Sequence record: SRR31156797_3786
Reading direction: 5' to 3' (one strand)
DNA: 50,805 nucleotides
Shown here: positions 1 to 50,805 of the stretch, piece by piece
How the letters are laid out: every line of letters begins with the position of its first letter
How positions within the stretch are numbered: the first letter of the stretch is position 1
Translations under genes and position numbers: made by a program
Notes under the pieces: model-generated
The model's database searches: none
The model's input: only the letters and a program-made list of their open reading frames with translations
What the model was told of the DNA's origin: nothing

Positions 1-93
1 GAAGTGCATGGGAATCGAACCCACCTAGCAAGCTGTTCACCCGCTACACCGGATTTGAAGTCCGGGAGAGCCACCAGTGCCCTTTCCACTTCC
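1..93 (-). tRNA. selC: tRNA-Sec (anticodon UCA); last few 3' bases lie outside the window
   Basis: Minus strand reads GGAAGTGGA...CCGGA-CTTCAAA-TCCGG (anticodon TCA, plus-strand 56-58), has a long variable arm and a GGTTCGATTCC T-arm, and ends CACTTC, which pairs with the 5' acceptor strand. Confidence 0.95.
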
Positions 94-222
94 ATTTTAG
101 AATTTCAGAGTAATATCTATTGACCTGAAAAACAACTTTTTATTATAATCACACCCGATCGTAAAGTAATTTCTTTATTAAAATTTAAGATACCACAGGG
201 TTGGAGTTTTCCCGAACTATTT

Positions 223-561
223 ATGGAATGTGAACGACTGATTCGCCTGATCAAAGACTGGTACCTTCGCGTCAAGCAAGAAACCATGGCCCCAGCACGC
301 ATGATGCAGTTTGTTGATCAGCACCTTAAGGAATGTGAGACCTGCCAAGCAGAATTTGGCCTGCAGGAAGAAATTGAAAAAATCAGGGAATTCGTCCTTC
401 CCGAATCAAAAATTCCTAAAGCTATTCGAGTGCAAGAAGAAAAACCTACACCGGAAATTTCCCCGGATGCAGAAGAAGAAGTCGAAGAAAAGTACATCGA
501 TGATGATGAGGATAATGAAATTAGCGAAGACCTGAATGAAGAGGCTCCACCGGAGTTATAG
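223..561 (+). CDS. Hypothetical protein with zf-HC2-like HxxxCxxC motif and acidic C-terminal tail
   Basis: 112 aa ORF with MEC near the N-terminus, HLKECETC and a D/E-rich tail. Confidence 0.65.
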   Translation: MECERLIRLIKDWYLRVKQETMAPARMMQFVDQHLKECETCQAEFGLQEEIEKIREFVLPESKIPKAIRVQEEKPTPEISPDAEEEVEEKYIDDDEDNEISEDLNEEAPPEL

Positions 562-650
562 GCGAGCATTTCAGGTATCTAGCAAGATAGTTTATTCTTT
601 CTTTCCGGCAAATAATCTCTCATTGCTCCTCTCATAGATTTTTATGTTTT

Positions 651-785
651 GATGACGTCGTAAAACCTCCGGGCTACGGCGTCTCTGCATTTTTCAAAGC
701 ACTTGGCGTACCCTCTCACTGTATATATACCTTCACAATACCCTTTTGCCAGAGTCTTGCTTCTCGCTACCTCACATACAGTTCC
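651..785. repeat. Possible degenerate copy of a small dispersed intergenic repeat (REP/MITE-like)
   Basis: Begins GATGACGTCGTAAAACCTCC...CTACGGCGT...GGCGTAC, resembling from memory a multicopy intergenic element of Desulfobacterota/Geobacter genomes. Single copy here; right end uncertain. Confidence 0.35.
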
Positions 786-830
786 GGCCCTAATTGCCCT
801 GAATGAACTTGAGAAAAATCAGGTCTAAAT

Positions 831-1943
831 TTAATCGAGCCGCTTTGAAAAACGGATCGCACTGATCAACAAAAAAAACACTGCGAAGCCGAGCAGATAA
901 AAAATGTCACCTGCGACTCCGCTCAGAGACTCCCCCCTGAGAACAATTCCTCTGATAATACGAAGAAAGTGCGTTAAAGGCAGTATTTCTGCTAACAGCT
1001 GAGCAATTTTCGGCATGGCCACAAAGGGAAACATAAAGCCTGAAAGCAGCATAGACGGAAGGAATATGAAAATAAACATCTGCATTGCGGCCAATTGGTT
1101 GCGGGCCAGGGTTGAAATTGTCAGCCCCAGAGTCAGGTTGGCAAGAATAAAGATGAAGCAGACAGTATAGATGGCAGTCAGCTTGCCGGCCACAGGGATT
1201 TTGAAAAGCAAAACGCCAAGAAATAGGATGACCGATACCTGGATCAGCCCGATACCGATGTAGGGTATTATCTTTCCCAGCATCAGTTCAAGGTTTCGTA
1301 CCGGTGTAGTAATAAGCAACTCCATATTACCCCGCTCCCGCTCTCTTACAATGGCAATTGAAGTAAACATGATCATGGTCATGGTTAAAATTACGCCAAG
1401 TAAGCCAGGAACCGTAAATAAAGCTGCCCTTCTTTCGGGATTATAGAGAAGACGTACGGCTACCTGCTGCGACTCCGATTGATTGGCAACAACGCTTCCC
1501 GGCAGAAAAGAAAAATTGCTCAGCTGACGAACTGCGGCAGCCAAGGTGGTATCTGACCCGTCTACAAGCAGTTGCGCGACTGGAAGCCCCTCTTCTTCGT
1601 AATGGCGCTGCTCTCCATCATGAGGAATATACAAACCGGCACTCACGGTACCGCCTTGTATGAGCGCTTCCAACTGGTGAGGGCTTGTTGCCGTTTTGGT
1701 AAAATCCAAAATCTGGGTTGCCCCCAGATCCATAATCAGCTGTCGGGAAAAGCCATTACCTAGGTTATCTGCAACAGCCGCAGGTATATGACGGACATCG
1801 GTATTAATTGTATAGCCAAACAGGACCAATTGAAACAGCGGGATCATAACCACCATGCCAAACGTTAATCGATCATGGACAAGGTGCAGAACTTCCTTAC
1901 GGCAAACAGCTAAAATTCTGACAAAGGCAGCGGGTATGGACAT
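831..1943 (-). CDS. ABC-2 type transporter permease (YbhS/YhhJ-like)
   Basis: 370 aa with N-terminal TM, extracytoplasmic loop, SIAIVRERERGNMELL motif, LLSGFMFP and PLTHF. Confidence 0.92.
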   Translation of the reverse strand: MSIPAAFVRILAVCRKEVLHLVHDRLTFGMVVMIPLFQLVLFGYTINTDVRHIPAAVADNLGNGFSRQLIMDLGATQILDFTKTATSPHQLEALIQGGTVSAGLYIPHDGEQRHYEEEGLPVAQLLVDGSDTTLAAAVRQLSNFSFLPGSVVANQSESQQVAVRLLYNPERRAALFTVPGLLGVILTMTMIMFTSIAIVRERERGNMELLITTPVRNLELMLGKIIPYIGIGLIQVSVILFLGVLLFKIPVAGKLTAIYTVCFIFILANLTLGLTISTLARNQLAAMQMFIFIFLPSMLLSGFMFPFVAMPKIAQLLAEILPLTHFLRIIRGIVLRGESLSGVAGDIFYLLGFAVFFLLISAIRFSKRLD

Positions 1944-1948
1944 TAATG

Positions 1949-2875
1949 TCAGGCTCCTGTGTCCCTGTTCCGGGTGACCATGACAAAAACATCCTCCATG
2001 GACGGCTCAGCCGCCTTTATAGTAATATCACAGCCAGACATTTTCTCAGTCAACCACGCTTCACCTTTTACTTCTCCAGGTCTGAGCATGATCCGCAAGG
2101 ACACCCCTATCCTAGTTGTAGTAAGCACCTCTGGCAGTCCCTTGAGCACATGACGTGCCGACACGATGTCTTGTCCGTCCACTTGAAATATTCTGCTCCC
2201 CAAATTCGCTTTTAAAACTTCTGGTTTTCCATCGGCTACCTTTTGCCCTTCATTTAAAATGGCAAGCTGGTGACACCGCTCTGCCTCGTCCATCAGATGA
2301 GTGGTGACCAAAACCGTTGTTCCCCCCTCACACATACTAAAAAGTTCGTCCCAGAATTCTCGGCGCGTGTTGGGGTCTACTTCTGATGTTGGTTCATCCA
2401 GAAGCAGCAGTTTAGGTTGATGAATAACAGCGGCAGCCAGGGCCAGCCTTCGTTTCTGGCCTCCCGAGAGGGCACCTGCTGGCCTGTTGACAAAGCTGCT
2501 GAGATTAAATCGATCAAGCAGCTTGTGGACACGTCCATTCCTGCGGATTCTTTCCACCCCCATAATCTGTGCCATGAACTGCATGTTCTGCAGTATGGTC
2601 AGATCAGCGTAGAGAGAAAACTTCTGGGTCATGTACCCGACTTCTCTCCTGATCTCTCTGGTCTGTTCAGGAATTTTCATTCCCAGTACTTCAATTTCTC
2701 CAGCAGAAGGTTCAAGTAAGCCGCACATCATCCTGATAGCGGTTGTTTTCCCGCTCCCGTTTGGTCCAAGAAACCCATAGACAGTTTCCCGTGGAATAGT
2801 CATATCAACCTTGTCAACTGCAGTAAATTGGCCAAAATGTTTTGTCAGCCCTTTCACCTGAATAGCGGTCTTCAC
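1949..2875 (-). CDS. ABC transporter ATP-binding protein
   Basis: Walker A GPNGSGKT, signature LSGGQ, Walker B LLLLDEP, H-loop TTH. Confidence 0.95.
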   Translation of the reverse strand: MKTAIQVKGLTKHFGQFTAVDKVDMTIPRETVYGFLGPNGSGKTTAIRMMCGLLEPSAGEIEVLGMKIPEQTREIRREVGYMTQKFSLYADLTILQNMQFMAQIMGVERIRRNGRVHKLLDRFNLSSFVNRPAGALSGGQKRRLALAAAVIHQPKLLLLDEPTSEVDPNTRREFWDELFSMCEGGTTVLVTTHLMDEAERCHQLAILNEGQKVADGKPEVLKANLGSRIFQVDGQDIVSARHVLKGLPEVLTTTRIGVSLRIMLRPGEVKGEAWLTEKMSGCDITIKAAEPSMEDVFVMVTRNRDTGA

Positions 2876-3822
2876 TGCTGCTCCAATAAAAGCTGTACGG
2901 GAGTACCACCGGTGAGTTTGTTGGCTTCTGGATCCACAATCTCCAATTCAGCTATATAGGAAAGCCGGGAACGGTCTTTTTCAGACAAAGCAAAGTAAGG
3001 GGTAAAAGAAGCCACCGAGGAAAGAGAACGAAGACGTGCGGAAAAGATCTGCTGCTGACCATCAATTCTCAAACGGAAATCGTCACCAGGCAGTATGCGG
3101 GATCGATAGGGTTCTGGAATATAGACTCTAGCCCACGGTCTCTCACCGGCAAGCAGGGTACATACCACCGCATTCACCGGAGGCCTGTCGCCTAATTTAA
3201 AGGGCAGACTGTCAACCACACCGTCACGCGCAGCCTTGATCGAATAATCATCACGAATCAATTCTACCTGTTCCAGTTGAGCCTTCAAAGAAGCCACTCT
3301 GTACCTTGCCTGCTCGACCTGTTCCCTCCGAGTTCCTGCAAGAAGTTTATCGAGATTTGCCGACAATACATTGACCTCTCCCTTGGCATTCAAATACTCA
3401 TTCCGGGCATTATCCAGTTTTTGTTTGCTGGTTGACTTCGCCCCAATAAGAGTCTGCTGCCGCCGATAACTCTCATCACTATTTTTCATGGTGGCCAGTG
3501 CCGCGTCCAGCCTGGCCCGAACTTCCGCTATTGTTTCCTGCCGGGGGCCCGCTTCAAGCTCCTTAAGCTCCCACACTGCTTGCTGCAATCGTGCTTGAAG
3601 CTCATTGTAACGGCTTACAATTTTCCGATCATCTACCTGCATTAACAGCGTACCTGCAGTAACTCGCTGTCCTTCCTTGACTACAATTTCCAAAATGGCT
3701 TCACTGGCAGGAATGCGGCTGTTTACTCGATCCCACTCCAGGGTTCCCAAAGCCTGATCAGCCTCTTTGCTGCACCCCAGCAGACAAAGCATGGTTACTA
3801 ACAGGATCAGAATATGTCTCAT
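2872..3822 (-). CDS. HlyD-family membrane fusion (efflux adaptor) lipoprotein
   Basis: Lipoyl-like VKEGQRV, long coiled coil, ASFTP motif and lipobox LLGC after MRHILILL. Start at 3822 preferred; 3837 and 3846 are possible. Confidence 0.88.
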   Translation of the reverse strand: MRHILILLVTMLCLLGCSKEADQALGTLEWDRVNSRIPASEAILEIVVKEGQRVTAGTLLMQVDDRKIVSRYNELQARLQQAVWELKELEAGPRQETIAEVRARLDAALATMKNSDESYRRQQTLIGAKSTSKQKLDNARNEYLNAKGEVNVLSANLDKLLAGTRREQVEQARYRVASLKAQLEQVELIRDDYSIKAARDGVVDSLPFKLGDRPPVNAVVCTLLAGERPWARVYIPEPYRSRILPGDDFRLRIDGQQQIFSARLRSLSSVASFTPYFALSEKDRSRLSYIAELEIVDPEANKLTGGTPVQLLLEQQ

Positions 3823-4034
3823 GCTCACGACCACCATGGTATACACCTGTTTTTGCCGAAAAATAAAAAATTAACCTCTTCAAGTAACCTCGGCTTACCC
3901 CAGATCTGTAGCTGTACAGAGTGCTCCAGGTGCGTACAAGCAGACAGGATAACAATAATAATGCTATTTTTCCTGCCTGATCGTGCACAGAGGTAAGCGC
4001 AGACTCAGTGGAGCGCTTCTAGGTAGTTATAAAT

Positions 4035-4673
4035 TCAGGAAAACAGCCAGGGCGTTACCTGGCGACGCTGTGCTTCATAAGCCAAGATAGCATCTTTTTT
4101 CTCCAAAGTGAGACCGATATCATCCAACCCATTTAAAAGACAGTGCTTTCGAAAGGGATCTACTTGAAAGGGTATAACCTCACCACCTGGCTTTTGTATC
4201 TGCTGGCTCTCTAAATCAACTTCCAGCGTATAACCGGGTGCTGCATACATCTCCGCAAAAAGAGCTGCAACAACATTTTCCGGCTGCACAACAGGTAACA
4301 TTCCGTTTTTAAAACAGTTATTGAAAAATATATCTGCAAAACTCGGCGCAATAATTACGCGAATACCGTAATCTAACAGCGCCCACGGTGCATGTTCCCT
4401 GCTTGAACCACAGCCGAAATTAACCCTGGTTATAAGAATAGAAGCACCTTGATAACGCTGCTGGTTTAAGGGGAAATCTGAATTGAGCGGCCGGTTACTG
4501 TTGTCCATTCCAGGCTCCCCTTCATCCATGTAGCGCAGGGTATCAAAAAGGTTGGGACCAAATCCGGTTCGTTTAATGGATTTTAAAAACTGTTTAGGAA
4601 TAATCAAATCTGTATCCACATTAGCCCGGTCCATGGGGGCAACAATCCCTTTTTGCACAGTAAACGGTTCCAT
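4035..4673 (-). CDS. leuD: 3-isopropylmalate dehydratase small subunit
   Basis: [49 protein letters not shown]. The ATG at 4673 overlaps the leuC stop (TAATG). Confidence 0.96.
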
Positions 4674-6103
4674 TACTTTTCCCCCTTCCATGTTCTGATA
4701 TCCACAAAATGCCCTGCAATTGCTGCAGAAGCCGCCATTATAGGGCTGACAAGATGAGTACGCCCTCCAAAGCCTTGACGTCCTTCAAAGTTACGATTGG
4801 AAGTGGAGGCGCAATGTTCGCCTTTGCCCAATTTATCATCATTCATGGCAAGGCACATGGAACAACCAGGTTCGCGCCACTCAAAACCAGCCTGCTTGAA
4901 GATTGCATCCAAACCTTCCTGCTCTGCTTGTTTCTTCACCAGACCAGATCCAGGGACGACCAGAGCCTGTTTAATGCTTGCTGCAACCTTGTGTCCTTTC
5001 ACCGCCTCTGCTGCGGCTCGGAGATCTTCAATCCTGGAATTAGTGCACGAACCAATAAAAACACGATCCAGCTTGATATCGGTTATCTTTTCTCCTGCTT
5101 TCAGCCCCATATAGTGCAAAGCATTGGTGATTCCTTCAGCCTGGGTTTCTGTCTGGGCCTTCTCTGGATCAGGAACAACACCCGTTACCCCAATCACCAT
5201 TTCAGGCGACGTGCCCCAACTCACCTGCGGTTCAATCACAGCGGCATCAATGGTGACCACATTATCAAATTCTGCATCATCGTCGGAAACCAACTGTTGC
5301 CAATAGACTTTAGCCTGTTCCCACATTTCACCCTTGGGTGCAAAAGGCTTATCTTCAACATAAGCCAAGGTCGTGTCATCGACTGCTACTAAACCGGCTC
5401 TTGCTCCAGCCTCAATAGCCATGTTGCAGACAGTCATCCGTCCCTCCATTGAAAGAGAACGAATGCTTGATCCTCCAAACTCAATGGTATAGCCTGTCCC
5501 GCCGGCTGTGCCTATGTGACCTATAATATAAAGAACCAGATCTTTAGCCGTCACCCCAGGCCCGAGCTTTCCCTCGACCTTGATTAACATATTCTTCATC
5601 TTTTTCTGAAGAAGGCATTGGGTGGCCAGAACATGCTCCACCTCGGAGGTGCCTATACCTTGAGCCAGGGAACCAAGCGCACCATGGGTAGAAGTATGCG
5701 AATCACCACAGACAATAGTCATTCCCGGCAAAGTTACCCCCTGTTCCGGGCCCATGACATGAACAATACCCTGACGTTCATCATCCATTCCAAATTCACG
5801 GATATTAAATAAACGACAGTTCTCATCAAGAGTCTGCACCTGAAGTCGTGATATGGGATCCTGAATACCATCAATTCCTGAACTTCTTTCAGCCAGTGTC
5901 GTCGGAACATTATGATCAGGAGTCGCCAGATTGGCTTCCGGGTTCCATGGTTCTCTCCCCTGCAGCCGCAACCCTTCAAAAGCCTGGGGTGATGTCACCT
6001 CGTGAAGCAGATGACGATCAATATAAATAAGCGAGGTACCGTCTGGGCGATCTTCCACCAGATGCGCCTCCCACAGTTTATCATACAAAGTTTTTCCAGC
6101 CAT
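4673..6103 (-). CDS. leuC: 3-isopropylmalate dehydratase large subunit
   Basis: [63 protein letters not shown]. Confidence 0.97.
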
Positions 6104-6199
6104 TACGCATCACCTCCGAGGGTATGATGATATTTGTCTCTTCTATCTGTTCTATTTCCTTAGGCACCTAGCATAGTGCGTTCACCATTTCGCTTACAA

Positions 6200-6487
6200 T
6201 CAGCAGCAGCCTTTTACAATCTTCCGCCCAAACAAGGTATTGATCCACTTGGCGATAATATAAGAAGCACACCCGACCCCAGGATCGACGGTTATAGCCC
6301 CCGTAGGACAATTGGTCTGACAAGCTCCACACTCCATGCAAAGATCACTATCAATTATACATGCTTTTCTTTGATCAAAGTGCAAAATCCTATGTGGGCA
6401 GACCACAACACACCCACCACAGCCAATACATTTCTCCTCTGCAAACTGCAAGGTGGAGGTTCCTTTTACATACCTGAAATTATCCAT
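6200..6487 (-). CDS. hgcB: Mercury methylation 2[4Fe-4S] ferredoxin HgcB
   Basis: CIGCGGCVVVCP and CMECGACQTNCP cluster motifs, GVGCA, C-terminal CC; directly downstream of hgcA with a GGAGG RBS. Confidence 0.95.
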   Translation of the reverse strand: MDNFRYVKGTSTLQFAEEKCIGCGGCVVVCPHRILHFDQRKACIIDSDLCMECGACQTNCPTGAITVDPGVGCASYIIAKWINTLFGRKIVKGCC

Positions 6488-6505
6488 TCAACCTCCTGCT
6501 TATTC

Positions 6506-7675
6506 TTAAGTGACAAAAGGACTTAACAACCATAAAATCAATGCCCCCGCTGCACATATGCCCTGAACTAGAAGCCCTCTTTTCATTTCGTACTCCACCC
6601 CACTTGGTGAGGTATAAGGAGTGGATCCTGTAAAATTCATTGCCAGGTAAGAACTGGCAGTAATGGACCATAACATCATGGCAGCTGTTTCCAAACCGCT
6701 AAGGGCAGTATCCCATCCCCACAGACAACACAGCCCGACCAATAGGCCTGGAAAAAGTCCTTTGACCCAAAACTGACGACCAGGTATCCACGGCAAAAAA
6801 ATGGGTACCACCAAAGCGCCGCTGATCACGGCAGCCAGTGTCATAGTCACAAAAATCGAGCCGCGATCAAACATGGCTGCACTAGAAAAAACACCCGGCC
6901 CTATCCCGGAAAGAACAAACCCGACAAACAAAATAATCAGCAATTGTTTGGCCAACAGGTAGAACTCGACTGGGACAAGAACCATTCTTTCTACCATGGT
7001 AAATGTCACCATGCGCATTGCCTCGTCAGCCTGGTTCCCGTTGGTGATAAACTCTTGCAGCGCACTTGCCCGTACCGGACCGAAAACCACTGTAAATCCA
7101 CTCTGCTTTTTCACCTTATGAGCACTTACAGCGGGGGCAGCCAATTGGGGAACGATGAGTTGTTTGTGATCGACCAACTTGTTGACTTGATAACGCTCAA
7201 GGCTCATCACTATTTCCTGGGTGGAAAATGTTTGTTTACCTGCTGCGCACCATACATTTATCCCCCTTGTATCAAGCACCAAAATCCACGCAGAAAAACC
7301 AGCCAGTTGAAAGCGCAGGGCATCAAAAGACAACTTATAATTTGCTGATACAAGTATCGGAGAAACGGGTGTCGGCGACCCCACTGCGTAAACTCCAGGA
7401 GAAATTGCGTAGGTATTGCGTATGGTTCCCAGTCGTGCCAGCACTGTTTCATATCGATCACGGATCGACGGGGTGGTCGCAGCCTGCGGTACAGAACCAA
7501 TAGACGTTGCAATAAACCCTTTTACAAAAGGCTCGATACAGTAACCAGCTCTTTGCTCAACCCCTGCCCGGGGCTCCTGTTTTGGCCCTCAGCACGGCGC
7601 CTCACTCTCTACTGACATCGGAATTACCGGTTTGGGCTGCAGCCTTTGCAAGGTTACCCCTTTTTCATCATTCAT
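6506..7675 (-). CDS. hgcA: Mercury methylation corrinoid protein HgcA, predicted selenoprotein (389 aa, Sec29 at 7589-7591)
   Basis: Cap-helix motif GINVWCAAGK, SANYKLSFD, NFTGSTPYTSPSGV and C-terminal TM helices. The frame extends beyond the ORF-track start (7444) through a single TGA to an ATG at 7675 with an AGGA RBS. Gene identity is near certain; the extended start is an inference. Confidence 0.92.
7559..7575 (-). promoter_or_regulatory. Candidate bacterial SECIS hairpin of hgcA
   Basis: AGCCCC-GGGCA-GGGGTT hairpin at +14 to +30 after the in-frame UGA; the apical loop starts with G. Confidence 0.65.
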
Positions 7676-7971
7676 ATAATTTTCCTAATCCTGTCAAGAA
7701 TAACATAGTTTCAAAAGTCCGCCCCACTCCATATTTATTGCTCCAAGCAATTAATTGCTATTTAACGATAGACGATATAAAAAATACAGCAACTCCTCTT
7801 GCTGCAAAACTGAATAACCTCCTTTTCCAACTCACTACATTTCTGCCCTGCCCCTCGTATTACACCCTCCTGACACGACCGCTGCATAGACAACGGAAAC
7901 GTCATGCTATATACTTTTATATAATATACGACCTAATTTAGACCTGTATATCCTTCATTCCAGGAGGTCAC

Positions 7972-9624
7972 ATGACAAAGATGATTACTATCGGTGATTA
8001 CCTTATCGAAAAATTGCACCAGGTTGGGGTTCGCCATATGTTTGGCATTCCCGGCGATTATGTACTCGGCTTTTACGATATGGTTGAAAAAAGTCCGGCC
8101 ATTGAAATAATCAACACCTCCGATGAACAAGGTGCAGGGTTTGCTGCAGATGCCTATGCACGTATAAGCGGTCTGGGTGCTGTTTGTGTTACTTACGGGG
8201 TAGGAGGGCTCAAGATTGCTAATACCACAGCCCAGGCATATGCTGAAAAATCTCCAGTGGTTGTTATCAGCGGCAGCCCAGGATTGGCGGAACGAGGCCG
8301 CCAGGGCCTTCTTCACCACCAGATAACAGACTTCAGTGCCCAAATTCGCGTATTTGAACAGTTCACCGTGTTCTCAACAGTTATCACCTCGCCCCAAACT
8401 GCGCAACGAGAGATAGACAGGGCCATAAGAACAGCTATAGAGTATAAGCGACCGGTATATATCGAACTGCCCAGGGATCTTGTATTTTCATCTTTTTTTC
8501 CGTATCGGGAAGAAGATATCACTGAAGAAACAAGTCTCCAGGAAGCTCTGAAAGAGTCGGTGGAGGAAGCAACAGCGCTCATCAACAAGGCAACAAAACC
8601 TGTTATCCTGGCAGGTGTTGAAATTCATCGCTTTGGCCTGCAGGAAACAGTGACGGGGCTGGCCCGGGAAAAGGGCATCCCCATTGCCGTTACCATGCTT
8701 GCCAAATCAGTCGTCCCCGACACTGAGGACTATTACCTTGGTGTATTTGAAGGCGGCAGAGAGGAAGTAACCCAATACGTTGAATCAAGTGACTGCCTGA
8801 TTATGCTGGGTACTTTTCTTACCGACCTCAACCTGGGCCTTTTCACCACCACCATTGATCCCAACAAGGCGATCCACGCCACCAGTGAGAAAATAGCCAT
8901 CCGTTACCATCGATACGAGAAGGTCGTCTTTACAGAATTTCTGTCTGCACTGCACCAGGCACCAATCACCCCCAGGACGATAGAGTCTCTACCAAAAGCA
9001 CAGGCACCCGAGCCTGTCCCCTATCCAGCACCGAAAAAGCCCATCACTGTGGCAACCCTGTTTCAGCACCTCAACGGCTTTATCCAGGAAGATACCATAG
9101 TCATTGCCGATGTAGGTGACGCCCTTTTTGGTGCCAACGATCTCTTTGTCCACAACGCCACCGATTTTCTTTCACCAGCCTACTACGCTTCGCTTGGTTT
9201 TGCGGTTCCGGGAGCACTGGGTGCACAACTTGCCAACCCGTATGCAAGACCCCTGGTTCTGGTGGGAGACGGAGCCTTTCAGATGACAGGGATGGAATTG
9301 TCTGCAATCGCCCGTTACAAGCTTAATCCCATTGTGGTGGTCCTTAATAACGACGGCTACAGTACGGAACGCCCCATGCTGGACGGTACTTTTAACGACG
9401 TCCACCCATGGGCATTCAGTAAAATACCAGATATACTTGGCTGCGGACAAGGTTTTGCAGTGCACACTGAGTATGAGCTGCAGCAGGCCCTGGAAAAGGC
9501 CCTGGCATATACCGATGGTTTTACCATTATCGATGTTAAAATAGACCGCGATGACCGCTCACCAGCCCTTGTTCGACTAACCAGCAAGCTCGCCGCCAGA
9601 GTAAAACCAGCAACTGCTCCCTGA
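7972..9624 (+). CDS. ThDP-dependent alpha-keto acid decarboxylase (indolepyruvate/pyruvate decarboxylase family)
   Basis: FGIPGDY, DEQGAGFAADAYAR, LLHH and ThDP motif GDGAFQMTG...NNDGY. Confidence 0.92.
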   Translation: MTKMITIGDYLIEKLHQVGVRHMFGIPGDYVLGFYDMVEKSPAIEIINTSDEQGAGFAADAYARISGLGAVCVTYGVGGLKIANTTAQAYAEKSPVVVISGSPGLAERGRQGLLHHQITDFSAQIRVFEQFTVFSTVITSPQTAQREIDRAIRTAIEYKRPVYIELPRDLVFSSFFPYREEDITEETSLQEALKESVEEATALINKATKPVILAGVEIHRFGLQETVTGLAREKGIPIAVTMLAKSVVPDTEDYYLGVFEGGREEVTQYVESSDCLIMLGTFLTDLNLGLFTTTIDPNKAIHATSEKIAIRYHRYEKVVFTEFLSALHQAPITPRTIESLPKAQAPEPVPYPAPKKPITVATLFQHLNGFIQEDTIVIADVGDALFGANDLFVHNATDFLSPAYYASLGFAVPGALGAQLANPYARPLVLVGDGAFQMTGMELSAIARYKLNPIVVVLNNDGYSTERPMLDGTFNDVHPWAFSKIPDILGCGQGFAVHTEYELQQALEKALAYTDGFTIIDVKIDRDDRSPALVRLTSKLAARVKPATAP

Positions 9625-9630
9625 TAAGCG

Positions 9631-10581
9631 ATGACTACTCGATCACAGGCCCTGTTTGCATCAGGTAAACTCCAGCAACGTGCCGAGCAGGCACATGAGC
9701 TCCTCAGTTGCTGCACCCTTTGTCCTCGGCAATGTAAAGTCAACCGACTCGAGGGTCAACTGGGCTTATGTCAAACCGGCGAGCATGCCCTTGTCGCAAG
9801 TTATGGTCCTCACTTCGGAGAAGAGCAGCCCCTGGTCGGGAGTAAAGGGTCTGGCACCATTTTTTTTGCCGGGTGCAGTCTCCTCTGCTGCTTTTGTCAA
9901 AACTTTGATATAAGCCATATAACCAAAGACAGCCAGCCAGTGGATGATCAAGGGCTTGCCGCCATCATGATCGAACTGCAGGAACAGGGTTGCCACAATA
10001 TCAACCTGGTCACTCCCTGTCATGTTGTCCCTCAGATTATGGGAGCACTTGTCCATGCATCAGCTAATGGGCTGCATATCCCCATTGTTTACAATTCCAG
10101 CGGGTACGATTCCCTTGAGACTGTGGCACTGCTGGACGGCGTGATTGACATCTATATGCCTGATTTCAAATTTTGGGATTCTGCAACAAGTAGTCGTTGG
10201 GCAAAAGCACCTGATTATCCTCAACGCGCCCGAGAGACAATACAGTCCATGTACCAACAGGTGGGCGACTTGCAGATAAATAAACAGGGGCTTGCAACCA
10301 CTGGGCTAATGGTGCGGCATCTGCTGATGCCGGGTAAAGAGAAGGAAACTGTAGACATACTTGCCTTTATCGCTCAGCACATCTCCCTCAATACCTATGT
10401 CAACATAATGGACCAGTATCACCCCTGCGGCAGCACAGCCCTCTTTCCCGAACTGCAGCACACTATAACCACAAAGCACTACCAGCAGGCCTTGGCTGCG
10501 GCACATTCCCAGGGACTGCACCGCCTGGACCAGCGTGATCTTTCAGACCTCATCAGAAATCTGATATTTCAGCAGAAATAA
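9631..10581 (+). CDS. Radical SAM protein, PflX-like
   Basis: CTLCPRQC, HFGEE, GSGTIFF, CSLLCCFCQN (CxxxCxxC), DIYMPDFK. Confidence 0.9.
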   Translation: MTTRSQALFASGKLQQRAEQAHELLSCCTLCPRQCKVNRLEGQLGLCQTGEHALVASYGPHFGEEQPLVGSKGSGTIFFAGCSLLCCFCQNFDISHITKDSQPVDDQGLAAIMIELQEQGCHNINLVTPCHVVPQIMGALVHASANGLHIPIVYNSSGYDSLETVALLDGVIDIYMPDFKFWDSATSSRWAKAPDYPQRARETIQSMYQQVGDLQINKQGLATTGLMVRHLLMPGKEKETVDILAFIAQHISLNTYVNIMDQYHPCGSTALFPELQHTITTKHYQQALAAAHSQGLHRLDQRDLSDLIRNLIFQQK

Positions 10582-10603
10582 GTATTTCCACATCAACCTT
10601 GTG

Positions 10604-10632
10604 TTGACAGCTGTCCCCCCATCTCGTATCAT
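10604..10632 (+). promoter_or_regulatory. Sigma70-type promoter of the leader/aminotransferase unit
   Basis: TTGACA-17 nt-TATCAT. Confidence 0.75.
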
Positions 10633-10682
10633 AATCTCTTTTAATTACGAGTTAATATTTTTACGGATTATAGATTATAAAA

Positions 10683-10757
10683 ATGCTCCCTAAATATTAC
10701 GCTGGGGCGGCGGCAGCCATGAACACGGTTCACTGGCATCCGACGGCTCCCTGGTAA
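10683..10757 (+). CDS. Putative attenuator leader peptide MLPKYYAGAAAAMNTVHWHPTAPW
   Basis: 24-codon ORF between the promoter and the terminator, with 5 Ala codons within 6 positions (10701-10718). No clear Shine-Dalgarno. Confidence 0.65.
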   Translation: MLPKYYAGAAAAMNTVHWHPTAPW

Positions 10758-10814
10758 CACCCACACAGCAGTCAAACGCCATTTGGACCATCTCTCCGGT
10801 CCATGGCGTCTTTC

Positions 10815-10847
10815 AAGCCTGGACCGAAACGGTTCAGGTTTTTTTTT
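10815..10847 (+). terminator. Intrinsic terminator in the 5' leader (attenuator)
   Basis: AAGCCTGGACCG-AAA-CGGTTCAGGTTT followed by a T run, about 75 nt upstream of the aminotransferase start. Confidence 0.85.
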
Positions 10848-10922
10848 GTTTTCATGAGCCTGACCCGAAGGATGCCTGAATGGCAGGATATCATCTACAA
10901 TCGTCTGGAAGGAGAATACACA

Positions 10923-12164
10923 ATGAGTGAAGAACGAAATTTCAAATTTGCTGATCGCATGGATCACCTGCCGCCCTATCTCTTTGGCATGATAAACAAA
11001 ATAAAGATGGAAAAACGATGGAAGGGTGAAGACGTCATCGATCTTGGCATGGGCAATCCAGTAGACCCCGCTCCCCAGCAAGTGACGGAAAAGCTCTGTA
11101 ATGTTGCCATGGATCCGAAAACCCACCGCTATCCTGCAGCTGGCGGGATGAAGAATCTCAAACGTGAAATCGCTTTGTATTACAAGCGAAATTATGATGT
11201 GGATCTCAATGGCGTGGATGATGTTATATGTACCATAGGCTCCAAAGAAGGTATCTCCCATCTCTGTCTTGCCCTGCTGGGACCTGGCGACACTGTACTG
11301 GTTCCGGCACCAGCCTTTCCCATCCATGTTTATGCCGCTGTTATTGCCGGTGCCAATGTACTCAGGATATCCTTAAACTCTGAAGAAGAGTCCCTGCAAC
11401 AGATCAGCACCATGTGTAAATCACTCTACCCCGGCCCCAAACTGGTGATGCTGAACTATCCGCATAACCCGACAGGCATCCTCGCCACCAAGGATTTTTT
11501 CAAAGAAATTGTTGTCCTTGCCAAAAAACACAATTTCATGGTTATCAATGATTTTGCCTACTCACGGATAACTTATGATGGCTACGTAGCACCGAGTTTT
11601 CTTGAGGTACCAGGAGCCCTTGATGTTGGGGTGGAATTCGGCTCCTTTTCCAAATCCTATAACATGGCCGGATGGCGGTTAGGATATTGCGTGGGCAACA
11701 AGGAGATGATAGACGGACTATCTAAGATAAAAGGTTATTATGACTATGGTATTTTTTCTGCCATCCAGATAGCAGGTATCGTGGCCATGCGAGACTGTGA
11801 TGATACCATCCAGGAACAAGCTACCCTTTACCAGAGCCGCAGGGACGTCATGTGTGAAGTCCTTATGCGGATGGGCTGGGATGTGGATATTCCCAAGGCA
11901 GGTATGTTTCTCTGGGTAAAAATCCCAGAGCCTTACGCGCAACTGGGCTCTATCCGCTTTGCTGTTGAAATGATGAACAGAGCAAATGTTGCAGTCGCCC
12001 CAGGAGCTGGTTTTGGTGAGGAAGGGGATGGTTATCTCCGCCTTGCATTGGTTGAAAATGAAAATCGTATCAGACAGGCACTCAAACAAATGAAGCGGGC
12101 ATTGACTGAAATTGACAAAGAAGTAGAAGCCGGTACTTTTCAGCTAGAGCAGGGCACAGAGTAG
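10923..12164 (+). CDS. Class I/II PLP aminotransferase, AlaC-like (glutamate-pyruvate transaminase; LL-DAP aminotransferase-related)
   Basis: RMDHLPPYLF, DLGMGNP, TIGSKEG, NYPHNPTG, DFAY, SFSKSYNMAGWRLG, PGAGFGEEGDGYLRLALVENENRIRQA. ATG at 10923 with AAGGAG RBS; the ORF-track start at 10803 runs through the terminator. Confidence 0.88.
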   Translation: MSEERNFKFADRMDHLPPYLFGMINKIKMEKRWKGEDVIDLGMGNPVDPAPQQVTEKLCNVAMDPKTHRYPAAGGMKNLKREIALYYKRNYDVDLNGVDDVICTIGSKEGISHLCLALLGPGDTVLVPAPAFPIHVYAAVIAGANVLRISLNSEEESLQQISTMCKSLYPGPKLVMLNYPHNPTGILATKDFFKEIVVLAKKHNFMVINDFAYSRITYDGYVAPSFLEVPGALDVGVEFGSFSKSYNMAGWRLGYCVGNKEMIDGLSKIKGYYDYGIFSAIQIAGIVAMRDCDDTIQEQATLYQSRRDVMCEVLMRMGWDVDIPKAGMFLWVKIPEPYAQLGSIRFAVEMMNRANVAVAPGAGFGEEGDGYLRLALVENENRIRQALKQMKRALTEIDKEVEAGTFQLEQGTE

Positions 12165-12205
12165 TATACTCCAGGTTTACGGCTACTTGAGGGGGGTAAC
12201 CGGCT

Positions 12206-13942
12206 ATGTGGAAAAACCAAGCTCTTTTCTTTGACGATGCTACCAGGAAATGGCTTCGTTTTTCCTCACCCCGGGAGGTGCTCGCAGCCCGCACAGTTGA
12301 TGAGGTTCTCCCCCTACTGGCAACCCTTGAGCAGCGGGTCGAAAAAGAAGGGTATGCTGCAGCAGGATGGATCAGTTACGAGGCTTCGCCAGCTTTTGAC
12401 GATGCATTGGTTGTCAACATCGACACCTCTGGTTTCCCACTCCTTTGGTTCGGCATTTATGATGGAGCTGTCCATGAACAGCAACCAAAGGAACGAAGTC
12501 TCCCTATCCTGTCTTGGGAACCGACAGTCAGCGATGATGAATATAAGCGCGCCATTGCGTACATTAAACAGCTGATAGCCAATGGCGACACGTATCAGGT
12601 AAATTATACCTTTCGCCAACACGCAAAACTCGATGCAGCTAATGCACAGAGCCTGCTTTCCATGCTCAACCAGCAACCACCCTACTTTGGTGGTTGTATT
12701 TCCACCCCTGAATGGTTTATCACCAGCGGCTCACCTGAACTTTTTTTCAGCCTGGACAGACAGCATATTGTCTCCCGCCCGATGAAGGGCACTGCTCCCC
12801 GGGGGGTTAACGGTGAAGCAGATGCACAGTTGGCGCAGCAGCTATATACTTCCGTAAAAAACCGGGCGGAAAATGTCATGATCACAGACATGGTGCGAAA
12901 TGACCTTAGCCGTATAGCTGCTAAAGGGTCAACCAGAGTTCCTGAAATGTTTGCCATCGAACAGTATCCAACCCTGTTTCAGATGACCACCACAGTAGAG
13001 GCAGAAACCCAGGCATCCTTTAAGGATATCTTGAAGGGATTATTTCCTCCGGCATCTATTACCGGAGCGCCCAAGGCCCGCACCATGGAAATAATCGCCC
13101 AACTAGAGACCACTCCCAGGCGAATCTATACGGGAACCATGGGTTTCCTCCTTCCAGGCAGGCGGGCACAGTTTAATGTCGCTATCCGAACCCTGCTCTA
13201 CAATCGACAACTGCAACAACTGGAATATGGGGTCGGCAGCGGGATTGTATGGGACTCTGACCCAGAGGAAGAGTTGCAGGAGTGCAGGACCAAAACCAGG
13301 ATATGTGATCCTCAACCTGCATCCTTTGAGCTGTTGGAAACCATGTATTGGAGCCAAAAAAAGCAATATACCCTCCTTGATGAACATTGCCGTCGTCTTA
13401 CCGCATCGGCACACTATTTTTGCTACCCTTTTGACAAACAAAAATTTGTACAAGGATTAACAGACTTGGCTGCAACATTGACAGACAGCCGTCGCAAAAT
13501 CCGTGTCACCCTGCAAAAAGACGGTAACGTGCAATACAAACACGAACCTCTCCCCCCTCCCAAAAAAGATCACGTTGTGACAGTTGCCTTGGCCCTGGAA
13601 CCAGTCGACAAAACTGACCGATTCCTTTACCACAAAACCACTAATAGAACTGTCTATGAACAGGCACGGGCAGCATGTCCCCAAGCGGATGATGTTCTGC
13701 TGTACAACCAGCAGGAGGAGCTTACCGAATCGACCATAGCCAATATCATCATGGAAATAGACGGTACCCTCTACACCCCACCCGTATTTTGCGGCCTCCT
13801 TCCCGGCACCGCCCGTGCTCGACTATTGGCAACAGGGCAAATCACTGAAAAGATCTTGCCCGTTTCACTGCTTGCAAAAGGATATCCGTTGTATCTGGTC
13901 AATTCTGTTCGTGGCAGATATCAGGCCATCATGATACAATAA
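12206..13942 (+). CDS. pabB: Aminodeoxychorismate synthase component I fused to an ADC-lyase/class IV aminotransferase domain
   Basis: GDTYQVNYT, SPELFF, RPMKGT, KNRAENVMITDMVRND, SITGAPK; C-terminal LLETM...HKTT...ESTIAN...GLLPGT. Confidence 0.9.
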   Translation: MWKNQALFFDDATRKWLRFSSPREVLAARTVDEVLPLLATLEQRVEKEGYAAAGWISYEASPAFDDALVVNIDTSGFPLLWFGIYDGAVHEQQPKERSLPILSWEPTVSDDEYKRAIAYIKQLIANGDTYQVNYTFRQHAKLDAANAQSLLSMLNQQPPYFGGCISTPEWFITSGSPELFFSLDRQHIVSRPMKGTAPRGVNGEADAQLAQQLYTSVKNRAENVMITDMVRNDLSRIAAKGSTRVPEMFAIEQYPTLFQMTTTVEAETQASFKDILKGLFPPASITGAPKARTMEIIAQLETTPRRIYTGTMGFLLPGRRAQFNVAIRTLLYNRQLQQLEYGVGSGIVWDSDPEEELQECRTKTRICDPQPASFELLETMYWSQKKQYTLLDEHCRRLTASAHYFCYPFDKQKFVQGLTDLAATLTDSRRKIRVTLQKDGNVQYKHEPLPPPKKDHVVTVALALEPVDKTDRFLYHKTTNRTVYEQARAACPQADDVLLYNQQEELTESTIANIIMEIDGTLYTPPVFCGLLPGTARARLLATGQITEKILPVSLLAKGYPLYLVNSVRGRYQAIMIQ

Positions 13943-14022
13943 ACCCACTGCCCAAAACCTCCTTCAGCCCCCTTTCACTGCAGGGAGCTGATCAATATCA
14001 CCTTAGGAAAGGAGTCAATTTT

Positions 14023-14967
14023 ATGAACGGCGTATTTCTAGACAGCGAAAGCCTGGCTGACCTTGACCTCACCTCGTTACAAACGCTTTTTGATAATGTA
14101 GAGATATACGAGCAGACACCCCCGCAGCAGACAGAAGAACGTATCGGCAATGCGGAAGTGGTGATTGTCAATAAGGTGAAGCTTTCTCGCAGCATTATAG
14201 AGTCTGCACCTCATCTTAAACTCATCTGTCTGGTTGCTACCGGTACAGACAATGTGGACTGTCTGGCCGCCAGGGAAAACAATATTACGGTTTGCAACTG
14301 CCAGGCATATGGCATAGACTCCGTTGTCCAGCATGTTTTTGCCATGATCCTCGCCCTGCACACTAACCTCATACCCTATACCCAGGCCGTGAACAAAGGT
14401 AAGTGGCAGCAGGCCAGCCAGTTCTGTCTCCTTAATTATCCCATCGTAGAACTCAAAGGCAGAACCCTGGGTATCATGGGATACGGTACTCTTGGCAAGG
14501 GGGTTGCCCGAATTGCCGAAGCATTTGGTATGCACATCCTGCTTGGTCAGCGTCCGGGTACCAGCCAGGAGGGAAGAATTCCACTCCCGGAACTGCTCCC
14601 CCAGGTGGACGTGCTGACCCTCCACTGTCCCCTTACCGACCAGACCCGCAATCTGATCGATAAAGCTGCCCTCAAACTAATGAAACCAACCAGTTTTCTT
14701 ATCAATGCTGCCCGTGGAGGCATTGTCGAGGAAACAGCCCTAGCAGCGGCCCTGCGTGCTGGTACCATAGCTGGTGCAGCAACAGACGTCCTTACCCAAG
14801 AGCCGCCAGACTCTACCAACCCGTTGCTGGCTGCCGATATTCCCAACCTGATTATCACCCCTCACTGTGCCTGGGGGAGTTATCAGGCCAGAGAAAGGAT
14901 TGTCTCCCAGACTGTTGAAAATATAACTGCCTTTTTTACTGGAACTCCTACACGAGTCGTCAACTGA
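14023..14967 (+). CDS. D-2-hydroxyacid dehydrogenase (glycerate dehydrogenase/hydroxypyruvate reductase-like)
   Basis: ATGTDNVD, GIMGYGTLG, LHCPLT, INAARGGIV, ITPHCAW. Confidence 0.92.
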   Translation: MNGVFLDSESLADLDLTSLQTLFDNVEIYEQTPPQQTEERIGNAEVVIVNKVKLSRSIIESAPHLKLICLVATGTDNVDCLAARENNITVCNCQAYGIDSVVQHVFAMILALHTNLIPYTQAVNKGKWQQASQFCLLNYPIVELKGRTLGIMGYGTLGKGVARIAEAFGMHILLGQRPGTSQEGRIPLPELLPQVDVLTLHCPLTDQTRNLIDKAALKLMKPTSFLINAARGGIVEETALAAALRAGTIAGAATDVLTQEPPDSTNPLLAADIPNLIITPHCAWGSYQARERIVSQTVENITAFFTGTPTRVVN

Positions 14968-15010
14968 ACCCACCAGAAGAGAGACTGAAAAAAACTGTAT
15001 TACAAACACT

Positions 15011-15361
15011 ATGAAATCAACCTATCCCACTCAAACTTTTACAAACCTGCAGGAATTGGCACTCTATCTCCGCCAGTTTGCACAGGAGAGGGACTGGGAG
15101 CAATTCCACTCTCCTAAAAATCTTGCTGCTGCACTGAGTGTAGAAGCGGCAGAGCTGCTTGAGCACTTTCAATGGAAAACAGAAGAACAGAGTGATAATC
15201 TCACCGGGGTGGAACAGCAGGAAGTTGCTTATGAAATGGCAGATATCCTTATGTATCTTACCAGAATGGCTGACTGCATGGGGATTGACCTGCTTGAGGC
15301 TGCTGCCGGAAAAGTTGCACTTAATCAGATTAAATATCCAGCTCCAGGCAACGAAAGCTAA
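15011..15361 (+). CDS. MazG-like nucleotide pyrophosphohydrolase
   Basis: ERDWEQFHSPKNLA, EAAELLEHFQW, EMADI. Confidence 0.9.
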   Translation: MKSTYPTQTFTNLQELALYLRQFAQERDWEQFHSPKNLAAALSVEAAELLEHFQWKTEEQSDNLTGVEQQEVAYEMADILMYLTRMADCMGIDLLEAAAGKVALNQIKYPAPGNES

Positions 15362-16449
15362 TGGTGCCCCCTGAAAAAATACTCACCTTTTTTCTGCCAA
15401 ACCAGCAGCTGACCAAGCTCCAGCCGCTTGGTCAGGGCAAAATCAATGACACTTGGCTGGTCACTCTCAACTCAGGAGAGCGGTTGGTCTTGCAACGCTT
15501 ACCAGCTGCTGTGTTTCCATATCCCCAATGCGTCATGAACAATATACGGCTGATTACCAGCCACCTCCACGCATGGTCACAGCAGACAGAGCTTCACGTA
15601 CCCTTTCTTTCGCTGTACACCAACCCCGACGGCAAAGATCTCTTTATTGATCGCGGCAATAATGGATGGCGCCTGCTCACCTATATCGATTGTTCACGTA
15701 CGGTTGAGGAACTTGATTCTCCGCAGCAGGCCTATGAAATTGGCCGAATGCTTGGCCTGTTTCACACCATCCTGGCTGATGTGGATCTGGGGCAGCTGCG
15801 GGATCCGTTACCTGGGTTTCATGACACTCTAGCCTACCTTAAAAAATATGATCAACTCAGCTACCGATCTGCTGCTACTCACCAGAAAGAAGCTGCCTGC
15901 ATTCAATTTATTGAACAAATGCGCGGTATAGCCGCAACCTTTACGGCAAGGATGGGTGCCCTCACCCACCTGGTGACCCACGGTGATCCCAAGGCGTCCA
16001 ACTTTCTCTTTGCTGAAAACAAAGATAGCGTCATCAGTATTATTGACCTGGATACGGTTCAGGCTGGCCTTCTCCTCCACGATATGGGAGATTGTCTGCG
16101 TTCCTGCTGTAACCGACAGGGAGAGGAGCATGATAATCCTGCGGAAATAATTTTCTCGGCTGATTTTTTTGCAGCTATACTTAGAGGGTATGGTTCGGCG
16201 GCGGCATCACTACTCAGTGATGCAGACCTCCAGTTGCTTCCGGATGCTGCCGGCCTGATCAGCTTTGAGCTTGGTGTTCGTTTCTATACCGACCACCTCG
16301 GCGGGGATACATATTTTAAAACATCAAGAAAGGGGCAAAATTTGGATCGAGCACTGAATCAATTCCATTTGGCAGAATCAATTGCCAGGCAGCAGGAACT
16401 GTTGCATAAAATTGTTGCTGAAACTTTTAGAACCTACCCAATGGAGTAA
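15361..16449 (+). CDS. Aminoglycoside phosphotransferase-family kinase (N-acetylhexosamine kinase-like)
   Basis: LGQGKINDT, HGDPKASNFLF, IIDLDT, ELGVRFYTDHL. Confidence 0.85.
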   Translation: MVPPEKILTFFLPNQQLTKLQPLGQGKINDTWLVTLNSGERLVLQRLPAAVFPYPQCVMNNIRLITSHLHAWSQQTELHVPFLSLYTNPDGKDLFIDRGNNGWRLLTYIDCSRTVEELDSPQQAYEIGRMLGLFHTILADVDLGQLRDPLPGFHDTLAYLKKYDQLSYRSAATHQKEAACIQFIEQMRGIAATFTARMGALTHLVTHGDPKASNFLFAENKDSVISIIDLDTVQAGLLLHDMGDCLRSCCNRQGEEHDNPAEIIFSADFFAAILRGYGSAAASLLSDADLQLLPDAAGLISFELGVRFYTDHLGGDTYFKTSRKGQNLDRALNQFHLAESIARQQELLHKIVAETFRTYPME

Positions 16450-16507
16450 CGTTGAATGAGTGTAAGGGGATATTATTCAGTGATGGTGACGCAGTTCTTA
16501 TTTATAC

Positions 16508-16543
16508 CCTTCCTGCCATAGGCCTATGACAGGAAGGAAAAAA
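16508..16543 (-). terminator. Intrinsic terminator between convergent genes
   Basis: CCTTCCTGCCATAGG/CCTATGACAGGAAGG inverted repeat between the convergent kinase and small-ORF stop codons; adjacent A/T tracts are imperfect, so the strand is uncertain. Confidence 0.6.
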
Positions 16544-16546
16544 CTT

Positions 16547-16738
16547 TTACTTGCACTTATTTTTAGAGGAATGGCAACAGGTCCCTTTTAATCCCCGTAC
16601 ATCGCTTTGGTGTTTAGCAATGGAAACAATGGTCTTCAAACGCCTTTCCATCTTGCCCGATACATCTTTCTTCAACATTTTTTCTGCTTCTTCAACTATT
16701 GCCTTAAAAGCCTTGTCTATTTTATCGCTGGGTAACAT
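16547..16738 (-). CDS. Small basic hypothetical protein with a Cys/His tail
   Basis: 63 aa, helical, ends GTCCHSSKNKCK; AAGGG upstream of the ATG. Confidence 0.6.
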   Translation of the reverse strand: MLPSDKIDKAFKAIVEEAEKMLKKDVSGKMERRLKTIVSIAKHQSDVRGLKGTCCHSSKNKCK

Positions 16739-16827
16739 ATTTTTTCCCTTGGGTTATTGTTAAAAAAAAGGAGCCTTCAAAATACACCCCTACTCGTTTG
16801 ATCTTCTTATGAAAATAGGAACCTCTC

Positions 16828-16874
16828 AAAAAAAATCAAGGTGCCTTCCCCCATATTTTGGGAAGACACCTTTT
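16828..16874 (-). terminator. Intrinsic terminator downstream of cbiK
   Basis: AAGGTGCCTTCCC/GGGAAGACACCTT hairpin with an A8 tract at 16828-16835 (U tract on the minus strand). Confidence 0.7.
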
Positions 16875-16919
16875 CCAATCGAGCAGCTGTAACCCAGTCA
16901 CAACCAGGCATACTCTCTC

Positions 16920-17912
16920 CTATTTGAGCATGATCCCTCTTTCTTTTGCAGCATCGGCAATATGATCCACAAAGAGCTGGGCAAACTTATCATTGGACCC
17001 AAGTCCCTCCAAAACAGTCTCAACTTTGTAGCCATCGGCACTCAAAATAGATTTCCAAGAATCGCCTTCCTCACCGGCCATATCGTTGGTAGCATGGTCA
17101 CCAGCAACAATCATGAACGGCTTCAAGATAACTTTCTTGGTTTCAGCATACTTCAAGTGGCTTTGGAAATCATCCAGGCTTGGATGTCCTTCGACTACAC
17201 CGACAAAAGTTGCAACGTCTGGATAGGCTTTACGCATTTTCTGCTGCACTTCGCTGTATATTCCTGTGGACCAGTGCTCATTGCCATGGCCCATGTAGAC
17301 AAGCATTGCCCCTTCTTTTTTGGCCATTTCCGCATCAGCTGCAAGGGTTGCAACAGCTGCATCGACATCTGCATGATACTCGTAACGGTCTCCAGGCATG
17401 CCAAGGGCAGGACGTCCCATCACAATATTGTTAAATGGGCGCCATTTATTTTTCATAGTCCGGATGGAAGCTATACCATTAACGTACTGCATCAGGTCAT
17501 GAGACTGCTCCATAAAGAACATATGGGTGGGCTGAACAATGATATTTTTGTACCCTTCTTCACGTAGGTCGCCAAAGGTAGCAATGACATTTTCGACATA
17601 CAGCACTTCTTTGGGAATCCCCTGGTCAAGCCATTTTTGCGCTTCTGCCTGACGCTCTTTCCATACGGAACGGATAATATTGGAGGTAAAGGTAATGCGT
17701 ACTTCTGTACCAGGATACGCAGCTTTGACCTGGTCCACAATATTGGTAATGGATTGAACCGCACTTGGAACAGTGGTCCCAAAACTGGCCACAATGATCG
17801 CGTTCTTACTTTCCTTTGGCTGGCTCATTCCACCTGAGGCAAATGCTGCTGTAACACACAGTGACAGTGCGAAAACAGCTGTTGTCACTACAATTTGCAT
17901 GTACTTTTTCAT
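16920..17912 (-). CDS. cbiK: Sirohydrochlorin cobaltochelatase CbiK with N-terminal signal peptide (periplasmic type)
   Basis: VASFGTT, FTSNII, VQPTH, YMGHG, PFMIVAGDHATNDMAG, DSWK, LEGLG; hydrophobic leader ending AFA. Confidence 0.9.
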   Translation of the reverse strand: MKKYMQIVVTTAVFALSLCVTAAFASGGMSQPKESKNAIIVASFGTTVPSAVQSITNIVDQVKAAYPGTEVRITFTSNIIRSVWKERQAEAQKWLDQGIPKEVLYVENVIATFGDLREEGYKNIIVQPTHMFFMEQSHDLMQYVNGIASIRTMKNKWRPFNNIVMGRPALGMPGDRYEYHADVDAAVATLAADAEMAKKEGAMLVYMGHGNEHWSTGIYSEVQQKMRKAYPDVATFVGVVEGHPSLDDFQSHLKYAETKKVILKPFMIVAGDHATNDMAGEEGDSWKSILSADGYKVETVLEGLGSNDKFAQLFVDHIADAAKERGIMLK

Positions 17913-17943
17913 CGCTAATGCTCCTTTTCATAGAATCCATTTC

Positions 17944-17984
17944 AAAAAAAAATCCCCGAATCATTGTAAAAATGATTCGGGGAT
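17944..17984 (-). terminator. Riboswitch-associated intrinsic terminator
   Basis: Perfect 14-bp stem ATCCCCGAATCATT/AATGATTCGGGGAT followed by a U tract on the minus strand, between the aptamer and the cbiK start. Confidence 0.88.
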
Positions 17985-18042
17985 GCCCTATAAATCCACG
18001 TATCTCTATCATCTCCCTTGTCCACGGGAAAACGATCTTTTG

Positions 18043-18204
18043 TTCAGGCAGGTTTTCTGACTTTCGACTCTATCTACTCACTGCGCCTTCCCAACATACA
18101 ACATACATATCAGTGGCATTGTGCAGCTTTCGTCCTCGATTACAGCGGCGGGCCCGTCTCCGAATTACACGGAATTCCCTTTTGATCCAATGAAGGAACC
18201 TGAA
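18043..18204 (-). ncRNA. Cobalamin (B12) riboswitch
   Basis: Minus strand: TTCAGGT...AAAAGGGAATTCCGTGTAATTCGGAGACGGGCCCGCCGCTGTAA...GCCACTG...GGGAAGGC...AAGTCAGAAAACCTGCCTGAA (B12 box), upstream of cbiK. Confidence 0.95.
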
Positions 18205-18277
18205 AACAACAAACAACCTACTGAACAGGGAGTCAAAATGTCAATAAAAAACAAAATAATACCCTCTGACCCAAACA

Positions 18278-19222
18278 TCATATCTTACGAAAATATTCCT
18301 CCTTGCATGGTTGCCCATTCATATAAATTGCTTCTAGATAGGATAACTTCCGCGGCAATTGAGCAGGTGTACCTCGGGTAACCAGAAAATGGGCAGGCTT
18401 GCCAACAGCTATGCCACCTAATGTATCGGTAATTTCTAACAATTCCGCATTGTGCTGGGTCGCACATTGAATAGCTTCAGGCAGCGAATAGCCCGCTTTG
18501 GTGACCAGTTTCAACTCCTCCACCATGGACTCACCATGAAGAATCCCGTTCATTCCCGAATGGGTTCCCACGGCTACTTTTATACCGTTACTTTTTGCCA
18601 GGCGGACCTGTTTCATCTGCTGGCTAAAACTGCAATAATCCAGATTATAAATCTCTTTCTTTTCCCCGTGTGAACATTGCCCTTTTTCCAACACATTCAA
18701 AGCCAATAACAAGGGGGTCCAATATGTCGTTTGTTCTTTGGCCAAGCCTGAAGCCAGCTTCCCCGCATGCCAATTATCATCTGCTTTAAGTCCTTTGGCC
18801 TTGGTTAATATATGTACAGGGAACCCTGTATCTTCATTTTCCTGCTCGACGATAAACCTTGCAAGTATGGATTGCTGCTCACTATGGTCCCTGACGGCAA
18901 AGACACCATGACAAAAAAAATCACCTAAATGGCGTGTGATCATTTTCTTAGCTGCAGTGTATTCAGCAGTGCGCTGCTGCTTCCTTGCTTTGGGGTCAGT
19001 CGTTCCTGAAAGGGCAACGTGGACACAACAGTCGATCAACGGCGGTACTATCGTGCAGTGTGACAAATCAATTACTCGTTCATCAGTAGGAATATTTGCT
19101 CTAGACATTTTTTCAAAAGTTGCCCAGACGCCATCATGAATAGTTAAAAGTACTTTTTCCTGAATGCAACCACCCATACCATCTATAAGCCACCCTGCGT
19201 ATACATAGCGAGTTTCCATCAA
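18278..19222 (-). CDS. Amidohydrolase-family protein, shortened and with altered metal ligands
   Basis: AGWLIDG, IDLSHCTIVPPLIDCCVH, VAVGTHSG, EAIQCAT, GGIAVGKPAHF. Confidence 0.7.
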   Translation of the reverse strand: MMETRYVYAGWLIDGMGGCIQEKVLLTIHDGVWATFEKMSRANIPTDERVIDLSHCTIVPPLIDCCVHVALSGTTDPKARKQQRTAEYTAAKKMITRHLGDFFCHGVFAVRDHSEQQSILARFIVEQENEDTGFPVHILTKAKGLKADDNWHAGKLASGLAKEQTTYWTPLLLALNVLEKGQCSHGEKKEIYNLDYCSFSQQMKQVRLAKSNGIKVAVGTHSGMNGILHGESMVEELKLVTKAGYSLPEAIQCATQHNAELLEITDTLGGIAVGKPAHFLVTRGTPAQLPRKLSYLEAIYMNGQPCKEEYFRKI

Positions 19223-19496
19223 TATCCTCCAGGTTATGGTTGCCTCAAATTGTCACTTCCCTCAACAGGCTGTCGATATGACAAGGAAAATATATCCACC
19301 AGCCGCTATAACTGAGAGGTGAATATCAACCCTCGATTATCACACTGATCCATGGCTACAAAAAATAAGCACTGAGCACATTGATGTCGGCAAAAAATCT
19401 GCTATGATGAGAGTGAGGTGAAATATCGTCATTTTAAGCCCTCCTGCTACCTTTCCCATCATAAATGGTGCTCATCGTTCATCTTAGGATATTTTT

Positions 19497-20279
19497 ATGC
19501 TCAAGAGCTCATCCTATAAATACATTTTTCTCTTTCTAGGGGCCACGCTCCTCCCCCTCATTGCGAGGTTCACATTCACCGCGCTGGGGGCACTCCTCCC
19601 TGCCCAAGCATACCTGCTCCCCTTTACCATAGGCGGCACCCTCGGTTATCTGCTCGGCTTTTTGCTTGATAAATACTTGAAAACTCTTGAAACGCTAAAA
19701 TGCACAAACAGTGTTCTTAAGCAGGAAATCAAAGAAAAAACGCTCAACGAAGCTAAGTATTCAGAACTCTTTAAAAAAAACCATACTATTACTCTCTTGA
19801 TAAACCCCTCAACTAGCTCCATTGTCGACGCAAATGTCGACGCAAATACGACTGCCGCTGAGTTCTATGGGTATCCAATAGAACAAATAAAAAAAATGTC
19901 TATTTCTGATATCAATGTTCTTTCCCAGGAAGAAATAAAGCATGAGATGGACAAGGCTGTTCGGGAAGGAAGGAAACAGTATTATTTTAAACACAGACTG
20001 CAATCTGGAGAGATAAGAGATGTTGAGGTTTATTCGGGATCTATTACTATCAACAACTCTGCCCTTTTGATATCTATTGTTAACGACATCACTGAATTAA
20101 AACTGCTCAAGGGAATTATCTCTATTTGCTCTCACTGTAAAAAGATCAAAGATGAGGAGGGATTCTGGAGCCAGCTTGAGCTATACATAAAAAACCACTC
20201 AGAAGCTGATTTCAGCCACGGTTTATGTCCTGATTGCGCTCAAAATCTTTATCCTGATCTTTTCACGACCAAACAATAA
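19497..20279 (+). CDS. Membrane-anchored PAS domain protein with a C-terminal Cys/His (putative Zn-binding) domain
   Basis: Two N-terminal TMs, DAN..AAEFYGY PAS signature, ICSHCKKIKD...FSHGLCPDC. Confidence 0.82.
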   Translation: MLKSSSYKYIFLFLGATLLPLIARFTFTALGALLPAQAYLLPFTIGGTLGYLLGFLLDKYLKTLETLKCTNSVLKQEIKEKTLNEAKYSELFKKNHTITLLINPSTSSIVDANVDANTTAAEFYGYPIEQIKKMSISDINVLSQEEIKHEMDKAVREGRKQYYFKHRLQSGEIRDVEVYSGSITINNSALLISIVNDITELKLLKGIISICSHCKKIKDEEGFWSQLELYIKNHSEADFSHGLCPDCAQNLYPDLFTTKQ

Positions 20280-20661
20280 AAACAATCGTTTAAAAGTACA
20301 TTGTAAAATTATTGCACCCCCAATCGCTTTTTCCCAAAAAATCGCGTTTTACACCGCAACAGCTTGCCAAGAAAATCAATTGCAATAAATGGATAGCCTT
20401 GGTACATCCCATATTTTTACAAGAAATTAATTCTCCGTTATTTTATGTTACACATCCTTTATGTGGGCTACTTACTAGAAGTATGAAAGACATGATTGAG
20501 CCATCATCTTGATATAACTGCAGTCCAGTTATCCCCCCACTTAGGATTCTCTGCAACCGCTGACTCTATTTTATTAGTACTCCATTCCCGAGACGTTCTG
20601 AGTCATCAGGCTGCTTTGGAAGGATTACGAAATTTTTCATTTCACTTATCAGGAGATAAGA

Positions 20662-21093
20662 ATGACACAAGCTAAAAGTGGCGATAACGTTACTATCCAT
20701 TACACAGGTAAACTTGAGGACGGAACCGTCTTTGATTCTTCAGAAGGCAGAGAACCGCTCCCTTTTACCATAGGAAGCGGCCAAGTCATTCCAGGGTTCG
20801 AGGAAGCCGTTATGGGCATGAATCTGGGCGACTCAAAAACTGTAACCATACCATCTGAAAAAGCATACGGTCCGCGCAATGAGGAAATGGTTATTAATGT
20901 TCCCATTGACCAAGTTCCACCCGATATAACCCCTGAAGTAGGAATGCAGCTGGAACTCATGAATGATGCAAACCAACCGATGGTAGTGCGTATAGTTGAA
21001 GTTGCAGAAGAGCACATTGCCCTTGATGCTAATCCGCCGCTTGCCGGAAAAGACCTCACTTTTGATATTGAGTTGGTCACCGTTGGGAGTTGA
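20662..21093 (+). CDS. FKBP-type peptidyl-prolyl isomerase, SlyD/SlpA-like, without a His-rich tail
   Basis: HYTGKLEDGTVFDSS, GQVIPGFEEA, AYG, DANPPLAGKDLTFDIEL. Confidence 0.93.
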   Translation: MTQAKSGDNVTIHYTGKLEDGTVFDSSEGREPLPFTIGSGQVIPGFEEAVMGMNLGDSKTVTIPSEKAYGPRNEEMVINVPIDQVPPDITPEVGMQLELMNDANQPMVVRIVEVAEEHIALDANPPLAGKDLTFDIELVTVGS

Positions 21094-21281
21094 TTAAGTT
21101 TAACCTCCCAAAAAAATCCATCCATAACATGGCAGGGTAACAGACATCGTTGCTGTTTTCCCTGCCTGGCTGTCGCATTGTCCCCCTTCCCTCATTATCG
21201 TTATCAGTAAACCTGGCAAAGTCTCGCCTTATCCACCGCAAAAGAGGTTTATCCTAATCCCCAAGACCACCTGAACGCACC

Positions 21282-21310
21282 TTGCCATCTGTTACTAAAA
21301 GACATATCAT
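21282..21310 (+). promoter_or_regulatory. Sigma70-type promoter
   Basis: TTGCCA-17 nt-TATCAT upstream of 21363. Confidence 0.55.
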
Positions 21311-21362
21311 GTGATAATGGTCGTAATCCAAAAACGATAATTTCAGCCTAAGGAGCACTAAA

Positions 21363-21560
21363 ATGTCTGGACAAATTTTTTATCGTGAACGAATGAAAGT
21401 AAAAGAAGGGACCAAAACACCTCGATTCCGAATTATTGCTGTCAGCGGAGTAGATCTTAAGGTGTATGCTGACCATCTTCGCAAAAAAGAATTGCAACAG
21501 ATTGCAAAGGCTACCAAAGCTGAGCTAGTCGCCCTTGAGCGAGACAAGAACAAAAAATAA
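21363..21560 (+). CDS. Small basic hypothetical protein
   Basis: 65 aa ORF with AAGGAG RBS, 33 nt upstream of the MoSto-like gene. Confidence 0.75.
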   Translation: MSGQIFYRERMKVKEGTKTPRFRIIAVSGVDLKVYADHLRKKELQQIAKATKAELVALERDKNKK

Positions 21561-21593
21561 GACGACATTACAGCATAAGGGGGAGAGAATACT

Positions 21594-22424
21594 ATGGCAT
21601 TGGTGCGAGAAAAGGATGGCAAAAGATTGCATGTAGAAAGTGCTCTAATGGGGGAGAGCCTGGTCAGCAATGAGTTTATCGGTACCCTCGATATTGCTCC
21701 CCAGGAAAAGTTATACCCGGATGTACCTGTTGTTAAAATTGGCGGGCAATCCATTTGTGACAGGGGGGCGAAGGCACTTCCTGCAATATTGAAGGAAATT
21801 GTCAGTAATCGGGCTGAGCATAAAATATTGATCACTACGGGTGGTGGGACCAGAAGCCGTCACATCTACTCCATCGGTCTTGAAATGGGAATGCCGACCG
21901 GCGTTATTGCCAAGTTTGGAAGCATGGTTTCAGAGCAAAATGCGCTGATGATAGCGACCCTGCTTTCACCGTGGGGAGGCGTCAAAATTTCCCATGCAGA
22001 TATCGTCAAACTCCCAGCCTATTTTTCAGAGGGTATCATACCGGTCATGCACGGCATGCCTCCTTACGATTATTTTGCGATCAAGCCCAAAGTTGGAAGA
22101 ATCCCAATTCACCGAACCGATGTCGGTCTGGTGATTCTCGCTGACCTGATCGGCTCGTCAACAGTTCTTTTTATTAAAGATGAGAACGGTCTCTATACAG
22201 ATGACCCGAAAAAAAATCCTGATGCGAAATTCATAGCTGAAATAGGTGCCCAGGACTTACTGGAAAAAAACCAGGACGACTTGGTCATTGAACGGCCCTG
22301 TCTTGACATTATTCAAAACTCTGAAGTCATTGAAAAAGTGCAGATAATTAACGGGATGATTCCAGGCAACATCACTAAAGCGCTTAACGGCGAACACGTT
22401 GGCACATTTATTTATAAGCAATAA
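21594..22424 (+). CDS. Molybdenum storage protein (MoSto/MosB-like), amino-acid-kinase fold
   Basis: VKIGGQSICDRG, TGGGTRSRHIYS, EQNA, GMPPY, IPIHRTDVG, FIKDENGLYT, NGMIPGNITKALNGEHVGT match my recollection of Azotobacter MoSto subunits. Confidence 0.8.
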   Translation: MALVREKDGKRLHVESALMGESLVSNEFIGTLDIAPQEKLYPDVPVVKIGGQSICDRGAKALPAILKEIVSNRAEHKILITTGGGTRSRHIYSIGLEMGMPTGVIAKFGSMVSEQNALMIATLLSPWGGVKISHADIVKLPAYFSEGIIPVMHGMPPYDYFAIKPKVGRIPIHRTDVGLVILADLIGSSTVLFIKDENGLYTDDPKKNPDAKFIAEIGAQDLLEKNQDDLVIERPCLDIIQNSEVIEKVQIINGMIPGNITKALNGEHVGTFIYKQ

Positions 22425-22449
22425 TTGCCAATTTACTTGTCATGTACTC

Positions 22450-22484
22450 CAGGTAACCGGGACCAAAAATGTCTTGGTTACCTG
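22450..22484 (+). terminator. Stem-loop after the MoSto-like gene
   Basis: CAGGTAACCGGGAC/GTCTTGGTTACCTG; weak U tract. Confidence 0.55.
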
Positions 22485-22689
22485 TATTTACAACATTAAG
22501 CACGACCAATGGCAAGATGCAAATTGCTAGTTGGTGGTTCAGGTAGCAAGAGTTTCACAACATGCTACCCACTCTCAACCATAATTATTATGTTGCAAAC
22601 CAATCCCCAGTTTTTGTTGCCTGTAAATTACGCCCACCAAGATCAAGAACACGTTACAGCTTGGTTGTGAGCTGAAGCTCCCTTCCAGC

Positions 22690-22718
22690 TTGCGAAAAAT
22701 TGTCCGGAAGCGTATAAC
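22690..22718 (+). promoter_or_regulatory. Possible sigma70 promoter of tgt-yajC
   Basis: TTGCGA-17 nt-TATAAC. Confidence 0.45.
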
Positions 22719-22808
22719 TCTCCAACATTTCCTCCTAGACTATTCATCTTGCTCGGCCTCAAAATCGTTACCATAGCGCATGAGAAAAAAACAATCACAT
22801 CCAACTAA

Positions 22809-23954
<1,146 letters not shown>

Positions 23955-23982
23955 CATATTTTTTTATTTGGAGGTTTTCCCC

Positions 23983-24327
23983 ATGACCGGAATTGCACAC
24001 GCAGCTGGTGCTTCGCCCTTGGGCGGCGGCGCCGGTGGTATAGCTTCTTTTGTACCGCTTATTCTTATTTTTGTTGTTTTCTATTTCTTGTTGATTCGTC
24101 CACAACAGAAAAAAGCAAAAGAACATCAACAGTACTTGGCAAACCTGAAAAAGGGTGCCAAAGTTATTACTGGTGGTGGTATCCATGGACAGATCACTGG
24201 TCTTACTGATACCGTTGCCACCCTGGAAATAGCTGAAAATGTTCGTATCAAAGTTAACCGTGCCTCTATTATGGGCAGTGCTGGTGATACGGACAAACAG
24301 GCAGCGCCGCCGAAAGGTGGCGGCTGA
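23983..24327 (+). CDS. yajC: Preprotein translocase subunit YajC (possible Sec readthrough to 24348)
   Basis: FYFLLIRPQQKK, LKKGAKVITGGGIHG; ATG at 23983 with GGAGG RBS; follows tgt. Confidence 0.93.
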   Translation: MTGIAHAAGASPLGGGAGGIASFVPLILIFVVFYFLLIRPQQKKAKEHQQYLANLKKGAKVITGGGIHGQITGLTDTVATLEIAENVRIKVNRASIMGSAGDTDKQAAPPKGGG

Positions 24328-24389
24328 GGAATTGGCGGCAAATGCTGATTTTCATCGTGTATGAAAATTTAATTTTTTCCGCGTTAAAT

Positions 24390-24426
24390 AAAACGGCTCC
24401 AGGGCACCATCCTGGAGCCGTTTTTC
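24390..24426 (+). terminator. Intrinsic terminator after yajC
   Basis: AAAACGGCTCCAGG/CCTGGAGCCGTTTT followed by T. Confidence 0.85.
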
Positions 24427-24448
24427 ATTTTTCCTGATCAGTATTATT

Positions 24449-25225
24449 GTGGAACGTGTTGTTTACAGAGGCAATACCGGCAGTCACCCAATTGAGGTAA
24501 TGGATGAAGGCCCGCTCCGCAATCTCCGCTTTGGAGCAGAAGAGCGACAGAGCTGCATCCACCTCGACCATCCCCATGAGCTGCAACTCGCCTACACCCG
24601 CTGGATGATGACAGCGCTGTTGTTTCATCCTGATCCTAAGAAATTTCTACTCTGCGGATTAGGTGGCGGATCCATAGCCCACTTTCTACTCCATCATCAC
24701 CCGGCAGCTTGTCTTGATATTATTGAGAAAGAAGAAAAGGTCATCCATGTAGCAAAAAAATTCTTTCACCTTCCTCGTACAAGCCAACTCCATCTTTACC
24801 ATAATGATGTGATAGATTTCCTGTGTCATTCTCCATCTCCCAATAGTTCCTACCAGGTCGCCTTCATTGACATATTCGGCCCACGCTCCATGGCTCCTCC
24901 GCTTTTTGTTCCTGATTTTTACCGCAGCATACTCGACAAACTTGAGCTAAACGGTGTTATGGCTGTCAATTTATGGAATGGTGATAAACACCTCTATGGC
25001 ATGGCATGCCAGGCAATACGTGACAGCTGTAACAACCAGGTACTGGAAATGGCCGTTAAAAAACGAAGTAACGCCATCCTGCTTGCTTTTCCTGGGGGGG
25101 TGCCCAAAAAAACACTGCGCAAAGCCCGCAAACAGGTTGATCAACACCAGCAGCATTATGATCTGCCTTTTCATCGCTATCTAAAAAAAATACGCCGTAC
25201 TAACAAAATTTCATTTTTTGCTTAA
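24449..25225 (+). CDS. Spermidine-synthase-like SAM-dependent methyltransferase-fold protein
   Basis: QSC...LAYTRWMM, CGLGGGS, IIE, IDIF, NGVMAVNLW. Confidence 0.82.
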   Translation: MERVVYRGNTGSHPIEVMDEGPLRNLRFGAEERQSCIHLDHPHELQLAYTRWMMTALLFHPDPKKFLLCGLGGGSIAHFLLHHHPAACLDIIEKEEKVIHVAKKFFHLPRTSQLHLYHNDVIDFLCHSPSPNSSYQVAFIDIFGPRSMAPPLFVPDFYRSILDKLELNGVMAVNLWNGDKHLYGMACQAIRDSCNNQVLEMAVKKRSNAILLAFPGGVPKKTLRKARKQVDQHQQHYDLPFHRYLKKIRRTNKISFFA

Positions 25226-25266
25226 GGCAAAGGCAAGCGCAGACGCCGTGGGATGCCATCCTGAAG

Positions 25267-26211
25267 TTACAGTCGACCAACAACAGCCTGCTCCACCCTT
25301 GACCTGCAACCTTGGTGCAGCCCTTGTTCTGTCAGTCGATGCTGCAAAATGCGGCTGAGATCACCGGTAAGGACATGCCACTTGGGAGCAACCAACAGGG
25401 AGGGATGAGAGGTCGACCAAAGGCGATGCAGAGTCACATGCTCCGGTATGAAAGGAATAATACAGAGTAAAAATTTCATATATTCTTCCAGGGAAAACAA
25501 CGTAAACCTGTTTTGCAGATACATTGCATGCAGGGTGGTGTCTTTAATAACCTGGAGATGATGCAGCTTTAAAGCATCAAGCTTAAGTCCAGCCACAAAC
25601 TTTACCGTCTCAACCATATCTGTCTTTGATTCACCGGGGATACCGAAAATGAGGTGTGCCCCTACCTGCAGTCGAGCAAATTGGTTGACTCGCTCTACGG
25701 CTCCAAGAAAATCATCTAAGGTGTGATTACGATTGAGAAGCTTCAGGCTTTTGGCATGGATTGACTGCAGTCCCAGTTCTATCAGACAGTCTTTATTGCT
25801 TTTTTCTATGAGCAGGGCCAGTGACTCAACCAACTTCTCGGGCAGGTGATCTGGCCGTGTAGACAGGACAAGACCGGTACAGGACGGATCCTCCAAAACG
25901 GCCGCTAGCAGGGGCAGCAACTTTTCCAGAGCCAATGCAGTGACAGTTTCCTGCTGAAAATAGCCGAAATAGTATCGAAACCGTCCTTTCAGCAGCTGCA
26001 GTTTCCCCCGCTCAATCTGGGTGGGAATATCGTCTCCACTACTGAGACATGAAGGAGTAAAACTTGCCGAACGGCAATAGATGCACCCTCCATGCATACG
26101 ATTGGGGCAGGTTATGCCCACATCAAGAGGGATTTTACCGACTGCCACTCCGTATTTTTGTCTGCAATGATAGCTAAAAGTACGAATAAGTGGCGCGTTC
26201 ATTGCAGACAA
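25267..26211 (-). CDS. YhcC-like radical SAM protein (TIGR01212-type)
   Basis: TCPNRMHGGCIYC, STRPD, ELGLQS, HLIFGIPGE, KLHHL. Confidence 0.9.
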   Translation of the reverse strand: MSAMNAPLIRTFSYHCRQKYGVAVGKIPLDVGITCPNRMHGGCIYCRSASFTPSCLSSGDDIPTQIERGKLQLLKGRFRYYFGYFQQETVTALALEKLLPLLAAVLEDPSCTGLVLSTRPDHLPEKLVESLALLIEKSNKDCLIELGLQSIHAKSLKLLNRNHTLDDFLGAVERVNQFARLQVGAHLIFGIPGESKTDMVETVKFVAGLKLDALKLHHLQVIKDTTLHAMYLQNRFTLFSLEEYMKFLLCIIPFIPEHVTLHRLWSTSHPSLLVAPKWHVLTGDLSRILQHRLTEQGLHQGCRSRVEQAVVGRL

Positions 26212-26216
26212 AAATC

Positions 26217-26570
26217 CTAATCAAGGATTTTTATGATATCTTCTTCATTGGGGATAAGACAGAGAAAGCTAAACGGCTCCTTGCCGGTATTTTTATAATA
26301 ATGAGGTACACCGCTGGGAATCAGGACTACATCATTTTTCTCCACTGCAAACAACTTGCCGTCCAAACTTACCTCGGCACACCCGTTTAACACAAACTGT
26401 TCATGCTCCACAGAGTTAGTATGCATTGGCATAAATCCGCCTGGATCTATACTAAAAATCCGCATAGCAAAATTGGGCGCTTCCTCTGGGCTTATAAGCA
26501 TTTGGCGTGACACACCCTCCCCGACAGGGATAGGCTCTGCAGTAATTGCGCTCAGTTTCTTGACAAACAT
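26217..26570 (-). CDS. Cupin domain protein
   Basis: APNFAMR, PMHTNSVEHEQFV, IPSGVPHYY. Confidence 0.9.
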   Translation of the reverse strand: MFVKKLSAITAEPIPVGEGVSRQMLISPEEAPNFAMRIFSIDPGGFMPMHTNSVEHEQFVLNGCAEVSLDGKLFAVEKNDVVLIPSGVPHYYKNTGKEPFSFLCLIPNEEDIIKILD

Positions 26571-26579
26571 ATTCCACCT

Positions 26580-27161
26580 TTATAATTCTTTATAGTATCG
26601 GGTACCGCTGCAACCACGACAAAGGGTTCTGCCATCCCGGACGACTTCACGACAATCCTGTACCCAGTCACCGCACTCCTCGCACTGCACTCTGCGCATC
26701 GGCCTTCCAGGCATCTCGCACTCTTTTAATGTCACCTCGACATCCTGAAAAGAAAATAATTCATTAAGGGGCATTACCCTGTATGCATCCAGTTGGCGCT
26801 GATATTTATCCACGGTCTGCGGAGCATACTTCTTGGAGAGTTCCCTTGATTCTTCCCTGGCTGTTACCCGTACTGCCTTCCCAGTATCCAGGTTGACAAA
26901 AGTGGCTGCCATAACCCCATGATCGATCCAGCGCATTGACCGTTTTCCCAGGCTGCATCCGGTTACAGACTGGATGGCATCAGTTGCGCAACGGTCAATC
27001 TCGACCAATACATAGGTCTTTTTCCGATCTTTTCCTTTTGGATCATCAATTCCTATCCGCCCCAGCCCCTCCATTGCCATTCGAACCCCGATAACCTGAC
27101 CAGCACAAATATGGCCATGAATTCTGGTTGAGACCTCAAGTAAATCCTCAAATGACTCCAT
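26580..27161 (-). CDS. FmdE-family protein with C-terminal zinc finger
   Basis: HGHICAGQVIGVRM, EIDRCATDAIQSVTGCSLGK, CEECG...CRGC. Confidence 0.9.
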   Translation of the reverse strand: MESFEDLLEVSTRIHGHICAGQVIGVRMAMEGLGRIGIDDPKGKDRKKTYVLVEIDRCATDAIQSVTGCSLGKRSMRWIDHGVMAATFVNLDTGKAVRVTAREESRELSKKYAPQTVDKYQRQLDAYRVMPLNELFSFQDVEVTLKECEMPGRPMRRVQCEECGDWVQDCREVVRDGRTLCRGCSGTRYYKEL

Positions 27162-27258
27162 ATGTCCTTATCCTCCATCAGACAATGAATTGCCCGTTTT
27201 TTTTCACCACCGATTATGGATGTGCAAACAGCGAATGTAACCATGGAGAAGCTACCTG

Positions 27259-28332
27259 TCAAATAGCAGCTGTCCGCTTATCTGGAATGGATAAAGGCTG
27301 CCACTGGGCAATCATTTCGAACAAGTCTTTGCAAAAACCGCACTTTTCGCAACGCCCGTCGCACTGTGAGAGCATATTTGCAAAATCAAAGGAGAGTGAG
27401 CTGTTATCGATATACAACTTATCGGCAAGCCAATTGGTGGCATCAAGAAGATCAAGTAGGTTGCCGTCGTATTTGCGATTGCTGTAGGCCTTGAACACTC
27501 GACTCAGAAAAGCCGGTCCCAGAGAGCGGCCGCATAATTTGACGGTATCGATATGGTAGTAATAAAGGTCTATATCTTCGGGCCGGATAAAAGGGGAAAG
27601 AATAATTCGGTGGGGTTCCTTGTATAGTAAATCCATACATCCAAGATTACCCTTAAAGCCAAGACTGCTTTTGTATCCCTTGATATTAGCCAAAGCGATG
27701 TAGGAGTCGTGGGACAGCTTAAATGGACAGTAGGACAGACATCCTTCGTTGGCAAGTACCTCCAGCCGTAGGTGAGGAAAATGGGTATGGATTTTAAGAG
27801 CTACTTTGGCCAAAGAATCCAAATCCCTATTCAAGGATCGGTCTAGGACAATTTTCTGTGGTTTTTTGAAGTGGGTTAACTCAATATATGCTAATTGGGC
27901 GTCAATCTTGCCGTACGAATCCAACATAGTATTCACTCCAGGAACTGCCTCCAACGAAGAAGCGATATCGGGTGCTTCCTCGGAGAGGTACTGCAGTAAA
28001 TAGTGGTCGCAATAGATGATACCGTTAATCAAGTCATGCTCCAGGTAGTCCTGGAGCGTATTGATAATGCATTGCACATTCTCCTTGTCGCTCAGCAGCT
28101 CGGGAGAATAAAACCGGCTGTTCATCAAGGCATACTTCTTTACGCCCTTCAGACGACCAAGCTGTTCAAGATAATTTTCACTACTTTGCAGATCCTCTAG
28201 TAAAATGCGGTTGTCTAAACGTAAATCTGGAAGAAGACTGAAATGCACGCAGTCGAGTTCATCTGCATGTTCTGCCAGAAGCTCTACATACGATGGATCC
28301 GGAAGAAATGGTACATCAAATAACGGTTTCAT
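27259..28332 (-). CDS. U32-peptidase-like Fe-S protein
   Basis: LDRSLNRD, NEGCLSYCPFK, FIRPED, KLCGR, C-terminal CDGRCEKCGFC; overlaps the upstream U32 gene. Confidence 0.7.
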   Translation of the reverse strand: MKPLFDVPFLPDPSYVELLAEHADELDCVHFSLLPDLRLDNRILLEDLQSSENYLEQLGRLKGVKKYALMNSRFYSPELLSDKENVQCIINTLQDYLEHDLINGIIYCDHYLLQYLSEEAPDIASSLEAVPGVNTMLDSYGKIDAQLAYIELTHFKKPQKIVLDRSLNRDLDSLAKVALKIHTHFPHLRLEVLANEGCLSYCPFKLSHDSYIALANIKGYKSSLGFKGNLGCMDLLYKEPHRIILSPFIRPEDIDLYYYHIDTVKLCGRSLGPAFLSRVFKAYSNRKYDGNLLDLLDATNWLADKLYIDNSSLSFDFANMLSQCDGRCEKCGFCKDLFEMIAQWQPLSIPDKRTAAI

Positions 28333-29588
28333 ATTGGTGCTATATATTTCCTAATGATACTATTTAGTTGTGCTGAAAGGAGCTGCGGTTCAGTGTGTAA
28401 TTCAACCCTGTTTCCTGGGTTTGCCCGGACCATATCCTCACCATCCTTATTGACCATTTTTACCACCTGAGCTGTCACAGGCTCAATACTGTCAGGGCCA
28501 AGGTATTCAACCGTATCACCGCTCTCTAAAACATTGCGGGTTTCAATGGTCAAAGGAGCAATAGAACGTACAATGCCAACCGGTGCGTAACCTTGCGCTA
28601 ATCGCATTGTATCATAAAGCATATCACCAGATGAAGGGTCACTCTCAAAAAAATTCTGAGAGTGACCACGAGTACCGATCTTCTTCATTTCATTATGAAA
28701 AACAGTCGGCAACTCGATATCATGTAGGTCTACGCCTGAAAAAAGTTTTTCCTTGATCAGATCCAATGCCGTTCGATAGAGCCTGACAACACTGCCCACA
28801 TACCCCATAGATTTCATCCGCCCTTCAATTTTAATTGAATCGGCACCCACTGCTATAAGCTTTGGTAAATGAGGCAACAGACAAAGATCACGTGCATTAA
28901 AGATATAGGTGCCGCGCTCATCCTCTTCAACAGGATAGTATTGACCTGGCCGTTTTTCCTCTACCAGCTTATAGGAGTAGCGACATGGTTGGGAACAATC
29001 CCCTTTATTTGCGTCTCTACCAGTCATATAGTTACTAAGCATGCATCGCCCGGAATAGGAAATACACAGTGCCCCGTGAACAAAAATTTCCAATTCTACA
29101 TCAGTTGCCTGCCGTATTTCCTGCATTTCACCGTATCCCATTTCACGTGCCAGGTTTATCCTTGACACCCCCTGCTTACTCCAGAAGGCAGCACTGGCAC
29201 CATTGGTTACATTTGCTTGAGTGGAAAGATGGACAGGCAAAGAAGGTACTGTTTGCTGGGCAAGGGAAAAGACCCCTGGGTCAGCAACAATAATACCATC
29301 AACCCCATGTGACTGTAATAATTCAAGGTACGCAGGAAGTCCTTCCATATCCCTGTTATGGGCAAATATATTGACCGTTACATATACTTTCACCCCATGC
29401 TGGTGAGCATACTCGACAGCCCGAGCAATGCCTGCATCATCAAAATTGGCAGCCCTTGCACGAAGACTGAACTGCTTACCGCCAAGATAAACAGCATCCG
29501 CACCATAATGCACAGCTGTGACCAATTTTTCAAAACTGCCTGCCGGTGCTAGCAGCTCAGGAATTTTGTGTACCTGTGTGTTATCCAT
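28329..29588 (-). CDS. U32-family protein, TrhP-like (tRNA hydroxylation)
   Basis: PELLAPAG, GADAVYLG, HLSTQAN, HGALCISYSGRC, CSQPCR, KIEGRMKS. Confidence 0.92.
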   Translation of the reverse strand: MDNTQVHKIPELLAPAGSFEKLVTAVHYGADAVYLGGKQFSLRARAANFDDAGIARAVEYAHQHGVKVYVTVNIFAHNRDMEGLPAYLELLQSHGVDGIIVADPGVFSLAQQTVPSLPVHLSTQANVTNGASAAFWSKQGVSRINLAREMGYGEMQEIRQATDVELEIFVHGALCISYSGRCMLSNYMTGRDANKGDCSQPCRYSYKLVEEKRPGQYYPVEEDERGTYIFNARDLCLLPHLPKLIAVGADSIKIEGRMKSMGYVGSVVRLYRTALDLIKEKLFSGVDLHDIELPTVFHNEMKKIGTRGHSQNFFESDPSSGDMLYDTMRLAQGYAPVGIVRSIAPLTIETRNVLESGDTVEYLGPDSIEPVTAQVVKMVNKDGEDMVRANPGNRVELHTEPQLLSAQLNSIIRKYIAPI

Positions 29589-29724
29589 AATTTCTCAATC
29601 GAAGTAATAATTATAATTATTATGTCCTTACGCCATTGCTTAACCTTTCCGGTATCTTCCAATAGACCGTTATTGTCTACCAGATGACAAAAAGCAGTAA
29701 AAATGAATGAAACGAAATATCAAT

Positions 29725-29753
29725 TTGACCTGACCTGTAACATATTTTACAGT
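29725..29753 (+). promoter_or_regulatory. Sigma70-type promoter with overlapping palindrome
   Basis: TTGACC-17 nt-TACAGT, with CTGTAA-N6-TTACAG at 29735-29752. Confidence 0.45.
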
Positions 29754-29845
29754 TTATAGAGTACGGATCAACTATAGGCGTAATGCGTCCATAATCTTTC
29801 ATTCCATATATCAATATTTTCTAACACGCTTCTCAGGGGGACAAT

Positions 29846-30142
29846 ATGCTAAAAAAGAGCTACTCTAAAACCGGTAAGATATGCAGGGTAACTTTTAAAT
29901 ATGAAAACAAGGAAGGCGCGGAAAGTGCGGTGATCGTCGGAGAGTTCAATACCTGGTCACTGGATGCAAACCCGATGAAAAAACTCAAAAATGGCAGTTT
30001 CTCGGCAACAATTTCACTGCCTGCTAAAGAAACATACCTGTTTCGTTATGTGCTGGACGGCAATGTCTGGGTGAATGACCATCAGGCAGACGGATATGCA
30101 CCCAATGAATACGGTGAAGATAACAGTATTATCAGGGTATAA
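29846..30142 (+). CDS. Isoamylase early-set / CBM48-like glycogen-binding domain protein
   Basis: CRVTF, VGEFNTW, PMKKLKNGSF, YLFRYVLDG..WVND..AD.Y..N.YG..NS. Confidence 0.88.
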   Translation: MLKKSYSKTGKICRVTFKYENKEGAESAVIVGEFNTWSLDANPMKKLKNGSFSATISLPAKETYLFRYVLDGNVWVNDHQADGYAPNEYGEDNSIIRV

Positions 30143-30313
30143 ATAACACACCTCGCCAGTCCTTTTATCTCTACCTGTTCACCCTATGGCTGCAGATAGT
30201 GCCTATTAGAAAAAGAAACATATCAGCAGGCCCACAGGGTGCCCCGTAGCTTATTGCATATTGCAATACAATATTTACAAATCAGGGTACTGGATACTGT
30301 ATAGAAATATGCC

Positions 30314-30868
30314 CTAGAAGCAATGACCTACTTGCGCCTGGACATACTCATTCTTCAAGTCAACATATCGTTTCCATGATTCATGAAAACCCTTTACCTG
30401 CTCATCGGTAATCTCGCGCACTGCCTTAGCCGGGGAACCGAGGATCAGAGAACGCGGTGGAAATATCTTCCCCCCGGTTACAACGGCTCCGGCACCTACG
30501 ATGGACTCGCGTCCGATCACAGCCCCGTCAAGTACAATGGCTCCCATCCCTATCAGGCAGAGATCCTCCACAGTGCAACCATGCAGTATCACATTATGCC
30601 CCACCGTCACCTCGCGACCGATAATTGCAGGATGGCCCTCGTCAAGTAAGCGCCCTCCGCCCTCTGCTCCAGTAGTATGAATCATGCAGTTATCTTGGAT
30701 GTTAGTGCGGTCACCGATCCGAATGCTGTGAACATCGCCTCTGGCGATGGAACCAAACCACAAGGATACATCATCGCCGATTTCAACATCACCAATAAAC
30801 GTCGCATTGGGCGCTACCCAGGCACCTTTTCCTGCCTTAGGCTGGTAATCTCTGTATGATAAAATCAT
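30314..30868 (-). CDS. Gamma carbonic anhydrase family protein
   Basis: RGDV, TNIQDNCMIH, TVGHNVILHGC, hexapeptide repeats. Confidence 0.93.
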   Translation of the reverse strand: MILSYRDYQPKAGKGAWVAPNATFIGDVEIGDDVSLWFGSIARGDVHSIRIGDRTNIQDNCMIHTTGAEGGGRLLDEGHPAIIGREVTVGHNVILHGCTVEDLCLIGMGAIVLDGAVIGRESIVGAGAVVTGGKIFPPRSLILGSPAKAVREITDEQVKGFHESWKRYVDLKNEYVQAQVGHCF

Positions 30869-30904
30869 AATTCCCCCTCAGTTAGAAAATTAGAAACGGA
30901 TAAA

Positions 30905-32398
30905 TCAATGGGTTGCCAGACCTGCCATCATCTCCGGTATTTGGTCAATTCGTTCCTGATCATCGGCAGCAAAAGTTTCCACCAACATTCCGCCATACAT
31001 GACTCCAATTCTATCGGACAAGGTCAACGCTTCTGAGAGATCTCCGGTAACCAATAATATGCCGGCCTGCTCCCTGGCTTTCATCAATAAATTCCAGACA
31101 TCTTCTGCTGCTGCGATATCGAGTCCCTGGGTTGGCTGCTCTGCAACTATCAACCTTGGGCGGCGATAAAACTCTCTTGCCAAAACCATCTTCTGCAAGT
31201 TACCACCGGAAAGCTGCCAGGCCAAAGCATCCAAGTCTGGCGGACGAATGTCAAAATCATTGATGAGCTTGTTTACAGTCTCCCTGGCTTGCTTTTTCAA
31301 CAGCCATGGACCACGTACAAATCCACCTCTGGTAGTCAATAAAAAATTATCAAGCAGGGTCAGACCGGGACAGGTTGCGAGCCCCTGGCGATCTTCAGGG
31401 ATATAGCTAAGCGTCTGTTCCCAGTTCTGCTTAGAAAAAAAACGTTTCCACTCCAAACCCAGGATACGCACGCTCCCTGTTTTGGGAGGGGCTAAACCAC
31501 AAATCGTTTCCACCAATGGCTTTTGCCCGTTTCCTGCAACCCCGACAATACCAAAAACCTCTCCCTGACGGACCTCAAAATCAGCTTGTTTCAGCCCATT
31601 CCCCTGCAGAGAGGATACTTTCAAGACAATCTGGCGCGGTTCTACAGGTTCTTTGTCCACCTGCAAAAGAACAGCACGGCCCACCATACGTCGGGCCAAT
31701 TCTGCTGTCGAGCGCACCGCCGTTTTCGGTAGCTGATCGATCACTCTGCCACGCTTTAATATTGCGATATCGTCGGCAAGAGATAAGACTTCTTCCAACT
31801 TATGACTGATAAAAACAATAGCCGTTCCCCTCTCAACCATCTGCCGCATTGTTGTAAACAATGCCTCCGACTCTTTTGGGGTCAGTACTGCCGTTGGTTC
31901 GTCAAAAATCAGGATAGAGCTTTTGCGGTGTAATAATTTAAGAATCTCAACCTGCTGTTTCTCGCCCATGGACAAATCGGCAATCACAGCTTCTGGATCG
32001 ACAGACATACCATATGTTTTCGCAAGTTGGCGAACTTCAGCATTCATCTCTTTATGCCGCAGCCACATACCACCAGATACGCCAAGAAAGACATTCTCAG
32101 CAACAGTCATAGCTTCAACCAGCTTAAAATGCTGATAGACCATACCGATACCACTCTGGATGGCCTTGTCCGTATTGCTGAAGATGACAGGTTTCCCTTT
32201 ATGCAATATACTACCGCTGTCGGGCTGTAATTGACCAGCAAGCATGGACATCAGGGTAGATTTACCTGCTCCATTTTCCCCCAAAAGAGCAAGAATTCGT
32301 CCCTGATGAATATCTAAGGTAATATCCTTGTTGGCCTGAACACTGCCAAAAGATTTTGATATACCTTCCAGCCGTATAACCGGATCAGCAGCTGTCAT
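30905..32398 (-). CDS. Nucleoside/sugar ABC transporter ATP-binding protein (two ATPase domains)
   Basis: GENGAGKST, DEPTAVL, ISHKL, GVAGNGQ, LSGGNLQK. Confidence 0.93.
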   Translation of the reverse strand: MTAADPVIRLEGISKSFGSVQANKDITLDIHQGRILALLGENGAGKSTLMSMLAGQLQPDSGSILHKGKPVIFSNTDKAIQSGIGMVYQHFKLVEAMTVAENVFLGVSGGMWLRHKEMNAEVRQLAKTYGMSVDPEAVIADLSMGEKQQVEILKLLHRKSSILIFDEPTAVLTPKESEALFTTMRQMVERGTAIVFISHKLEEVLSLADDIAILKRGRVIDQLPKTAVRSTAELARRMVGRAVLLQVDKEPVEPRQIVLKVSSLQGNGLKQADFEVRQGEVFGIVGVAGNGQKPLVETICGLAPPKTGSVRILGLEWKRFFSKQNWEQTLSYIPEDRQGLATCPGLTLLDNFLLTTRGGFVRGPWLLKKQARETVNKLINDFDIRPPDLDALAWQLSGGNLQKMVLAREFYRRPRLIVAEQPTQGLDIAAAEDVWNLLMKAREQAGILLVTGDLSEALTLSDRIGVMYGGMLVETFAADDQERIDQIPEMMAGLATH

Positions 32399-32404
32399 TG
32401 CTTG

Positions 32405-32887
32405 CTAATTTCCTGCTGCCAGCGGCTGGACAAACTGGGACTCTGTATCCCAGGGAAACAAAATCCAGGTATCCTGACTGACTTCGGTGATAAAAGTATC
32501 CACTAACGGCCGACCTGCTGGTTTTGCATACACTGTAGCAAAATGCGCTTTGGGCACCATTTTTTTAACAATCTGAGCTGTTCGCCCAGTGTCCACCAGA
32601 TCATCGATGAGCAGCCATCCTTCGCCCTCTCCGGCAAAGGGCTTGAGGATTTCAGCATCTCCTTTTTTATCCTTCCAATCATAACTGGAAATGCAGATGG
32701 TATCGACCAGGTGAATGTTAAGCTCACGGGCAATAATCGCAGCAGGTACCATTCCGCCGCGTGTTATGGCAATAATACCTTTAAAATACTCTGTACTGAG
32801 CAAACGCCAGGCAAGCGCCTTGGAGTCACGGTGTAACTGATCCCATGATATGGGATATGTTTTTCTATACTGAGTTTTTTCTTCCAT
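32405..32887 (-). CDS. gpt: Xanthine-guanine phosphoribosyltransferase
   Basis: [37 protein letters not shown]. Confidence 0.95.
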
Positions 32888-32944
32888 TCGTCAACTCCTT
32901 ACGCAAACACTCTTAATCCAAATTTTATACAGAAGGCATCAAGG

Positions 32945-33865
32945 TTAATCAGCCGGTTCAACATTTACTCCCAGAGCAGCAGGCTCATTGGTACGTCTAC
33001 GCCCCAATGACGACAAGACAAGGACAAAGACTGTCAATCCGTAGGGCAACATGAGCAGCAAAGAGGACGGCAACTGGGTGCCGGTTGCCTGCAACCTGAG
33101 CTGAAGCGCCATAATTCCGCCAAAAAGGTAGGCTCCAAACACAGCCCGCCCGGGACGCCAGAAGGCGAAAATAACAAGAGCCACCGCTATCCAGCCACGT
33201 CCGGCAGTCAGGTTATTGGTCCACAAATGGGTATAAGCCAGGGACAGGTAGGCCCCGCCAAGCCCCATAAAAAAACCACCACCAAGAATCCCCAGCCAAC
33301 GGTAGCCTCTGGCATTGAGACCAGCTGCCGCTGCTGCCTCTGGAAATTCACCAACAGCCCGTAATCCGAGTCCATAACGAGTATTGTTAAAAAATAGCCA
33401 CAGGCATGGAGGGATAATATAGGTGAGATAGACCAAAGGATCATGTTGAAAAAATATAGCTCCTATGACCGGAATGTCAGCAAGAATGGGCACCGGCATG
33501 GGATAAAATCCTGGAGCTGATAAACCGACATAAGATGTACCAAAATAATTGGCAAAACCAGTTCCTAAGATTGTCAGTGCCAGCCCGGAAACAACTTGGT
33601 TTCCCTGAAAAACAAGACACACAACGCCATGCAGGGAAGCTGTTGCTATTCCTGCAGCACCAGCTGCAACAAAAGCCAAAGAAGGACTGCCTGTATAGTG
33701 AGCCACCAGAAAAGCGCTCAAACCACCAACAATCATGATTCCTTCTACCCCCAGGTTCAAGACCCCGGACTTCTCGGTAATCATTTCGCCCAGAGTCGCA
33801 TACAGAATAGGGGTTCCGGCAACAATGGTTGCAGCCAAGAGAGGTATGATCATCTCGATGGTCAT
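32945..33865 (-). CDS. Nucleoside ABC transporter permease
   Basis: EKSGVLNLGVEG, GLRAVGE, AGRGWIAVALV. Confidence 0.92.
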   Translation of the reverse strand: MTIEMIIPLLAATIVAGTPILYATLGEMITEKSGVLNLGVEGIMIVGGLSAFLVAHYTGSPSLAFVAAGAAGIATASLHGVVCLVFQGNQVVSGLALTILGTGFANYFGTSYVGLSAPGFYPMPVPILADIPVIGAIFFQHDPLVYLTYIIPPCLWLFFNNTRYGLGLRAVGEFPEAAAAAGLNARGYRWLGILGGGFFMGLGGAYLSLAYTHLWTNNLTAGRGWIAVALVIFAFWRPGRAVFGAYLFGGIMALQLRLQATGTQLPSSLLLMLPYGLTVFVLVLSSLGRRRTNEPAALGVNVEPAD

Positions 33866-34926
33866 TGCTTCCTCACCGGTACCATTTTGTAATGAACAAA
33901 AAAGCCGCTGGCAAGAACAGTCATCAGAATCAGCCCTTCTATCATCCCACCAAAAGCAGCTGGTACCTGCATATCCAGCTGCAGACTTTCCACTCCAACC
34001 CGCAGACCAGCAAGCAAAAAGGATGTTACAGCAATATTTAAAGGATTGAGGCGAGCAAGCCAGGCGACCACAATGGCAGTATAGCCATAGCCGACCATAA
34101 TGGATGGTTGTAATCGGTTAATGGTTGCCGAAGCCTCTAAAAAACCAGCCCATCCGGCAAGGGCACCACTTAACACCATTACCAGCACCACTAGATAACT
34201 GTAGGGAATGCCAGCATAACGTGCAGCACGAACGCTGTCTCCAGAGGCCTTTAATTCGAATCCAGTCCTGGTGAAGGTAAAAAAAAGCCAGAACACTATA
34301 CCTAGAATAAAACAATGAAAAATACCACTATTGACACCACTGGTACCGATCTTGCCGACAATGGCCTGTTCGGTAAACATCGGGGTCATGGGAAAACCAT
34401 AACTGGCAGGGTCCTTCCAAATACCATACACCAGGTATTCCAGGAGAAGAATAGCTATATAATTCATCATCAAGGTGACGATGATCTCATTGGTACCAAG
34501 GCGCTGCCTCAGTATGGCAGGAATCATACCCCATGCACCACCGGCTATACAGGCAGCACCAATCATCATTGACAGAAGTACTGGTTTGGGGAGCTCGGGA
34601 AAGGTCAATGCTGCCCAGGTAGCACCAATGGCCCCCAGAGCAAACTGTCCTTCGGCTCCGATATTCCAGATCTGTAATCGAAAAGCTGTGGCCACCCCCA
34701 GGGAGCAAAGGAAAATGGGGATCGCCTTAATAAGACTGTCTTCAATAGCCCAACGGGAGCCGAAGGCTCCCTTAAAAAGGGTAAGAATACCTTCCATGGG
34801 CGGTGTGCCGCGCATAATCAGCATCACTGCACTTAGCAACAGCGCAAGAACGATTGCGGCCAGTAAAATAAAACAGGAACGCCAACCGAGACGTTCCTGT
34901 CTTTTAATAATCCTGAATCGCTGCAT
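33862..34926 (-). CDS. Nucleoside ABC transporter permease
   Basis: WNIGAEGQ, NEIIVTLMMNY, AARYAGI, GYGYTAIVVAWL. Confidence 0.92.
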   Translation of the reverse strand: MQRFRIIKRQERLGWRSCFILLAAIVLALLLSAVMLIMRGTPPMEGILTLFKGAFGSRWAIEDSLIKAIPIFLCSLGVATAFRLQIWNIGAEGQFALGAIGATWAALTFPELPKPVLLSMMIGAACIAGGAWGMIPAILRQRLGTNEIIVTLMMNYIAILLLEYLVYGIWKDPASYGFPMTPMFTEQAIVGKIGTSGVNSGIFHCFILGIVFWLFFTFTRTGFELKASGDSVRAARYAGIPYSYLVVLVMVLSGALAGWAGFLEASATINRLQPSIMVGYGYTAIVVAWLARLNPLNIAVTSFLLAGLRVGVESLQLDMQVPAAFGGMIEGLILMTVLASGFFVHYKMVPVRKQ

Positions 34927-34969
34927 CAGCTACGACAAGGGTTCCTGTAACATTTTTAGTATACGGCTC

Positions 34970-36028
34970 TTATTCAGTGGTTCCGACTACACCCTGTACA
35001 AACCAGGTCATACCAAGCAGTGTCTCGTCACTTGCAACGGTGCCTTCAGCAATTTTCACAGCACCCTGCTGATCTTTGACCGGCCCGCTGAACACCTTCA
35101 AACTGCCAGAGACAATTTCCGCCTTTTGGGCCGCAACTTTATCCTGTACCTCTTGGGGAACCATGGGGCCAAAAGGTGCGAGTTCGACTATTCCAGCATC
35201 CATTCCCGGCCAAGCCGCTTCAGCTTTCCAGGTACCTTCTTTGACTTGATTAACAATCTGGGTGTAATACGGTGCCCAGTTCCATATAGGAGCTGTGAGA
35301 TGTGACTTAGGTGCAAAGGAACTCATATCAGAATTATAGCCAATTGAGTAGACACCTTTCTCCTGTGCCGCTTCCTGTGGGCCGGGAGAATCCTGGTGCT
35401 GGGCAATAACATCTGCTCCCGCATCCAACAGAGACTTGGCAGCCTCTTTTTCAGTTGCCGGGTCATACCAGGTTTTTGTCCATACCACTCGTACGGAAAC
35501 GTCAGGATTCACGGCCTGCGCTCCTAAAGTAAACGCATTGATACCACGGATAACTTCCGGGATAGGAAAAGCAGCTACATATCCGAGTATTTTACTTTTG
35601 GTCATTGAACCGGCAACCATACCACTCAGATATCTGGCCTGATACATGCGGCCAAAATAGTTACTCATGTTCTCAGCCTTTTTAAAACCAGAACAATGCA
35701 TGAAAACGGTCTTTGGAAACTGCTTTGCCACCTTAAGCATCGGATCCATATAACCGAAGCTGGTTGCAAAAATAATATCGTAGCCCTTGCGTGCCATATT
35801 GAGGATAACCCGTCCAGAGTCAGGCCCTTCTTTCACAGACTCAACATAAGCGGTTTTAACGCCGTCCATCTTTTCAACCGCTAGACGCCCCTTATCATGG
35901 GCAAAGGAATAACCGGCATCGCCGATGGGGGAAACATAAACAAAGCCAACATTCATATCTTTGGCCATCGCTGCAAAGGCGACACCTAAGCTGCACAAGA
36001 CAACAGACATTACTTTGACAATACGCAT
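34970..36028 (-). CDS. BMP-family (purine nucleoside) ABC substrate-binding protein
   Basis: Signal peptide, GFVYVSPIGDAG, ATSFGY, PEVIRGINAF, TWYDP, DVIAQHQDS. Confidence 0.93.
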   Translation of the reverse strand: MRIVKVMSVVLCSLGVAFAAMAKDMNVGFVYVSPIGDAGYSFAHDKGRLAVEKMDGVKTAYVESVKEGPDSGRVILNMARKGYDIIFATSFGYMDPMLKVAKQFPKTVFMHCSGFKKAENMSNYFGRMYQARYLSGMVAGSMTKSKILGYVAAFPIPEVIRGINAFTLGAQAVNPDVSVRVVWTKTWYDPATEKEAAKSLLDAGADVIAQHQDSPGPQEAAQEKGVYSIGYNSDMSSFAPKSHLTAPIWNWAPYYTQIVNQVKEGTWKAEAAWPGMDAGIVELAPFGPMVPQEVQDKVAAQKAEIVSGSLKVFSGPVKDQQGAVKIAEGTVASDETLLGMTWFVQGVVGTTE

Positions 36029-36114
36029 AGTTAACCTCCGAATTACATGACTTACCCCTGGTTACGCCAAGGGTAATACGTTGTGGGGATGAGAATAAAT
36101 TTCAAATGTTTCTT

Positions 36115-36143
36115 CTTATACGTAATAGACAATGGCGTGTCAA
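36115..36143 (-). promoter_or_regulatory. Sigma70-type promoter of the nucleoside ABC operon
   Basis: Minus strand TTGACA-17 nt-TATAAG. Confidence 0.65.
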
Positions 36144-36261
36144 ACTAAAAGGTACGCCGCAGCAACGACCTCGCCTCCAACCATATGCGCAGGAACCGCT
36201 CAACAAACTCTATCAGAAGTTTGTCACCACAAAAAACGACTATTGCTTCGCCAGTTGCTTA

Positions 36262-36975
36262 TTAACGTGGCTGTTTTGACGGAACCACCAATAGACGCGG
36301 TACCAGTACCTCTTCCGGCTGAGTCAGCATAAAGCGCACACAACGTGCAATATCCTCTGGTTGGAGCATACCTTCGGCCGGATTAAATTTTTTCTCGTCC
36401 GGCCAGTGATCAAACAAACCGGTATCGGTTCTTCCCGGTTCAATTGCTGCTACTCGTACTCCAGAGCCAGCCAGTTCCATTCGCAATGCGTCGGTGAATG
36501 CCTCAACGGCAAATTTAGTCCCGTTATATGCCCCGATACCGGGAAACGTCTTTAAACCAGCGAGACTTGAGGTGTTGATCAAAAAACCGCTTCCCTGGCG
36601 CTTCAAATGACGTAGCATGGTATAACTTACCCGAACGAGGGCTTCAAAGTTAACACGGACCATGTGGCATAAAGCCTCTACATCTACCTCCTCGATATTA
36701 CCGATGTGCATAACCCCGGCATTATTAAATACATAATCCAGTTGGTTATAATGGGTCAGGGCAGCCTGCAGGAGATGCTCGGGCAGCGATGGATCGGTGA
36801 TATCACCGGCAACCACCACAGCCTGCTGAAGTTGCGTGGCAAGTTCAGTAAGCTTTTTTTCATTGCGGCCAGTCAAGATAAACTTTACCCCATCCTGATT
36901 CAGCATCTTGGTGGTTGCAGCACCAATACCACTGCTTGCCCCCGTGATCAGTAAAACCTTTCCGCTCAGATCCAT
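36262..36975 (-). CDS. Short-chain dehydrogenase/reductase
   Basis: TGASSGIG, NNAG, YNGTK; ATG at 36975 with AGGAGG RBS. Confidence 0.93.
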   Translation of the reverse strand: MDLSGKVLLITGASSGIGAATTKMLNQDGVKFILTGRNEKKLTELATQLQQAVVVAGDITDPSLPEHLLQAALTHYNQLDYVFNNAGVMHIGNIEEVDVEALCHMVRVNFEALVRVSYTMLRHLKRQGSGFLINTSSLAGLKTFPGIGAYNGTKFAVEAFTDALRMELAGSGVRVAAIEPGRTDTGLFDHWPDEKKFNPAEGMLQPEDIARCVRFMLTQPEEVLVPRLLVVPSKQPR

Positions 36976-37095
36976 CTGCGTTCCTCCTTGATATAATCTG
37001 CCGTTTAAACTTGGAGAGAGTGCACCCAAGTCATCCCTCCCTTTATAGCATCTTAAGAACACAAGGGAAGGAGGTTTTTACACAACGAAGTATTT

Positions 37096-37791
37096 TCAAT
37101 CTTCTGCACATTCGCAGGGAAGTGAAGGAATTACAAAATACAGGTTGGTACAGGCATCTGCTGCCGGCTGCATGCTAAGCGTCCCCTCCACCTTGGTAAT
37201 GGCTGCTTGCAATATTTTAGATTCCTCGACAAGAACAGCCTTGGAAAGTTCATAGTTTACCCTTACCGACTTACCTTCCATGGAGGTACGAATTGCCAGA
37301 CTGCTGCCGCTGGCAAGCTGGTCCAGGCAAAGCTCAAAAATGCGGTAAAAAATGTGTTGGATCAATGAAGGATCATTGCGTACTGAGATTATATCCTTTC
37401 CAGGGTGTACCTCGAAACTGACCTGTTTTAACCGAGAAAACCGGCAAAGAAATGCATACTCTTCCAACAAAAGATCATTGACGCTCAATATCGTATAGGC
37501 GACATCGGGCCTGTGAGCCATTCCACTGAGATGATGGAGCATATCCGCAGCAATAACGATCCGGCGCTCAATGGATGCAATTGCCTTTTGCAGCCGTTCG
37601 GTGGTTGTGTCATCGGCATGCATCTCGGAAAACTCTATAAAATCACTTATCAGCCCATTGGATTCTCGAATAATGCCAAGATGATTTTTCATATCGTGGG
37701 AAAACCCCGCCATCAGCCGCCCAAACGTCTGAATCTGTTCATGGCGGAGAGCATTTTCTGTCGCCCCGTCAGTTATCATGGTTGAGTTCAC
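37096..37791 (-). CDS. Sensor-less histidine-kinase-like protein (HisKA plus degenerate HATPase)
   Basis: FGRLMAGFSHDMKNHL H-box; no recognisable N, G1 or G2 boxes. Confidence 0.7.
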   Translation of the reverse strand: MNSTMITDGATENALRHEQIQTFGRLMAGFSHDMKNHLGIIRESNGLISDFIEFSEMHADDTTTERLQKAIASIERRIVIAADMLHHLSGMAHRPDVAYTILSVNDLLLEEYAFLCRFSRLKQVSFEVHPGKDIISVRNDPSLIQHIFYRIFELCLDQLASGSSLAIRTSMEGKSVRVNYELSKAVLVEESKILQAAITKVEGTLSMQPAADACTNLYFVIPSLPCECAED

Positions 37792-38158
37792 TCCTTTTTT
37801 GATCGGCTTGCTGAATCTTGTCGAGCAATTCTCCCAGGTCGACCGGTTTCATAATATAGTCAAAGGCTCCTTTTTCCATGGCCTCGATCCCTGAAGCCAC
37901 TGAACCGTGACCGGTCAACATGATCACTTCTATCCTGGGGTCACGCTCCTTGATTTCTGCCAGGATGTCCAACCCGTTCATGTCAGGCATTTTCAAATCA
38001 AGAATAATGATACCAGGGCTTAATTCTTCCATTTTCACCAGCCCATCCGTTCCGCTGTTGGCATCAGCCGCATCAATGCCCCGCAAGCGTAAACGCTGAC
38101 ACAGGGTTGATGCAAACTCGACCTCATCATCAATGATCAATATTTTTGCCTCTATCAT
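37769..38158 (-). CDS. Single-domain response regulator
   Basis: IIDDE, LDLKMP, LTGHG, KP. Confidence 0.93.
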   Translation of the reverse strand: MIEAKILIIDDEVEFASTLCQRLRLRGIDAADANSGTDGLVKMEELSPGIIILDLKMPDMNGLDILAEIKERDPRIEVIMLTGHGSVASGIEAMEKGAFDYIMKPVDLGELLDKIQQADQKRSELNHDN

Positions 38159-38168
38159 ATATCCCCCT

Positions 38169-39941
38169 TCAATCGTGCTGTACCGGCAAGGTTATGACAA
38201 ACATCGTTCCCTTGCCTGCTTCCGACTGCACGTTGATTGTTCCTCCAAGCTTTTTCAGTATACCGTAGGATATGGATAACCCCAGCCCGGTCCCTTTGCC
38301 TGTTTCCTTAGTGGTAAAAAATGGATCAAAAATACGGCGCTGCACATCTGCCGACATTCCCTCTCCAGTATCTGTGATTTTAACCTCTACAGTTTCCTGA
38401 TCAATTTTGCTGCTGCTGAGAAGGATTTGGCCGTCCTTGCCAATGGCATCCACCGCATTATTAACAATATTCAAAAAAACCTGTTGCAGTTGACTCCGAT
38501 CACTGACTATTTTCTGAACCGTGTCATCCAAATCGAAATCAATGCTAATCTGGTTATAGGTTGCCTCCTTGTCTAAAAAAGCAACGACATCCTGCAGCAA
38601 CACGTTGATCTCAATCTCTTCACTCTGAACATCCGTACGGCGCGCAAACCCCAGTAAACGGTGTGTAATGATCTTACACCGTATCACGCTGTTCTGGATA
38701 CCATCCAGAGCCCCCTGCATGTCTTCCTTATGTTTAAAAGGCCCTGTCATTTCAAAATAATCATTTACCAGCCCTGCTTTCTGATTGATAATGGAAAGGG
38801 GATTATTGATCTCATGTGCCACACCGGCTGCCAACTGGCCGATGGACGCAAGCTTACTGGCATTTTCAGCCTCAGCAAGAAAATGTTCTCTTTTTCGGTC
38901 ACACTCGCGGATGTAGGCGGTAATGCTCCTGCTAAGTTTTAAAATGATAAGTACTGCTATGATGATGCAGGAAAACAAAATAAAAAATAAGCGAAGCTGG
39001 AAAAAAAACCAGGCATTGCCATGGGTATACACCTCTTTTACCATAACCAGATCCCACGGGGTATTGTTCAAGGCCACAGCAACATGCAGGACCTCCTTGC
39101 CCTGCTCGGTCTCGCGGACCGATATCTTCGCATCCTTCTGCATAATTCCGTCGTGCTCAGGAAGAATATTTGACAGATCATAGTTCACCTCCTCCGGCAC
39201 AGTAAACCTGCTTACCTGTCCGAGTTTGCCAAACTTCCTCGGCTGCGTCTGGGCCACATTGTTTTTGTCAATCATGTAAATATCAGCAACGGAAGTGGTG
39301 CTGATGGTATCGACATACCGCTGCAGTGTTCTTCCGTCAATAGTGACCCTCAGCACCCATGATCCTTCCCGATCAGGATGCTCACGGCTCACCGCGATCA
39401 CAAAATGCGGAACCTCTCGGTATCCGGAAAAAACATGACTGATATACACCCCTCGGCTCAGCACTTCCTGGTACCACTCCTGGTGGGTATGATCATAGCC
39501 AACAAGCTGATAGGGACCAAAATAAGACTTTTGCCTGCCCTGGGAATCGATGATTTCAATGTCTGCAAAATCCGGATACTCCCGTTGTAAACGAACAAAA
39601 AGAGCCTCTAGTTTAGCCGGGTTAAGCAACTCCTGGTACCTGTCAGCGCTGCCGACAAATTTAACAATAGCCTGCAGCTTGGAAACAAAGCGCTCAACAG
39701 TGCTTTCCGCCTGTTCGATATCGAGCACCAGTTGGGTCAGTTCCTCTTTTTGCAGGAGCTGTTTATACTGGTAGTGAAAAAGCCCGGAAATCAGAGTAAG
39801 CGGGGTCAACACCAGGACAAAAAGCAGAATAGAAAGACTCCTCGCAAAAGTAGCATAATCCTTTTCCAAAACCACGCTGCTCGCTATATTGTCACCAAAA
39901 AACGGCAACATTCGCGACAAGCGTCCTTTTATCCATTTCAT
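38169..39941 (-). CDS. Membrane sensor histidine kinase (Cache-like periplasmic domain)
   Basis: Two TMs, AHEINNPL, QVFLNIVNNA, DTGEG, FFTTK..GKGTGLGL. Confidence 0.94.
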   Translation of the reverse strand: MKWIKGRLSRMLPFFGDNIASSVVLEKDYATFARSLSILLFVLVLTPLTLISGLFHYQYKQLLQKEELTQLVLDIEQAESTVERFVSKLQAIVKFVGSADRYQELLNPAKLEALFVRLQREYPDFADIEIIDSQGRQKSYFGPYQLVGYDHTHQEWYQEVLSRGVYISHVFSGYREVPHFVIAVSREHPDREGSWVLRVTIDGRTLQRYVDTISTTSVADIYMIDKNNVAQTQPRKFGKLGQVSRFTVPEEVNYDLSNILPEHDGIMQKDAKISVRETEQGKEVLHVAVALNNTPWDLVMVKEVYTHGNAWFFFQLRLFFILFSCIIIAVLIILKLSRSITAYIRECDRKREHFLAEAENASKLASIGQLAAGVAHEINNPLSIINQKAGLVNDYFEMTGPFKHKEDMQGALDGIQNSVIRCKIITHRLLGFARRTDVQSEEIEINVLLQDVVAFLDKEATYNQISIDFDLDDTVQKIVSDRSQLQQVFLNIVNNAVDAIGKDGQILLSSSKIDQETVEVKITDTGEGMSADVQRRIFDPFFTTKETGKGTGLGLSISYGILKKLGGTINVQSEAGKGTMFVITLPVQHD

Positions 39942-40291
39942 ATCCTCACCTCAGACAAGGTTGCTCCCGGCAATATACTTCCAGAAGTCAAAGCATTGAC
40001 GACCGCCTTCTCCATCGCATCCTTATGAGGACCGATAACCGAATCAATCACTGAGATTTTCTTCCATGTGAGAAACTGATAATATTTTTCCTCAATAGCC
40101 CCGCAGACAATGGCACCGATATTTTCCTTAAGAACAAGATCGCACAATTTTTCAGCGGAGAATTCAGACAAGATGATAGAACGGGGCTCTTCAAGCAGCT
40201 GCTGATCATAGCAGGTAGCAATAATCACCTCTGCGGTCAGATCAAAACGAGGGGCCACAAAGTCACCTCTGACTGTAATCAATATCTTCAT
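39938..40291 (-). CDS. NifB/NifX-family (dinitrogenase FeMo-cofactor-binding fold) small protein
   Basis: KILIT...VAPRFD, IVCGAI; 117 aa. Confidence 0.7.
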   Translation of the reverse strand: MKILITVRGDFVAPRFDLTAEVIIATCYDQQLLEEPRSIILSEFSAEKLCDLVLKENIGAIVCGAIEEKYYQFLTWKKISVIDSVIGPHKDAMEKAVVNALTSGSILPGATLSEVRI

Positions 40292-40301
40292 TGTCTTCCT
40301 T

Positions 40302-41699
40302 TCAGTTCAATCCATACTTTTTCAACTTTCTCCACAAAGTAGTCCTTCCCCAACCAAGCAATTCTGCAGCCTCTGTACGGTTCCCGCCGGTCTGCTTAAG
40401 CGCATCCATGATTTTTTCTTTTTCCAGCTCTGCCCACCCGCCAAGAGGCTTCGCTGCTGATACTCCGGAAGATATAGAGGAAGTTACCGACATGGAATAT
40501 GTGGCTGGCTGCGATGGAAATTGCTGAGGAGCTTTCAATACAAACTGCGGTAAATCGCCTTCTCCAATCTGTGCCTGCTGAGAGATATTCACGGCATACT
40601 CAACAATATTTCGCAGTTCACGCACATTTCCGGGATAGGAGTAGTGGGTTAAAATTTCGATAGCCTTTCTAGAAAATCCCTGAAAATTCTTGCCAAGGGC
40701 CTCAGCGAAATATCGCTGGAAATGATCCAGTAAAAGTCGTATGTCACCATCTCGTTCCCTTAGGGGCGGCATGTGCAGGTGGAGGACGTTGAGCCGGTAA
40801 TAAAGGTCTTCACGAAAACGTCCATGAAGCACCTCTTCCTTAAACGCACGGTGAGTTGCCGCAATCACGCGCACATTAACCCTTACTTTCTTACTACTGC
40901 CCACAGGGTAAAATTCCTGATCATCAAGCACTGACAGCAGCTTAACCTGAAGCTTCAGCGATAAATCACCAATCTCCGTGAGAAAAATAGTCCCCTTGTC
41001 AGCTAAACGAAACATCCCAATATGATCATTCAAGGCTCCGGTAAAGGCCCCCTTTACATGACCGAAAAGTTCCGATTCCAGTAGGGCTTCGGGCAGGGCG
41101 CCACAATTGACTTTAATAAAAGGATGCCGTGCTCGACTCGATGATTTATGCAGTTGCTCAGCAATCTGATCCTTGCCGGTACCGGTCTCACCAGTGATAA
41201 GTACAGATGCATCGGTGCGGGCCAGTACTGCCATAAGTTCAAAGATGGCCTCCATCTGACGACTGTGCCCTATAATCTCGGAACGGGTTTCACTCCTGAG
41301 ATAGTCGACTTTTGCTGCTTGCAGAGCTGACATGTCCTCCAGGACAATAAGTACACCTACCGGCCTCCCTTTTTTTTCAATCCTGGAAAGAGTAAAATGA
41401 ATGGGGATCGTAAGACGCGACTTGCTAACGATATTCCCGTCTCTGGCAACGGATTGACCGTCTTCAAGCACCTTTTTGCATATCTGATCATTACTACTGA
41501 GATTCGAACGAAGAATAAAATCTCCGTACACCCCAACAGCCTCATGGGCAGTAAACCCTGTCATGGCTTCTAGAATACGGTTCATGGCTACAATGCACAA
41601 ATCCGTATCCAAGAGGACAACACCATGGGGGATGGCATTGAGCAACTCCACCAGTTCAGGCATACTTTTCAGGGTAAACGTTGGTTTCATGACTGACAC
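40302..41699 (-). CDS. Sigma54-dependent activator (PAS-AAA+-Fis HTH)
   Basis: GETGTGK, ESELFGHVKGAFTGA, FREDLYYRLNV, PGNVREL, GWGRTTLWRK. Confidence 0.95.
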   Translation of the reverse strand: MSVMKPTFTLKSMPELVELLNAIPHGVVLLDTDLCIVAMNRILEAMTGFTAHEAVGVYGDFILRSNLSSNDQICKKVLEDGQSVARDGNIVSKSRLTIPIHFTLSRIEKKGRPVGVLIVLEDMSALQAAKVDYLRSETRSEIIGHSRQMEAIFELMAVLARTDASVLITGETGTGKDQIAEQLHKSSSRARHPFIKVNCGALPEALLESELFGHVKGAFTGALNDHIGMFRLADKGTIFLTEIGDLSLKLQVKLLSVLDDQEFYPVGSSKKVRVNVRVIAATHRAFKEEVLHGRFREDLYYRLNVLHLHMPPLRERDGDIRLLLDHFQRYFAEALGKNFQGFSRKAIEILTHYSYPGNVRELRNIVEYAVNISQQAQIGEGDLPQFVLKAPQQFPSQPATYSMSVTSSISSGVSAAKPLGGWAELEKEKIMDALKQTGGNRTEAAELLGWGRTTLWRKLKKYGLN

Positions 41700-41865
41700 T
41701 CATTAAGGACAATATACTTTTGCATATAATAGATACTGCATATCATGGGCAGCAACTCTTTTTCCTCTAAAAACTGTCTGCTGCAACATATACCAACCGC
41801 TGCAGCAGACAGCAGAAAGGGAACAATGGATGCTTGGGGAAGGGTGCCCACGTCCCCCTTCGCTC

Positions 41866-43320
41866 CTAAAGGGGAATATTATCAAAAAAACGTTTATTCA
41901 CGAACAGATGCACCACGATACTAGCTGCATACCCTAAAGCTATTGCCGGCAGCCATTTCAAATGACCAAAAAAAGTATACATTCCCTTGGACTGTCCCAT
42001 AAGCGCAACCCCTGCGGCAGAGCCGATGGACAACATACTGCCTCCGACCCCTGCAGTCAGGGTTACCAGCAGCCAATGCCCCAAGGACATTTCCGGCTCC
42101 ATGGTTAAGACGGCAAACATTACTGGGATATTATCAAGGATAGCGGAAAGAACACCCACCATTACATTGGCGGCTGTAGGACCCCAGTCCACATACATTA
42201 CCTGAGAGGCAATTCCAAGATAGCCGATAAACCCCAGACCGCCTACGCAGAGAACAACCCCATAAAAAAACATCAGGGTATCCCATTCAGCTCGGGCAAC
42301 ATTTCTAAAGACATCAAAGGCTACGGTATCGCCAAGGCGCTCTTCTGCTTTTTCAGGATCATATCCTGCAGAACCTTGCCCGTTGGTATGGGTTTTCTTG
42401 AGATAAAAGCCAAATATTTTCAAATAGGCAAGACCAGTCATCATACCCATCATTGGGGGCAGGTGGAGAAAATTATGAAAACTGACCGCTGTGGCAATAG
42501 TCAGCAAAAAAAGCAGCATGACCACCACGGCACCCCGCTTCATATGTACATTTGCCACACAAGAGGCCGGACTCACCTTGGGAACAGCAAAGCTCATTAT
42601 AACTGCCGGAACAAGCCAGTTGACAACAGAGGGAACGAACAGATTAAAAAAGGTTGTAAAATCAACCAGTCCTTTTTGCCAGACCATGAGGGTGGTGATG
42701 TCGCCAAAAGGACTGAAAGCGCCGCCAGCATTGGCTGCAACAACAATATTGATACAGGCTAAACCGATAAACTTGACGTTGTCCCTGCCAATGGCCATGA
42801 CAACGGCACACATAAGCATGGCTGTGGTCAGGTTGTCAGCTACAGGGGAGAGGAAGAATGCGAGAACGCCGGTAATCCAGAAGAGTTTTCGAAAAGAAAA
42901 ACCGGCACAGACCAGCTTGCTTCTCAAGGTTTCAAAAACCTGTCGTTCATCCATGGCATTGATATAGGTCATTGCCACCAGCAGAAAGAGAAAGAGTTCT
43001 GCATATTCAAGGATATTATGACGGACTGCGACCTCAGCCTCATGGGTAAAACCATTGCTGGCATAAATCCAGGCAATGAGCCCCCAGATAATACCTGCCG
43101 CCAGCAGCACTGGTTTTGACTTACGCATATGAGTATACTCTTCAGCGATAACCAGCCCATACGCAATAACAAAAATTACCAGGGATGCCACGCCCACCCA
43201 GCTGGTGGTCAGATCAATTTCGCCACCGCCTGCTGCCAATGCTGAATCAACACCAAAAACACCAATAAACAGGAGCAGCTGCGTTATAATAGTACCTAGT
43301 TTATATATCATCCTAGTCAT
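41866..43320 (-). CDS. nhaD: Na+/H+ antiporter NhaD
   Basis: MRKSKP, FLLVAMTYI, SPVADNLTTA, NAGGAFSPFGDITTLMVWQ, SAILDNIP, SIGSAAGVALMG. Confidence 0.92.
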   Translation of the reverse strand: MTRMIYKLGTIITQLLLFIGVFGVDSALAAGGGEIDLTTSWVGVASLVIFVIAYGLVIAEEYTHMRKSKPVLLAAGIIWGLIAWIYASNGFTHEAEVAVRHNILEYAELFLFLLVAMTYINAMDERQVFETLRSKLVCAGFSFRKLFWITGVLAFFLSPVADNLTTAMLMCAVVMAIGRDNVKFIGLACINIVVAANAGGAFSPFGDITTLMVWQKGLVDFTTFFNLFVPSVVNWLVPAVIMSFAVPKVSPASCVANVHMKRGAVVVMLLFLLTIATAVSFHNFLHLPPMMGMMTGLAYLKIFGFYLKKTHTNGQGSAGYDPEKAEERLGDTVAFDVFRNVARAEWDTLMFFYGVVLCVGGLGFIGYLGIASQVMYVDWGPTAANVMVGVLSAILDNIPVMFAVLTMEPEMSLGHWLLVTLTAGVGGSMLSIGSAAGVALMGQSKGMYTFFGHLKWLPAIALGYAASIVVHLFVNKRFFDNIPL

Positions 43321-43430
43321 ATCCTTTTGTATATGTATTCATGTTCATACCTATGATCAAAGCCGGAAAGGCATGGACAACTGCCTCCCAGCCATGATCG
43401 TTTATTATTATCTATTCAAGGCTGTTTTAC

Positions 43431-44924
43431 TCACATCACCTTTGGCACATAAATTTCCATCCCCATTAACGGCCAGATAACCGTAACCGCCAACCAGGTC
43501 ACCGCCATCAAGACAATACTGGCTGGGATACCGTAAAGAAAAAATTCGCCAGTCGTAAACTGCTTGGAACTGTAGGCAATGGCATTGGGGGCTGCGCCGA
43601 CTAAAAGCAGAAACGGCATCCCTGCCACAACCAGAGAAGAGAACAAGATTACCTCACCGGCCACCCCAAGATACGGCGCAATAACCAGGGCCACAGGAAG
43701 TGAGATGGCGATGGCAGCCACGTTCATGATGAAATTGGTCATCATCATCACAAAAAAGGCCATACCGAGGATAAATACCAAGGGTGGGGAATTCTGGAAT
43801 AGCACCAACCAGTTGACGGCCAGCCATTTTGCCGCCCCGGTCTCCCACAGACAGAAACCAATAGACATGGCACCGGCAAACAGGAGAATAATGTTCCATG
43901 GAATTTCTTCCAGATCATCAAGGTCAAGGATATTGCACAGGAAAAAAGCAATGGTTGAACAGAGCAGAATACCAGTCTTATGCAGACCGCCCAAAGCCGG
44001 GATAAAATTTTTCAGGGCAATAACAAGGATGGTAACGCAGACGATCACGGCTGTTAAAATCTCCTGCCTGCTCCAACTACCCAATTCTTTATACATCTTT
44101 TGGGATTTTTCCTTCAAACCAGGGATGGATTTTCTTTCCGGCCTAAAGGCGATCATAGCAAATCCCCATAAGAGAAAGGTCATCAACCATCCGATGGGAA
44201 ACATGTAGGTAGTGAGCTGGAAAAAGCTTATATCCACATTCATGATATCTTTATAAAAGCCCAAAGCCACCGCACCGCGGGCTGCACCGAGTAAGGTTAC
44301 GATACTCCCGGCACCGGCAACATAGGCCATACCAATAAACAGCCCTTTGCCAAACTTTGTCGATTCTTCTTCAGAATAGAGGGCATGAATGGCCATGAGC
44401 ATGGGGAACATGGTTGCCGCCACCGCTGTATGGGCCATAAGGTGGGTCAGGGCGGCGGTCATGACAAAACAACCCAACATAATCATGCTCGTCTTTTCAC
44501 CGACAATGGAAAGCATCTTATAGGCAATACGTTTGGTCAGACCGGTCTTTGTGAACACCATACCGATAACAATGGAACCAAAAATAAAAAGGACTGAAGG
44601 ATCCATAAAATCTTTGAACGCCACTTTAGGATCACGGATCATGAACAGGGCCTGCAAGGCACCAATGGTTAAACTGGTGATCCCGATAGGGACCACCTCA
44701 AAAACCCACCAGGTTGCAGCCAGTAAAAAAATCGCCAAGGCCCCTTTTGCCTGTTTACTCAGTTCAAAATGCTGGCCCATGGGGTCAATGGCATCCGGCC
44801 ATGGCGGACAGTAGTAGACAAATGCAAACAATCCTATACCAAGCAGCATAAATAAGAGGCGCTTCCAATCAAACTTCTTATGCACTTCAGGAAGACTTAT
44901 GTTTGTAGACTCTGCAGCAGTCAT
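43431..44924 (-). CDS. SLC13/DASS family anion:Na+ symporter
   Basis: WWVFEVVPIG, MAHTAVAA, IPWNIILLF, TNFIMNVAA, GAAPNAI; many TMs. Confidence 0.9.
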   Translation of the reverse strand: MTAAESTNISLPEVHKKFDWKRLLFMLLGIGLFAFVYYCPPWPDAIDPMGQHFELSKQAKGALAIFLLAATWWVFEVVPIGITSLTIGALQALFMIRDPKVAFKDFMDPSVLFIFGSIVIGMVFTKTGLTKRIAYKMLSIVGEKTSMIMLGCFVMTAALTHLMAHTAVAATMFPMLMAIHALYSEEESTKFGKGLFIGMAYVAGAGSIVTLLGAARGAVALGFYKDIMNVDISFFQLTTYMFPIGWLMTFLLWGFAMIAFRPERKSIPGLKEKSQKMYKELGSWSRQEILTAVIVCVTILVIALKNFIPALGGLHKTGILLCSTIAFFLCNILDLDDLEEIPWNIILLFAGAMSIGFCLWETGAAKWLAVNWLVLFQNSPPLVFILGMAFFVMMMTNFIMNVAAIAISLPVALVIAPYLGVAGEVILFSSLVVAGMPFLLLVGAAPNAIAYSSKQFTTGEFFLYGIPASIVLMAVTWLAVTVIWPLMGMEIYVPKVM

Positions 44925-44945
44925 CTTCTTTTCCTCATTCTTTAT

Positions 44946-45476
44946 TTAAGGCATCATGCAGACAGAATTGCACATTGCCACAAAGATCTCTTCCAAACGC
45001 AGGACACCAATAATGCTACCGTTATCCGTTACCGGGGTATCAAATTCGTTGCGACCGGACATCATTACCAGGGCCTCGAGCATGGGGGCGTCGGCACCAA
45101 TCGTGAAATCAATGGCCCGTATATGTTTTTTTATAGGGTTTTTCCTGCTCTTGCCGCACTCTGCATACACGGCCTCTTCATGGAGCAGGGCGAGGCCAGG
45201 GTATTCACCTTCTTTACCATCAAATTTTGCCACCTTGGCCCCTTCAAAAAGCCGGGGTGCAAATCCGTGTAAAACATCCATTAATGACAATTTACCGACC
45301 AGCTCATTGCTGTTATTCACCACAAAAAGCATTCCATATTTTATGCGTCCACCATTTTCCTGGCGAAGATCCATAAAGGTATGGATGGCCTCCTCCAGCA
45401 TCTGGTTTTCGTTGAGATAGGGATACTTCTCCAGTGGAATAAACAAATCCCTTACCTTTATTTGTTGCTGTTCCAT
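44946..45476 (-). CDS. CBS domain protein
   Basis: VRDLFIPLEKYP, VVN...LVGKLS..D, PVTD...IGVLR. Confidence 0.85.
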   Translation of the reverse strand: MEQQQIKVRDLFIPLEKYPYLNENQMLEEAIHTFMDLRQENGGRIKYGMLFVVNNSNELVGKLSLMDVLHGFAPRLFEGAKVAKFDGKEGEYPGLALLHEEAVYAECGKSRKNPIKKHIRAIDFTIGADAPMLEALVMMSGRNEFDTPVTDNGSIIGVLRLEEIFVAMCNSVCMMP

Positions 45477-45630
45477 GACACACTCCTTTTTTCCTCAAAA
45501 GGTTTTCAGCTGCCAGCACATTCCCCTTCATACTCAAAACGCACTTTTCCTGTCCGGGCCATACACAACAGCCATCCCACGCATTTACAATGAGTTAGGG
45601 GATATCCTTACTGCAGAACGCAGCAGATAT

Positions 45631-46071
45631 TTACCAGCTTTTGCTCTTTAAAATATGTTTGACCTCATCTGCTGATTTCTTTTCTATACCGGCCATCCGT
45701 TCTTGCTTAGCAGCCCGTATCGCCTCCATCAACACATTGAGATCAACTGGTTTTTCCAGGTAGTCTCGTGCCCCGTGCTTCATCGCTTCAATACCACTCT
45801 TTACAGTGGCATGGCCGGTGAGCATGATAACTTCAACATCAGGGCGCTTTGCTTTCACTCGTTGCAGGGTCTCAATGCCGTCGATGCCAGGCATTGCCAG
45901 GTCGAGCACTGCTACATCTATATTTCTGTCCTCCACCGCCGCTACAGCTTCCTCCCCGCTTATAACGGCAACAACTTTAAGACCTCTGGTTTCCAGACGC
46001 TGGGACATGAGGTCGATGAATTCTTCCTCATCATCTACCAGCATTACTTTGGTTGCAAATTGGCTGTCCAT
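45631..46071 (-). CDS. Single-domain response regulator with C-terminal helix
   Basis: LVDDE, LDLAMPG, LTGHA, EKP; ATG at 46071 preferred. Confidence 0.92.
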   Translation of the reverse strand: MDSQFATKVMLVDDEEEFIDLMSQRLETRGLKVVAVISGEEAVAAVEDRNIDVAVLDLAMPGIDGIETLQRVKAKRPDVEVIMLTGHATVKSGIEAMKHGARDYLEKPVDLNVLMEAIRAAKQERMAGIEKKSADEVKHILKSKSW

Positions 46072-46106
46072 ACCCGCCTCTCTCAATCAAAAGTTATAGA
46101 AAAATT

Positions 46107-47324
46107 TCAGGCCTGAGCCATCTTGGCTGCAGCCACTTCTTTGTATGCTTCGTCAATAATAGCTGTCAACTGCACAATATCGACAGGTTTCCGCAAATAC
46201 GCGTAGGCACCGAGTTCCATACATGTTTTTTTATCCTCCTCAGAGCCATGACCAGTAAGAATAATAACCTCTATTTCCGGTTTGGCTTCCTTGGTCTTCT
46301 TTAATACCTCTACACCTTGCATTCCCGGCATTTTCAAATCAAGGACCATCACGTCAGGTGTTTCGTGAGTCAAAAAATCCATGGCCTGTTCACCGTCAAA
46401 AAGAGGATAGGAACCATAACTACGCGTATTAAGACGGTCCGATAAGGTCTGCACAAATTCCTGCTCATCATCCACCAGCAGTACCTTGGGCGGCAACGTG
46501 AATTCCTGGTCACGGTATATTGAAACGTGGTAATCCTTACCGGCCACAACCTCAACCTGCTCCACTCCCTCCACCTGGCCAGCAATCGATGACAAGGTCT
46601 CCGAGAGTTTGGCAAAACTATGAACACTCTGATTGACCTGCAAGACAATCTTTGCGTCGCTGCAGCGAACCTCTGTGGTATACCCTTTGTAAAGCAATGC
46701 CAGCTCAACCCTTGCTCCAATAGTCATATCGTCAACAGCCTGCATCGACTCATCCGTTTCCATTACCGCTGGCTTACGATAATTTTCCATGATGAGCTGC
46801 ACTGCCTCTCCAGGCGTCTTAGAGCCAATCGGCAAGAAAATATCGTACAAGTCGTGATCGTTGGCAAGTTTACCATGCAGAAAATTCACCCAATCTCCTG
46901 CACTGGTATCATTTTTCTTAATCAGCCTTATAGCGCTTTTTTCGCTCACTCCCTCTTCAACGGCACGATGAATACGATTGGTTTTTTCATCAAAAATACC
47001 TACCTTCAAGATATGAGTAACAGCAGGCGGGATAAGATGACTCACAAAACCTGAGAAAATAACCCCTTTACTCCTCATTCGATCTGCCATTACCAACTTC
47101 AAGCAAGTCCTTATATTTTCTCGCTCTTGGGTAAATTTATTGAAAACTGAAGAAGGTCCATACACTGCTCGCTCCACTTTCTCTCTTCCAAATTGGTAAT
47201 GCCTGCATACCTCATCAATAATATCGGCATCCTGAACGACCTCATATCCGGAAACTGCTGCAAGCTGCTCCCGAATTTCCTTTTCTTGGGTAAAAGCGCT
47301 ATAAAACAATGCTATTGCGGACAT
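46107..47324 (-). CDS. Response regulator with N-terminal cytidylate-kinase-like domain, BON-like segment and C-terminal REC
   Basis: C-terminal LLVDDE/LDLKMPG/LTGHG/KP. The N-terminal HILKV...RIHRA...D...W...LYD pattern resembles the cytidylate-kinase-like family. Confidence 0.8.
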   Translation of the reverse strand: MSAIALFYSAFTQEKEIREQLAAVSGYEVVQDADIIDEVCRHYQFGREKVERAVYGPSSVFNKFTQERENIRTCLKLVMADRMRSKGVIFSGFVSHLIPPAVTHILKVGIFDEKTNRIHRAVEEGVSEKSAIRLIKKNDTSAGDWVNFLHGKLANDHDLYDIFLPIGSKTPGEAVQLIMENYRKPAVMETDESMQAVDDMTIGARVELALLYKGYTTEVRCSDAKIVLQVNQSVHSFAKLSETLSSIAGQVEGVEQVEVVAGKDYHVSIYRDQEFTLPPKVLLVDDEQEFVQTLSDRLNTRSYGSYPLFDGEQAMDFLTHETPDVMVLDLKMPGMQGVEVLKKTKEAKPEIEVIILTGHGSEEDKKTCMELGAYAYLRKPVDIVQLTAIIDEAYKEVAAAKMAQA

Positions 47325-47400
47325 ATTCTGCTCCTTTTGGTCTTGTTAAAAAATAATGCATTCAAGCATCAGATTTCTTGAACTTAATTCACCCTACATG

Positions 47401-47416
47401 AGCATATGCCGAGCCA
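47401..47416 (-). promoter_or_regulatory. Sigma54 (-24/-12) promoter of the DASS cluster
   Basis: Minus strand TGGCTC-GGCAT-ATGCT against consensus TGGCAC-N5-TTGCW, 76 nt upstream of the 47324 start; IHF-like TTTCAGATACTTA at 47447-47459. Confidence 0.7.
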
Positions 47417-47653
47417 GAAATGAAAAATTTTATATTATCCATATAATTTCAGATACTTAGTGAAGATTAACAATAACCACTCCTCCACTTGCCACCATTG
47501 CTGACGAAACAAACCGAAACGCTAAAAGTCCAGCACGTTTCTATTTGTTCCTGTTTGAAACCAACAGGTTTTCCTCTACCATTCCTTTGGAAAAAGCTAT
47601 TTTCATGGTATCTTGTCGTCATCATTTCAATCTGGTTACAAGGAGATCCGAAT

Positions 47654-48376
47654 ATGCATGTATCGTTCTTCTCGACCTGTCTCGTCGATAATGTTTTTCC
47701 TGACATTGGTATTGACTGTGTCAAGCTGCTCGAAAAACTTGGCTGTACAATCGTCTTTAACCCCAAGCAAACCTGCTGCGGTCAACCGCTTGCCAACAGT
47801 GGGTACCACCAGAAGGCCAAAAAAAGTATGTACCTCCTCCTCGACACCCTGCTCGAAGACGAGGCCGATTATGTTGTAGCCCCAAGCGGCTCCTGTGTCC
47901 TCCAGATCAAGGAGTATCAAACACTGTTTGCTGATGATGGACTCATGGCAGACAAGGCAGCTGAGCTTGCCAATAAAACTTTTGAGTTGACTGATTTTAT
48001 AGTCAATGTGCTGCAAAGAGACAGGGTGGAATCTACCCTTAAGGCAAAAGCCGTTTACCACCCCTCCTGCCATATGTCCCGGTTACTTGGCGTCAAGGAG
48101 CCGCCATTAACTCTCCTGGCAAACGTTACCGGCCTTGAACTCATCCCCAGTAAAAACCAGGATAAATGCTGCGGCTTCGGCGGCACATTCTCAGTCAAAA
48201 TGGCTGATTTAAGTGGGGCAATGGTTGCAGACAAAGTTGACAACTTCATCACCACCGGTGCCGACTGCGTTATCGGGTGTGATGCTGGGTGTCTGATGAA
48301 TATCAAGGCCCGACTTGAAAAGCTCAACCACCCGATGCAAGTCCTCCATATTGCAAATGTCCTGGCAAACTCATAG
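47654..48376 (+). CDS. lutA: Lactate utilisation protein A (CCG domains)
   Basis: FSTCLVD, QTCCGQP, PSGSC, YHPSCH, CCGFGGTFSVK, DAGCLMNI; ATG at 47654 with AGGAG RBS. Confidence 0.93.
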   Translation: MHVSFFSTCLVDNVFPDIGIDCVKLLEKLGCTIVFNPKQTCCGQPLANSGYHQKAKKSMYLLLDTLLEDEADYVVAPSGSCVLQIKEYQTLFADDGLMADKAAELANKTFELTDFIVNVLQRDRVESTLKAKAVYHPSCHMSRLLGVKEPPLTLLANVTGLELIPSKNQDKCCGFGGTFSVKMADLSGAMVADKVDNFITTGADCVIGCDAGCLMNIKARLEKLNHPMQVLHIANVLANS

Positions 48377-48415
48377 CTGCCTCGCCGTTCACCTTTACCT
48401 TATTGAGGGAACAAC

Positions 48416-49145
48416 ATGAGTATTAAAACAAGTGACCTGGGCCTGCATGACCGAATAAACGCAGAGCTTGAAAAAAAGTTCATGCGCCAGGCCATTGCCA
48501 ATGCCCAAGACCTGCTCAACAAGAAACGCGAAGACGTATTCGAAGAGCTGGGTAACTATGAACACTGGAGAAGTCAGGCATCGGCTATTCGACACAATGT
48601 CCTTGAAAATCTTGATTACTACCTTGATCTGTTTAGCCGCAAAGCCAGACAAGCCGGAGCCCATGTCTCTTTTGCAACCACCGATCAGGAGGCAACAGAA
48701 CGCGTACTTGCAATCTGCAACGCCAAAGGTGCCTCTAAAGTGGTCAAGTCAAAATCCATGGTTACCGAAGAAATCGGACTCAATGAAGTACTGGAAGAGG
48801 ATGGGATACAGGTCGTTGAGACAGATCTCGGTGAATACCTGCTCCAGATAGACGATCACGACAAGCCTTCCCATATCGTGGTGCCTGCTTTGCACAAAAA
48901 TCGTGATCGAATCCAGCAAGTTCTCAAAGAAAAAAAAGGATACGATGGGGACAACCTGCCTGAGAACATGACCAGGTTTGTCCGCCACCTTATACGCAAA
49001 GATTTCCTTGAAGCCGACATTGCCATCACTGGGTGCAATTTTGGAGTGGCGGAGACAGGGACCTGTACCTTGGTGACCAACGAAGGTAACGGGCGATTCG
49101 TCACCACCGTTCCCAAAACCCAAATTGTTGTAATGGGTATGGAAC
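48416..49145 (+). pseudogene. lutB: Lactate utilisation protein B, 5' half only, interrupted by an IS110-family element
   Basis: VVKSKSMVTEEI, ETDLGEY, PSHIVVPALHK, VTNEGNGR. Homology stops at VMGME, before the Fe-S Cys motifs. Confidence 0.9.
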
Positions 49146-49250
49146 ATACTATTAGGCAGCCAACAAAAAAGCTTCTCTTTCATGAGTTGATGTAGAGTAC
49201 CTTGATTGTCGCACACAATCGGAACCCTCAACACAAAAGGAGAAGCTGTT

Positions 49251-50540
49251 ATGAAGATTACGCAAACTGCCTTGAAAATCAACCTCAATAATGTTGTCGA
49301 CATAGCTGTGGATGTCCACCGGGACACCCTTTGCTTTTTCTTTGTCATTGAGGGGAAAGAGTTTTCCGATATTTGTAGCAACCGAACACAGGTAATCGAC
49401 ACACGGCTGAAGCAGTATCTTGCTATCTCTCGGGATCATGGCCGTGATAATTTGCGAGTCATCTGTGAGCCCACCGGGCAATACCAAAACAAGCTCATGC
49501 GAACGGCAAGGCGGCTTGGCTGTTTTACCAACTTTGTTAATGCGGAATCCGTGGCGAAATTTCGTGTTGTCGAAAGCAATGACAGTAATAAAACGGATAC
49601 CAAGGACCCACGAGTTATTGCAACCTTGGGCAAGCTGAACAAGGTGATCAAGTTCAGGCATCTTCGACAGGAGTATTTGATGCTCCGAAAACTGCATAAA
49701 ATCTATGATGAGTGTGACGTTACACTCTCCAGTCTTCGTTGCCGTGTGAACAGCCTGTTGGTGGAGCTCTTCTGTGACTACTCTTTTCAAAAAGACTTTT
49801 TGTACAGTAATTCCGGTCTGGCCTTGGTCGAGCAATACGGCTGCAACCCTTACCAAATCGTTGAAGACGGCTACACCGTTTTTTGCCGGAAAATGAGGAA
49901 AAGTGCACCGCGAATAAGGTCCAGCAGTCTTGAACGACTGTGGTTCGATGCCTCTAGCTCTGTCCTGAACGAGATGCCGAAAGGGTATATCCGTATCCTT
50001 GAAGAGCACCTCTATGCATATCTTGATGATTACTATAGCGTGTTGAACCGAAAGGAAAAAATCACCAAGGAGATGGAGGGGATTCTCGATGCTTTGCGGC
50101 AGGATGATCCCTTGATCCCACCACCGACACCGCAGCTTATCTCTGAAAAGAACCTGGCGAGATTGCTTGCCGAAACTGGGCCGTTGGGTGACTTTGCCAA
50201 TTGGCGTAAGCTGATGCGGTACGCAGGGTTTAACCTTAGAATGCGCCAAAGCGGCACTTTCCAGGGGCAAAACAAGATTAGTAAAAAAGGGCGAAGGCTG
50301 CTGCGAAAGGTCCTGCAGGCGATAGCGCTGCCTCTTGTGAGAAAAGGAAAGCTCTATGGTGACTATTACCATACCAAAAAAGACCAAATGAATATGCCCG
50401 GAACTAAGGCGATGACTATTGTTGCCCGTCATCTGTTGCGTAAAATATATGGCTGGTGCCGATCCGGTACGGAGTTTAATGAACAACGTTTTTTTACCTG
50501 TAAAAGCAGGCATGAGAAAATGATTGCTAAGGCAGCTTAG
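49251..50540 (+). CDS. IS110-family transposase/recombinase
   Basis: IAVDVH (D), CEPTG (E), KTDTKD (DD), RQSG catalytic Ser, ISKKGRRLLRK; ATG at 49251 with AAGGAG RBS. Confidence 0.95.
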   Translation: MKITQTALKINLNNVVDIAVDVHRDTLCFFFVIEGKEFSDICSNRTQVIDTRLKQYLAISRDHGRDNLRVICEPTGQYQNKLMRTARRLGCFTNFVNAESVAKFRVVESNDSNKTDTKDPRVIATLGKLNKVIKFRHLRQEYLMLRKLHKIYDECDVTLSSLRCRVNSLLVELFCDYSFQKDFLYSNSGLALVEQYGCNPYQIVEDGYTVFCRKMRKSAPRIRSSSLERLWFDASSSVLNEMPKGYIRILEEHLYAYLDDYYSVLNRKEKITKEMEGILDALRQDDPLIPPPTPQLISEKNLARLLAETGPLGDFANWRKLMRYAGFNLRMRQSGTFQGQNKISKKGRRLLRKVLQAIALPLVRKGKLYGDYYHTKKDQMNMPGTKAMTIVARHLLRKIYGWCRSGTEFNEQRFFTCKSRHEKMIAKAA

Positions 50541-50570
50541 CAGTGAAGAATAAGTAAGAAAAAAAGAAGT

Positions 50571-50763
50571 AAGTCCGGTGAACCCTGGTCCGAAGATGAC
50601 CGCCAGTCGTTTGTGATCCTTGATGGAATCATCAGTGAAATAATCCGTCACTCGGATCAGGTGTTCCCGACATGGCCGATAAAGTATGGATGTCCCGCTC
50701 CCTAATTGGGCCAGGACCGAAGCTTGGTATGATTGCCAGTCGTGAACGGATGCCATTGGACTT
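50571..50763 (+). ncRNA. Candidate bridge/seek RNA in the IS 3' non-coding region
   Basis: Closing helix AAGTCCGGTG/CATTGGACTT; inner helices CCTGGTCC/GGGCCAGG, TGATCC/GGATCA, GACAT/ATGTC. Confidence 0.6.
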
Positions 50764-50805
50764 TTAATAGAAGTATTACATCTTCTTCGAGAGAATAGAT
50801 TTATT

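Follow-up and report, generated by a model that had tools for sequence, protein, structure and literature searches.

The hgcA gene found in the analysed DNA very probably encodes a selenoprotein of 389 amino acids, in which a single in-frame TGA codon is decoded as selenocysteine (Sec, U). The DNA, referred to below as the window, is the whole stretch of 50,805 nt from sequence record SRR31156797_3786. Such a selenoprotein HgcA, with a Cys-Sec pair, had been proposed in an earlier note made from the letters of the window, and the proposal was supported by a codon comparison among homologues, the conservation of the coding sequence behind the TGA, a hairpin located at the expected distance, the presence of selC and the predicted fold. 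Translation with the TGA read as U gave a 389-aa product with Cys28-Sec29 inside the motif APCUGP (residues 26-31).

HgcA makes methylmercury, a neurotoxin accumulating in food webs. Standard ORF calling drops 77 codons of this gene; the lost part includes a Cys-Sec pair that probably binds metal and a portion of a folded domain. Such truncated calls bear on hgcA surveys, on the design of primers and HMMs and on recombinant constructs made from the old start. Selenoprotein HgcA itself is already known, being published and built into the NCBI annotation models. Because the biology is in print, the window adds a confirmed example and a number of details, not a discovery. The details concern where the hairpin lies, how it varies and how Sec and Cys forms are distributed over 78 Desulfobacterota-type genes, taken from the best 80 of 564 relatives.

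The extended hgcA reading frame

The profile match, the cap helix and the adjacent hgcB gene identify the gene, on sequence grounds, as hgcA, encoding the corrinoid protein of mercury methylation. The extended protein scored 401.4 bits against the NCBIfam profile NF040863 (HgcA_corrinoid, cut-off 275), residues 62-387 being aligned with profile positions 1-324 out of 325, so that the match started 16 residues ahead of the GTG called as the start codon. In the Pfam search, a CdhD-like corrinoid domain alone was recognised in the extended protein. The sequence NVWCAAGK conforms to N(V/I)WCA(A/G)GK, the HgcA cap-helix motif with the Cys ligand, and the residues N140, V141, W142, C143, G146 and K147 were invariant in 39 aligned sequences.

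The hgcA frame had been claimed to continue 77 codons upstream of the called start, and the corresponding peptide was reproduced letter for letter. The TGA, placed directly behind a Cys codon, was the sole in-frame stop between the ATG at 7675 and the terminal stop of hgcA at 6508-6506 on the minus strand. An in-frame TAG (7687-7685) closes the frame farther upstream, which makes the ATG at 7675 the first possible start. The AGGA ribosome binding site described for this ATG was found in the sequence. An alternative in-frame ATG corresponds to codon 20 (7616-7618, minus strand), and the bases immediately upstream of it contain no AGGA-like site. Translation would thus be expected to start at ATG 7675, ATG 7618 being the less likely choice. 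The expectation that standard gene callers truncate HgcA also held, since the called GTG is codon 78 and 77 codons are lost. The coordinates of the features are collected in Table 1.

Table 1. Features of the hgcA region and of selC in the window
Feature	Position	Strand	Remarks
Full-length hgcA frame	6506..7675	(-)	389 codons and stop; single in-frame TGA (U29)
Likeliest start, ATG	7673..7675	(-)	first start after the in-frame TAG (7685-7687)
AGGA, Shine-Dalgarno-like site	7683..7686	(-)	7-nt spacer to ATG 7675
Cys28 codon, TGC	7592..7594	(-)	invariant Cys column among the homologues compared
In-frame TGA, predicted Sec29	7589..7591	(-)	TGA or Cys codon in homologues
SECIS-like hairpin	7559..7575	(-)	AGCCCC / loop GGGCA / GGGGTT; +14 to +30 after the UGA
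48 codons from TGA to called GTG	7445..7588	(-)	conserved coding; beta-hairpin and first half of a helix (modelled)
GTG start by standard ORF calling	7442..7444	(-)	codon 78; internal Val, modelled helix 71-82
Cap-helix motif NVWCAAGK	7235..7258	(-)	residues 140-147; Cys143 putative corrinoid ligand
hgcB	6200..6487	(-)	95-aa two-[4Fe-4S] ferredoxin; NCBIfam NF040864, 114.2 bits (cut-off 99)
selC (tRNA-Sec, anticodon UCA)	1..93	(-)	Rfam RF01852; 3' end cut by the window edge

A scan of the region 6000-8100 detected five promoter-like sites (3.2 +/- 1.7 expected) and five terminator-like sites (2.3 +/- 1.4 expected), in neither case above the shuffled sequences. No RNA sequencing runs were listed as containing the region 6200-7950 of the window.

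The TGA site and the sequence behind it in relatives

To follow the codon at the TGA site, a locus scan with one genome per species was used, which returned 600 pattern matches, 564 of them encoding a relative. The best 80 of these 564 loci, mostly from Desulfobulbales and other Desulfobacterota, were taken for the comparison. The site was located in each locus as the codon 111 positions upstream of the cap-helix motif; as this distance does not vary, the site could be aligned without gaps. The codon comparison comprised 78 sequences, i.e., 77 loci and the window, after L001 and L078, too short upstream, and L059, without a match to the cap motif, had been left out. The closest relative among the best 80 of 564 was L001, with 89% identity across residues 109-388, and this locus begins at residue 109.

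Of the 78 sequences (from the best 80 of 564 relatives), 46 had TGA at the site, namely the window and 45 loci; TGC was present in 27 and TGT in five. The TGA was thus aligned with 32 Cys codons, as the earlier note had anticipated for other homologues, and the variation to TAA or TAG that would have spoken against selenocysteine did not occur, neither these nor any other codon being present at the site in any of the 78 sequences. The codon just before the site coded for Cys in all 78 sequences from this set of the best 80 of 564 relatives. In each of the 45 TGA loci (best 80 of 564 relatives) an in-frame start lay between 26 and 123 codons upstream and there was a single internal stop, the lengths counted from the first possible start being 385-486 aa.

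In a quick tree, from which L046, L001, L078 and L059 were left out, 44 of the 46 TGA forms made up one clade (SH-aLRT 96). The TGA forms L034 and L060 were placed among the Cys forms, and the tree requires at least 2-3 switches between Sec and Cys in this sample.

The sequence behind the TGA had the properties of a coding region. Over the 48 codons that separate the TGA from the called GTG, the mean pairwise identity of the 78 sequences (best 80 of 564 relatives) was 0.50 in frame 0, with no stops, versus an identity of 0.24 with 63 and 153 stops in the other two frames. For the first 16 codons past the TGA in the 46 TGA forms, the entropy amounted to 0.53 bits at the first codon position, 0.32 at the second and 1.33 at the third, and this third-position wobble is, at the level of sequence, a signature of purifying selection on the protein. 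The extension was therefore conserved in the sense looked for, in frame and free of stops. A protein-database search with residues 1-80 gave 29 candidates, none of them at E <= 0.001, which probably reflects a word-seed method applied to a poorly conserved arm that is truncated in the databases.

No ATG, GTG or TTG was found within the 48 codons following the TGA in the window, the first one being GTG 7444. In most of the relatives (best 80 of 564), the sole start candidates in this stretch were GTG codons for conserved valines. Initiation downstream of the TGA, considered in the earlier note as a possible refutation, would then lack a usable start codon ahead of the point at which the conserved and, according to the model, folded protein begins.

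An AlphaFold2 model of the 389-aa HgcA was built from an alignment of 39 rows, comprising 11 sequences with TGA translated as U and 28 Cys forms, and it had a mean pLDDT of 89.8 and a pTM of 0.85. Two strands (residues 51-57 and 60-65) and a helix (71-82) were predicted, with block-mean pLDDT of 95-96 over residues 51-80. The called start, residue 78, is placed inside this helix in the model, and a protein made from it would have the helix cut and the beta-hairpin lost. The pLDDT was 45 at residues 1-10 and 61 at residues 21-30, which include the CU pair; these low values suggest that the Cys-Sec pair may be carried on a flexible arm. The helices 227-255, 265-296, 307-320, 327-349 and 357-388 correspond to a predicted C-terminal domain of five transmembrane helices. 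The top structural matches were the computed HgcAB model of 2020 (9a0b) and the large subunits of CFeSP, and no experimental HgcA structure was among the structural matches.

The same data bear on the simplest alternative, in which the TGA terminates translation, HgcA is made from GTG 7444 and the frame upstream could at most be a leader ORF of its own with 28 codons. This is the model given by standard ORF calling, and it may also lean on the hairpin, which in the single sequence stays within chance (see below). It is nevertheless very unlikely in view of the protein-level conservation and the wobble pattern of the 48 codons that it leaves untranslated, the HgcA profile beginning ahead of the GTG and the position of this GTG in a helix modelled with confidence. 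Moreover, the homologues of the Cys form are uninterrupted open frames across the same position.

The SECIS-like hairpin and the selenocysteine machinery

In E. coli fdhF, the UGA codon is recoded in a SelB-dependent manner with the use of a SECIS hairpin that follows closely on its 3' side. The hairpin AGCCCC-GGGCA-GGGGTT, noticed earlier at +14 to +30 from the UGA of hgcA, was found there, with the arms at 7575-7570 and 7564-7559 and the loop at 7569-7565. Like the elements of the fdhF type, it is short and G+C-rich, starts about 14 nt past the UGA and has G residues opening the loop, and a loop of the GGUC type is present in many relatives of the window hgcA. The binding of SelB to the window hairpin is inferred.

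Of the 1896 TGA triplets of the window, 96 (5.1%) were followed by a hairpin as good as this one within +10 to +41. The fold of a 71-nt segment gave z = 0.71, and 150 of 200 shuffled sequences were at least as stable. The hairpin by itself is weak evidence, and it is the comparison of homologues that lifts the case above chance. All 46 TGA forms (best 80 of 564 relatives) had a stem of 4 bp or more in the interval +10 to +41, and for 39 of them the loop started between +21 and +23. Among the 32 Cys forms from the same best 80 of 564, no such stem was found in 13, and in the remaining 19 the stems were at scattered positions. The mean MFE of the segment +12 to +41 was -10.5 kcal/mol for the TGA forms versus -5.35 kcal/mol for the Cys forms (one-sided Mann-Whitney p = 1.8e-11, uncorrected for relatedness).

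With 44 of the 46 TGA forms in one clade, the contrast between the Sec and Cys hairpins rests on few independent events. L034 and L060, situated outside the main TGA clade, each possessed a hairpin of its own sequence, and in the sequence comparison these separate hairpins are the best independent support for a conserved element. The stems of the TGA forms varied, including CCCC/GGGG, CCAC/GTGG (six loci) and CCGAGGCC/GGCCTCGG in L034. The loop was GGGCA in the window and GGTCC in most of the relatives (best 80 of 564).

No consensus hairpin was found by RNAalifold in the 46 TGA-form segments. For the named hairpin, 74.6% of cells were paired and the covariation score was 0.113, as compared with 0.113 and 0.115 when the partners were slid by -1 and +1, respectively. 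The weakness of covariation in fixed columns is due to register slips within the G/C runs. As RNAalifold gave no consensus and the covariation was uninformative, the detection of hairpins sequence by sequence was relied on.

The hairpin is encoded within the codons for (E/D)-P-R-(S/A)-G-V. The peptide after the site was GPKxEPRSG in the TGA forms versus GPPAGPPSS in the Cys forms, and a constraint exerted by a hairpin on these codons would fit with this difference.

The selC gene, reported earlier from the same window, was recognised by Rfam RF01852 with 64 bits (gathering score 47) over model positions 1-90 out of 91, and the anticodon loop of the tRNA-Sec was CUUCAAA. ARAGORN called no tRNA in the whole window and missed the gene at 1-93. 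A selB gene above the cut-off was present in 5/5 of the relatives' genomes searched versus 2/14 control genomes, which bears on the organism of the window indirectly.

The evidence is consistent with a mechanism in which the UGA at 7591-7589 would be read as selenocysteine by Sec-tRNA(Sec) produced from selC. SelB would deliver the charged tRNA, being recruited by the hairpin in the mRNA (7575-7559), 14-30 nt downstream of the UGA. Readthrough of the UGA with no selenocysteine involved, by near-cognate insertion of Trp or Cys or by a low-level leak, draws on the fact that the inserted residue cannot be told from sequence alone, and its probability is as low as that of a true stop. The tRNA-Sec gene in the window, the selB genes of the relatives and the hairpin kept at SECIS distance in the TGA forms only argue against it, as does the finding that TGA alternates with nothing but codons for Cys, the classic counterpart of Sec. 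A rare leak would, moreover, be a poor design for an essential N-terminal domain, and still 45 further loci have retained the TGA.

A contig from an independent assembly of the sequencing run X1 matched positions 7300-7800 exactly with a word depth of 28, X1 being possibly the source sample, and run X2 (share of words 0.09) gave no sequence over these positions. The least probable of all the explanations is that the TGA arose by an error in sequencing or assembly, or that a recent mutation of TGC inactivated the gene and left a pseudogene; the single base separating TGA from TGC would suffice for this. Against it stand the identical X1 contig, the TGA at the same codon in 45 other loci from separate assemblies and the remainder of hgcA, which is intact and far above the HgcA cut-off.

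Published selenoprotein HgcA and the putative role of the Cys-Sec pair

The window protein was compared with published HgcA. The earlier note had mentioned reports of CU-containing HgcA extensions, and these are indeed in print: a PCUGP N-terminal extension of most HgcA proteins is described in the main text of the preprint by Haft and Gwadz (bioRxiv 10.1101/2022.07.06.499078). According to this text, 20/20 HgcA genes had a single UGA, a length of 363-400 aa and an invariant PCUGP, all the species concerned possessed the Sec machinery, and reference data for such selenoproteins have been included in PGAP (bioRxiv 10.1101/2022.07.06.499078). The journal version (Haft and Gwadz, J Bacteriol 2023) is cited in PMC11588087 and PMC13188914, and the latter, an AEM review of 2026, mentions HgcA with the motif CU and HgcB with GVGU. 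No report of experimental proof of Sec in any HgcA was found in the full-text literature searches.

The window hgcA shares with the published selenoprotein genes an in-frame UGA right after a Cys codon and ahead of the start that used to be called. The extension of ND132 given in the preprint text (...DAPCUGPRPDPRAGV...) closely resembles that of the window (...EAPCUGPKQEPRAGV...), the length of 389 aa is inside the published range, and hgcB is adjacent as in published HgcA. No difference of substance was noticed, and the window represents a further, Desulfobulbales-like example. The main text of the preprint, to which the comparison was confined, does not describe a SECIS for HgcA; SECIS is named there in the methods and for SaoC only, and the public SECIS server is said to have failed on the authors' new selenoproteins (bioRxiv 10.1101/2022.07.06.499078).

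The preprint text also lists SaoL, SaoB, SaoC and a MerT subgroup, selenoproteins with the CU motif that are connected with the handling of mercury or organometals and in which a vicinal Cys-Sec pair is the proposed soft-metal ligand, as in HgcA. Their folds are unrelated to that of HgcA.

The corrinoid-binding domain of HgcA is like that of the CFeSP gamma subunit AcsC (PDB 2h9a, 2ycl, 4c1n, 4djd), which residues 87-211 match both by sequence (E = 1.5e-10) and by fold. HgcA differs from AcsC in its membrane domain of five helices and in the Cys ligation provided by the cap helix, and it lacks the N-terminal [4Fe-4S] domain of AcsC, with the Cys-Sec arm in its place.

In the proposed arrangement, the first ~40 residues of HgcA would form a flexible arm bearing the vicinal Cys28-Sec29 in PCUGP. 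Residues ~43-82 would fold into the beta-hairpin and helix packed onto the corrinoid-binding domain, after which the five transmembrane helices would follow. The Cys-Sec pair would most likely capture Hg(II) and present it to the methyl-corrinoid under Cys143; alternatively, it might exchange Hg(II) with the C-terminal Cys94-Cys95 of HgcB. The binding of Hg(II) by the pair is plausible, as is a coupling of methylation to the supply of selenium, both of which had been suggested earlier from the letters of the window. In the PNAS 2024 paper (PMC11588087), E. coli lysates containing recombinant HgcAB of ND132 are reported to methylate Hg, whether or not an N-terminal His tag was attached. Should the old annotated start have been used for this construct, the arm would not be strictly needed for activity in vitro.

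The lack of a downstream start codon in the window makes selenium gating plausible. Because the 48 codons contain no ATG, GTG or TTG and the following GTG would truncate the helix, a failure of Sec insertion would be expected to leave a 28-residue peptide and no working methylase. A strict dependence of HgcA synthesis on selenium in organisms with the TGA form, with the Cys-form methylators exempt, is put forward tentatively, its chances being rated at somewhat below even. If it is true, selenium supply gates the production of methylmercury in methylators of the Desulfobulbales (TGA) type and not in those of the Cys form.

The HgcB protein of the window ends with ...KGCC, and the presence of Cys73, Cys94 and Cys95 marks it as the all-Cys form. 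The hgcB gene is followed by leuC and leuD. Upstream of hgcA, an indolepyruvate/phenylpyruvate decarboxylase-like gene was found in divergent orientation.

TGA and Cys forms among hgcA relatives

Two hgcA loci from relatives, one Desulfovibrio-like (L034; TGA at locus position 2043) and one Desulfobacterium-like (L060; TGA at locus position 2034), were of the TGA form, and the quick tree placed both among Cys forms. The hairpin sequences 3' of their TGA were unlike those of the main TGA clade, which comprised 44 of the 46 TGA forms. Because these loci fall among Cys forms and differ in hairpin sequence, the sequence comparison suggests that Sec/Cys switching in hgcA happened repeatedly. A third relative, L046, carried a Cys form (TGC at the Sec site) with an in-frame TGA elsewhere, within the conserved domain, 38 codons before the cap helix, at a position that was non-Cys in the other sequences. 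Judged from its sequence, this gene is probably broken or affected by an assembly error, and it was omitted from the hgcA tree.

Surroundings of hgcA

The terminator-like hairpin that follows the weak promoter-like site upstream of hgcA (table below) could be part of an attenuator or leader, or it may mark where a small, unseen gene ends. The promoter/terminator scan revealed no excess of such sites near hgcA over shuffled sequences. Downstream, the window HgcB was all-Cys, in contrast to the selenoprotein form with GVGU, described for a minority of HgcB proteins in the literature (bioRxiv 10.1101/2022.07.06.499078; PMC13188914).

Other features of the window

The cobalamin riboswitch was located upstream of the CbiK gene, about 10 kb from hgcA, itself a gene for a corrinoid protein. 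Five window ORFs of 231–534 aa had no Pfam match at E <= 1e-8; one of them adjoined, together with the U32 peptidase-family gene, the FmdE-domain gene.

Coordinates of features in the window
Feature	Position	Strand	Details
hgcB	6200-6487	-	all-Cys form, GVGC at residue 73
Terminator-like hairpin with T run	7785-7806	-	between promoter-like site and hgcA start
Weak promoter-like site	7921-7950	-	separated from hgcA start by the hairpin
ORF without Pfam match	9631-10581	+	NCBIfam match also absent at 1e-10
CbiK cobalt-chelatase gene	16920-17912	-	PF06180, E = 7.9e-70
Cobalamin riboswitch	18030-18218	-	RF00174, 108.5 bits
ORF without Pfam match	19497-20279	+	
FmdE-domain protein gene	26580-27161	-	PF02663, E = 4.1e-33
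ORF without Pfam match	27259-28332	-	adjoins FmdE-domain gene
U32 peptidase-family gene	28329-29588		
ORF without Pfam match	37096-37791	-	
ORF without Pfam match	49152-50756	-

Follow-up and report, generated by a model that had tools for sequence, protein, structure and literature searches.

Downstream of a radical-SAM-like gene, and ahead of a gene (i.e. P0001) for a class I PLP-dependent aminotransferase, lies a region (positions 10604-10922) whose function raises a question. The window, meaning the whole stretch of 50,805 nucleotides that was analysed, carries here a promoter-like sequence, a short open reading frame (ORF) with a run of alanine codons and a series of mutually complementary segments. 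An earlier note on this DNA had interpreted the region as an alanine-sensing attenuator. Whether the region could control the aminotransferase gene through translation of a leader peptide, which amino acid would be sensed and which reaction the enzyme would catalyse were examined by comparison of orthologous loci, RNA folding and searches of related genomes.

Organization of the leader region

The features of the region are listed in Table 1. In a consensus scan, the promoter was resolved into TTGACA (10604-10609) and TATCAT (10627-10632) separated by a spacer of 17 nt. It was the highest ranking of six promoter-like sites within 9500-12500, a stretch for which shuffled sequences gave 3.7 +/- 2.2 sites, and transcription would be expected to start near 10639-10640. 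The leader ORF terminates with a stop codon at 10755-10757, and the unbroken part of its alanine run occupies 10707-10718. Runs of this type are rare, with (GCN)4 being found at only two places on both strands of the 50.8-kb window (three overlapping matches versus 0.69 expected). The lack of a clear Shine-Dalgarno sequence before the leader ATG, already pointed out in the earlier note, was borne out for the window and is shared by its nearest relatives (L001, L002 and L015).

The remainder of the leader consists of segments that pair with their neighbours. Segment 1 extends over 10727-10748 when paired with segment 2 and over 10728-10750 when paired with segment 0, and a gap of at least 9 nt separates its start from the last codon of the alanine run. 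The terminator T2 is formed from segment 4 (approximately 10815-10826, with TGGACCG at 10820-10826), a loop at 10827-10829 and segment 5 (10830-10841), giving a stem at 10815-10841 of 12 pairs (six of them GC) with a loop of 3 nt, and is followed by nine T residues at 10839-10847. In the window, the bases that follow hairpin 2:3 (GUCUUUCA) do not provide a usable U-run. The promoter, leader ORF, segments 1-3 and terminator were all recovered at the positions given for them previously. Of the pairing scheme proposed at that time, the interactions among segments 1-3 and the terminator arm were upheld; what had been overlooked is hairpin 0:1. The alanine-codon stretch also pairs with segment 1, so that the leader becomes a six-segment, his-like chain in which all neighbours are complementary.

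Folding of the 221-nt leader yielded an energy of -73.3 kcal/mol (z = -4.49), which was equalled by none of 200 shuffled sequences. The duplex energies of the adjacent segments in the window were -28.0 (0:1), -16.3 (1:2), -20.1 (2:3), -19.5 (3:4) and -17.5 kcal/mol (4:5), as compared to -3.8 to -12.5 kcal/mol for control pairs of segments of the same parity.

Table 1. Positions of the promoter, leader elements and regulated gene in the window
Feature	Position	Strand	Evidence or context
Sigma-70-type promoter, TTGACA-17-TATCAT	10604..10632	+	11/12 consensus positions match
Leader ORF, 24 codons, MLPKYYAGAAAAMNTVHWHPTAPW, TAA stop	10683..10757	+	ORF listing; in A/U-rich 5' region
Regulatory codons GCT GGG GCG GCG GCA GCC	10701..10718	+	Sequence reading; GCN runs in 37/37 leaders
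Segment 0, 5' arm of protector hairpin 0:1, mostly Ala codons	10704..10724	+	Minimum-energy folds
Segment 1, pairs with segment 0 or 2	10727..10750	+	3' end of leader ORF, just 5' of stop
Segment 2, pairs with segment 1 (antiterminating state) or segment 3	10767..10789	+	Compensatory pairs
Segment 3, partner of either segment 2 or segment 4 (3:4 is the antiterminator opposing T2)	10797..10809	+	3:4 95% paired
Intrinsic terminator T2	10815..10847	+	12 pairs and T-run; 96.1% paired across alignment
Regulated gene P0001, class I PLP aminotransferase, AlaC/YfdZ-like subgroup, 413 aa	10923..12164	+	Translation and family matches

Conservation of the alanine codons and the leader ORF

Conservation of the leader was assessed in 80 retrieved loci containing orthologues of P0001, most of them from Desulfobulbales, using a covariance model built on the terminating fold (i.e. 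0:1, 2:3 and 4:5). With scores of 63-162 bits, the model recovered the window itself together with 36 of these loci, in which the element precedes the aminotransferase gene by about 200 nt. The other 44 loci lacked the element and produced a single model match of 14.6 bits, while matches to the reverse strand of the member loci scored 23.6 bits at most.

A run of four to six consecutive in-frame GCN codons was present in each of the 37 leaders (i.e. the 36 loci and the window), so that the alanine run passed the comparison among orthologues that the earlier note had suggested as a check. Within the run codons, G and C were invariant at the first and second positions and the third base varied (G, 103; C, 32; A, 29; T, 8). 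A total of 16 distinct run sequences was observed when seven further distinct leaders from the genome searches were added to the 37. Judging from these codons, it is the alanine frame alone that is conserved under the third-base variation, with part of the conservation of the run being structural since this GC-rich stretch also forms one arm of a hairpin.

An in-frame ATG was found in 35 of the 37 leaders and a GTG in one other (L020). Two leaders are irregular, with an in-frame TGA located 5' of the run in L010 and a UAG directly 3' of the run in L124. The residues preceding the run vary by clade (MLPKYYAG, MKQHV, MKIYRLP, MYRLI and others), with frame and run retained throughout. The leader ORFs end in one of two ways. 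A short class, with peptides ending in '..VH*' (L003-L008, L010, L011, L014, L017 and L079), has a UGA stop codon within segment 1; in a long class, which includes the window, the stop codon lies a few bases 3' of segment 1. As the stop is either within or just 3' of this segment, a terminating ribosome would cover segment 1 in every case. Promoters matching at least 9 of 12 consensus positions, mostly of the form TTGACA-17-TATnnT, were detected 58-77 nt upstream of the alanine run in 17 of the 37 leaders.

Covariation in two mutually exclusive folds

Pairing was quantified on a structure-blind MAFFT alignment of the 37 sequences. Bases of the antiterminator helices (1:2 and 3:4) are also needed for 2:3 and 4:5, making the two sets mutually exclusive. 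Both were conserved to a similar extent: the antiterminating pairs (1:2 and 3:4) were 95.9% paired, as compared to 9-45% for slid-partner controls, and the terminating pairs (2:3 and 4:5) were 96.5% paired, as compared to 14-48%. Compensatory changes were observed in helix 1:2 (AU:18/GC:14 and AU:17/UA:15) and in helix 4:5 (UA:25/CG:11 and CG:27/UA:6; 96.1% paired), and helix 3:4 (95% paired) contained one such pair (AU:24/GC:8). An extended 1:2 helix of 18 pairs was 85.7% paired. The covarying stems that had been put forward as a second check were thus detected in both folds, each of which was about 96% paired. In each of segments 3 and 4, one column varies in step with its partners in both of the competing helices. 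The column of segment 4 covaries with partners in both segment 3 and segment 5, and its partner column in segment 3 still pairs with segment 2 via a wobble. Such dual covariation is the pattern expected if selection acts on both of the alternative folds.

Comparisons with shuffled sequences pointed in the same direction. Double-change cells in helices 1:2 and 3:4 numbered 41 as compared to 15.5 +/- 4.5 in shuffles. For each of the five pairings between neighbouring segments, the true partner was better than shuffled ones by >3 kcal/mol in 31-37 of the 37 sequences, versus just 0-8 of 37 for same-parity control pairs. As the sequences are mutually related, the shuffle counts are not probabilities, and more reliance can be placed on the slid-partner controls. 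Hairpin 0:1 behaved differently in the alignment. RNAalifold returned no consensus 0:1 helix from the MAFFT alignment, in whose rows the loop is offset between clades; for this reason, per-sequence folds and a model-fitted alignment were used for this hairpin. It was present in the per-sequence folds, and was 83.6% paired on the model-fitted alignment, which leans toward the model's own structure.

Tandem terminators

Terminators were scored by requiring that at least six of the eight bases following a stem were U. By this criterion, 20 of the 37 leaders have a U-run after both 2:3 and 4:5 (i.e. two tandem terminators). A further eight have a terminator after 2:3 only and another eight, among them the window, after 4:5 only. 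Hairpin 2:3 is followed by a U-run in 28 of the 37 leaders and is therefore the first terminator in those leaders. In the remaining leader, L079, the U-run is offset; 36 of the 37 leaders contain at least one terminator on the U-run criterion. A relay in which 1:2 and 3:4 form would disable both terminators together.

Predicted effects of ribosome position

The consequences of translating the leader were modelled by folding each leader with the ribosome footprint held unpaired, the folds being at equilibrium and without kinetics. For the window, the predicted probability of the terminator was 1.00 in free RNA, fell to 0.04 with a ribosome on the first alanine codon of the run and to 0.13 on the second, rose to 0.84 on the last and returned to 1.00 once the stop codon was occupied. 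The predictions for the window thus support the switching logic put forward in the earlier note, in which stalling on the alanine codons frees segment 1 and translation to the stop masks it (0.04 versus 1.00). In the equilibrium folds of all 37 sequences, the terminator had a probability of at least 0.5 in 28 with the ribosome at the stop and of <0.5 in 30 with the ribosome at the first alanine codon of the run. The complete expected switch (i.e. on at the stop and off at the first alanine codon) was predicted for only 21 of the 37, and the reverse pattern for none.

Distribution and linkage to the aminotransferase gene

The element occurs in Desulfobulbales and in a small number of other Desulfobacterota, with the loci L001, L013, L015, L030 and L033 belonging to type strains of Desulfogranum or Desulfobulbus. 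Within the family to which the closest named relative belongs, 34 of 119 genomes contained the element. A sample of 151 genomes from the order gave 15 matches at E <= 0.001, of which eight were strong. With strict filters, the starting genome was the only match in a sample of 151 genomes from the phylum, a result that does not show absence, given the filters and the sampling of genomes. Genome-wide checks were run on related genomes reached through the orthologue loci, and one strong copy was found in each of five related genomes. All seven additional strong matches that were examined sit directly upstream of a P0001 orthologue.

Weak matches (25-41 bits) were considered as possible members and rejected. 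Eight that were examined were ordinary or tandem terminators with no alanine ORF and no aminotransferase gene downstream. The same held for one more, a second match of 40.9 bits in one genome, where two terminators in tandem precede a prfC-like gene and an alanine ORF is absent.

The genes flanking the element are not conserved, which leaves the aminotransferase gene as its sole constant partner. In the window, a gene for a pabB/pabC fusion lies 42 nt downstream of the aminotransferase gene. This gene follows the aminotransferase in just 2 of 36 leader loci, and several relatives have an oppositely oriented gene at that position. An operon with the pabB/pabC-fusion gene was accordingly rejected as the general regulated unit.

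Identity of the regulated gene

The coding sequence of P0001 is preceded by a Shine-Dalgarno sequence (AAGGAG at 10910-10915), and its product matches Pfam PF00155 over residues 37-387 with 192.1 bits (threshold 19.7). Among the 68 NCBIfam families matched, the top match was the alanine transaminase family NF006033 at 499.6 bits; as this is below the cut-off of 647, P0001 is AlaC-like and not a certified equivalog. Models for LL-DAP aminotransferases come next after NF006033, and P0001 falls under every NCBIfam equivalog cut-off. The protein scored 441.6 with the DapL model TIGR03540 (cut-off 593), and its orthologues scored about 147 with a second DapL model, TIGR03542 (cut-off 364.7). A separate, true DapL gene was identified in all three related genomes inspected (590-602 bits versus the cut-off of 364.7); in each of them the P0001 orthologue, at approximately 500 bits, far outscores the next AlaC-type match (187). 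The closest solved structure (2x5d, E = 7.9e-126) is that of an uncharacterised 'probable aminotransferase'. The alanine transaminases of E. coli have reportedly been the subject of an earlier published study. The enzyme scores, together with the codons of the leader, favour glutamate:pyruvate transamination as the probable reaction. The view that P0001 encodes an alanine transaminase rather than DapL, advanced before these genomes were compared, gains support from the presence of a separate DapL in three of three related genomes.

Proposed mechanism and alternative explanations

The element is probably a ribosome-mediated (i.e. leader-peptide) transcription attenuator with alanine regulatory codons, controlling an AlaC-like aminotransferase gene that is most likely switched on when charged tRNA-Ala is scarce. 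It combines a short ORF, a cluster of cognate codons, an intrinsic terminator, a conserved and mutually exclusive antiterminator and, in equilibrium folds, the stall and stop geometry of such an attenuator, the codons being those of the amino acid that the enzyme would supply. Transcription would begin at the promoter at 10604-10632 and produce six consecutive RNA segments, each able to pair with its neighbour. When no ribosome occupies the alanine codons, or once one has reached the stop codon, segment 1 would be unavailable, being paired with segment 0 or masked by the ribosome; 2:3 and 4:5 would then form, and 4:5, as an intrinsic terminator, would stop transcription before the gene. In most relatives, 2:3 would also act as a terminator, giving two in tandem. 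When charged tRNA-Ala is scarce, a ribosome would stall on the run of four to six GCN codons and cover segment 0, leaving segment 1 free. Helix 1:2 would form first and release segment 3 for pairing with segment 4; with both terminators thus prevented from folding, RNA polymerase would read into the aminotransferase gene. On this model, the leader is presumably translated, stalling at the alanine codons would be the signal and the enzyme would form alanine from pyruvate. Hairpin 0:1 may also make the polymerase pause and so keep it in step with the ribosome.

The alanine run is also the 5' arm of hairpin 0:1, and GCN codons could merely make a good GC-rich arm. The leader would then be a general sensor of translation, in which termination is relieved by anything that slows the leader ribosome (e.g. 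antibiotics, general starvation or loss of transcription-translation coupling). There is a precedent in the mycobacterial whiB7 upstream ORF (uORF), which reportedly responds to many translation stresses (PMC10274678). A structural arm, however, needs no strict three-base periodicity of the kind observed here, with G and C invariant and the third base free; the run is always in the frame of the ATG across 16 distinct run sequences, and the target is always an AlaC-like aminotransferase, the codon fitting the product as in classical attenuators. A general sensor is therefore considered unlikely. The absence of a Shine-Dalgarno sequence in the window, and the coincidence of the conserved peptide part 'M..VH(W)' with paired RNA, would suit an untranslated switch (i.e. 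a riboswitch, or an RNA recognised by a protein or tRNA) of which the ORF and alanine run are by-products. That explanation appears improbable when set against the in-frame ATG retained by 35 of 37 leaders despite diverged N-termini, the placing of stop codons at two structurally equivalent positions, the strict GCN periodicity, the lack of any Rfam match, riboswitches and T-boxes included, and the lack of a conserved unpaired pocket outside the helices.

The direction of the response and the reality of the arrangement can be questioned in the same manner. Aminotransferases are reversible enzymes, and a ribosome on the last alanine codon leaves the window terminator at 0.84; the logic might then be reversed, with the stalled ribosome masking segment 1 and not segment 0, and abundant alanine causing read-through into a gene for alanine catabolism. 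Stalls on the first and second codons of the run are nevertheless predicted to switch the terminator off (0.04 and 0.13), none of the 37 sequences has the terminator off at the stop and on during a stall, and segment 1 of the window begins at least 9 nt past the last run codon, making reversed logic very improbable. T2 lies 234 nt past the stop codon of the upstream radical-SAM-like gene, as might be the case if the hairpins simply terminated transcription of that gene and the ORF were spurious. Yet the element goes with the aminotransferase gene while the upstream gene is found in just 10 of the 36 leader loci, and a strong promoter separates the upstream gene from the leader; a chance arrangement is scarcely credible. 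Attenuation in response to alanine remains the preferred reading. We lean towards the element being the first direct, cis-acting and alanine-specific ribosomal attenuator, in which the alanine run would read the charging of tRNA-Ala and a five-helix relay would silence two tandem terminators ahead of an alanine-forming aminotransferase.

Relationship to known attenuators and significance

A permissive scan of 10400-11100 against Rfam 15 detected no family at threshold, whether the His, Thr, Leu, Trp and Phe leaders, T-boxes or riboswitches; the terminator accounted for the sub-threshold matches, of which the best (22 bits versus a threshold of 50) covered the terminator only. The classical enterobacterial attenuators include the multi-helix chains of hisL, thrL and leuL and also trpL, represented in Rfam by His_leader, Thr_leader, Leu_leader and Trp_leader. 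The six-segment layout in which neighbours pair is that of the his, thr and leu attenuators. In common with hisL, thrL, leuL and trpL, the element has a leader, here presumably translated, with a run of codons for the end product, mutually exclusive helices between neighbours and a final intrinsic terminator; a stall would free the antiterminating alternative, and a 5' codon-bearing hairpin would hold the next segment when the leader is untranslated. Unlike these leaders, the present element would sense alanine, its target is a single aminotransferase gene and not a pathway operon, 20 of the 37 leaders have two tandem terminators coupled via one helix relay, and no leader family in Rfam resembles the RNA by sequence or by model.

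Full-text literature searches revealed no aminotransferase gene under the direct control of an alanine attenuator, the only related case being the indirect "Ala leader" of whiB7. The whiB7 uORF of mycobacteria and other actinobacteria is described as an alanine-enriched attenuator that induces the transcription factor WhiB7, which in turn raises levels of the alanine aminotransferase AspC (PMC10274678), and this work has been extended (bioRxiv 10.1101/2025.10.10.681568). The statement in the earlier note that no alanine attenuator had been characterised consequently stands for a direct case and fails for the alanine-tuned whiB7 uORF, which has been published (PMC10274678). The two systems resemble each other, on the published descriptions, in that stalling within an upstream ORF toggles an antiterminator and a Rho-independent terminator (PMC10274678; bioRxiv 10.1101/2025.10.10.681568); the whiB7 uORF is also alanine-enriched, responds to alanine starvation and has more alanine aminotransferase (i.e. 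AspC) as its end effect. They differ in that, according to the same reports, the whiB7 loop is indirect, with the uORF controlling a transcription factor that activates aspC, and the whiB7 uORF is longer, of mixed composition and responsive to many stresses, a distinction drawn by description. The present element has instead a tight run of four to six alanine codons that would regulate the enzyme gene directly in cis. The element is a new RNA family working on a known principle, to which it would add alanine as the amino acid sensed and a relay spanning two terminators.

The published set of amino acids sensed by ribosomal attenuation is without a direct alanine case, and a textbook mechanism established for Trp, His, Leu, Thr, Ile/Val and Phe would thereby gain an amino acid. 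Variation among the leaders, of which 20 have both terminators, eight the first only and eight the second only, provides a comparison set for the evolution of relay attenuators. For the poorly studied sulfate reducers that carry it, an alanine attenuator would mark an ambiguous aminotransferase as serving the synthesis of alanine and not of LL-DAP, and its presence suggests that the supply of alanine is a regulated, limiting quantity in the host organisms.

Genes flanking the leader

The table lists genes on both sides of the leader and aminotransferase. The TPP-dependent enzyme and its 316-aa partner are retained as a pair in the nearest relatives (loci L001, L013 and L026). No Pfam match was obtained for the 316-aa protein, whose Cys-rich pattern we take to be radical-SAM-like. 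Desulfobulbus-type loci carry a different upstream TPP enzyme of 560 aa, only ~26% identical to that of the window. The product of the downstream gene consists of a chorismate-binding (PabB-like) domain fused to a class IV aminotransferase (PabC-like) domain, and no plus-strand terminator was called between this gene and the aminotransferase. The fusion is a neighbour in only 2 of the 36 loci carrying the leader.

Genes flanking the leader and aminotransferase in the window
Feature	Position	Length	Placement
TPP-dependent enzyme and adjacent protein	7972-10581	550 aa; 316 aa	upstream of leader
PabB-like/PabC-like fusion gene	12206-13942	578 aa	42 nt after aminotransferase stop

Irregular leaders and similar arrangements

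Apart from the Ala run of the leader, a single site within the window (33324-33337) contains at least four consecutive GCN triplets. The covariance model of the terminating fold also matched locus L125 (G345:C1:4371201-4371349, minus strand) at 40.9 bits; this match is a tandem pair of intrinsic terminators upstream of a prfC-like GTPase gene, with no Ala ORF at these terminators.

Two leaders were irregular. In one (L124:1490-1560), a UAG lies immediately 3' of the Ala run, apparently because this leader differs by 1 nt from its relatives. In the other (L010:2756-2800), the frame opened by the ATG meets a TGA before it reaches the Ala run. These could be products of decay, assembly errors or real variants.

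The element is absent from orthologue locus L075. A short ORF (MAHIFNAAASP*) lies ~60-130 nt upstream of the aminotransferase start at this locus, its three Ala codons overlapping the 5' arm of a hairpin that is followed by a U-run. This ORF-hairpin arrangement was not present at the related locus L076. The L075 ORF and hairpin may constitute a simpler, independent alanine mini-attenuator.
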